A stretch of DNA of 63,511 nt, counting the filler, from Hyphochytrium catenoides (Eukaryota; Protista; Hyphochytriomycota), in assembly GCA_900088475.1 (NCBI GenBank). It is 11 parts of 11 records of this genome, joined end to end, with 100 filler letters (N's around TTAATTAATTAA, not from the genome) between each part and the next. Parts side by side here need not be neighbours in the genome. Positions count along the whole stretch, not along the records: positions 17,850 to 34,864 come from FLMG01002875.1; 10 more parts are not named here. One strand, 5' to 3'. Under the pieces are notes generated by a model. The model saw nothing but the letters and a program-made list of their open reading frames with translations, searched no databases and had not been told where the DNA came from. Positions 1 through 63,511 of this stretch are shown piece after piece; within the stretch, counting starts at the first letter, position 1, and each line of letters opens with the position of its first letter. The translations under genes and the position numbers were made by a program.

Positions 1-18
1 TCTCTCTCTCTCTCTCAG

Positions 19-1101
19 CTCTTCATAAGCGCCAAGCAGAAGCAGCGGCTTACTCTCCGCCTCCTCCGTCCCCTAAACCAAAGTTACGACAACTAGGGAG
101 AGACTTTAGCTCTCTCTCTCCTGACGTTCTGCACAACAAAGAGAGAGAGGGAGAGAAAAGAGAGAGAAAGAGAGAGAGAAAGAGGACCAACGAAAGAGAG
201 AGAGGAGTGAACGAGCAGGAAGCAGAAAACGAGAAGAGATACGAAGAGGAGAGTAGGAAAAACGAAGAGAGAGAGATTTTGAGGAAAGAGAAGGAGGCTT
301 GTCTTGGGGAGAGAGAAAAGAAAGAGAGAGAGAGACTGCACTCTTTCCTTGTCTCTCATCATTGTGAAGCTTGGGAAGGCCAGCTATTGGCTGGAGGCTA
401 TGATAATATTAGCGCTCTGGTAGAAGTGGGGAGAGAAGAAACAAAGAGAGAGAAAGAGAGAGAAAAAGATGATGGAATGCGCAAAATAGAGAGAGACAGA
501 AAGAGGAAAGAAGGAGAGAAAGAAAAGGAAACTGAGGGAAGAGGAGAGAGAATGCTAGAAAGCTTAGGAATCCCTCCCTTGGGAAGACAAAGGATCCTGA
601 AAGCCGTAAGAGCGAGAGAAGACGAGGATGAAGAGAGAGAGAAAGAGAAAGAGAAAAAAAAGGAGGGCGAGATTGAGACGAAGTCGGAAGAGGCAGAAAA
701 AGAGAGAAATGTGGCTCTTGTCTCTCTCTCTCACCGTGAAGATGGGAAAGAAGGGAGCACATCTCCTTCTTCTCTCGCTTTCCTTCTGAACTTTCCCGAT
801 ATTTTGACAGAAGAGACCACAGAGTTGGTGAAGCTGTCTCTCTCTCTGGAAAAACTTGTCAACGAACAGCCTTCACTGTCTCCCTCTCTCTCTCCTGTCT
901 TCTCTCTCTCCTCTCTCTCTCTTCTTGACAAGACTTCTACTCTGTCTTTGGAGGAGAAGGTGGAGACTGTCCGGACGCTTCTCTTTCCTCGAAAAGAGAG
1001 AAAGGGCGAGAAAGAAGAGAGAGAAGAAGAAGAAGTGGATATGGAAAGCCTCTCTCAGATGTTGGTGGACCTTCCGGTGCAGGAGATTGACAGCCTACTA
1101 G
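19..1101 (+). CDS. Internal exon of a SAM-domain-like, Glu/Lys/Arg-rich protein (partial; possibly the same gene as 1839-5228)
   Basis: Polypyrimidine/CAG acceptor ends at 18; frame is open from 21 through ORF 207..1196; AG|GTAGGT donor at 1102. 'LHSFLVSHHCEAWEGQLLAGGYDNISAL...MLESLGIPPLGRQRILKAV' resembles a sterile-alpha motif split by a charged insert. Confidence 0.55.
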
Positions 1102-1113
1102 GTAGGTCTTTGA

Positions 1114-1162
<49 letters not shown>

Positions 1163-1838
1163 GGAGAAATTAGAAGAGAGAAAGGGGAGAAATTAGAAGA
1201 GAGAGAAGGACACAAACATAGAGAGAAAGAGACAGAGAGAGAGACAGCGTGAAGGAGAGAGAGAAGGTGAGAGCGGGAGCTGTTGCAATCGGACCGAGAG
1301 GAGAGGAGGAACCATAGAGGAAAGCCAGGACCCAGAGAGAGAAAGGGAGGTAGCAAGGAGTGAAAGAGATACATCGAGAAGCGGATGACATACGTGAAGA
1401 GAGAAGGAAGAAGAGAGAGAGAGAGACAGAAGAGAGAGCGAAATGGGGGCGGGGAGAGGCTCATAACTTCTCTCCCTCTCCTCTCTTTCTCCCTCTCCTC
1501 TCTTTCTCTCGTTTCTCTCACTCTCTGTCTTTCTCTCTTTTACATCCGTCTCCTCGTTTTTCTTGTCTATTCATCTGTCTTCCCATACTCTTTCGGTCTT
1601 CTCTTTTTTCCTGGATTCTCTCTCTCCTTTTCATCGCATCCTTTCAATCTCCCCTCCGTTGGTTTCTGACTCTCACGCTCTCTCTTTCTCTTTCGCTCNN
1701 NNNNNNNNNNNNNNNNNNNNNNNNNNNNNNNNNNNNNNNNNNNNNNNNNNNNNNNNNNNNNNNNNNNNNNNNNNNNNNNNNNNNNNNNNNNNNNNNNNNN
1801 NNNNNNNNNNNNNNNNNNNNNNNNNNNNNNNNNNNNNG

Positions 1839-1946
1839 GACGTTTGTCTTTTCTCTCTTCCCTGGCGCCCTTGGCCAGCGCTGAAGCTATAGAGAGAAGC
1901 TTCAAAGCCGCCAGCGCCACAGGAAACGTCAAAGCCCTAGAGGTAA

Positions 1947-1989
<43 letters not shown>

Positions 1990-4303
1990 TCTCTCTCTTC
2001 TCATTCTTTCTTGCGTCGCATTCTCTCTTATTCTCTCTCTCTGTCTCTGTCTCTCCTGTGTCACCTCTTGCGCGCGTTCTGCTTCTTACTCTCTCTGCTT
2101 GTTCTCGTTCGATCTTTTTGTCTTTTACACTCTCTGTCGCGCTCTTTCTCTCTCTTTCTTCCGCTCGCTGTCTCTCCGTATCTCTGAATTATCTTTCTTC
2201 GTCATCTTCTGTCTCTTTCTCACGTTGCCTGTCGCACCCTATCGCCTGCTTGCTTTCTCACTCTTTGTCCCCTCTTTCCCAATCTCTTTCTCTCTCTCCT
2301 TCTCTCTGTCTCTGTCTCTCTGTCTCTCTGTCTCTGTTTCTCTCTCTCACTCTTTCTCTCCATTTCTGTCTCTCTCTCTCTCTCTTCCCACAGTCGCTCC
2401 TCCCTAAGAGCTCTGCAGAGGCTGTCGGACTTGGACTGGTGGCAGCAGCAGTGAAAGGACAAAGAGACGCTCTCTCCTTCCTTCTTCCCCATACTAGCAC
2501 AGAGGTCTGCTTGCCATCTCCATTTCTCTCTCTCTCTCTCTCTCTCTCCTTCTCTCTCTCTCTCTCTTACTCTCTCTCTCTCTCTCTTTCTCAAGCTTTC
2601 CATCTCCCTCTTTTCTTTGCCATCTCATTACCTCTCCGTCTCCTCCTTCACTTGCCTTTCCAGGTCACGCTTTATTTCAGTCTCTCTTCCCCAATTTTTG
2701 TGATACTTTCCTTTCTTCTCTCCTTCCTCTCTCGGTAACAATGTCTCTCTCTCTCTCTCTCTTTCGCTATTATTCCTCTTTCTTCGCGGTTTCTCTTTTG
2801 CGCTTTCGGTAGCAGTCTCTCTCTTTCTCTCTCTCTGTTAACTTGCTTGGCTATCTCACAATCTCTCTCTCTCTCTCTGAGTCTTTTTTTAAATCTGTTC
2901 GCTTATTCTGTTTTGCATAGCTCTTCAGGTGCTCCCTGCTTCTAGTCCCTCTTTTGGCTCCGCTCACGTCTCTTTTTCTCTTTCTCTCTCTTTCTCTTTC
3001 TCTCTTTCTCTTTTTCTCTTTCTCTCTTTCTCTCTTTCTCTCTTTTTCTCTTTCTCTCTTTCTCCCTTTCTCTCCTTCTCTCCTTCTCTCCTTCTCTCCT
3101 TCTCTCCTTCTCTCCTTCTCTCTTTCTCTCTGTCTGTCTCTCTGTCTGTCTCTCTGTCCGTCTCTCTCTCTCNNNNNNNNNNNNNNNNNNNNNNNNNNNN
3201 NNNNNNNNNNNNNNNNNNNNNNNNNNNNNNNGTCTCAGATCTTCTTCCCAAGACGAGCGCAAGAGGGAGAGAGAAGCTTCAGATGATTGCGAGAGAGAGA
3301 GGAGATGTGTCTCTCTCTTCTCTCCTGAGATTAAATGAGAAAGAGGAAGAGAACAAGAGCGATACTCTTAGGGAAGAAGAGAGGAAGGAGGGTGATGAAG
3401 AGAGAGAAAAGAAGCCCAAAGAAGCAGAGGAACTTGTTTTCGAGAGAGAAACTCCAAGAGGCGCGCCACAAGCATTTGGTGCTCTGTCTTCTTCTCTTTC
3501 TCTTTCTGAGGAGATACGCGAGCGAAGCCGAAGAGTTATAGAAGAGACAGCGGAAGAGTATCTTTATCTCCACTCTATAAGAGAGAGAGAGACAGAGCTT
3601 TCTTTCCTCTCTCTCTCTTTCCTTCTTCGGAAGCTGAGGCAGTTCCATGGCGTTCGCTTTGACGATGGAGTGTTTGTAGACCTCACGGCACAATCAGAAA
3701 TGGTAAGAGGAGAGANNNNNNNNNNNNNNNNNNNNNNNNNNNNNNNNNNNNNNNNNNNNNNNNNNNNNNNNNNNNNNNNNNNNNNNNNNNAGAGAGAGAG
3801 AGAGAAGGAGAGACAGACAGAGAGACAGCTCTGACTGTGTGTGGCAGACGAGGGAAACAGTAGAGAAAGAGAGGAAGAGAGAGAGAGATAAGAAAAGAGA
3901 GAGACCTCTTACTATCCCATCGGACGTTGTTATCTTGTATTGAGAAGATGTCTTTCTCCCGCTTCCTCGCTGTCTTTGTCTCACAATCCCCCGTTCTCTC
4001 ACTATTTTCTGTCTCTCTTTCATCTTTCTCTCTCTCTCTCTCTTCGACTTAGGTCTGCTTCTCAGTCTGCCTTTTGGCACCATTCCGAAAGGCGGTTGGT
4101 TACTTTTCTGAGGAAGGGGCGCTAGTCAAGGCGAATCAAGCTTACCAGAGGTGACTCTCTCTCTTTCTCTTCTCTCTCTCTTTGTCTGTCTTCTTGCCTC
4201 CTCTCCCTCTTCGGCCCCTCTTCTCTCTTGCCCTTTCTCGGCCTCTACTGGTCTTAGGCAAAAGATTCCTCTTTTGTACGTTATCTCCTCTTATCCCTTC
4301 TCT

Positions 4304-4354
<51 letters not shown>

Positions 4355-5228
4355 AGTGTGTGTCTCTGTGTGTCTCTCTCACACTCTTTATTTCTCTCTC
4401 CTCTGTTTTTTCTATCCGTTGCTTTCCTTCTTTCGCGGTCGTCTCCAGATACCGTCGCGCCCTGCGACATCCAGAGGCTTCAGGACTGAAGGTGTCTCCA
4501 TCCAAGCTTGACCAGGAGGTATCTCTCTTTCTCCTTTTCTCTCTTTCTCTTCCTCATTTTCTCTCTGTTTCCCTCTGTGCTCTCTCTTCGCGAATACCCA
4601 ATACCCTCTCATTTCCTCTTCTACTTGCTTTTCTATTCACTCTTTCTCATCCTCCCTGAATTTCCTCTTTCTCTCTTTCTCTTTCTCGCCATGTTGCTCT
4701 TTCTCTCTCTTCATCCGATTCTATTTCAGTTTAGCTTTGTCTTCCTTTCCTATTCGATCACTGTGTGAGTAACAATCTCTCCCTGCCTCATTTTCCTATA
4801 TCTCTCTTACTTTCTCTTGGCTTCTCTCTCATGAAACCGCACTCATGAACCGCGTCTTCTTCTCCTTTTCTCTTTTTCGGTAGATTGTCTTTCACTATCA
4901 CAATGCGAAGAGAAAAGGAAGAGAAGAAAAGAGAGGAGAGAGAAAGAGAGAGAGAAAGTGGCCATCAGACGCCTCTTTTCTCTTCTTCAACACTCAGAAC
5001 CAGAAGGAGAGAGAGGAAGAACTTCTGGAAGAAGAGTTCGCCTATTCTCTCTCTCTTTGTGATAGAGGGATACTCTTCCTGGTAATTGTGAACGCGGGAG
5101 AGAGAGACTTTATTTCTTCTTTTCTCTCTCTTCCTGCTCTCAATGATGAATGGACTCTTTTAGAAAAGGAAACGAAGATCATGGCTTGGGGCGATGCCTG
5201 CCTGTACACCCTCAAAAAAATAGTCTAG
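1839..5228 (+). CDS. Multi-exon protein: ankyrin-like repeats plus C-terminal degenerate DOT1-like class I methyltransferase fold (5' partial, contains gaps)
   Basis: Exons ~1839-1942, 2394-2504, (gap) 3232-3702, 4053-4150, 4449-4518, 4884-5228 (TAG), with GT-AG ends and compatible phases where both ends are visible. Ankyrin-like 'AASATGNVKALESLL' and 'AAAVKGQRDALSFLL'. Then 'GVFVDLTAQSEMVCFSVCLLAPFRKAVGY...WPSDASFLFFN...MAWGDACLYTLKK'. Confidence 0.6.
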
Positions 5229-5421
5229 AGCAGAAACTTGAGAGAGAGAGAGACAGACAGAGAGTGTGAGAGAGATAGACACAGAGAGAGAGAGAGAGAA
5301 AGAGGAAAAGAAGTTTAGAGACTATCGTAAGCTCTATCTTTCTGGCCTTGGACTGATTGATGTATATAAACATATCTTTTTCCTTCTTCCTAATAATCCT
5401 TCGCTCTGTCGCTCTCTCTCC

Positions 5422-5475
<54 letters not shown>

Positions 5476-5543
5476 CTCTTCCTCCTGCAATCATATACAC
5501 AGCTATAATAATAGTCTAATCCTTCTCTTCTTCCTGCTATCTC

Positions 5544-6506
5544 TCAATGATCCTCAGCGGTCTTTGCTTTCATTTTGTGAATAAAGTCAAGAAACGCGGT
5601 ATCCACTCTGTCTGGCACCTGAACGCTCATCGCCGCGAAGAGATCCTGGTCCAATTCACTTACTCTGGCTGGCACTTGCTCTCTTATCTCTTGAGGGAGA
5701 GAATCAACCATATTTTTGAGCTTTTTGAAGTCTTTGATCCACGTTCTAAGGGCAGCTTTCTTGTCCAGAGTCTTCTCTAGAAGCTGCGACGTTGCTTTCT
5801 CTTCTCGAAAGTTGTCGAGGAATATCTTGAAGAGCTGTTGATCCTCCCTCGTGCCTTTATCTTCCACTTTGTCTCGCAGAGCTTTCTCCTTTCTGGCGTA
5901 GAAGTCAACAATGAACCTTGCTATTTCCTGGCTCTCTCTCCCCTCTTCTCTTCCTCCTGCGGATGGTCCTGCCTTCTTCTCTCTTTCTAGGGCTTCCTTA
6001 TAAAGCCTAAGAAGGTAAGCCCTTTCCATTTCTTGGGGAGAGAGATGACCAGCCTTTGGTGGTTTTCTCTCTTTTCCTGGCGTAGCATGGCTTTCTCTCC
6101 TCCCAACTCCTTGCTTCTTCTTTACGGCCAGCTCTTTTGCTCCCAAAAATTCTCCTACTCCGCTTCCTCTTTTTTTAGACGCCAAGGAAAAACCCATTGT
6201 TAGCATGAGTTCTCTTCTTTTCTCTTTTCTCTCTCCTCTTCTTAGAGAAGAAGATACAGGGGAAGAAGAGAAAGAGAATGAAGGAAGAGCTCTTTTGCCT
6301 GCTCCCACTACAGCTGGTGCTGGAGTGAAGAGAGAAGAAGAGAGAAGCTTCGTCTGACTGACTCTCTCTTCGTTGTTGACTTCGTTCGCGATAGAGAGTA
6401 CAGAGTGGGAACAAAAGAGAAGAAAGAGTAGGAAAGAGAGAAAGAGACGAGTCTTCTTCTCCCTGTACCAGAGGCAGCAGTAGGGGCCTATAGTTGGCGT
6501 TGTCAT
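5544..6506 (-). CDS. Intronless orphan protein with N-terminal signal-peptide-like segment and helical charged C-terminus (320 aa)
   Basis: Long ATG-initiated ORF in non-repetitive sequence; hydrophobic stretch LFLSFLLFLLFCSHSVLS; no family recognised. Confidence 0.65.
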   Translation of the reverse strand: MTTPTIGPYCCLWYREKKTRLFLSFLLFLLFCSHSVLSIANEVNNEERVSQTKLLSSSLFTPAPAVVGAGKRALPSFSFSSSPVSSSLRRGERKEKRRELMLTMGFSLASKKRGSGVGEFLGAKELAVKKKQGVGRRESHATPGKERKPPKAGHLSPQEMERAYLLRLYKEALEREKKAGPSAGGREEGRESQEIARFIVDFYARKEKALRDKVEDKGTREDQQLFKIFLDNFREEKATSQLLEKTLDKKAALRTWIKDFKKLKNMVDSLPQEIREQVPARVSELDQDLFAAMSVQVPDRVDTAFLDFIHKMKAKTAEDH

Positions 6507-7875
6507 CCTGTGTGATAGGAACAGAGAGAGCGAGCCAAGAGTGATAGCTTATGACTTTTTCTACTCTTTCCTCTCTCTCTCTCTCTCGTCTCGCCTTCCT
6601 CAATTTCCTCTTTGTTGACGAAGCAGAGAAAGTTCACTTATGAGAAAAGTTCCTTCTAGGTGATGATACGGTCGCCGGCAGATGTATTCGTCTATTTCTC
6701 TCTCTTCTCTTCTTCTCTCTCTCTCTCTCTCTTTCTCTCTGTCTCTCTCTCTCACCCACACACTCTCTCATTCACTTCCTCTTACTCTCTCTCTCCTCGT
6801 CCTCTCGTCCTTGTGTTGAATCAAGCTGCCACACAAGCAAAAGCAACAGAACAGGATAAATGAAAGTAGGAGAGATAGAGGAGAGAGATGCAGAAACAAA
6901 AGAGAATGAGAGGCGAGAGAGAGACGAGAGAGAGCGAGAGAGACAGAACAGACGGTAAGAGAGAGAAGAGAAAGGCGGCGGCGTGTTGGGCGGACGAGGA
7001 GAAGAAAATCATCCGAGAACTAGCAAAAGAGAGAACCCCTAAAATATGTTTAGAGAGTCGGTAGAAGAGGATGACGTGCGGTAACATGAGGAGGATAAGA
7101 GAGAAGAAAGAAGAAACGATAGAAGTAAGCAGGGGTTGCAGGAGGAGCAGAAGAAGAGAGGAAGAGAGACAGAGAAAAGGAGAGAGACAGAAGAGAGATA
7201 ATGAAGAAAGAGAGAAGAAGAGCGAAAGTGGAGGAGAGACAGTGAGAGAGGGAGGGAAAGAGAGTCGACAAGAGAAGGAGTTGAACCAAGAAAGACGGTT
7301 GTGAAGTAAATTGAAACAGCCTTGTCCAGCAACGCTATAGAGCACCGTTTATTAACAACTGCGGTCAGGAAGAGAGAGAAGGAAAGCGAAGAGTTAGGGA
7401 GAGAGAGAGAGAGAGTGAGAGAAGAGAAAGAGAGAAAGGGAGAGAAAGGGAGAAGAGAGAGAGGGAGGGGAAGAGAGAGTGAGAGAGAGAGAAGAGAAAA
7501 GAAGGTGAAGGAAGATAGGAAAGATAGAAGGGAAAGAGAATCATGAAAAAAGGGAGGAAGAAGACGGTCCTGCATGAGACTGTAGATGGGTCTGCGCCGG
7601 CCGAAGGAGGGAGTCAGTCAAGAGGAGGGATAAAGGTTTAAGATGTAGAAGAGGAAAGAGAGATAGACGAGGGAGTGACATGGGAGAAAGGAATAGGAGA
7701 GAGAGCGAGAGACAGAAGAAAAGAAAAAGAGAGGCAAAGAAAGAACAATGAATAAGAGGGAGAGGAGAGACAAGTTATAAGAGAGCCAGACGACGGCGAC
7801 AGAGTTGAAAGAGTGTGAATGTAGGGGATACAGAAACAAAAGAGAAGAAAGAGAGAGAGAGAGAGAAAAAGAGAG

Positions 7876-7975
7876 NNNNNNNNNNNNNNNNNNNNNNNNN
7901 NNNNNNNNNNNNNNNNNNNTTAATTAATTAANNNNNNNNNNNNNNNNNNNNNNNNNNNNNNNNNNNNNNNNNNNN
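7876..7975. other. Artificial scaffold linker N44-TTAATTAATTAA-N44; identical linkers at 17750-17849, 34865-34964, 43811-43910, 47516-47615, 52177-52276, 54266-54365, 55656-55755, 56977-57076 and 59885-59984
   Basis: Exactly 100 bp each, with a palindromic six-frame-stop 12-mer centred in Ns; seen directly. Confidence 0.97.
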
Positions 7976-8728
7976 TTATCTCTATGTCTTATTTTTCCAA
8001 CCTGTTCACGAAAGGAAACCATAATGCGAATTTCTTGCGCAATGCTTCTCACAGAAGGTCATCGTTAGCTCGTAAAGGATATAAATCCTCGCTTTCGTCC
8101 TTCCTTGATCGCCCTCAATATTTCTATCTAAGATGATTATGAAATTGAAGGCTTCCCTTTACCCTCCCCTTTCCCCCCTCGTCTCTTCACAGTTCGTACT
8201 ATGGCCATGGTAGATAGCCAATGGCATTGCACTATCGTCCTACCTCTCCCTTGCTGCTGAGCGGTGCACTCACCGAAGCCGACAACGGTGGAACGAGCCC
8301 TGGAACTGGATATCAAGAAATGGACATCAAGGAATCGGGCCGTCTTGGTCTCGGTACTCGCACCACAGACAAGAGCTGCTGAGAAAAGCTGCCCTAATAA
8401 ATGTTGCTACTGTTGGTCCAAGCAGCGTCACCCTGCCATCGACTTCTTGTTCTAGCAGCAGAATTGGGAAGCGTTATGAGTCTTCGTCAATTTGTCAGAG
8501 AGGCCCTTATTCACTTCACAGGATTGCGGCCGCCAACCAGCACCGCCACAAACTTTTGATCCACCTCCTCAATCAGCAGGCAAAGATAGACCTGTCATCC
8601 TGTAAGGAACACAGTGAGATCTATACCGGGGATAGGAGATGTAGGAGCAGTCCTTGCTGTCCTATCAAGTAGAACGCGACCATAGACGACGAGGGGGAGA
8701 GCCGTTCCAGTTGTTGGTATCATTGACG

Positions 8729-11077
8729 ATGCAAAAGTCTTTCTTTACTGCTGAACTGCTCCTTTTTGTCCTCCTTACCACATCATGGGTATCCAAGGAA
8801 TCAACATACGCGTTGAAGCTTTCTCCCACTGTCTGCTCTAGCGGCAGCTGCGTGAAGAGCAGTGGATGCACGAATTTCATAACGTTGACCTCCGTGGGGT
8901 GCCATCGGGGCCCGATGTGCCTCAAGGGCTTCGGTGAAGGTAATACTTGTTATGAGCGAAGCGTGGTTTGTGACGACCAGCCGCAAGGTGAGGGAATAAC
9001 CACCACAGCCATTTGCGCCAACAGTAATGAGACGCAGAACTTCCAGGTGGAAGTGGTGGACTCTGCCATTCCCGCTGGTGTCACACGGCTGTAAGTGACA
9101 AGTGAAAGGCAGAAGAATCCTTCTTTGGTTCTCTTGCCTCTTTCACCTTTCTATATAGCTGCTTTCTTTCCAAAAACAGCACCTTTCACACGGTGGTATG
9201 CAGGACAGAAGTAGGTTTCGCATCTCTGTGGCTGGGCTCCCGCTCATCAGGCTGCCAGCGGCCGTTGGTCCCCTAGCCGAATCTATTTATGCAAACATGT
9301 CCTTCTCTCTCTTTGACGGCTATCTCTCTCCATCAAATAACATGATCTACGTCTCTTTCCTTCCAATGCAGAGAGCTGATGACCAATCGGATTACCAGCT
9401 TTGAAGCCCAACTCCCCCCATCGCTGCTAGTTCTGTAGGTCACAATTCTTCTTTCGCAAATTGTTGTTATTTTCCTCGTCAGATGAGGGCCTCTACTCCC
9501 ATATTCAAGGTCTCTGAAGAGGAGTTGCTCTTCCGTGGTCTTATTATTTTCCCCTTCGCCAAGTGCTGTTTCTTATATTTCCAGTTTTTGTCAAGTTCCT
9601 CTCACCCTACTAACACGTTGGCGATTGGTTTTGGTCAGCAAACTGCGGTACAACGCACTGATGTCCTTCGACTTAGCGCTGCCTCAGTCCATGCAAGAAT
9701 TGTAAGCATTCTCTTATGGGCCCCACACCTCACCTATTCAGCTGGACTAATCTGATGTCCTTTCGTTGTCAATCAACTTCCATCAACCCTTCTCTCACTT
9801 CGTTCACCCACAAAGGCATTTAGATAACAATAGGCTCACCTCCTTTACCAGCGCGTTGCCGAATGGTCTCCAACTCTTGTACGCTAAGTATCTCACCATC
9901 AGCCTATTGCTACTGCTTTGTCTTCCATGAAGAGTAACGCGAAGTCTATTGCTACACTCACTGCTCTATCCTTCCTTGTGGCCAGTGACAGATTCACCTC
10001 TTTTTTTTCCCTCTCCCAATCAACATTCACCCACTGCTGCTTATTACTCTCTTGCTTCCTTCACCATCCAAACTCAAATAGGTCATTGTCACACAATTCG
10101 CTGTCAGGGGTCAACTTCACAATGTCTCCATCGCTCCAATACCTCTACTTGGACGGAAACTCGAAACTTTCTTGCCTGAGAGGTGACATTCCCCAGAAAC
10201 TTAATTTGTATGAGCTCTCAAACTTCTGCAACTTTCTCGTCGGCGAACTAAATCCTGATCCGTTTTTTCACCATAGGAACCTAAAGGCCACGGACTTCCC
10301 CTGCTTCCCTAAAGAAGCGCAACCTTACGAGACCATCGAGGCCAGCCAAAGACTTGCACTGACGATTCCTGGAAATGCCCTCCTCTACCAAAGGCTAAAG
10401 ATGAGAATGCGCACACCCCAGCTCCGTCAAACTCCCCGTCTTTACCTGAAGACACAGGTAGCACTAGGACTGGTGCCATAGCTGGTGGTGCTGCCGGCGG
10501 CTCCCTGGCGGTTGTTGCGGTTGTCGCATTATTGGTCGTCAGAAGGAGGAGAAGCCGATATCAGCAGCACAAGGAAGGTTCTCCTGTTCTTCATGGGGAT
10601 ACTAGTGGTACTGCGGGTGGTGGAGGAGATCATGAAGCCCCCTTTCACCTTGTCGGTAACAATGGGGAAGATGGTCCTCCTCCTGCTGTAGGTGTAATCG
10701 TAGTCGATGCCACAGACGTTTATATGGAGGGGGAACGAGCCGACCGCAATAGAGCAGGAGACATTCAACGTCGAGAGCAAGTGGCTTCGCATGCTGAGTA
10801 CTCCGGCAGATATCATGAAGGTCTGGTAACACTTCAGGATTTTCCAAGCTCTAGGCCACAGGTTTCTACTCCTGAAGCTTCACGAAGAGGACATAGCCGT
10901 AGTGATCAAGGCCCTACTGACACTAGTGCTTTGTCGCCTCCCTACATTCGTCTTGGCACCAAGGCGAACGGAGTTCTGCCTCCCAGCGGAGGAAACGTGA
11001 AGGAGAGCCATCCCTTGTTGGTGGAAGAGCATGGCCACCGAGATCCCAGTGACAGGGTTGTGGAGATTGGCTTATAG
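8729..11077 (+). CDS. LRR single-pass type I membrane (receptor-like) protein; carries at least one apparent frameshift (possible pseudogene or assembly error)
   Basis: Signal peptide MQKSFFTAELLLFVLLTTSWVS; Cys-rich N-cap; LRR exons 9372-9434, 9639-9701, 9816-9878 and 10082-10207; Pro/Ser stalk; TM 'GAIAGGAAGGSLAVVAVVALLVV' followed by the RRRRSR stop-transfer; disordered tail ending at TAG 11077. Confidence 0.75.
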
Positions 11078-13363
11078 CAAAGCACTTGAAGATGATTTAG
11101 CAACACACGGAGCGGTGGTCAATGTAGAGAAGGCTTCTTCAGATTTTTGAAAGAGTAACAAATCAATATCAGCTTATCATCATCGGGCCATCACTTCTCA
11201 AGAAGCTAATAGGTCTGGGTCTGGTTTAGTTACAAGCTATGGCTCATCATCGTTCTGCTCTCAGGCGCCCAGTTTGGCGTTTCTTCTCCACCGACTTTGT
11301 TCTGCTCTTGCGTTGTTGTGCATCTATCTCTCACCGAATGATGTGCGCATGGCGGGGTGGAGCCTAGTAGGAGAACCTGACAGCGTTCTCTCCAGGCCCA
11401 TAACCGCCAGGCAGACTGCCCAATTCGGGCACATGTGATGCTACCGTCCTGTAAACTTATCCCCCCTCCGGCGTGTGACTTTACGAGCGATGGGCTAGTT
11501 CGCAACGAACTCATCCGACCGCCGTAGCAGCGAGCAGAAGCTTCTGAAGCGCCCACTGCTAGGTGGGTGGTTTTGGGATTCTTTCTCTTCATATATCAAT
11601 TAGGATGCCAGCCGTCCAAGAAGCCCCACTGAGTGAGCTCAAGACATTTCTCCGTACCTTTTTTATGGCGAAACCCCATAATAGCCAAACTATGGGCGAC
11701 GGAGTTCTGGGGAAGCTCTACCATCACTTCTGAGCACGACCGACGAGCTCATTAGAAAAGTGGAACTATTGGCGTCAACTTATCACCAAGATTATCTACA
11801 TCCTACTTGTGGCTTAGCCTCCTTACTTAGGTAGATGGGCGAATTGAGAACGCCCTTCTAGCTTTGCAAAGTAAGGTGCTTCGTCCAACAAATGACAGTA
11901 GCTACTAGAACACACACACACCAAAGAAAAGCAATACAGCAGGAAGCTCACTCCTCCCTCCTCTTGATGCTGCTCCCTCTCCCTTCCTCATTCCCTATCC
12001 TCTCGTTAATGATGATGGATGTCGTGGTCTTCTCTTCATAGATGAATGCGGTATTATTATTAGCCCACCAGGCGTCCACTATAGCTCGGTGGTTCTCTGG
12101 GGTGAGACGTGCTGTTCGGGAGATTGGTTGGAAGAGGATTGACAATAATATGATGTGCACTTCATCAGCCAGCCAGCCAGCCAGACTGCTCGCCTCAGAC
12201 AGGGCTGGTAACCGCCGCAGCAGATTGAAGAAGACCGTTTTGCTGATCGATAGGGCCTTTTTGTCCGCTGTGGTCTTTGTACAGTAAAGTAGAGTCAGAC
12301 TGGCCTGTCATGACGGTGGTACATCAAAGTCCAGGATGTAACGGTCCGTCCAGCACTAGTCTTAGCACTTGGAAGCTGGTGTCTTGCTTTTCCTTTGTCA
12401 TGCTGGACAAGAAGCAGCAGCCTCCTGTTCGTCTCTGGACTTCTTCAGCTCCTCGCTTGAATGGTTACCAGCACTCCTCCATCGGTGTCGTACACAGCCT
12501 GATTGATCGGACGACAAACCCAGGACAGTTATAAGTCATCAAGCAGGTAGCCCGAGTGAGACATCCTGCTTAGGATGAAAACAGAGAAACACTTTGAGGC
12601 TATGGACCAAAGGGGACACTTCAGTCAGTCAAATGGGAACAACGGAGGAGAAGTAGAACGATGGAGGATTGACAGGGCTGAATGCTGGAAGTCAATGATG
12701 ATGACAGTCCAGGACACTCAGCTCGCCCGCTTTCTCCTGAAGTGGAGGCGAGAAAGGACGAGACGATGGGGAGAAGAGCAACATGGCCTTCCAACCTCAG
12801 CCTAAGTATTGAATGACTATAGACTATAGAAGAGTAGTACAAGCCTGGCATGCGATTTGACAAACCGATAATGAACAAGCAATCCAGCCGAAGTATGCTC
12901 AAATATCGTCATGTCTTAGTAGGAAAAAGAGGCGGTAAGAATGCCAGACTGCTCCAGGACTGTTTCAGCTTTCTCCTCTAAAAGTGCTGGCCGCTTCCTT
13001 GCCTACCTGCTGCCACATTGTGGCTCACCATGCCAAACGAACCATAGTCACATCACCGAGCCCAACTCGGTCTGCCGTGCTCATCATCAGTGAGGAGAGG
13101 GACAGGCGACCTCACGCGGAACCTCACATGATATTGCGTAGTACATAATCTCATAATAACGGTGCAGCAGCACACTGCAGTCTCTCCTTTCGGCGTCTGC
13201 CCAAAAGCTTTATTTGTTGGTATGCACCTCACACTGAGAATCTCTTCACAGTCTTCAATGCCGAACAAAAGGCGATGAGAAGAAAGGGTGCCAAACTGAC
13301 TTGCATCGGCAAACAGAAAGCCCGGATCGTCAGGACCATCGAACATCTATACTACCTTCTCCA

Positions 13364-15865
13364 ATGCACGGGCACCGACGGACCCTTATAGAAGTGGCCA
13401 GGGCAGATGCTGCTGATAAGGTGGTGGAGTGTCATCCGCAACAGCTATCATCAGAAGTGGCCATCGTCCGTTTGAAGGCTACTTCTGAAGTGTCGCACAA
13501 CCCCAGTCACTCCATAATAAACTCCCTCCTTACTCCTGGTCCCCGTCAGTCTCTGATTAGCTCTTCACAGCTCATCAAGGACAGAGACCGACAAGGGCCA
13601 AGAATAGAAGGCCGCCACTCTTACTCCCGTAAGCAACCCCATCCGCAATCTTTCTTGAGCCGCCACTTCGTGAATCATTTAGCAAGCACTTTGGCAGTCA
13701 AGGTGCACCCTCTACTGGCTGGAGTTAACGTTGCAGAGTCCACAATTATCAAAGCTGACGACGGTGGCGTGAAAGAAGAGAACCAAGATACCCAGAAGGA
13801 GCTACGTCCCTTGGTGGTACATGCAGAACATTGTCTCGTCCCAGCGTCCCGGACCCCGAAAGGACAAACTGCCTCTCATGCCTCTCGCCATGAAGAAGAG
13901 AGGCAAGAAGGCGCTTTGCTTGTACTGTTGGCTCAAGAGTCAGTCCTCGTTTTGGACTATGTTCAGAGCCATGAGACGGCGCTTCATAAGCTTCTCGGTC
14001 ATGATCTGGCGGAACGCTTCATTGCTTGGAGCGACTCAACGATTGGTTCCCGAATTTACATTGCGGCTTACGCGATCTGGCTCTCGAGTGGATTCTTGTC
14101 GTTCATGTTCTGGACCAACCCACTCTTCTGGCTCACAGCACCTTCGATGATATTGGTGCTTATGTACGAGAGCGGACATCGATGTTTTGCTGTGATCAAG
14201 GAGGTGTTGAAGTGCTTTGACGTCTACTTTCTGATGGGGGAGCTTGCCTTGCTCTGTATCGGGATCTGCATAGGCTCCTGCTACAAGCGAGCCTACAATA
14301 GCCTTTCGGTTTTTATCAGTGTCCCATTCTATGTGATTGCTGATGCAGCCCCGCGTACCTTCCAGAGAGTGATGCAATATCAGCTCATTGGATTTTCTGG
14401 CGTGGTTTTCGTGTGCGCAGTCTTTCTCTACTTTCACTTACTCCCCGATCTTTGTTTCTACCGGGTAAGCATCCACGGCCACATATTCTTGGCTGATGAG
14501 ACATATATGGATGTTGACAGCTTTTCGGTGACGGAGTTCACGGTTAACAGGGCGTTGACTATCACAATCCTACTATTGCGAATGGCTGTCAAGGGATGGT
14601 TCAATGGAGGTGCGTGCGCAGTCTTAACGGGAAGCTATACTTTGGTACAGGTGGACACCTGTCGCCACCAGGCGAAGAAGCAGAAGAGAAGTGTGAACCA
14701 CGTGACTGGTCCTGTGAACGATAATGGCTGGACGCCAAGATCTCCAGGAGGAACTGCAACACATCTAGCCTGCCTGCGGGAGAAGAAGGTAGACGCGATG
14801 GCCGTGATAGATCAAGCAATGAGCCAGCCGCCTCCTGTAAACTATCCTGGCCGCGGGCGAGTACCGATCCGCAGGTTCATTGTGCCGAAGAAGCCTTTGA
14901 TTACTCTCACTGAACTCCAGAGCCGCTCATCGCTGCTCCACAAGCTCTTCAGTAATGTACGAAGTAAGAGGTTGACCATGATGGTGTCAAACTTTCGGTC
15001 ATGGGTGAAGCGGTACCACTTCATCTGCTACTTCTTCTGGATTGTCCCACTGCTCTCTATGAACTTTATCCTGTATTGCAGTGGCCAGACTTCAAGCTCG
15101 ATCTGTTCTTCCTTCAGGGGTTCCATCCATCAGGACAATAGGACGACAGGCCCTGGGAAATTTGTCGATATCCTGGTGACGGCCAGCATTACACTTACCA
15201 TCATACACGCCTTCCTTCAAACCATCCTCCTCAACGCTGAACTCGTCCGAAAGCTACTTCGCAACTTCTCAGTCTGGGTCCTATTATTCCAGCTCGTGCT
15301 CTTCAGCGTCGCTGTGAATTCAGTCCTCTGTTTCTCAGCTTCAGGATTGGCCATTTCTCTCACTTCCTTGCTCTGTGGCATGACCGTCATCATGTCAGAC
15401 GCACTACCTCTGACCTCCTGGAAGGCTAGACGCTTACATACTGCCCTCTTCTTTCTAGCTCATGTAGTGGCAGTGGCGGTTTTACACTTCCGATTGGCCG
15501 AGGGAATGTGCTTCGACACAATCACTTATAGGATGGATCCCTTTGAGTTAAGTTTGCTTAGGCTGGAGAAGAAGAACAGGGTCGAAGAAGCTACAGGTGG
15601 TCCGAGCAGTCACCTGGATTCATTCCCATCAACTTCTGCGGACGGGAGTGGAGTTATGCCTGTTCAGCCATCAGCGGGTCTGGCGTTAGTATCTGTGGTT
15701 GAGTTTTGCCTGAATCGTGGGTACACCTTGATCTTCCTCATGATACGAGTGCTCTATCTCCAGGTACGTCATCCGGCAACATGTGCGTTGCTGGAAGCAA
15801 ATATAACTATTGAGGAGAGACTGGCACCGACGCTTGTCCCGAACGGGGCACGTATCGTTCAATAA
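13364..15865 (+). CDS. Intronless polytopic membrane protein with two homologous multi-TM halves, unknown function
   Basis: 854-codon open frame, first ATG at 13364; two clusters of hydrophobic helices with matching motifs (LHKL, F.V(Y/W).L, DA.P, (L/M)CF, SV.EF..NR..T, CA.L). Confidence 0.8.
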   Translation: MHGHRRTLIEVARADAADKVVECHPQQLSSEVAIVRLKATSEVSHNPSHSIINSLLTPGPRQSLISSSQLIKDRDRQGPRIEGRHSYSRKQPHPQSFLSRHFVNHLASTLAVKVHPLLAGVNVAESTIIKADDGGVKEENQDTQKELRPLVVHAEHCLVPASRTPKGQTASHASRHEEERQEGALLVLLAQESVLVLDYVQSHETALHKLLGHDLAERFIAWSDSTIGSRIYIAAYAIWLSSGFLSFMFWTNPLFWLTAPSMILVLMYESGHRCFAVIKEVLKCFDVYFLMGELALLCIGICIGSCYKRAYNSLSVFISVPFYVIADAAPRTFQRVMQYQLIGFSGVVFVCAVFLYFHLLPDLCFYRVSIHGHIFLADETYMDVDSFSVTEFTVNRALTITILLLRMAVKGWFNGGACAVLTGSYTLVQVDTCRHQAKKQKRSVNHVTGPVNDNGWTPRSPGGTATHLACLREKKVDAMAVIDQAMSQPPPVNYPGRGRVPIRRFIVPKKPLITLTELQSRSSLLHKLFSNVRSKRLTMMVSNFRSWVKRYHFICYFFWIVPLLSMNFILYCSGQTSSSICSSFRGSIHQDNRTTGPGKFVDILVTASITLTIIHAFLQTILLNAELVRKLLRNFSVWVLLFQLVLFSVAVNSVLCFSASGLAISLTSLLCGMTVIMSDALPLTSWKARRLHTALFFLAHVVAVAVLHFRLAEGMCFDTITYRMDPFELSLLRLEKKNRVEEATGGPSSHLDSFPSTSADGSGVMPVQPSAGLALVSVVEFCLNRGYTLIFLMIRVLYLQVRHPATCALLEANITIEERLAPTLVPNGARIVQ

Positions 15866-15964
15866 ACTTATCACTTCCTTATCGCCCTATCTGCCCTTTA
15901 CCAAAATCTGGAAGACCAGCCACACATCGTAATAGCAGATAATAGAAAGCCTAGAATAGATTTA

Positions 15965-17749
15965 TTACTCTCTCCAAGCGCTCGATCCGGAGAGACTCTG
16001 ACGCAGATCTGTAACACTAGACGCATTTAGCAGATCTGAGACATCGCTGTCCATTCCTGGGAAACCCCGAGTCAAGTACAAAGCCCTATAGATCACACTG
16101 TGAGCACCTGACTGCCAGGCCAGCGTGCTCCTTTCCTTGAATCTGACACCACAGCGGGTCACATCCTCGGCCTGGTCCTTGTTAGTCTCGTCTTCGAATG
16201 CTGTTCTGTCACGTTGTGGTCTGTTGACGGGCAGCCCAGCAGCCTCACATAGGCAGCTCCATTCTTCTTGGTCAAATTCATCTACAAAGCGCGGGCAAAA
16301 AAGACTACCAATGTCCAAGCACGGTAACACTTCTGTCTTCAGGTACGTCCGATTCATCGCACGCAGTGCCTGTAGCCAGATATCTGGCAGCTGGCTAGAG
16401 AAGAGGTATTTTAGAAGAAGAAGCCTTGGCGTTCCAACTATGTCGTTTCGACTCCCCACAGTTGGGACAAAGGAAACCGACCTTTCTCCTACCTTGTTAT
16501 GGCACATTGCTGAAGCGGTGATAGTTGAGTGTACAGCCGGAAAAAGCGAACGTAGTTGTTTGTCTGAGCTGCTGCTTTGACCTTTAGAGCTCGTAGAAAC
16601 GCCTGCGACTCGAGGACCGCGGTGGGAGCTCCACGTAGTACGCTACATGCAAAAAGCAGACAATAGTAAGTGAACAGATGCCAGATTCGTTTGTCCCGAC
16701 GCTTCTTCACCTATGATCTTGCCGGAAGAGTGCTAATAGCTCATTATAGCAGTAAAATTCAGTCCGGTTCTTCAGTAGCTGAGCAGCCATTTCGGCGCTG
16801 TATAGAGTCTCGACATCGCCATATAGCTGTGTAACATATATGTGTCAGTGAGTAGTCGAGGAGGGTTGGGAAAGGAGCACAAAGATGAACCTGCAGCAGT
16901 TCTGATAAATGGCCAGTTAATGCGTCATAATGGTGCTTCTCGCTGATAGCCTCAGCATGAAGCTCGGACGATACCACCGTCTTTTTGAAGCTCTGCAGCT
17001 GCTGTAAGTTCTGTGGGCTGGCTCTCTAAGATGATGCCACAAAGTCAGTTCCACCCCAATGACAGCTGCCTAAAGAGAGGAGGGAAATAACGACGTCTCT
17101 CCTTCAGCACGAGACACTTTACACGCACATTTTTCCTTATATGAGAAACTTCTTTCTTTGCTCCATCCACCTTCAGCCAGAAACAGGAGAGGATATAAAA
17201 GCGAACAGACACTTCGAGAGTCCGAATGAAGTGCTCAGTGTCCTCAAGATGATTGACCTAGTGATGGTTCAATGGTCAGTAAAGAAGTGGGAATTAACAC
17301 TGTCAGATGGACATACTACTAGCACTGCGAAGCACCTGCCTGCTGAACGGTGAAGTCCTTCATTATGCTCCGAATTCGGTCTGCGATGAAAATGTACACA
17401 TTGCCAAAGGAGGTGGAAGGGTCCTTCTTTTTATGTCTGTCCGGGCCAAGTCTGCTGATGATATGCTTAATCCGAACCGAGCTACCTCCTCCAGTGGGAA
17501 GTCGAAGCGTTCCCGCAGCATTGCTGTAGAGGATATCCTCAAGCAGATAGGCTAGAGTCCGCCAAAGGGTCTGGGGATCTCTAACCTGTTTTAGGCGCAG
17601 TGAACCAAGGGCTTAGTATTGGTTTGAGCGGACGAAGTCGATAGACCGACCTCGTCAGACATCTCATTACGGCTTCCCGCAGCTGGCCTCCGATATTTCT
17701 TGACTGCCAGCGCCGCAGAAATGGTGGTTGGATCTGGATTGACAATCCT
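15965..17749 (-). CDS. SAC3/GANP-family (PCI-like) protein, multi-exon, 5' partial
   Basis: Spliced translation gives AVKKYRRPAAG...EVRDPQTLWRTLAYLL...VYIFIADRIRSIMKDFTVQQ...LEVSVRFYIL...NRTEFYCY...NNYVRFFRLY...QALRAMNRTY, which are hallmark SAC3/GANP motifs. Short introns; stop at 15965. Confidence 0.85.
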
Positions 17750-17879
17750 NNNNNNNNNNNNNNNNNNNNNNNNNNNNNNNNNNNNNNNNNNNNTTAATTA
17801 ATTAANNNNNNNNNNNNNNNNNNNNNNNNNNNNNNNNNNNNNNNNNNNNGGAATTGAGTTGAGCGATGATGAACTTATT

Positions 17880-17965
17880 TGCAATAAGGGACATCATCAG
17901 CAGTAAAGGAAGAATCATCGTCAATCTTCTTAGCAGTAACAAGGGGAGAACGAGGGGGAGGAGGT
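17880..17965 (-). mobile_element. Short degenerate 3' fragment of CRE-like retrotransposon
   Basis: catcatcagcagtaaaggaagaatcat...aaggggagaacgag matches the family 3' segment at 24100-24170. Confidence 0.45.
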
Positions 17966-18279
17966 CTGTTTTTCACTTTCACTTCATGAATTTCTCTACT
18001 TTATAGACAGAAGTAGAAAAAGAAGAGGTAAAAAAGGAAGAAGAACAACAAGAAAGACGAGAACAAGAGGCAGAAGAAGGAGAAGAAGAAGAGAAATGAA
18101 GAGGAGACATTATGCAATCAACAAAAAGGCACTAAAACAGTAATTAAAAAATAAGCCTTATTTTTATAGACACTAGAAATCATTCTGAAAGGATACACTT
18201 TTTTTTTATATTTCAACGACACACATTTTAACTGTTTAGCCCTCTTTTTACTTGTTTATAGCTACTACTAATATCTACT

Positions 18280-18530
18280 AAGAAGATGAGAGAAGATGAA
18301 GAAGGAAAAGAGAAAGAAAAGAGGAAGAAGAAGAGAAAAGAAAAGCCTATTATAAAGCCTTGGGCTCTTCCTCACCAGCTCGATTTGCTCCATGTTCATC
18401 ATCAGTAAAGGAAGACAGAGTTGATTCCCTCAGTAATGATAAGCGGAGAAGAGGGAGGAGGGGGAGATGAGATGAATCACCAGCCAGCAGCCATCCCGTC
18501 ACCAACGAGCTCAGCCGTCGCAAGATAAGC
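18280..18530 (-). mobile_element. 3' end of CRE-like retrotransposon with (TTC)-rich tail
   Basis: Encodes ...SSFTDDEHGANRAGEEEPKAL*; shares cgagctcagccgtcgc and catcatcagtaaa with 55445-55630; GAA-rich run at 18281-18345 on the + strand. Confidence 0.65.
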
Positions 18531-18955
18531 TTAAGCTTTCTTCCTATTATTGTACCGTTTTCTCTTATTAGCACTAGTTCTACTATTTTAGGCGCGGTCT
18601 ATTTCTGCTTTCGGTGCTCCTAACTCCGTTCCTACCGGTACGCACGGATCTTTTGAGACTGTCCACTAGTTCCGTATTGGGGCACCGCCTTTTTTCGGTC
18701 ATGTTCTTTTTTGTTATGGTTGAGTACGGAGTATTTACGGAGACTGGTTACTTGTGCTCTTTATTTTCTCCGGTATCTTTTGCTTCTTTCGGTACTGCAC
18801 AAGTGTTAGTGATGGAGGAGCAGAGGCGAGCCAGAGCCAGGGAAGATTTGATGTTGAAGAGCCAGAGATATTGTTTTTTTTTGTTGAGAAATTAGACCGA
18901 GAAAAAAATTATAATTATAGAGGGCGAGAGAGAGAGAGAGAATAGCCCATAAAAA

Positions 18956-19002
<47 letters not shown>

Positions 19003-20764
19003 CAGAGACGCCAGAGAAAGAATAGAGAGACGTTCATCTTGAGGAAAGACAGAGTGGGTGGTGGCGAAAGAATGAAGAGAAGGGGAAGATCGCCAAGTGA
19101 CGACATGATGATGAAGAACGACTAAGACTCTCTCTCGCTTTATTACTAGAACTACTATTCTCCCAACCAACAGGAGCATTTTCTCTCTTTCTTTAATCGC
19201 TCCGGTCTCGAACCTTGATGATGCTTTGGACTTGCTCCGCAGGTTCTTCTGCTCTGTCTCTTCTTCTGCAACCGCCTTCTCCAATCCTTTGCTCCTCCTG
19301 TTATTACCTCCACTGGTGATGGAGGAGAAGCGAGGCAGAGAGCCAGAGAAGACAAGCATGATAAGCAAGAAGATAAGCATTGAAGAGCCAGAAAGATTAC
19401 TTTCTAACGGAACAACTAGACAGAAAAAGAACATATGAAGAAAGAGAGAGAGGAGGTAGAAAGAGAAAACGACAAAAGAGAAAAACGACAGAATAGAGAG
19501 GCGAGAGATCACGAGTACTAGGAAAAGATATTGTGCGAAGAGAGAGCAACCAGAGGGGGAGATGCCGTGAGAGAGCGAGAAGTCATAGAGGAGAGACAGA
19601 GAGCCATGGAAGGAAGAAAGCCAGAGTTGGTGGTCGGAAAAAACAAAGACAGGGGAAACCGCGAGCAGCAAAGCGGAACACAAGGAAGGAGACGATTATT
19701 AGGAGTGACAAGAAGGAGGAGAAGCGGGGGTAAGCTAGACACCCGTTCATTGCCCCTATCCTCGGCTCTCTCTCTCTGTTTCTCTCTCTTTCTCTCGCTC
19801 GCTCTCGTTCTCTGTCTGTTTTATGAAAATACCATCACGGAACTCTCTCCTTGTCCTTCCTCTTCCTCCGTTCTCGTTGCATGATGATGCTGCTGCCCCG
19901 TCTTCTTCTGCAATTGCCTCCTCGTCCACTCGTCTGATTCTCCTGTTGTTCTCCTCTGTCCCAGACAGTCTTGGCAGCACTGGATGATGCAGTCTTTAGA
20001 GGAGAGAGCTTTCTTTTTCTTCCTCCCTCCCAAGAATCCCCTAATCTACTGAACACTTCTTCCTCCATTGTCACCTTACGTCCTCCTTTTCCCCTGGTTG
20101 TCTGGCTCTCTCCGGCGCGAGCTCCTAATCTGATGGCGGTGTCCGGCTCAAAAAAAGAAGAGAAGAAAGGGCTGATCTTTCCTGACCATCCATCATCCTG
20201 ATGGTATCTTCTCCTCCCTCTTGTCCGTTCCCTATTGCTTGTTTCTTTCCTCTTCTTCGGTGATTCCTCCGACCACTTGTCCTCTGAGTGCTTTGATGAT
20301 CTTCTTCCTCCCTTTCCTCAGGCTCTTTCTTCTTCTTCTCTACCACTCATCTCCATCCGTCTCTCATTACCGTCTTCTATGCTACCGCTCCCACACCGCC
20401 CGGTCTGTCTCGGCCGCTCTTCTAACTTTTATGGCTGCGTCCCCTGCTTCTCTCCTACTACCACGGTCTCTTTCTGTCGCATCCTCTCTCTGTTCGTGCT
20501 TACGCATCCACATTTCTCTCCTCTCTGTCCTCTCTGCCTCGTGCACTCTTCTACTGCCCTCAAGAAGAAAGCTGAAGAAGATGTTGGATCTTTGTCAACT
20601 CATTGCACAATTTCCTCTGATAATAAGAGAGACCTTAGAGTCACCACGAGGCACAGCGCGCGCCATCTGTTGTTCTCTTCCCTCTGCTCTCTTCTCTCTC
20701 CCTCTCTCTTTCTCCCCTTTTGGCGCGTTGACGCTGTGTAGCGCTTCATTATCAGGCAGCAAGG

Positions 20765-21628
20765 ATGATCAACGCAACTCTGTCGCTGAGAAGCTCTTTA
20801 GCTAAAACTTTCTTTCTTCTGTTTCTCTCTTCTATGCTTACTTCTACAGCTACTGCACGGACACAAAGTGCTGAAAAGTTAGGAGAACAGCGTTCACTCT
20901 CTCTTCATAAATATCAGATTGTCTTCTCACCTTCCGTTGGCGGCAACTCCTTCTCTCACCTTGAGAACCGGCGGTCACTGGCGTTCAGGACACCACAAGC
21001 AGTACCAAAAGCACCAGGGTCCCCAGAGGTTGTCAGAGCCACCACCATCCGAGGCGGGACGAGAGCAACTGGGACGCATACGGCACCTTATATCAAGAGC
21101 ATGGCAGAGCGACGGCAAAGAAAGGCAGGAAAAGGTGAAGCTTTACCAGGCGGACCCAAGGTAGATCTATTCTACGAAATCCACCCCGGAGTAGACCCGC
21201 GATCAGCGCCAGCAGTACCAAAGGATGCACCAGGAGCAGCATTGAAAGAAGATCAAATCGTCGATAAATCTCATCCAGAAGCCGTCAGACCATCTGCCAA
21301 AGTAGCAGAAGTTGTTCCAGCAGCTGTCAACCTAGCCGTCCGGCCACCGGCGCCACAAACGAAGCAGCTAGCTGCCTCAGCAAACGGCGCACCAGCACAA
21401 TTGAACGATTTATTCTTCAGAACTCATCCAGCCGTCCGGCCACGGGCGCCACAAACGGAGCAGCTAGCTGCCTCAGCAAACGGCGCACCAGCACAATTGA
21501 ACGATTTATTCTTCAGAACTCATCCAGCCGTCCGGGCATTGCCGCCACAAGCGAGGAGGCTAGACGCCCCAGCAAACGGCGCACGCGCAGCAGCAGTGCA
21601 GGGCGAGTTACAGAAGAAAGATGTTTGA
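20765..21628 (+). CDS. Intronless orphan secreted-like Ala/Pro-rich protein with 32-aa tandem repeats (287 aa)
   Basis: ATG ORF; hydrophobic TFFLLFLSSMLTSTATA signal-like segment; internal repeats. Confidence 0.7.
   Translation: MINATLSLRSSLAKTFFLLFLSSMLTSTATARTQSAEKLGEQRSLSLHKYQIVFSPSVGGNSFSHLENRRSLAFRTPQAVPKAPGSPEVVRATTIRGGTRATGTHTAPYIKSMAERRQRKAGKGEALPGGPKVDLFYEIHPGVDPRSAPAVPKDAPGAALKEDQIVDKSHPEAVRPSAKVAEVVPAAVNLAVRPPAPQTKQLAASANGAPAQLNDLFFRTHPAVRPRAPQTEQLAASANGAPAQLNDLFFRTHPAVRALPPQARRLDAPANGARAAAVQGELQKKDV
21335..21587 (+). repeat. 96-bp coding tandem repeat, ~2.6 copies
   Basis: Units start at 21335, 21431 and 21527; they encode AVRP.APQT.QLAASANGAPAQLNDLFFRTHP. Confidence 0.9.
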
Positions 21629-23079
21629 AGAGACAGAGAAGTTAAAGACAATGAACGAGGAACCTTCAGAAAGAATGCTCGATTTCATCTCTCAGCTCCT
21701 TCGTCATGTGAGGCTCTATTATTAGAAGGTAGCTTTTTCTTGAGAACGGAGTAGTCCTCACTGAGCTAGAGGACACCTCTTTCCCGCAGGGCGTCCAGCT
21801 CTAATTATATCTGCTCTTTTACCTGCTAACTTCACAGTCTCCTTTTCTTCCTTTTTTCAACTAAGAATCGCCACGCACCTTCTTCTATTTTCCAGAGTCT
21901 TCCTCACCAGCGGGATAGGAAGAACAGAAGTGCGATAAGGGGACAAAGGTGGAGATAAAGAGAGTCATAGAGAGTAGATATTGCCTAGAGAAGACGAGGA
22001 TAATCCTTCTCTTCTGTCCGTGGTGGCTGGTCACGAAGCCGAACCAGGACAGCCTTTGCTTGCCTGTCGCAGATGCCCTACGTCCAGCCATGTCCTTCTA
22101 CCTACTGTTCTTCTCTTCCCTCTTTCCTGGCGTAGTACCTCTGCCACTACCACCATCAGTTACTCTCTTGGTGCTATCCATACTTCTTAACGACCGATCG
22201 TGAAAGTCCTAGTAAGAGCTATCTTTGTTCCGTCTTCTCACCTCAGAGACATGAGAGATAGAAAGACGCCCTCATGATGGCGTGCAAATGAGTTCTTGGG
22301 CATCAGAGGGTTCAACTGCTGCTGATGCAGGAGGATGTCTTCTCCTCTAATGCATCTTCATCGCCTATAACGCGGTAGAGGAGGAACACAATCTACCAGC
22401 TCGCCAAGATAGTGGAAGGTGGATTTGCCAGACGCGGAGAGAAGAAGAGATATTCTTTATTATTATCTAAAAGATGCTAAAGGAGAAGAATGAAGACTTC
22501 TTCTTCCAAGAGTTCTCTCCTCGTACCTCTTGTCTCTTGACTTCTTCGTCTTCTCGATCCCTCCTCGTCCTTCTCCTTCCTCTCCCTTTTCAATCTTTCT
22601 TTCTCCTCAAACTATGGCACAACTAGGACATCCACCGATAGCTTGCTGTTAGTGCGAAAGAGCTAAGTGATGACTTCCACATCCTTCCTCCTCCTCGCCA
22701 CCATCAACATCTCTAAAAGAAAGGCTGATCAAAAGGTCTAGAGACGAGAAAAGTAAGGGGAAGGCAGGAAACAACTCTCTCTTCTCCTCAGCATTTTGGA
22801 TGATTCTTTCTTTCCTTCTCTGCGCAGCGAGTGAGGATGGGTTTGTTGGTTGTCTCTGGTCCTTTTTCCCTATTAGCATAAAACTTGCTAAGGCAGTCAA
22901 GTGTGAATCATCTCTTCTCTGATGATGGTGCTCGGGGGGGAGAGGGAGAGAGAAGGGAGGAGGTTAAGAAAGACTTTATTGCTGTCTTTAACGTTTTCCT
23001 CTATCTTCTCTTTCTTCATCTATCATGTCTCCTCTTTCCCTTTCCTTCTTCTTTTGACTCCTAGACATATGAAGAAATA

Positions 23080-23900
23080 ATAAGCCGTGTACAAGACCTC
23101 CTCTTCCATGCTTTTCGGGACTCTGCTCTCAAAGTCCCCGCGAACCTCGCCACCATTCTTTCGGGCTCCAATCAGAAGCCTGGAGATTTGTTGGTTCGTG
23201 GCTTCTCAACTTGTTATCAGCAAACGGCCTTTGATGATGTGTCCGTCAGTCACGGACTCGCTGTAATCCAGAACCCTTCCTTGTGCAGCAATTCCATGCC
23301 GATTATCAAGGAAGTTTGTCTGAGATAGCGAAGTTGAGGAAGTACGACGAGGGTCCCTGCCCGGCTGTGGGGCTGCAGTTTGTGCCACTCGTCTGGGAGG
23401 GAGGAGTCTTTTGGTGGAGCTATGCCGCGTGTTCTGGACTGTGTGGAACAACTTGTTGTGAAGCTCTCATCAGTGTGATCGTGGCGCTCTGGATCCTTGA
23501 CGGCATTATGGTCATTGGTCTCGGTTGGCCATGGAGAAAATGCGCTTCATTCTTTCTGACGCGTAGTTTCTCGTCAGCGGACCCTGCTCTTGCTTGTTGC
23601 CTGCTGGTTGAGCATAATGATGGTCCCGCTGTTTTTATCACCTTCTCCCACTACTCCTCCTTTTTTTCCTGTTGTTATTACATAGGAAATTGACTATTAT
23701 GATTCTCCTTTCTCTCATACCGCGCGTGAAGAAGAAGAAGGTAGTAGAGTTGATGATGAAGAAGACACCAAGGCTCAATAGCTCATGTTGTCTCTTCTCC
23801 TTCGTCTTCCTCTTCGACTTCTTCTCTTTCTTCTCTTTATAGTTCTATCTTCTTCGTTCTCTTTCTTCTTCTTCTTCGATTCTTGTTCTTCTCTTGCGTG
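23080..23900 (+). mobile_element. Degenerate 5'-truncated CRE-like retrotransposon (RLE domain, acidic tail, TTC-rich end)
   Basis: Frameshifted pieces RVQDLLFHAFRDSAL / SGSNQKPGDLLVRGFSTCYQQTAFD.VSVSH / EIAKLRKY...GLQFVPLVWE align by eye to the RLE at 54366-54988; ...VDDEEDTKAQ* is followed by TTC-rich 23790-23895. Confidence 0.75.
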
Positions 23901-23964
23901 GAATTAGTCCATAATACGTTATTATAACGTTAGGGTTAGCTTTTAATGGCTATAGCAGCTACTA

Positions 23965-24335
23965 CTCAGAAGAAGAGGGGGTAGAAGAAGAAAAAGCAGA
24001 AGAAGAAGAAGATGAAGGAGAAAAACAGGAAGAAGAGGACGAAGAAGAGACAACGAAAAGCTGTAAGCCATGATCTCGTCCTCAGCTCGATCTCCTCCAC
24101 GTTCATCATCAGTAAAGGAAGAAGAACCATAGCTGATCTCCTCAATACTAATAAGGGGAGAACGAGAAGGAGGAGGAGGAGGTGAACCACCATCACCAAC
24201 AATGTCATCGCGAGGCAATCAAGAGAACAGTCCAACTGATCAAGAGGAATACGCTTCTTCAGACTCTGAAGCACATTTTCTTCATGAATTGCCAGAGAGA
24301 CTCTCATGTGAAGGCCTGAAGCCATGGTCAACCAG
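23965..24335 (-). mobile_element. 3' end of CRE-like retrotransposon, tail-to-tail with the previous copy
   Basis: VSLAIHEENVLQSLKKRIP (compare VSLALHEEAARMIVSRL), then GGSPPPPPSRSPLISIEEISYGSSSFTDDERG, then a TTC-rich tail. Confidence 0.75.
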
Positions 24336-24463
24336 CACCATTATTGACCAACAAGATGCCGAGAAGCATCAAGAGAAGAAGAGCGGTCACACTGAAGCTT
24401 CACCAGGTGTCCGACACAATCAACAATTTTCTACTCCGTACAGAAGTATAAAAAGTCATAAGA

Positions 24464-25130
24464 GTGAGAGGTGATAGGGTCTCGCCACGTAGAATTATTG
24501 TGCCTAAATAGATGTTTATAAAACTGAACGGCAAAACATAAGAAAGTTTCATAGAAGAAAAGGAATGAAGAAGAAGATGGAAAGAGGGTAGGAATAATAG
24601 AAGTTAATCCTTTTCGACCGTCTCTACTACTACGACCAAGACTACGACTACTGTTTTATTTCTTAAGAAAAGAGAGGAATACACTTTTCCAAATAAAAGT
24701 GAGAGGTGACAGGGTCTCGCCGCCTTAGAAATATTGACAAAAATATGAATGTTTTATGGAATGAATGCAAAACATAAAAAGCTCCATAGGAGAAAAGGAA
24801 TAAAGATCAAAGCTGAAAGAGGGTAGGAATAGAAGTTCATTCTCTACGACCGTCTCTACTACGACTACTGTATTATAAAAAATATAATGTAAAGAGTGGA
24901 ATACACTTCTTCTTCTTATTCTAATAAAAAAGTGAGAGGTGATAGGGTCTCGCCACATAGAACTATATTGTCCTAAAGAGATGTTTTATAAAATGAATGC
25001 AACCATAAAAAAGTTTCATAGAAGAAAAGGAATAAAGAAGAAGATGGAAAGAGGGTAGGAATAGAAGTTCACCTCTACGACCGTCTCTACTACTACGACT
25101 ACTGTTTTGTATAAAAAAAGAGAGGAATAC
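24464..25130. repeat. ~234-bp tandem repeat, ~2.9 diverged copies
   Basis: gtgagaggtgayagggtctcgcc starts at 24464, 24699 and 24932; shared internal gaaagagggtaggaata and cgaccgtctctactac...ggaatac. Confidence 0.9.
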
Positions 25131-26362
25131 CGGTAGGTACGGGCGGGTTCCTTAGCCGTGTTCTCTTCATGGCTTGGCCGCCAGCCGCCTCGCCCCGCCT
25201 CATCTTCTCTAAAATAACATAACATTTCCTCCTCGTCTACTCTGCAACTTGACTAAAGCCATTTATTTAGCGCTTATTAGTGCTGGGACTGAGGTGAGGG
25301 AACTTCGAACTGAGTCTGATCAACAGAAAGCCATCGGTTCCTTTTTAGCCTTGCTTTTGCTGAACCGGAGTGACTAGCTCCCTTGGACCCGTAAAAACAT
25401 AGGGATTTTATTATAGAAAAAGGCAAGAAAGAACTGAATTTGTTCAGCTCGAGGCTGTTGTCTGGTGGTTGTTTCCTAGTAATAGAACTATTAGTAGTCA
25501 CAGGGAAGTAGACGGACCAAGCAGAAGAGACAGAAGAAGAGGCAAGAATAGAGTCAGAGGAGACAAAGCTGGAGACGACACCAGACAGCTGTACAATTCA
25601 CCATCACCAGACGTCATCGGAGAGACGATGCCAGGACACACTACGGAGGCGGAGCGGACTGGGTAGTAAGACGAAGAAGAAGTGGATGATGCTAGAGACG
25701 AGAGCCGGAAGAGATTGATAGGTCCAGACTGAGAGAGAGAGGGGGACATTTCCGAGACTGAAGAGAGAAGAGGGACTTGGATGTGCACTGGCTAGATTAA
25801 ACATCAAGAGACGACGAGCCACATACGGACAAGGATCAAGCTGTTATATTTCTAAATTTTGGGCCTCTCTCTCCCTTTCCTACGCATTCCGGGCATCCTT
25901 TGCACGTCTTTCCTCCTGGTTGTTATTGCATCCCTCCTTCCTCTACCAGCTAACGTCATCTACTCCTCGCCCTACGTTTTGCCGGGCGAGCTTAATCTCC
26001 TTCAACTTCCTTCCCCTATTCCGTCTCTCTCACCAAAGCAAGCTTTGCTTTTTGGCCGTCTCTGTCTTGCACAGATACTCTAGTCTCTATGCTACCGCAC
26101 ATGACGGCAGCTACTGCTCCGTGCAGGGACTGGGCGGTAGCATCTAGATCTGCCTTCTCGCTCTCCTCTGTCTTACCGCTGGCTATCAAGCTTCTATTCT
26201 CTCACAGTCACTTTTTCCAGGGCTGTTCATCATCATAAATATTACTTAGGAACATCGCGGCAGTTTGCCAGCCTTCTTTGCTCTCTACCAATCTCACATT
26301 TGCTTCCTCTTCTGCGCGACTCTACAAGTTGCCGCTGCTGGTCCTTAAGCAGCACGGGATTT

Positions 26363-28411
26363 ATGGCGAGAACGGGGCCTTACAATGGGCTTATGGTCCC
26401 TTGGTGCTTTCTCTTTCTTTGCTTAGCTGCTTCTTCCTTTTTACCTTTCCTTGGGACAGCTACTCCGTCTGCTCTCGTCCCTGAGAGCGGCCAGCAGAGA
26501 TCATCCTCGTCTCCCTCTCTTCCTGCTGTCTCTCACTCAATTCAATCATCTCCCCTAACTCCTTCTTCTTCCTTGTCTTACCTTCGGAAGGAGAGGAAAC
26601 TCTTATCTAAAGCTCCAACAAGGAGAGAAGGAAGCAGAGCGTTGTCCGGAAGGCGAGGCGGGGGACAGCATGCTAATGCACATCCGGGTATCTCTCGCGT
26701 CAAAGGGCCCAGAACAGAGGGAAAGAATATCAGAAAGCGCCATCCTGGTAGCTCTCCCGTCAAACGGACCAGAACAGCGAGAACGAGGATCAGAAAGCAC
26801 CATCCTCAGGCACCTTTGACTATTAAACGGACGGGACAGAACCCGCAGCAACGCGATGTGAGAGACCCAGTACTTGGGCAAACCGACGACTTCGAAGCGC
26901 TTCTCTCAAATCTCTTTAGGTCCGATAGCCCGAGAGCTACTTCTGCTCCGGATCCTATCGAAGATGCTCTCCGGGTAACGGACCCGTCAAAGCTTTCATT
27001 GGACACACAGGACATTCCCGAGCTTCCTCTCGACTTCTATGGCGGTCACAACCATCAGACTGCTGCTGCTGCAGATCCTGGTCACTCTTCTCACACGCAA
27101 CATGCGGGGAGCAAGAGAAAAAACGAACTGCCCTCCGAAGCATCGAACAAAAAGCCCCATCACGGACCAGCAATTGTCGACAACGGCAACCCAGAGGTTG
27201 GACACCAACCTCCTCTTAGAGGAGGAGAGAGAGGGGAAGAGGAAGAAGCCTTCTGGAATCTTCCTAGCGAGGACGAAGAAGGCGGCCTCTTGTCGTATCT
27301 CCTTCAGGATGACAACCTGCCAGGGCACTCTGGAGCTCCTTCCAGATCCGATGATCCGTCCCTCATAAACCCGAAACCCATCGAGGATGTTGATCCTATC
27401 GAAGAACTTCTTATGAATCAAGCGAACACGAGGCTTCCGGGCGACATTGAAGAATCGTTTCAGAAGCTTGACATTCCAGGGCTTCCTCTAGACTTCCCGG
27501 GACCTCAAAGAGGGTTTGATCAAGGCTTGCAAGAAGTCCCTGCCATTCAGGCACAGAAAGGGATGAAGGCTGATGCGGACCCCGAAGGAATCGCACCAAG
27601 AGATGGAGGAGGAGCTGCTGAGTCACAGCCTGATATCCTGGGGCAAATGGCAGCTACTCAGATGCGACTGGATGCCTTTCTGGCTCATACGCCTGATCCT
27701 CAAAGTGTCCCCAAGGGGGCCGGGCGGCAGGCCAAGGAGTTGATAGAACGACGACAACAGTTAGAAGCTAGGTTGAAGCAAGAAGCCATTAACAGGATTG
27801 AAAGGTCATCTTCTAAGCTAAAAGATCCGAGTATGTCCAGGCCTGATCTAGTTTGGAAGGAAATTGGTACGATCCTGTCTGAGCATGAGAAGATGCTGGA
27901 GTATCTACCAAAGAGGCGTCGTTATCAGACTTTGGCAGACTTTGAGGAGCTTATCTCTAAATATTCGCCACAGGATATCACGGCGTACCTCACCCAGACC
28001 AAGCAGTGGAGCGTAGACTTTAGAGAGAGTATTGTGAAGCTTGCGGAGAGGATTCAAATCGAGAGCAAGTACTCCAGTCGTCTTCTCCGTAAGTTCCTGG
28101 AGCTCCAGGAGAGAGAGAGAAGCCACAACCTCAGGGTGGTTCCCAAAGAGGCAGAGAGACCAACTGTCAAGCAGTTGGAGGAGGAGTGGAAACGACAGCA
28201 AGCCCAGAGAGATCAAATGAGTACGATGCTGGACACGCTGGAACGCTGGGAAAGCGAGGCGCTCTTGAAAGGTTCAAAGACAGACGACCGCGCGAAGTCA
28301 CAAAATAAGCTGCTGCAGACAGTTGTCCGCAGAGCCAACTGGGAGGCCGGGATGCGGTCAAAGAGCGCTAAAGGCGCTTGGGAAAAGGCAAGGAGAGGAG
28401 AGTTGCCTTAG
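26363..28411 (+). CDS. Intronless orphan secreted-like protein with basic repeats, NLS-like motif, acidic disordered middle and helical C-terminus (~682 aa)
   Basis: 703-codon open frame, first ATG at 26363; hydrophobic WCFLFLCLAASSFLPFLG; internal repeats; no family recognised. Confidence 0.8.
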   Translation: MARTGPYNGLMVPWCFLFLCLAASSFLPFLGTATPSALVPESGQQRSSSSPSLPAVSHSIQSSPLTPSSSLSYLRKERKLLSKAPTRREGSRALSGRRGGGQHANAHPGISRVKGPRTEGKNIRKRHPGSSPVKRTRTARTRIRKHHPQAPLTIKRTGQNPQQRDVRDPVLGQTDDFEALLSNLFRSDSPRATSAPDPIEDALRVTDPSKLSLDTQDIPELPLDFYGGHNHQTAAAADPGHSSHTQHAGSKRKNELPSEASNKKPHHGPAIVDNGNPEVGHQPPLRGGERGEEEEAFWNLPSEDEEGGLLSYLLQDDNLPGHSGAPSRSDDPSLINPKPIEDVDPIEELLMNQANTRLPGDIEESFQKLDIPGLPLDFPGPQRGFDQGLQEVPAIQAQKGMKADADPEGIAPRDGGGAAESQPDILGQMAATQMRLDAFLAHTPDPQSVPKGAGRQAKELIERRQQLEARLKQEAINRIERSSSKLKDPSMSRPDLVWKEIGTILSEHEKMLEYLPKRRRYQTLADFEELISKYSPQDITAYLTQTKQWSVDFRESIVKLAERIQIESKYSSRLLRKFLELQERERSHNLRVVPKEAERPTVKQLEEEWKRQQAQRDQMSTMLDTLERWESEALLKGSKTDDRAKSQNKLLQTVVRRANWEAGMRSKSAKGAWEKARRGELP

Positions 28412-29039
28412 CGAAGAATAGAGTCACTTTGTGTATGATTATACGGGTGATACTTCACGTTGTACTATGGCTGCGTCTATCGCACTCTCTTTCTTCATCT
28501 CACCATCACGTGCTAGTTTAGAAAATTGTGAATTGCATATCTCCTTTCTCTCTTGACCTCTCCGTCTCTCCTCGGCAGCGAGTCTTAGTACTAGAGAACA
28601 AGGACTTAGTAGTGGTCCTTCTTCCTCTCCCGCCAACGTGACTCTTTCTTTTATATTAGCTTTTCATAGAGGTTGGGATCTCCCAAGCGAAGGAATTTGG
28701 TGCATTCCAGCACTAATCGATGCGTCCACGTAGGATAATAAGATATTAACAGGCAATGATGATGGTGCTTGGGGAAGAGCAGCTGGTAGGACCTACCTCT
28801 CAGATAATAAGTGAAACAAAACAGCAGGAAAAGGTCACCAAACGAAGGGCTGGGTACAATCCTATCTCTGTTCATCAGCTCCCTCGGTCGTTGTACATCT
28901 ATCATATCTTCAAAGTTGGGAGAGGATGGTGCGGTCAATGCTGAACAGAGCAGACGCCGCGAAGGCTAGATGGGTTTACTACTATCTATTACGTTATCCT
29001 CATCAACCAACTCGTTTACCCTGTATTCCTCCGGTTTAA

Positions 29040-29165
29040 CAAGAAGAGCAGGAGCGGTAGATGATGCGCCGAGGACATTATTGTCATCAACATACCTGAC
29101 GAGGCAAGCAAATGAAGGGTTCAGCTGCAAGAGGAATATGCTTCAGAATCTGAAGCGCATTTTTT
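29040..29165 (-). mobile_element. Inverted short fragment of the CRE-like 3' region
   Basis: caagaggaatatgcttcagaatctgaagcgcatttt matches 24241-24280 and is the reverse complement of the segment at ~29440-29510. Confidence 0.55.
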
Positions 29166-29726
29166 ATATCAAAGGTCGTTTGTCTGAAAAAGTAAAGCTG
29201 AAGAAGTATGAGGCTCCTTGTAAGGCTGTAGGGCTGCAGTGTTCCCCGCTAGTTTTGGAGTCGTCTGGGAGAGCATTGCCGAATGTCGTTGATAGTGTAA
29301 GACATCTGGTGGTGAAGCTTCCGTGTGACCGCTCTTTCTGCTCTTGATGCTTCTGTCTCGGCATCTTAGTCAGTGGTCCCGTTTGGCCATGGCTTCACGC
29401 CTTCATCACACGAGAACCTCTAAGGCGATTCATGAAGGACATGCACTTCAGATTCTGAAAAAACGTATTCCGCTAAAGCAGCTGGGCATTTCGCTTGCTG
29501 CTCGCTTGCCTCGCGGCGGTTGATGATAAGGGCATTGTGGTTGGTGGCTCTTCTCCTCTTCCTCCTCGTTGTCCCCTTAACGTTACTACTGAGGAGATCA
29601 GCTATGATTCTTCCTTAAGTGATGATGAGTGTGGAGGAGATCAAGGTGAGGATGAGACCAAGCCGTTATAGCTTTTCTTGTCTCTTCTTCTTCTTCCTCT
29701 TTCTCTTCCTCTTCTTCTTCTTTTTT
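29165..29726 (+). mobile_element. Degenerate 5'-truncated CRE-like retrotransposon
   Basis: EKVKLKKYEAPCKAVGLQCSPLVLESSG...IHEGHALQILKKRIP...TTEEISYDSSLSDDECGGDQGEDETKPL*, followed by a TTC-rich tail. Confidence 0.75.
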
Positions 29727-31476
29727 GCTATGGAATAGAGTTTAATACTTCCTTTTAGAAAGTAAAAGGTCAATAAACAGCATAAGAAGAAGAATATCTA
29801 TAAAATTAGAAGGACCGCCAACATTACTCGCTTTATCTACAAAAGAAAGCTAAGCCAATGCATAAAGATACCCAGCGTAAAAAAACGACCAGAGCTATAG
29901 CAAAATAAAAGAGACAGGCGGGACCAATAAAATAAAGGCATCGGGTGAAAAAGAGCTAGAGGGTGTACCGAATCTAATGGCCCACGAAAAAGGAAGAGAA
30001 GGACCGAGAACTAGAAAAGACGGACAGAAACTAAATAGAAGAAGATGCAGAGAAGGAGAAAGAAGCACGGAAGAGAGAGAGGACAAGGGGAAACAAGAGG
30101 ACGGAGGAAGAGAGCTTGAAGTGAGGAGACAGAGTGTGTATAGCAGAAATTAGCGCTACCGTTTTACGCTTTTTACTGTAGAAAGAGACGGGACAATTTA
30201 AAAGCGAAACAGTAGTGGCAATCACTAAATAAATAAGGAGAGAGGAGGAAACTATAGAAGGAGAGAGACAGAAGTTCTAAAGGCAAGAGGGAGGAAAAGA
30301 TATATGGAGAGAGAGACAAATCGAGAGAGAGCCAGACAGAGCCAGGGTAGGAGAAGATTGACTTCCTCTCTTCATGATTGTGAAGGTAGTGCTACACAGC
30401 TCGCGTTGAAGAAAAGATGTAGATTCCTCTTTTCCTCTCGTCGAATGGGCAACAGACATTCCGGTTCCTCCGAGTGACGAAAGAAGACAGCAAGAGAGGA
30501 GAGAGAGAACGAGGGGAGAGAGAAAGAGAGAGTAGGAGAGAGAGAGAGAGAGAGTGGGAGGGAGGGAAAGACAGAGAGAGAGAGAGCAGTATCAAGCCAG
30601 GAGTGAGCATAATACGACAGAAAACAGCTACGAAAGACAGAAGAAGAGAAGCCGGTCGATGCCAATAATTTAAGGGACGCGGATCTTCAACATGGAAACG
30701 AGAAGAGCAACAGAGCAATGATGCGGAGTGTCTTTCTTTTCTCTTCCACGTCTTTTTCTTGCCCATTGTAGCCTGCCCTACTTGTCGTTCGTACCTGCCC
30801 TTCTTGTCTTTCGTACCTCTCCCCGGTCGTTCCTTCAATTTTTTCACAAGACTCTCTCTCTGTCGTGCCTCTCTTCTCTCTCTCTCCTGTCTCTTCCTCT
30901 CCCGTTTTCTCTCTCTCTACACACTCTCTCTCTCTCCACTCCCCCTTCTCTCTCTGGCCTCTCCTTCTCTCTCTTGGTCCTCTTCTCTCTGCTTTCTGTA
31001 AAAACTCCTTCCTCGGTAGTAATTGAGTCTCAGGACCTTTTACTAATATTTTGAGGAAAAGAACTTTGCCGCTTTGCTCGCCCTTCTCTCTTTCTCTTTC
31101 TCTTTTTCGCTCTCTCTCCCTCTCTCTCGCTCTCTCTCGCTCCCTCTCTCTCTCTCTCTCTCTCTCTCTTCTTTTTCTGTTCTCTAATGAGCGTTTGCAT
31201 TGTCCTCTCATCTCCTGCAGGTCAAAAATGTTCTTTCTTCTTCCCCCAAAAAGGAAGTGGATGGCTTGACCTTCTCCCCCGCCGCGCCGGTCCATCCCGT
31301 CCTGCTGCTGTCATTATACGTTGTAAGAAGTCCGTCACTCTCTCTCCTCTCTCCCTCCACGCGCGCGGCACCAATCTCCCTCTTCTCCTACTGGTTAAGA
31401 AAGGAATCTGACTGTCTCCTCTCTCCCTCATCATTTCGCTCTCATAAAGCACTTAAGAGTGTTCTTTGTGAAGAAG

Positions 31477-32445
31477 ATGGGCGGCGTGTTGGCAGTGTCT
31501 CTCCTCCAGTCCTTCCCTCTTTTTTCATTCTTCCTGGTCCTAGGGTTGTCTCTCTTGGTCTCTCCCTTGGACGGCAGCGTGATTACCGCTGTGCAAGGAA
31601 AGACTCAGACAACTTCTTCTTCTCCTCTCTTCTCTCCTTCTCTCTCGATCGCTGCAGCGTCTCCAGTCCCGGCATTGCGCGCCTCTCTTCGTCTTCGAGA
31701 AAGGCATCTCTTCTCCCTACGATCCGAAGCACGGAGGCCAAGATATGCTGAGGAAAGGGTTGACCAGAGAAGTGAAGAAAACCTAGAGAGAACAGAGAGA
31801 GGGACAGTGGCAGGAGAGAAGAGAGCTCTTTCAGGAAGGTTGGGATGGAGAGCAGCAGGATATCTTCTTGTACAAGGCAACCAACCCTCGCATCCTCTCT
31901 CCCCAGCGGGGAAGAGGGCGAATACTCCTTCCGTGAATGATCCTGCAGTTTCTCGTTTCCTTGATAGACACAAGGCCAGCAGCCAAAATAGAGAAGTGAA
32001 AGGACAACCAGCAGTGTCAGGAGATGCAGCGCAAGGAAGAGAAACAAATGTTAACGAGCAGTATCGGAAGCAGCAGCAGCAGAAGAAGGAGAAAGAGCTC
32101 AACAACGCCATGAAAGAAGGGCAACAAGCAGAGAAGACACAGAATAATGAGTTCCTGCGCCCTCTCTCTCAGAAGGAACAGCAGGAGAGTGGAGAGCCAG
32201 TCAGTGTCCCATCTTGGCTGAAATATAGCACAGCAGGAGCAGCAAGAGGAGAGACACAGATTTGGACAGCAGCGCACAACCTTCGAAAGGCTGCTCTTCG
32301 GCAAGCAGCGCTTCAGGGACTTAAGGACCGTAGAGAGGAACTGAGCTGGAGAGAGTTTTCTCAGAGGATAGCGTCGGGACTTGAGGAGAAAGGAGGAAGA
32401 GAAGTACCAGATTTCCCGTCTTTTGAAGAAGGAGGGCAGAAATAG
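31477..32445 (+). CDS. Intronless orphan secreted-like protein (~322 aa)
   Basis: Open frame with first ATG at 31477; hydrophobic FPLFSFFLVLGLSLLVSP; Gln/Glu/Lys-rich helical C-terminal half. Confidence 0.65.
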   Translation: MGGVLAVSLLQSFPLFSFFLVLGLSLLVSPLDGSVITAVQGKTQTTSSSPLFSPSLSIAAASPVPALRASLRLRERHLFSLRSEARRPRYAEERVDQRSEENLERTERGTVAGEKRALSGRLGWRAAGYLLVQGNQPSHPLSPAGKRANTPSVNDPAVSRFLDRHKASSQNREVKGQPAVSGDAAQGRETNVNEQYRKQQQQKKEKELNNAMKEGQQAEKTQNNEFLRPLSQKEQQESGEPVSVPSWLKYSTAGAARGETQIWTAAHNLRKAALRQAALQGLKDRREELSWREFSQRIASGLEEKGGREVPDFPSFEEGGQK

Positions 32446-32513
32446 AGGTGTACCATGGTAGGGACGCACGCTGAAAGAGAAAGAGAGAAGACATGCGCGA
32501 CTTCCCCCTCTTC

Positions 32514-32554
<41 letters not shown>

Positions 32555-32555
32555 C

Positions 32556-32593
<38 letters not shown>

Positions 32594-32820
32594 GTTCCCT
32601 CTATTGTCTTGCCTTCTTCCTCGTCCAACACTTGGTCTCTCTTTCTCTCTTTCTGAAGGAAGGAGGTTGGGCAGAGAAAGATAGGGGACGGCTTGAGGCT
32701 AACCGTGGCGGAGTGATAACGAAAACTTCTGATCCAAAGCCATAGCCTCCGCATTTTCTGTTGAGTAACAACAAGGAAGAAAGAAAGAATGAAGGAGAGA
32801 GAGAGAGAGAGGCAGAGAAA

Positions 32821-32893
32821 GAGAGAGGGAGTAACGAGAGAGAGGGAGTAACGAGAGAGAGGGAGTAACGAGAGAGAGGGAGTAACGAGAGAA
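32821..32893. repeat. 17-bp minisatellite (GGGAGTAACGAGAGAGA) x4
   Basis: Seen directly. Confidence 0.9.
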
Positions 32894-33484
32894 AGGGAGA
32901 AAAGAGAGAGAGAAAAAGATGCCAAAATTGTAGCTAAGGAGAGTCACTTTCTGCAAAACTCTTCTCTGCAGCAATGCGCTTGAAGGAGAGAAGAGAAAAG
33001 GTGATAAGAAAAAGAAACTTTCTCCTTCTCGATGACGGACAAAAGCCAGGACAAAAAAAAAAGAGAGAGAGAGAGAGAAACCACTGCTTCTTTTTTCTAA
33101 TGAATTGTCTACCACTGAAGGAGAGAGAGAAGAGGAAGGTGGCTATGGAGGAGCTCTTCTTACCTCCTATGGGTCTTGAGATGAAAGCCTGTTCGTGGTG
33201 AGAGACAAGGCAACAAAACGAGAGGGAACGGGGGAGAGAAATCGGGAGAGAGAGAGAGAGACCAGAGGCATAGACTACTGGTCATTATATTTCTAGATGG
33301 CTGCCCACCTAAGCCATTCGACATGCTTTTACATGATGTCATTCACTCACTCGCGCTTCCTCTCTTCCCCTCTTTCTCTCTTTCTCTCTCTTTCTCTCTC
33401 TCTCTTTCTCTCTCTCTCTCCCTCTTTCTCTCTCTCTCTCCCTCTTTCTCTTTCTCTCTCTCTCTTTCTCTCTCTCTCCCTCTT

Positions 33485-33515
<31 letters not shown>

Positions 33516-33763
33516 TTCTCTCTCTTCCTCACTCTTTCTCACTCTTCCTCACTCTTTCTCACTCTTCCTCACTCTTCCTCTCTCTTTCTCTCTCTTCCTC
33601 ACTCTCTTTCTCTCTCTCTCTCTCCCTGTCTTTCTCTTTGTCTTTCTTGGTCCCTCTTTCAGTTCTGATGTTATAAATAGTTCACCAGTCGTTGTTGGAG
33701 AGAAACCGTTAACGCTGTCGTCAACAGGCTGAAGTTTGAAGACAGCCAGTGAGAACGAAAGAA

Positions 33764-33798
<35 letters not shown>

Positions 33799-34512
33799 AA
33801 GAGAAAGGAGGAAGAAAGAAGCCCCCAACAAACAAAAGGAAGAAGAGGAAGAACCCAAAGCAGCAGCGAAACATAAGGCAGCCATAATATATCCTGGCTG
33901 TCGGTCCAGCAGAAGAGAAACTGATACTCCGGGACCAGGAAGAGAAAGGCGTCTTGCGACCCAAATGCCGCGAGACGAAAAGGAGGAGAGAGGGGATGAG
34001 AAGCTGCTACTGTCAGACAGAGGGAAGACAGAGAGACAGGAGTCTAGCAGGGGAGAAGAGACACCTTGGGAGCGAGTGAGTGGAAAGTCGCCGCGCGAGA
34101 GAGGGAGAGAGAGAGGGAGAGAGAGAGAGAGACATATCCCATACCAAGGTCGTAAGGGGTCGAGGTAGTATAGAAAGGGACAAACGGGACAAGAGTTCAT
34201 ATTATTGTAGAGAAAGAGAGAGAGAGGAGGGAGAAAGAGAAGAGCACGGAGGAGAAGACTGCCAGGAAAGAGGCGAGAGAGGATGGCCCCGTAAGCACTA
34301 CGCAAGACAGAGAGAAGGAAAAGGGCAGAGAGAGAGAGCGAGAAGAAAGCGAAGCGAACAGGAGTGCCAAACGAAAAAGCACTGAAAATACACTGAGCGA
34401 GGAGAGCGAGAAGGGACGACAAAAAAGGCAGAGAGCGCGAGTGAAGAGGAAGAGAGAGGAACGAAAAGGGCATGAGGAAAAGAGAGAGCAGACGAAGAGA
34501 GAGAAACAGAGC

Positions 34513-47976: not shown

Positions 47977-48783
47977 CTGTGCCGCTGTCTCTCCGAAGAA
48001 GACCTGCGAGATGATGATGCAGATGAGGCAAGAGATGCCAGACGCGATGCCCATGGATTCCGGGCTGTACCAGACATAGAAGAGAAGGAATCACAAGGGG
48101 GCCAGAAAGAGAGAGAGAAGGAGGAAGAGCAGGGTAGAAAAAGGGGAAGGAAAGAGCGAGGAAGAGAGAGAGAGAGCAATAGACAACGAGTTAGAGAAGG
48201 AGAGAGAGTAGAGGGGGACCCAGAAAAAAGCAGTGACAGGGACGACAGGAGCTCGAGGAGAGGAAAGTGTCGGATAGAGAAAGATCTACTAGTACCAGGA
48301 CAAGGATTTCCCAAAAAAAGCGAGAGCGAGAGAGAGAGAAGCACAACGAAGAGAGAGAGAGAGGTAAGGGAAGCGAGAGAGAGGTACGGCAGACAGAGAG
48401 AGAGAAAGAGAGAGAGAACGCGCGGGCGAGAAACAGAAAGAGAAAGGTAAAGGAAACAGAAACGTAAAGAAAGAGAGAGAGTGGAACAAAGAGAGAGGCA
48501 CAGAGAGAGAGAGACACGCAGAGAAAGGTACTGACATCGGCTTCTCTCCCTCTGTTGTTCCTTTCTTACACAGATCCTTCCCTGTCAGAATGGCGGGCAT
48601 CTTCGGCGCGAGGATGGGAATGGTGATGAGCGTGAGGACATATCCCAACGCTCCCAATCCCAGCGCGCTCAGCACCTGAGCGACCGTCTCGTCCATGAAT
48701 TCTGGGCTCTCAGTGGCCCAGAGCAGCACCAACGAGAAGGGAAGAAGAGGAAGAATGGCGAGAAAGGCGGAGGAGAGCCTCAT
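47977..48783 (-). CDS. DPAGT1: UDP-GlcNAc:dolichyl-phosphate GlcNAc-1-phosphotransferase (ALG7), first two exons
   Basis: Exons 48783-48536 and 48064-47977 splice to ...LTGKDLCKKGT...KPIPESMGIASG, the conserved G.DL.K...IPES.G motif after an N-terminal TM helix. Confidence 0.85.
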
Positions 48784-48797
48784 GGTTCCTCTTTCTT

Positions 48798-48834
<37 letters not shown>

Positions 48835-49351
48835 ATGTCTGTCTGTGTGTCTCTTTCTCTGTCTGTTTGTCTGGTTTCTTTCGCCAGACGTCTCGTTCTC
48901 TGGCTATTTTCTCTTTTCTGTCTCTCTTCTCTCTCTCTCTCTGGGCTTTTCCAGTCTGGCTGCAATGTTCACGGCCTCATGCTCCAGTCACACAGAGACT
49001 CTCTCTCTCTCGTTGTCTGTCTCTCTCTGTTCGTCAGTCTCTCTTTCTTTATCTCCCTTCCCGTCTTAGCTGTTGGTCTCGACCTCCTATGTGTGACAAG
49101 AATGGCCTGGCAGCAGCGGAAGAGACAGCGGCGGAGAGAGCAAGCCCTGCTACTGAAGAGACACAGCGCACGTCCTGGTGTGAGTGAGAACACGCTGAGG
49201 CAGGGAGAGGAAAGAACCTCAAGGGGTTTTCAAAGGTGCGAGAAAGAGAGAGAGAGAGAGAGAGGTAGAAGAGAGGGTGAGGGTGGAGGAAGGATAGAGA
49301 CTATGTATGCGTAGAGACAGAGAGAGAGAAAAAGAGAGAGACAGCTGAAGG

Positions 49352-49396
<45 letters not shown>

Positions 49397-52138
49397 CGAG
49401 CGAGCGAGAGAGAGAGAGAGAGAAAGAGAGACAGAAAGAGAGAGAAACAGAGAGAGAGAGAGAGACAGAGCACCAAACATAATAAGATTCGCATCAATGA
49501 TACAGCTCTAAAGCTCAGATTCGGATACATCGCAAAACCCAGATACAGACTACCTGATCTGCCCGTACTAAACTTCATGAATCCATCCGTACAACAACGA
49601 CGCACAGTTGTCAGCTCTGGGCGATGACTATAAACAGAGATTTTTTATCGCTGCTTCAGAAATCGACAGATCTCCGTTTATGGCTCTTGTCAAGCTCTAC
49701 AGTCTTTACGCTAGAGCTCCACTTGAGCTTTGTCTAACAAGTCTCGCAAATCAAGCCTAGCTGGACTTTTGCTTTATGATTGATAGTCTGTAGCCGTCTT
49801 TCATTGTCGATACTAAACTGCGTGTCCTGCTGGTTTACCTTCCCTTTAAAGAGGGCTGGGCGTCGTCCCGGTCTCCGTCAGATAAAGGGCGAAACAACGT
49901 AAAGCTTAGATCATATAAGGAGCATAGCTTACTGAGGCGAGGACGATATACCATGGCCTCAGAAGAAGGCACTGAGACCACGGAAGAAAGGAGGCAAAGC
50001 AGGCTAATAAGAATCTTTGTTGACCCTCGAAGGAGCCAAGAATGAAACAGGGAGGACAACAGAGCTGCGTTGGAAAGAATAAAGGCGTCGCGCAGCAGAG
50101 TGAACACCTAAAAGACAGGAGAAACAGAGTATTCAAAACAGAAAAGTAAGGGAGAATAAGAAAAGACCCAGTTCCTGGTGGCCCCACCGACCAGCTTCAC
50201 CAGCGCACTCCTTTTCATTGGAAGAAGAGAGAGAGAGAGAGAGACTGGGAGGTGCTTTTCTTTCTCTCTCTCTCTCTTTTCTCTCATCACCCTCTTTCTT
50301 TCTCGCTTTGTCTCTACTCTCACATGCCATTCGTCTATCACGGCTCCTCTGTCAATACGCTCTCTTGGTCTCTACATCTCTCTCTGTTTCCTCGATCTCC
50401 TTCTCGTCCTCAACTTGTCTCTCTTTCTGTTTCTCTTGTTAATTTGTTCGTCACTGTGTCACTAGGGTAGCTGTTCTTGTCTCTATTTCTCTTCCATCGT
50501 TAACTGTCCGTCTTTTGCTCTCGTACTCTCGGTGTTTGCCTTTCTCCTACATGTTCTTTGCTTGCTGCCTATATCTTCTCAACATGGACCGATATATGTG
50601 TACATCCCCTTCCTAGTCGCTTTTTCTCCTTGCAGCGCGCCTTTCATTCACTCTCTCTCTCTATCCCGTGCGGCATTGAGGCGTAGATTGGCTAGCCTTT
50701 CAAGGCAAACGGAAGAAGATGCAGGACCTGTTGCACAGAGGAGTGGAATTAGGAGATCTACGTGTGCCGCTATATAACAGTAGAAAAAGTCTTCTATAAG
50801 CATCGAGCCTTCTCATTGGAATGGCCACGCATTCTGAAAGTTATGGACTTTTCCTCTTTCATTATCTTTGACTGACGGCGACCTGGTTTTGCTGTCTCTC
50901 TCTTATGTGTCACTTTCCGTGCACTCCTAACTTACAATTGCGATACTCTCTCATTCAACCTCTTAGCCTTGCAAGCAACGCTCTGCTTTTTTGCCGCCGC
51001 CACCGCAAAGCCTTACTTCAATTCAGGCTGGAAATACCGGAGCTTCCTAGTCCTTCTTTCTCTTTCTCTCCCACTCTTTTTTCTCTTCTGCCGCACGCAC
51101 TTGCATATTGCCAACCAAAGCTACGAGTAGGAAAGCGATAAGACTCCCCATCGGTAAAGCAGAAGGATGACGGAGTCTCCTCCTCAGTTACAACTCTCCA
51201 CCTCTGCATCGCTGAAGCTCACATAATGGATCCTCGCTTTGTCTCTCATTCTTGGGCTCTGCTGTCCTTATTACAGCTGTTCTTCCTATCATCCGTCTTT
51301 CTTTCGTCATACCACTGATACCTTCTTCTCCTGTCCAGACAAAGCTCCTACGAGTACTACTACGATGTCCACAGACAGTGCACTGTTCCTAATTCGAAGA
51401 CCCTCAACCACCATAACTCTTAGTTTCCTTCTTCTTCTCCTCGTTGTCCTACGACAATGGCACATGTCCTTGGCGATAGGAGGCAATGCTGACCATCGTC
51501 TCTCAATTTTGTGGATTTATTCCCCGTCTTCTTTGGTCTTGTCTGGTGGCAATCTGTCTGTGGACGCCGCTCGCTCACTGAAAAGATATGTGCCTTTCTC
51601 TCTCTCTCTTCTTCTATGTCATCGCATTCTGGACTCTTAGTGTCTCACCTGTTCACCTACCTCTCAATATTTGGCTCACCTCATCATAGTCGCTTCTGGG
51701 CACCTTAGAAGCGAGTCATTTGGGCAAACGGACGGCGACAGAAGAAAGCCCTAGCACATACTTCTGTTGGCCAAAAGAAGACACCTTTGTATGGCTGGTG
51801 GGTGATAGGATATTGACTCTGGTATGCGCACCTTCTGTCTCGTGCTGTAGCTACCGTCCATCAAGAGAAAGAGGTGCTCTTGGCTCTCTTCTGTCTTCCT
51901 CCCTCATCTGTTTGTGCCCCATTCTCTTTATAAGTTCAATCTCTGTCTGTCTCACTGCTCGGAATCTGCTATTCAGAGATTATTGTTGGCTGCCGGATTG
52001 TCCGACCTTTGGGAAGAGAAGGGAAAGGACCAACCTTTAGAAAGAGCTATGACGACAGGCAGAGAACCAAGACTGACTGATGGGTGCAGGGAAGGGCTCC
52101 CTGGTCGTCTCGATGGACTGGTTCTTCCTCTCTCTCCC

Positions 52139-52176
<38 letters not shown>

Positions 52177-52408
52177 NNNNNNNNNNNNNNNNNNNNNNNN
52201 NNNNNNNNNNNNNNNNNNNNTTAATTAATTAANNNNNNNNNNNNNNNNNNNNNNNNNNNNNNNNNNNNNNNNNNNNAGAGAGAGAGAGAGAGAGAGAGAG
52301 CAAAGAAAGAGGGAAACGAAGAAAGAAGTGAGACAGACAGAAGGCAGAACAGAGATAAAATTTGTTGCAAGAACTGAGTGCCAGGAAGAGTAAGAGAGAG
52401 TGACTCAC

Positions 52409-53362
52409 ATGGTCGGCCAAATTCATCAGCCACGCAACTGACCGCCCAGGCGATCGTATTCCCGAAGGTCGGCCTGGCCGTGACCAAGAAGACAACGTCC
52501 GTGTTCTCCACGCCAGTTCTGCAACCAGAAGAATAAAAAATGAGAAGAGAAGATGAGCACAGGATCGACCCAGAGCTAGCTTTGCCATGGATCCATCTCG
52601 TCTCCACTGACAAAAGGAAGAGTTTAGAGAGAAAGATTGGCTACGATGAAGGATAAAGCGACAGAGAGGGGAAGAAAATGAAAACGAAGAGAAAGAACGC
52701 GGAAGAGTGAGGGTAACAAAGAAATGGAAAGAGAAAGAGAGACAGGGAGCGCGAGAGAGATGGCGGAAGAGAGATGTAATCTTAGTGGAGAGAGAGAGGA
52801 GAGACACTGACAAGAGGGAAGAAGAGCCCTGTCAGTCTTACGTCTGATAGTAGGACGGCATTTGTCCGTCACAGCACGCATAGGCAATGTCACTGGGACA
52901 CGTCCATCGCCGCAGAGTCAGTCTTCCGGGCACGGAGGCGACAGAGAGAACGCTTTGGAACCATTCCTTAGCCTTTTCCAGGACGTTGTCTCGGATGAAG
53001 GTTTTCTTGGCTGGTGAGAGGATGTCTGCAGAGGAACAAGTGTACTGGGTCGAGCGGCGACTGTCCGTGACCACCTCGCCCACCCGCGTGCAGAGAAAGC
53101 CTTCGAAGAGGAGAAGAGTCAGGTGGACAGTGAGGGACTAACGAGAGTTGGATTAGGAGAAGTGAGACAGAGAGAGAGAGAGTGGGAGAGGGTAGAGAGA
53201 GAGAGAGGAATTAAGTGAAAGGAGAATGTATGTGTGTCGGTGTCTACGGTGTGAGAGTGAGAGAATGAGAGCGAGTAAGTAAGTGAGAGAGAGAGAGAGA
53301 GAGANNNNNNNNNNNNNNNNNNNNNNNNNNNNNNNNNNNNNNNNNNNNNNAGAGAGAGAGAG

Positions 53363-53398
<36 letters not shown>

Positions 53399-53813
53399 GA
53401 TGACGTGGTGGTAGACGAGACACTGCGTTAAGAGTGGAGATGTTAAATTGTAGGAGGTCTACATTCTAACCAGGATCATCATCCAGCCGCGCCGTGTCGA
53501 GCCGGATTCGGATACTGTTCCAGGAAGCAGAGCTGCCCGACTGAAGCCTCCGCGCCTCCGATCCACAGGACTCATGAGCTTCGCCTTCTGCGCAGTGGCT
53601 ATACTGAGGCGCTACCACCTCGCTCAACCCTCGTTCCTATCATAGAGAAGAGGGTCAGAGAAGCTCAACGGCAGGCTGAAAAAGGCAAGCTGCCCCTGAA
53701 CAGTTTACCTTGAGGTCCGCGGCGATCTTGTCATGTTGACAGGAATGCGGCGTCCCTGCGAGGGCTCCTGACAGCGCTGAACATAAAACCAATGCCACGC
53801 CGCATCGCCGCAT
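52409..53813 (-). CDS. Leishmanolysin/GP63-like M8 metallopeptidase, 5' portion (4 exons)
   Basis: Signal peptide plus HSCQHD propeptide motif, RRLQ...WNSIRI, TCSSADILS, and GVENTDVVFLVTARPT..TIAWAVSC..DEFGRP. Exons 53813-53709, 53636-53471, 53100-52842 and 52518-52409. The HExxH motif lies beyond the scaffold end. Confidence 0.88.
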
Positions 53814-54365
53814 CCTCACACAGATAAAGAGGTCGTCCCGTACCTCCGAGCTGGATGCTTGGAACGCTACACCTACGCTGGCAGGCTCTGCGGCATTGAC
53901 GGTCAACGTTTGCAGTGTGACGCCAGGGATGGCTGGCTAGTACTCTTTCTCTATGGCAATGCTGCAGCAGGTGAATCGATGGCAAGAGAGAGAGAGAGGT
54001 AGAGACGGCAGGTGACAGAAGAACTATCTAGGGAGGATGGAGAACTGAGAGAAGAGAGCACAGATCGGTCCGAAGCGCTTGGTGTCCTTGGGCAAGAGAA
54101 GAGGAAGATGGGAGAAAGGAGAGTTTGAGAAGAAGGCTTGTGGGAGGACGGAGGGAAAGGAAGGAGAGAGCAAAGAAGGGAAGCGAAGAGACAAGAAGAG
54201 AAGAAAAAGAATGTGCGACAACACCCCTTATCTTTCTCCTCTCTCTTCTCTCTCTCTCTCTCTCTNNNNNNNNNNNNNNNNNNNNNNNNNNNNNNNNNNN
54301 NNNNNNNNNTTAATTAATTAANNNNNNNNNNNNNNNNNNNNNNNNNNNNNNNNNNNNNNNNNNNN

Positions 54366-55250
54366 GGCAGTCTCGAAACGATCATACGGGCGGCCTCCTC
54401 GTGCAAAGCCAACGACACCTGTCTCAATAAGCGATGGCGAAAGAAGTGTACATCACGCTCAAGAGCAACGGTCCGATCAGCCTGAGCAGCACAAATAGTA
54501 TTGACAAAGGCTGCAATGGTGGCGGAGCCCCCACCAACAGACTCCCAAACTAGAGGGAGGAAGTCGATTTGGTGGGCATTGCAAGCAGCTAGATACTTGT
54601 GGCGCTTACGATCCTCAACCACCGCCATCTGATATCCTGACCGTTCCGCTGCATAACGAAGGGTATTATGTTGCAGCGGGTGTGTGACCGAGATATCGAA
54701 GGCTGTGGCTGGGAACCGGTTGCCATACCCAGGGATAGCTAGGTCAGCAGGGCGGGAGAAGGGAGAGCGAGAGAGCAAGTGGTGGAGGGGCTCCCGAGAG
54801 CACCGGTATCCGGCATCCGATACTGCAGAGCACAATAGGGAGAGAACTCGGTTATGACGGCGGGAGGCACCGCCACCTGTGCGGCAGACCATCGCGTGGT
54901 CGCCGAAGATATCCATGTCAGCTCTTCGACAACTCCCGCATACCACAAGGGCCTGAAGAAAAGAAAGACCAAGAAAACGTCGAAGCATAGCCCGAAACAG
55001 AACAGAGGACTGAGCCTTGTGCAGCAGCGCCCCACAGGGAGAAGCGGTGAGGAAAGCCCCAGCATGAGGGAGAGAAACAGAACGAAGACGAGCCCGAGTA
55101 GCAGGAGAAGGAAGAGAAAGAAGACGGAGGTAAGCGCGTTTCCAGAGACGGGAGCAGAATTATGCTGCAAGTCCTTGTCACCAGCAAGGTGGAGGAAGTT
55201 ATGGCGCTCCTCCGACTGCTCCGGCTTTCCTAGTCTCTCTGCTTTATTAT
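54366..55250 (-). mobile_element. 5'-truncated CRE-clade-like non-LTR retrotransposon: post-RT region, CCHC knuckle and restriction-like endonuclease
   Basis: Frame open from 55159: RARLRSVSLPHAGAFLTA...MLRRFLGL...CGSC..DIFGDHAMVC..RRHNRV...RPAD...AFDISVTHP...EDRKRHKY...FLPLVWESVGG. No RT domain is present. Confidence 0.88.
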
Positions 55251-55384
55251 GAAGAAAATTAGTACAGAGTGTGAATTCGACTACTGTTTGAAGAAGATGA
55301 AAGAAGCAAATATGTACTACGAAGCAACAAAAGAGATTTTTTTTCATGAAGAACTACTACCAACGCTACTAACAGACTAATTCT

Positions 55385-55655
55385 AGAAGAAGAAGAAAGA
55401 GAAGAAGAAGAAGAGGAAGAAGAAGAGAAGAAAAGCTAAGAAGCCTAAGGCTCATCCATCATCTCAGCTCGAACCTGCTCCCTGCTCATCATCATCAGTA
55501 AAAGAAGAATCATAGTTGATTTCCTCAGTAGTGATGAGCAGAGAAGAAGGAGGAGGAGGAGGTGAACCACCAGCAACCATGTCATCACCAGCAACCATGT
55601 CATCACCGTCGTCGAGCTCAGCCGTCGCGAGACAAGCAAGAGAAGGGTCCAGCTG
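55385..55655 (-). mobile_element. 3' end of another CRE-like copy lying in tandem upstream of the RLE copy
   Basis: GGSPPPPPSSLLITTEEINYDSSFTDDDEQG plus a (TTC)n tail at 55385-55440; homologous to 23965-24335. Confidence 0.7.
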
Positions 55656-56193
55656 NNNNNNNNNNNNNNNNNNNNNNNNNNNNNNNNNNNNNNNNNNNNT
55701 TAATTAATTAANNNNNNNNNNNNNNNNNNNNNNNNNNNNNNNNNNNNNNNNNNNNGCCACAACGTGAAGTACTAACCTCTATACGACATCCGCTTGTTCC
55801 ACGATGCTGCTGGTCAGCAGTCCGGTATATATAGTGTTGAGCTTCATAACTCCGAGGTGGGAAAACAGAATTGTCTGAGTTTGGAGCTTCGGATGAAGCT
55901 TTTCTGATGAAGCTTCAACGAGTCTCCAGTGCTATTGTTCCTGCTGCTGGAGAAGGTGTTCTGCCTGCCATTTACTTTGCTTCTTGACGGTGCGTTCTCC
56001 TTTGTGACCTAATGCAACCGAAATAGCAGCTGTGCTGGGCCTTGGGTCCTGCGTGGGCTTTCGGACTATCTCGTTGCTGCTCAACTTCTCTCCATTCGTC
56101 CAGTGAGCTCCATTTTGCTATCTTGAGGTTGTTGTCTTCCGGTTGGCACGGTCCAGCGAGGAAGAAGCTCCTCTTCGTTTTTTTAAGTAAATT

Positions 56194-56976
56194 ATGGACC
56201 GACATCTCGTCGAAGATCCTCGCCATGTAAGCCGTGTTTGGCTCTACCAGCTTCAACACATAGTCCCAGACAAGTTGGTGGAGCGTGATAACGATCGCTT
56301 TGGGATCCTCACAATAGATTACACCTTAGATGGAGATGATCGACGACAGATTACGCGGGATGACATCAACAAGTTTCATGCCAAGAGAAAGCTGGTGCTC
56401 GGCTATCTCAGTGTCGGCGAAGCCGAGGAGTACCGCAGCTATTTTGATAAGGTACTGCGCATTGTTGAGTCTGTGCATGGAACATTTTTCCCCTGTTTTT
56501 TTTCGCTTACTCTCCTCTGCGATGTGTGGACCTCTTAGTAGGACCTAACAGCTCTCAGCTGTCATGCGCTACTTCATTTGTCTTCTCTTGCCACTTCGGT
56601 TTCCCCTTTCGTCTGTCAGGTTTTGGCTCCCTCAACCTGCGCTTTCCCTCTATATTCCTCTTTGATCTCTCACTCTTCTTTACATCCCTCGACCTCCCCC
56701 TTGAGGCTTTCTCCCTCATTGTCTCCTTGCACTTACAACAGTTCTCTCTCCTCGGTTATATAGCGCTGGGTTAAGAAGGAGGGCAAACTGCAGCAGCCTA
56801 ACCCGCAGACGGCCCCTAAGTGGCTAGGAAGAACCAACAGAGAGTGGGAGGACAACTACAAGGTGAAGTACTGGGATCCAGATTGGCAAGCCCTTACAAT
56901 GCAGAGAATAGACCGCTTGGTGGACATCGGCTTTGATGGCGTCTACTTGGACATAGTAGATGCCTTCACCTATTGG
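56194..56976 (+). CDS. TM1410/MJ1477-type (GH114/PelA-like) endo-alpha-1,4-galactosaminidase-like glycoside hydrolase, 3' partial
   Basis: Exons 56194-56451 and 56764-56976: WLYQLQ...IDY..DG...YLSVGEAEEYRSYF|...WLGRTNREWEDNYKVKYWDPDWQ...GFDGVYLDIVDAFTYW. Confidence 0.88.
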
Positions 56977-57454
56977 NNNNNNNNNNNNNNNNNNNNNNNN
57001 NNNNNNNNNNNNNNNNNNNNTTAATTAATTAANNNNNNNNNNNNNNNNNNNNNNNNNNNNNNNNNNNNNNNNNNNNGAGAGAGAGAGAGAGAGAGCTTAC
57101 CTTCTGTCTCTTCTCCAACCAATGAAACGACACATTCCCGAATCTCGCTTTCCGCACCTCTCTATTCGGAATAACAGAGTACCTTCGGACAACATCACGA
57201 ATATATAGAGCCTAAGATAAAATTGGGTTAGAGCTTCAATAGATTAATCACTTATCAGTTATCGCCATAATACTCTTTGAAGAAGTTGCCGTTACCGTCA
57301 GCGCCTCAATCTCCACAGTGGGGGATAGCGTCGGCTACCAGGGGCGGACGTCTCATTCATTTTCAGTTAAACTTTATAAGTGGGTGAGCAACCTCATGGG
57401 GATATGATGATGAAGATACTCCCCTGCTGTGGTGTGATCCTTCCTTCCTTCTAT

Positions 57455-57506
<52 letters not shown>

Positions 57507-57530
57507 TCTTTCTCTCTCTCTCTCTCTTTC

Positions 57531-57611
57531 TCTCGCTCATTCTCTCTGTCTCTTTTGCCCTCTCTCTCTCTCTAGCTCTCTCTCTCTCTCTCTCTCTGTC
57601 TCGCTCTCTCA

Positions 57612-57647
<36 letters not shown>

Positions 57648-57720
57648 CTCTCTCTCTTTCTCTCGCTCATTCTCTCTGTCTCTTTTGCCCTCTCTCTCTC
57701 TCTCTAGCTCTCTCTCTCTC
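57531..57720. repeat. ~130-bp duplication inside a CT microsatellite tract
   Basis: tctcgctcattctctctgtctcttttgccc...tctagctctc occurs at 57531 and 57661. Confidence 0.75.
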
Positions 57721-57926
57721 TAACTCTCCCTCTCTCTTTCTCTCTCTCTCTAACTCTATCTCTCTCTTGTTTCTCTGTCTTCCTTTCTTTCACCTTTCTC
57801 TTTCTTGCTACGACCGTCCGGCGAAAGGACAGGATGTTCACGAAAGTCAGTCCAAGCGTCAACAGACCTGAAAGGCCGTTCTTCTCGCCCTGCTTCTGCT
57901 CTTATCCTGACTCCTGACGGTCTTTC

Positions 57927-57969
<43 letters not shown>

Positions 57970-58263
57970 TCTCTCTTCTCTTCTTTCTCTCTTTCTGCCG
58001 CTTTCCTCCGATCGCCGCTTCTTCGCTGTTTCCTTAAGAAAGCTGAAAATCTGAAGACGAGAGAGAGAGCACCGCAAACTATTCCTTCATTCTCTCTTCT
58101 TTGTCTGCTCCATCAGAAAGGCTTCTAACCTACTTTCTTCTCACTCTGTCGGTAGCCGGCTTGCAGGTCGTCTCTCTCTCTCTTCTCTCTCTCTTGTCAC
58201 CCCTCTCGCTCTTACTATCTTTTAAGCACCTGCTGGAGAGAGAGTTGTTGCCCATCCCCCTTA

Positions 58264-58315
<52 letters not shown>

Positions 58316-58541
58316 CTCTCTCTCAATCTCTGAGCTTTAACAGTGGAAGAGAAAATCTTTGTTAGAGCTTTGTCGCTGTATCTCCCTCTGTCTCTCTCTC
58401 ACAGTGACTCCCTTCTTCTCCTAGACTCTCTCTCTCTCTCCTCTCCATTTAGTCTCTCTCTTGTGGACCGCACCCTTTCGTTACCTGTCCTGCTCCTCAT
58501 CCCATTCTCGCTCTTTCTCTTCTTTCTACCCTTCCTATCTT

Positions 58542-58575
<34 letters not shown>

Positions 58576-58595
58576 CGTCTCTCCTCAGCCCCACC

Positions 58596-58876
58596 ATGGA
58601 TCTCACTGCTAAACAGAAGAAAGTGGCTGGAGATGCAGACGGAGAGCCGTCCGACCCACCCGGTGAGGCCAAGCTAACTCACTCTTCATCTTGGTATCTC
58701 TTTCTCTCTCTCTCTTCCAGAATCTTGCTCTCTCCCTTTCGTGCTCAGTCCATCTCCCTCTCTCTGTCTCTCTCTCTCTCTGTCTGTCTGTCTGTCTCTC
58801 TCTCTCTGTCTGTCTGTCTCTCTCTCCGTCTCTCTCTCTGTCTCTCTCTCTCACTCACACACACTCTCTCTTCCCC

Positions 58877-58915
<39 letters not shown>

Positions 58916-58932
58916 TCTCGCTCTCCCCCTTC

Positions 58933-58964
<32 letters not shown>

Positions 58965-59222
58965 CTCCCCGCTCTCCCTAATACATACACTCACTCATGT
59001 TGTTCGTCTCTTCCCTCTCTCTCTCTCTCTCTCTCTCCAGCTCCGTCGTCTCTCTCTCTCTCTTCAAAGCTCGCCTTCTGTGTGATGGGCAGCGCCACTT
59101 CCGCCACCACGACGGCGATCCTGGGCGCGCTTGTTTACTGGGCGGCGCTGTACGGCCGCGGGGCCTTTATGTTCATCAACCTCGCCACCTACCTCCCTGG
59201 ACTGCCCATCGTTATCTTCCAG
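58596..59222 (+). CDS. Probable equilibrative nucleoside transporter-like membrane protein, first two exons
   Basis: CCACCATGG start; exon 2 (59041-59222) AFCVMGSA...ILGALVYWAALYG...FINLATYLPGLPIVIFQ resembles ENT TM1-TM2; GTGAG donors. Confidence 0.5.
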
Positions 59223-59224
59223 GT

Positions 59225-59267
<43 letters not shown>

Positions 59268-59400
59268 TGAGTGTCTTTCCTGTGTGTGAGAAAGGAGAGA
59301 GAGAGAAAAGTCTAGTATTTTTCTTACTACTAACAACGGTTGATAGAGAGAGAAACAGTTCAGATGGACTAAGGAGCCCGGAAAGAAGAGGGAAGAGGGA

Positions 59401-59443
<43 letters not shown>

Positions 59444-59678
59444 AAGAAGAGAGATTTACAGAGACAGACCGAAAGGAGGTAAAAGAGAGAGAGAAATCAG
59501 TAAAGAGACGTCTCTTATCTTTGCTGCTCCCTCGGCAAATGACGGTTAAATTGGGGTTCTGTCTTCTTTCAGTTGGCCCCTGCATTCTCTCCTCTCGGAG
59601 TCAAAGTACTCTCCCTTCTCACTTTCTCTCTCTCTCTCTCTCTCTCTGTCTCTGCCTCTGTCTCTCTCTGTCTCTCTG

Positions 59679-59724
<46 letters not shown>

Positions 59725-60035
59725 TCTTTCTTCTCTCTCCTCCCTTGCTGTCCCTCTTTCTCTCCCTGCCTCTCCCTCTCTCTCCTCTCGCCTCTTTTTC
59801 TCTCTCTCTTTCTCCTCCTCCTCCTCCCCGCTCCCTGGTGTCTCTCTCGTCTCTCTCTCCTTCCCCCCTTCTCTCTCTCTCTCTNNNNNNNNNNNNNNNN
59901 NNNNNNNNNNNNNNNNNNNNNNNNNNNNTTAATTAATTAANNNNNNNNNNNNNNNNNNNNNNNNNNNNNNNNNNNNNNNNNNNNCTCTCTCTCTCCCCCC
60001 TACCCCTTTCTGGCTCTCCTTACTCCATCTCTCTC

Positions 60036-60078
<43 letters not shown>
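60036..60078. repeat. (TCTA)n tetranucleotide microsatellite
   Basis: Seen directly. Confidence 0.9.
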
Positions 60079-60160
60079 GACACACCCACACACGACACAC
60101 GATCCGTTCGGGTCATCCCTCTCCCGTCTTTCTACCCCGTTCTCGCTCGCTCTCGCTCCA

Positions 60161-60196
<36 letters not shown>

Positions 60197-60209
60197 TAGC
60201 CACTATCAC

Positions 60210-60868
60210 CTGATACTGGGATGTCGCACTGAGCGCGCTGATGACAAGCTTGTTCCTCTCAAACTCCACGAACTCTGCCATGAACTTTGAGCTCGGTCTC
60301 ACGTCCGTGTAACACTCTTTTAGCACGTTCACAGCCCGCTGTAAAAGGAGAGCGTGTGAGCTAGAGCAGTCCGAGTCCGAGACAGGTCTGCTGCAGAAGT
60401 GACAGAGAGAAAGAGAGGAAAGAAAGCAAACGAAAAAGATACCAAACGAGACAGTGGCAGCTGGGAAGAGGGAGAGAGAGAGCCACCGAAACGGGGAGAC
60501 AGAGAGAGAGAGAGAGTGAGAGAGAGAGAGAGAGAGAGTGCTAGGAAAGGTGAATAATCCGAAATCCCTTCTTCATTATTCCCCTCTGATACCAGATCAA
60601 GCATGACTCCGTAGGGGATGCCATAGGCTCCGTAGGGCTCGAACACCTGGTAAGACTCTTGCGGCGTTGCACTGAAAGAGAGCGAGTCATCCATAAGAGA
60701 CTATGAACGGTGGAGCCTCGGATCTCATAATGAACGCAAGGGGCAGGGAAAAGGAGAGACAAGTAGGATCGGAGGCTTGCACCCAGGTAAGGGGATAGAA
60801 TAGGCTGAAGATAAAGTGTAGGGTAGGGAGGTGAGAAAGAGTTAAAGAAAGAAAGAGAGAGAGAAAAG

Positions 60869-60911
<43 letters not shown>

Positions 60912-61039
60912 GGGAGAAAGAGAGAGAAAAGAAAGAGAGTGAAAGCGAAGAGGAGAGAGAGAGAAAGAGAGAGAGAGGGAGAGAGAGAGAAAGAGAAAGG
61001 GGGGGAGAGTGTGAACGAGGTAGAGAAGGAGAGGACAGA

Positions 61040-61072
<33 letters not shown>

Positions 61073-63511: not shown

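Follow-up and report, generated by a model that had tools for sequence, protein, structure and literature searches.

In oomycete RxLR effectors the motif lies no more than about 30-60 residues past the signal peptide and is often followed by dEER. The PEXEL motif (RxLxE/Q/D) is cleaved by plasmepsin V in Plasmodium (PMC4764566, PMC8540915). ASP5, whose TEXEL sites read RRLxx, strictly needs Leu at P1 preceded by Arg at both P2 and P3 (PMC4764566). Here we analysed a window of 63,511 nucleotides of Hyphochytrium catenoides DNA (assembly GCA_900088475.1), in which the three ORFs studied, O1, O2 and O3, lie in a 17-kb piece (positions 17,850-34,864, FLMG01002875.1). Our preferred reading, to which we give a probability of roughly 55%, is that O1, O2 and O3 are a single-copy cluster of genes for fast-evolving, lineage-restricted and mostly disordered secreted proteins, and that O1 and O2 probably share a leader.

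Results

Three ORFs and their surroundings

An ORF scan of the 17-kb piece returned O1, O2 and O3 on the + strand, exactly where the first-pass annotation had placed them (Table 1). Each is one uninterrupted ORF, and the three are co-oriented and approximately 5.5 kb apart. Read depth at the ORFs equals the single-copy depth of the contig; the spacer repeats are 10-40 times deeper. The period-3 signal was 6-12 in O1 and O2, with a weaker value of 3-4 in O3; it was approximately 1 across most of the remaining piece, reaching 3.6 outside the ORFs at triplet microsatellites. The codon-position profile was alike in the three ORFs (first position G 0.31-0.36, T 0.14-0.16), the first position of O1 being rich in G and poor in T. 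O1, O2 and O3 look like coding sequences. Polypyrimidine-AG sites are present upstream of each ATG and the O2 frame is open for 74 codons ahead of its ATG, so that 5' introns, or a further coding exon upstream, would be allowed, especially in O2; the predicted transcript of each ORF is single-exon. A search for RNA runs containing the stretch found none.

Table 1. Positions of the ORFs and their features in the window.
Feature	Position	Strand	Description
Pyrimidine-rich tract upstream of O1	19765-20764	+	Purine-rich tract before
O1	20765-21628	+	287-aa ORF; likely CDS, predicted secreted Ala/Pro-rich protein; period-3 signal 8.7-11.6; no family or relatives
O1 signal-peptide-like start, aa 1-32	20765-20860	+	R9/K14, hydrophobic FFLLFLSSML, ATA/RT; small residues at -3/-1
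O1 motif S-H-L-E-N-R-R-S-L, aa 64-72	20954-20980	+	R-x-L at 70-72
O1 in-frame tandem repeat, 96 nt (32 aa)	21334-21584	+	2.6 copies, 91% alike
O1 RRLDA, aa 264-268	21554-21568	+	Sole RRLxx among the three proteins, close to the C-terminus
Pyrimidine-rich tract upstream of O2	25763-26362	+	Purine-rich tract before
O2	26363-28411	+	682-aa ORF; likely CDS, predicted secreted modular protein; period-3 signal 6.4-8.6 in body; no relatives in searches
O2 signal-peptide-like start, aa 1-34	26363-26464	+	R3, hydrophobic VPWCFLFLCLAASSFLPFL, GTA/TP
O2 motif S-Y-L-R-K-E-R-K-L, aa 72-80	26576-26602	+	R-x-L at 78-80; aligns with the O1 motif in every column
O2 RALSGR, aa 92-97	26636-26653	+	
O2 basic 20-aa repeat HPG..VK..RT....IRK.HP, two copies	26681-26806	+	60-nt period, 83%; net charge +8 to +11 per 30 aa
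O2 acidic repeat, first copy (aa 189-227), DPIED...DIPELPLDF	26927-27043	+	Alignment
O2 acidic repeat, second copy (aa 336-380), DPIEE...DIPGLPLDF	27368-27502	+	Alignment
O2 C-terminal all-helical region, aa 425-682	27635-28408	+	Nine predicted helices; mean pLDDT 64, pTM 0.35 (low confidence)
Pyrimidine-rich tract upstream of O3	30677-31476	+	Purine-rich tract before
O3	31477-32445	+	322-aa ORF; likely CDS, predicted secreted or membrane-anchored protein; period-3 signal 3.1-3.8; no relatives
O3 hydrophobic start, aa 1-33	31477-31575	+	Hydropathy; model with helix 4-27, disordered 29-62
O3 motif S-L-R-L-R-E-R-H-L, aa 70-78	31684-31710	+	R-x-L at 76-78
O3 RALSGR, aa 116-121	31822-31839	+	Codons differ from the O2 copy at 3 of 6

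Database searches were negative. Pfam returned no family for O1, O2 or O3 at E up to 1, a word-index protein search gave no matches, no relative of any of them was found among PDB sequences, and exact look-up showed that the proteins themselves are absent from protein collections. HMMER gave 0 matches to O2 among 1.84 billion representatives, and a tblastn-confirmed scan of metagenome contigs found none. A search of the ESM Atlas by features gave no match for the C-terminal part of O2 or for O3. This absence of relatives may reflect, in part, an unannotated lineage.

Self-BLASTN revealed no similarity between the ORFs or between their upstream regions, and the DNA words common to the upstream regions were CT-rich only. 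WGAGACG was present in 14 copies (7.4 expected), five of them upstream of O2; this excess is within what purine/pyrimidine tracts can give. CT/GA microsatellites are present as well. TGCATGCA was absent from the piece, in which Rfam also gave no match. Tandem duplication of whole gene units was considered and rejected: only dispersed multi-copy spacer repeats, one pair of them inverted, were obtained by self-BLASTN.

Hydrophobic starts, spacers and internal repeats

A signal-like segment had been claimed for each protein, and the hydropathy profiles bear this out. The hydropathy maximum lies within the first 35 residues, directly after the first ATG, in all three proteins (aa 12, 16 and 15 in O1, O2 and O3 respectively), for which we estimate a chance of about 4e-4. 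In O2, all of the hydropathy windows above 1.6 in the 682 residues start at aa 9-16. O3 has no basic n-region and its hydrophobic stretch is long enough for a membrane anchor; with approximately 25 hydrophobic residues and no basic residue before them, its start would be either a signal peptide or a signal anchor. Signal peptides were judged with a heuristic that draws on hydropathy, charge and the -3/-1 rule alone, by which secretion of O1, O2 and O3 and the signal cleavage site are predicted. The Ser/Pro-rich spacer described for all of the proteins was present in O2 (58% S+P+T at aa 33-70) and O3 (45%), but not in O1 (24%, equal to the whole protein).

Internal repeats were found in O1 and O2 (Table 1). 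The two acidic repeats of O2 aligned with a score of 60 (34 ± 6 in shuffles, P 0.0015), and its basic repeat resembles a nuclear-localisation signal. The model of the C-terminal region of O2 had no fold match in the PDB by Foldseek (best E 0.5). The AlphaFold models are single-sequence and of low confidence (pLDDT 62-64), and they were read only as "helical" and "disordered". Of the three candidates, O2 has the most structure and lends itself best to testing.

N-terminal similarity and the R-x-L motif

The local alignment of O1 and O2 (aa 1-140) scored 64, compared to 36 ± 7 in block shuffles; it is collinear, and 31 of its 112 columns are identical. This alignment sets S-H-L-x3-R-S-L on S-Y-L-x3-R-K-L. 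In shuffles keeping local composition, P was 0.001-0.003 for the N-termini of O1 and O2 (one of six pair-by-region tests, uncorrected), 0.2-0.44 for O2 and O3, and 0.4-0.5 for O1 and O3. The N-terminal similarity proposed for the proteins goes beyond local composition in O1 and O2, but not in O3, which has a layout like theirs and no demonstrable homology. An N-terminal leader of approximately 120 residues, very diverged and perhaps old, is probably common to O1 and O2. The C-terminal parts were unrelated (P 0.39-0.71), as the first-pass annotation had stated.

The strings on which that annotation had based its motif were found in O1 (SHLENRRSL, aa 64), O2 (SSSLSYLRKERKLL, aa 68; EGSRALSGR, aa 89) and O3 (RASLRLRERHLF, aa 68; GEKRALSGR, aa 113). 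GKRALPS and SSSLRRGERKEKRREL were absent from every frame of the piece, and must belong to the fourth ORF of the annotation (5544-6506), which lies outside it. The annotation had read these strings as the mark of a new class with its own processing motif. The corresponding explanation is that O1, O2, O3 and further genes are one effector-like family with a conserved leader and freely varying C-terminal parts, in which a basic S-x-L-x3-R-x-L approximately 40 residues past the signal peptide would serve for protease cleavage or sorting and would differ from PEXEL, TEXEL and RxLR. The similarity between the O1 and O2 leaders in front of unrelated C-terminal parts agrees with this explanation, as does the composition layout that is alike upstream of the three genes. 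R-x-L starts at residues 70, 78 and 76 of O1, O2 and O3 respectively, within 9 residues of each other (shuffle P 0.007-0.02 for a motif picked after looking), and an ungapped register S-[HYL]-[LR]-x-x-[RE]-R-x-L fits all three. Only three R-x-L are present in the 682 residues of O2, and positions 78 and 92 account for two of these. RALSGR, common to O2 and O3 (P 0.02-0.045 in shuffles), follows 14 to 40 residues downstream with partly different codons.

Against a single family, the motif is of low information content as well as post hoc, and the similarity of O3 to O1 and to O2 vanishes under the local-composition null. The unbiased three-way block search did not recover the motif of the first-pass annotation; its best block was another string (GEQRSLS / GQQRSSS / GEKRALS), at a non-equivalent position in O3. 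Moreover, the spacer of O1 departs from the Ser/Pro-rich layout, and the gene units have no DNA similarity except dispersed repeats. We consider the single family unlikely. Of the annotation's interpretation, the signal-like starts, the lack of relatives, the uninterrupted ORFs and the unrelated C-termini behind a loosely similar N-terminal layout are borne out; the conserved motif amounts to an R-x-L tripeptide in a loose basic context, of marginal and post hoc significance. A shared processing motif marking a new effector family is possible, with statistically marginal support.

O1, O2 and O3 might instead be three unrelated orphan secreted proteins that happen to be adjacent, with the features shared beyond the signal peptide (Ser-rich stretch, basic stretch, R-x-L and RALSGR) due to chance in Arg/Ser/Leu-rich disorder. 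R, S and L each make up 7-11% of the proteins, the individual coincidences reach only P 0.01-0.05 and are post hoc, only one of the three pairs exceeds the block-shuffle null, and BLASTP among the three gave no significant pair (only E ~0.1 in a three-protein database). However, the collinearity of O1 and O2 over 112 columns persists when local composition is kept, several independent weak coincidences agree in direction, and the genes are clustered and co-oriented with an upstream layout in common. Three unrelated proteins are improbable as well.

If the R-x-L at residues 70-80 were used, a plasmepsin V / ASP5-type protease cutting after Leu would be the obvious model, although a doubtful one. 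A bolder version is a long shot: that S-x-L-x3-R-x-L at residues 64-80 truly directs maturation or export in a eukaryotic lineage not yet studied, being cut after Leu by such a protease with relaxed P2 and P2' preferences, and that it heads a large family of single-exon effectors which otherwise cannot be aligned, O1, O2 and O3 being three of them.

Sequence variants

Among the 40 of 107 variants listed, O2 harboured 5 synonymous changes and 9 replacements, the corresponding counts for O3 were 1 and 7, and no variant created a stop in an ORF. The replacement:silent ratio among these 40 was approximately 16:6, as unconstrained sequence would give, and the density of the listed variants looked similar in ORFs and spacers. 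Only one well-supported ORF indel was listed (3 nt, at 32156); the listed spacer indels were of 1, 2, 3 and 4 nt. Variants were present at roughly 50% in both DNA samples, which is somewhat against a clonal haploid.

That at least one ORF, most likely O3, is a decaying or never-translated frame and not a functional coding gene would fit the near-neutral ratio and the spacer-like density of the listed variants, as well as the weakest period-3 signal and the overlapping long antisense ORFs of O3, and the lack of relatives of all three proteins. It is scarcely credible given frames that stay open for 287, 322 and 682 codons at approximately 50% G+C (very unlikely without selection), a coding-type codon-position composition common to the three ORFs, a hydrophobic start exactly at the first ATG in each, and the in-frame nature of the sole well-supported ORF indel listed.

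Discussion

Under the reading that we prefer, a cluster of orphan secreted proteins, O1, O2 and O3 would enter the secretory pathway via their N-terminal hydrophobic signal, and would evolve fast while keeping the reading frame and carrying internal repeats. O2 would be modular, with a signal, a Ser/Pro spacer, a strongly basic repeat, two acidic DPIE...DIPxLPLDF repeats and, at the C-terminus, a helical region. As the evidence stands, the locus follows a familiar pattern, in which orphan secretory genes are clustered and evolve fast, and its value lies in three candidate secreted proteins and a concrete, falsifiable motif hypothesis. Were the leader with its R-x-L truly used for processing, there would be a sequence handle for listing the effectors that a poorly studied organism secretes, and the PEXEL/TEXEL export principle would gain a motif variant; a cleaved S-x-L-x3-R-x-L would be the third flavour of that principle.

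Compared to oomycete RxLR-dEER effectors, O1, O2 and O3 have a similar arrangement of (predicted) signal peptide, short basic motif and variable C-terminal parts, in clustered genes that are predicted to be intron-poor. However, there is no R-x-L-R in the first 570 residues of the three proteins (the only match to R.LR is at aa 573 of O2) and no dEER, which places them outside the RxLR-dEER definition.

With TEXEL/GRA effectors they share a signal peptide, intrinsic disorder and internal repeats, as predicted here, and an intronless coding ORF, the intron context of the genome being that given by the first-pass annotation. The basic stretch of O2, with its possible nuclear-localisation signal, can be likened to the host-nucleus GRA effectors. 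By contrast, the N-terminal sites are RSL, RKL and RHL, with no RRL there, and so differ from RRLxx. The one RRL, at aa 264 of O1, matches the chance expectation, which we roughly estimate at 1 per 1291 residues of such composition. No Pfam family or homologue match assigns the proteins to a described coccidian GRA family.

The fifth position of the sites (F, S and S in RSLAF, RKLLS and RHLFS) is not the E/Q/D of PEXEL, so that these sites differ from PEXEL as defined; the only RxLx[EQD] in the three proteins is RPLSQ at aa 228 of O3, and sequence similarity to any known protein is lacking. What O1, O2 and O3 do have in common with PEXEL proteins is a hydrophobic ER-entry signal (here by the hydropathy heuristic), an R-x-L tens of residues downstream (here approximately 40 past the presumed signal cleavage), and a disordered, repeat-bearing, lineage-specific body encoded by clustered genes.

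Coding frames, variants and spacers

All three long ORFs (O1, O2 and O3) that the first-pass annotation had reported for this piece (window 17850-34864, FLMG01002875.1) were found at the same coordinates, 5.6 and 5.1 kb apart. Open frames of 287-682 codons are not expected by chance at the composition of the piece (G+C approximately 48%). Period-3 power reached 6-12 times the background for O1 and O2, compared with 3-4 times for O3; elsewhere it was mostly around 1 (up to 3.6 at triplet microsatellites). The three ORFs have a codon-position profile in common (G-rich, T-poor first position). These sequence statistics favour O1, O2 and O3 being coding, and the spacers of the piece gave no further convincing coding signal.

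Long ORFs and their R-x-L sites (ORF positions along the window; sites from an ungapped alignment on R-x-L)
Feature	Position	Strand	Length or sequence	Remark
O1	20765-21628	+	287 aa	long ORF
O2	26363-28411	+	682 aa	counted from first ATG; frame open from 26300
O3	31477-32445	+	322 aa	counted from first ATG
R-x-L site of O1	aa 64-72		SHLENRRSL	
R-x-L site of O2	aa 72-80		SYLRKERKL	
R-x-L site of O3	aa 70-78		SLRLRERHL	

Three DNA runs, all from one study, were the only public runs found to contain the stretch; no RNA run did. Among the listed variants separating contigs of these runs (40 of 107), none created a stop codon in the ORFs. Just one indel within an ORF was well supported, with a length of 3 nt (behind 32156, in O3), and spacer indels measured 1, 2, 3 and 4 nt. 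The same 40 of 107 variants included, as a rough figure, 6 silent and 16 replacement substitutions in the ORFs. This ratio is about neutral, indicating weak or diversifying constraint on the proteins. Many variants stood at approximately half depth in both DNA samples, which suggests a diploid heterozygote or a (stable) mixture of two haplotypes. Half-depth variants were clustered at 28615-28656, 28971, 29368-29373 and other places.

CT/GA and AGA/TCT microsatellites were abundant throughout the piece. Multi-copy repeats were dispersed in the spacers (23995-24424, 29288-29729, 18281-18482, 23304-23534, 29167-29392 and 30900-31100); they were 67-76% alike inside the piece, with one pair inverted (BLASTN). 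In the contigs of the three DNA runs they were 10-40 times deeper than the single-copy level of O1, O2 and O3, with many loose contig ends leading to other copies. ORFs overlapping them had no Pfam domain, and the repeats were the sole DNA-level link between the O1, O2 and O3 units. A tandem repeat at 24458-25130, made of almost three copies of a unit of approximately 235 nt (74-82% similar to one another), was detected by BLASTN and missed by Tandem Repeats Finder. A homopyrimidine microsatellite of approximately 300 nt (CTCTTTCTCT, about 29 copies) occupied 33356-33660, flanked by purine-rich sequence as far as the end of the piece; the low-complexity ORFs crossing it are unlikely to be genes.

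The same strand-composition layout preceded each ORF (18700-20960, 24360-26560 and 29680-31680). On the + strand, purines predominated (A+G 0.6-0.8) between about -2000 and about -900, and pyrimidines (0.21-0.43) from there through the signal-coding part. This switch could mark a transcript start followed by a long pyrimidine-rich 5' leader. AGAGACG/CGTCTCT occurred 14 times in the piece (7.4 expected), with five copies in 450 nt at 25621-26063, at a distance of 300-740 nt before the start of O2; the purine/pyrimidine tracts probably account for the excess.

Signal-like N-termini and protein anatomy

Hydrophobicity peaked within the first 35 residues of all three proteins, starting a few residues behind the first ATG, and no further hydrophobic segments were present. 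The signal starts were judged from hydropathy, charge and the -3/-1 positions. By these features O1 has a textbook signal layout (R9 and K14 followed by FFLLFLSSML and ATA|RT). O2 begins with R3, a 19-residue hydrophobic core and GTA|TP. In O3, a hydrophobic run of approximately 25 residues has no basic residue before it, making a signal anchor possible.

Ala and Pro are abundant in O1, whose end carries a 32-residue repeat in 2.6 in-frame copies. O2 is modular: its signal is followed by a spacer with 58% Ser/Pro/Thr, then by the basic motif and RALSGR, two copies of a strongly basic 20-residue repeat (net charge +8 to +11 per 30 residues), a middle part that is acidic and harbours DPIE...DIP[E/G]LPLDF twice (P 0.0015), and a helical C-terminus. 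The C-terminal 258 residues were all-helical in a low-confidence structure model that gave no fold match. The structure predicted for O3 starts with a signal helix, continues as a disordered spacer and ends in isolated helices.

Searches for relatives

Pfam contained no family for O1, O2 or O3, and a word-index protein search found no relative of any of them. No match was obtained with O2 by phmmer against 1.84 billion cluster representatives or in metagenome contigs. PDB sequences likewise gave none for the three proteins, and an Atlas search by features gave none for the C-terminal part of O2 or for O3. The exact protein sequences were themselves absent from the protein collection, which suggests that no annotation of the source genome is included there and qualifies the 'orphan' status.

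A probable common leader of O1 and O2

The first-pass annotation proposed a candidate effector-like family with an N-terminal basic motif. The strings it quoted are present in the piece, except GKRALPS and SSSLRRGERKEKRREL. R-x-L fell inside a 9-residue span in all three proteins in 0.7-2% of shuffles (a test picked after the motif had been seen). An exact 6-mer common to O2 and O3 arose in approximately 2% of shuffles, and one common to any pair in 4.5%. In an unbiased search, the best ungapped three-way block was not this motif but GEQRSLS (O1, aa 40), GQQRSSS (O2, aa 43) and GEKRALS (O3, aa 113).

Post-signal local alignments gave P 0.015 (O1-O2), 0.036 (O2-O3) and 0.57 (O1-O3) under global shuffles. 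Block shuffles within 12 or 20 residues preserve the 'Ser-rich then basic' gradient, and with these only O1-O2 survived (residues 1-140, score 64 vs. 36 ± 7, P 0.001-0.003; O2-O3, P 0.2-0.44). The O1-O2 alignment is collinear (112 columns, 31 identities) and superposes their two motifs, followed by a common KAP. In our reading, a single ancestral leader probably gave rise to the leaders of O1 and O2. O3 has the layout and two short strings in common with them, too little to call it a relative. The C-terminal remainders bore no relationship to each other, as had been proposed. The earlier observation is partly confirmed; its interpretation is partly supported and unproven at its core.

Proposed secretion and comparison with known export motifs

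The N-terminal signals would direct co-translational ER entry of the three proteins, which would then be released as soluble, largely disordered secreted proteins. We give this whole picture a probability of roughly 0.55. Processing at R-x-L is doubtful, and a truly new motif class is more improbable still. Provided that the organism lives as an intracellular parasite, O2, with its basic repeats and its paired acidic linear motifs, would be consistent with a host-directed effector, by resemblance only. As a cluster of orphan secretory genes, the locus is of an ordinary kind; the motif hypothesis attached to it is testable.

Toxoplasma ASP5 requires RRL (PMC4764566) and plasmepsin V requires RxLxE/Q/D (PMC4764566, PMC8540915). 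The pentamers at the sites are RSLAF (O1), RKLLS (O2) and RHLFS (O3), and therefore correspond to neither definition. R.LR was not found in the N-terminal regions, and one RRLDA, close to the O1 end, is about the chance expectation. By motif definitions, O1, O2 and O3 are members of none of the PEXEL, TEXEL and RxLR classes, but their genes may function similarly to those of such effectors and are at least laid out alike.
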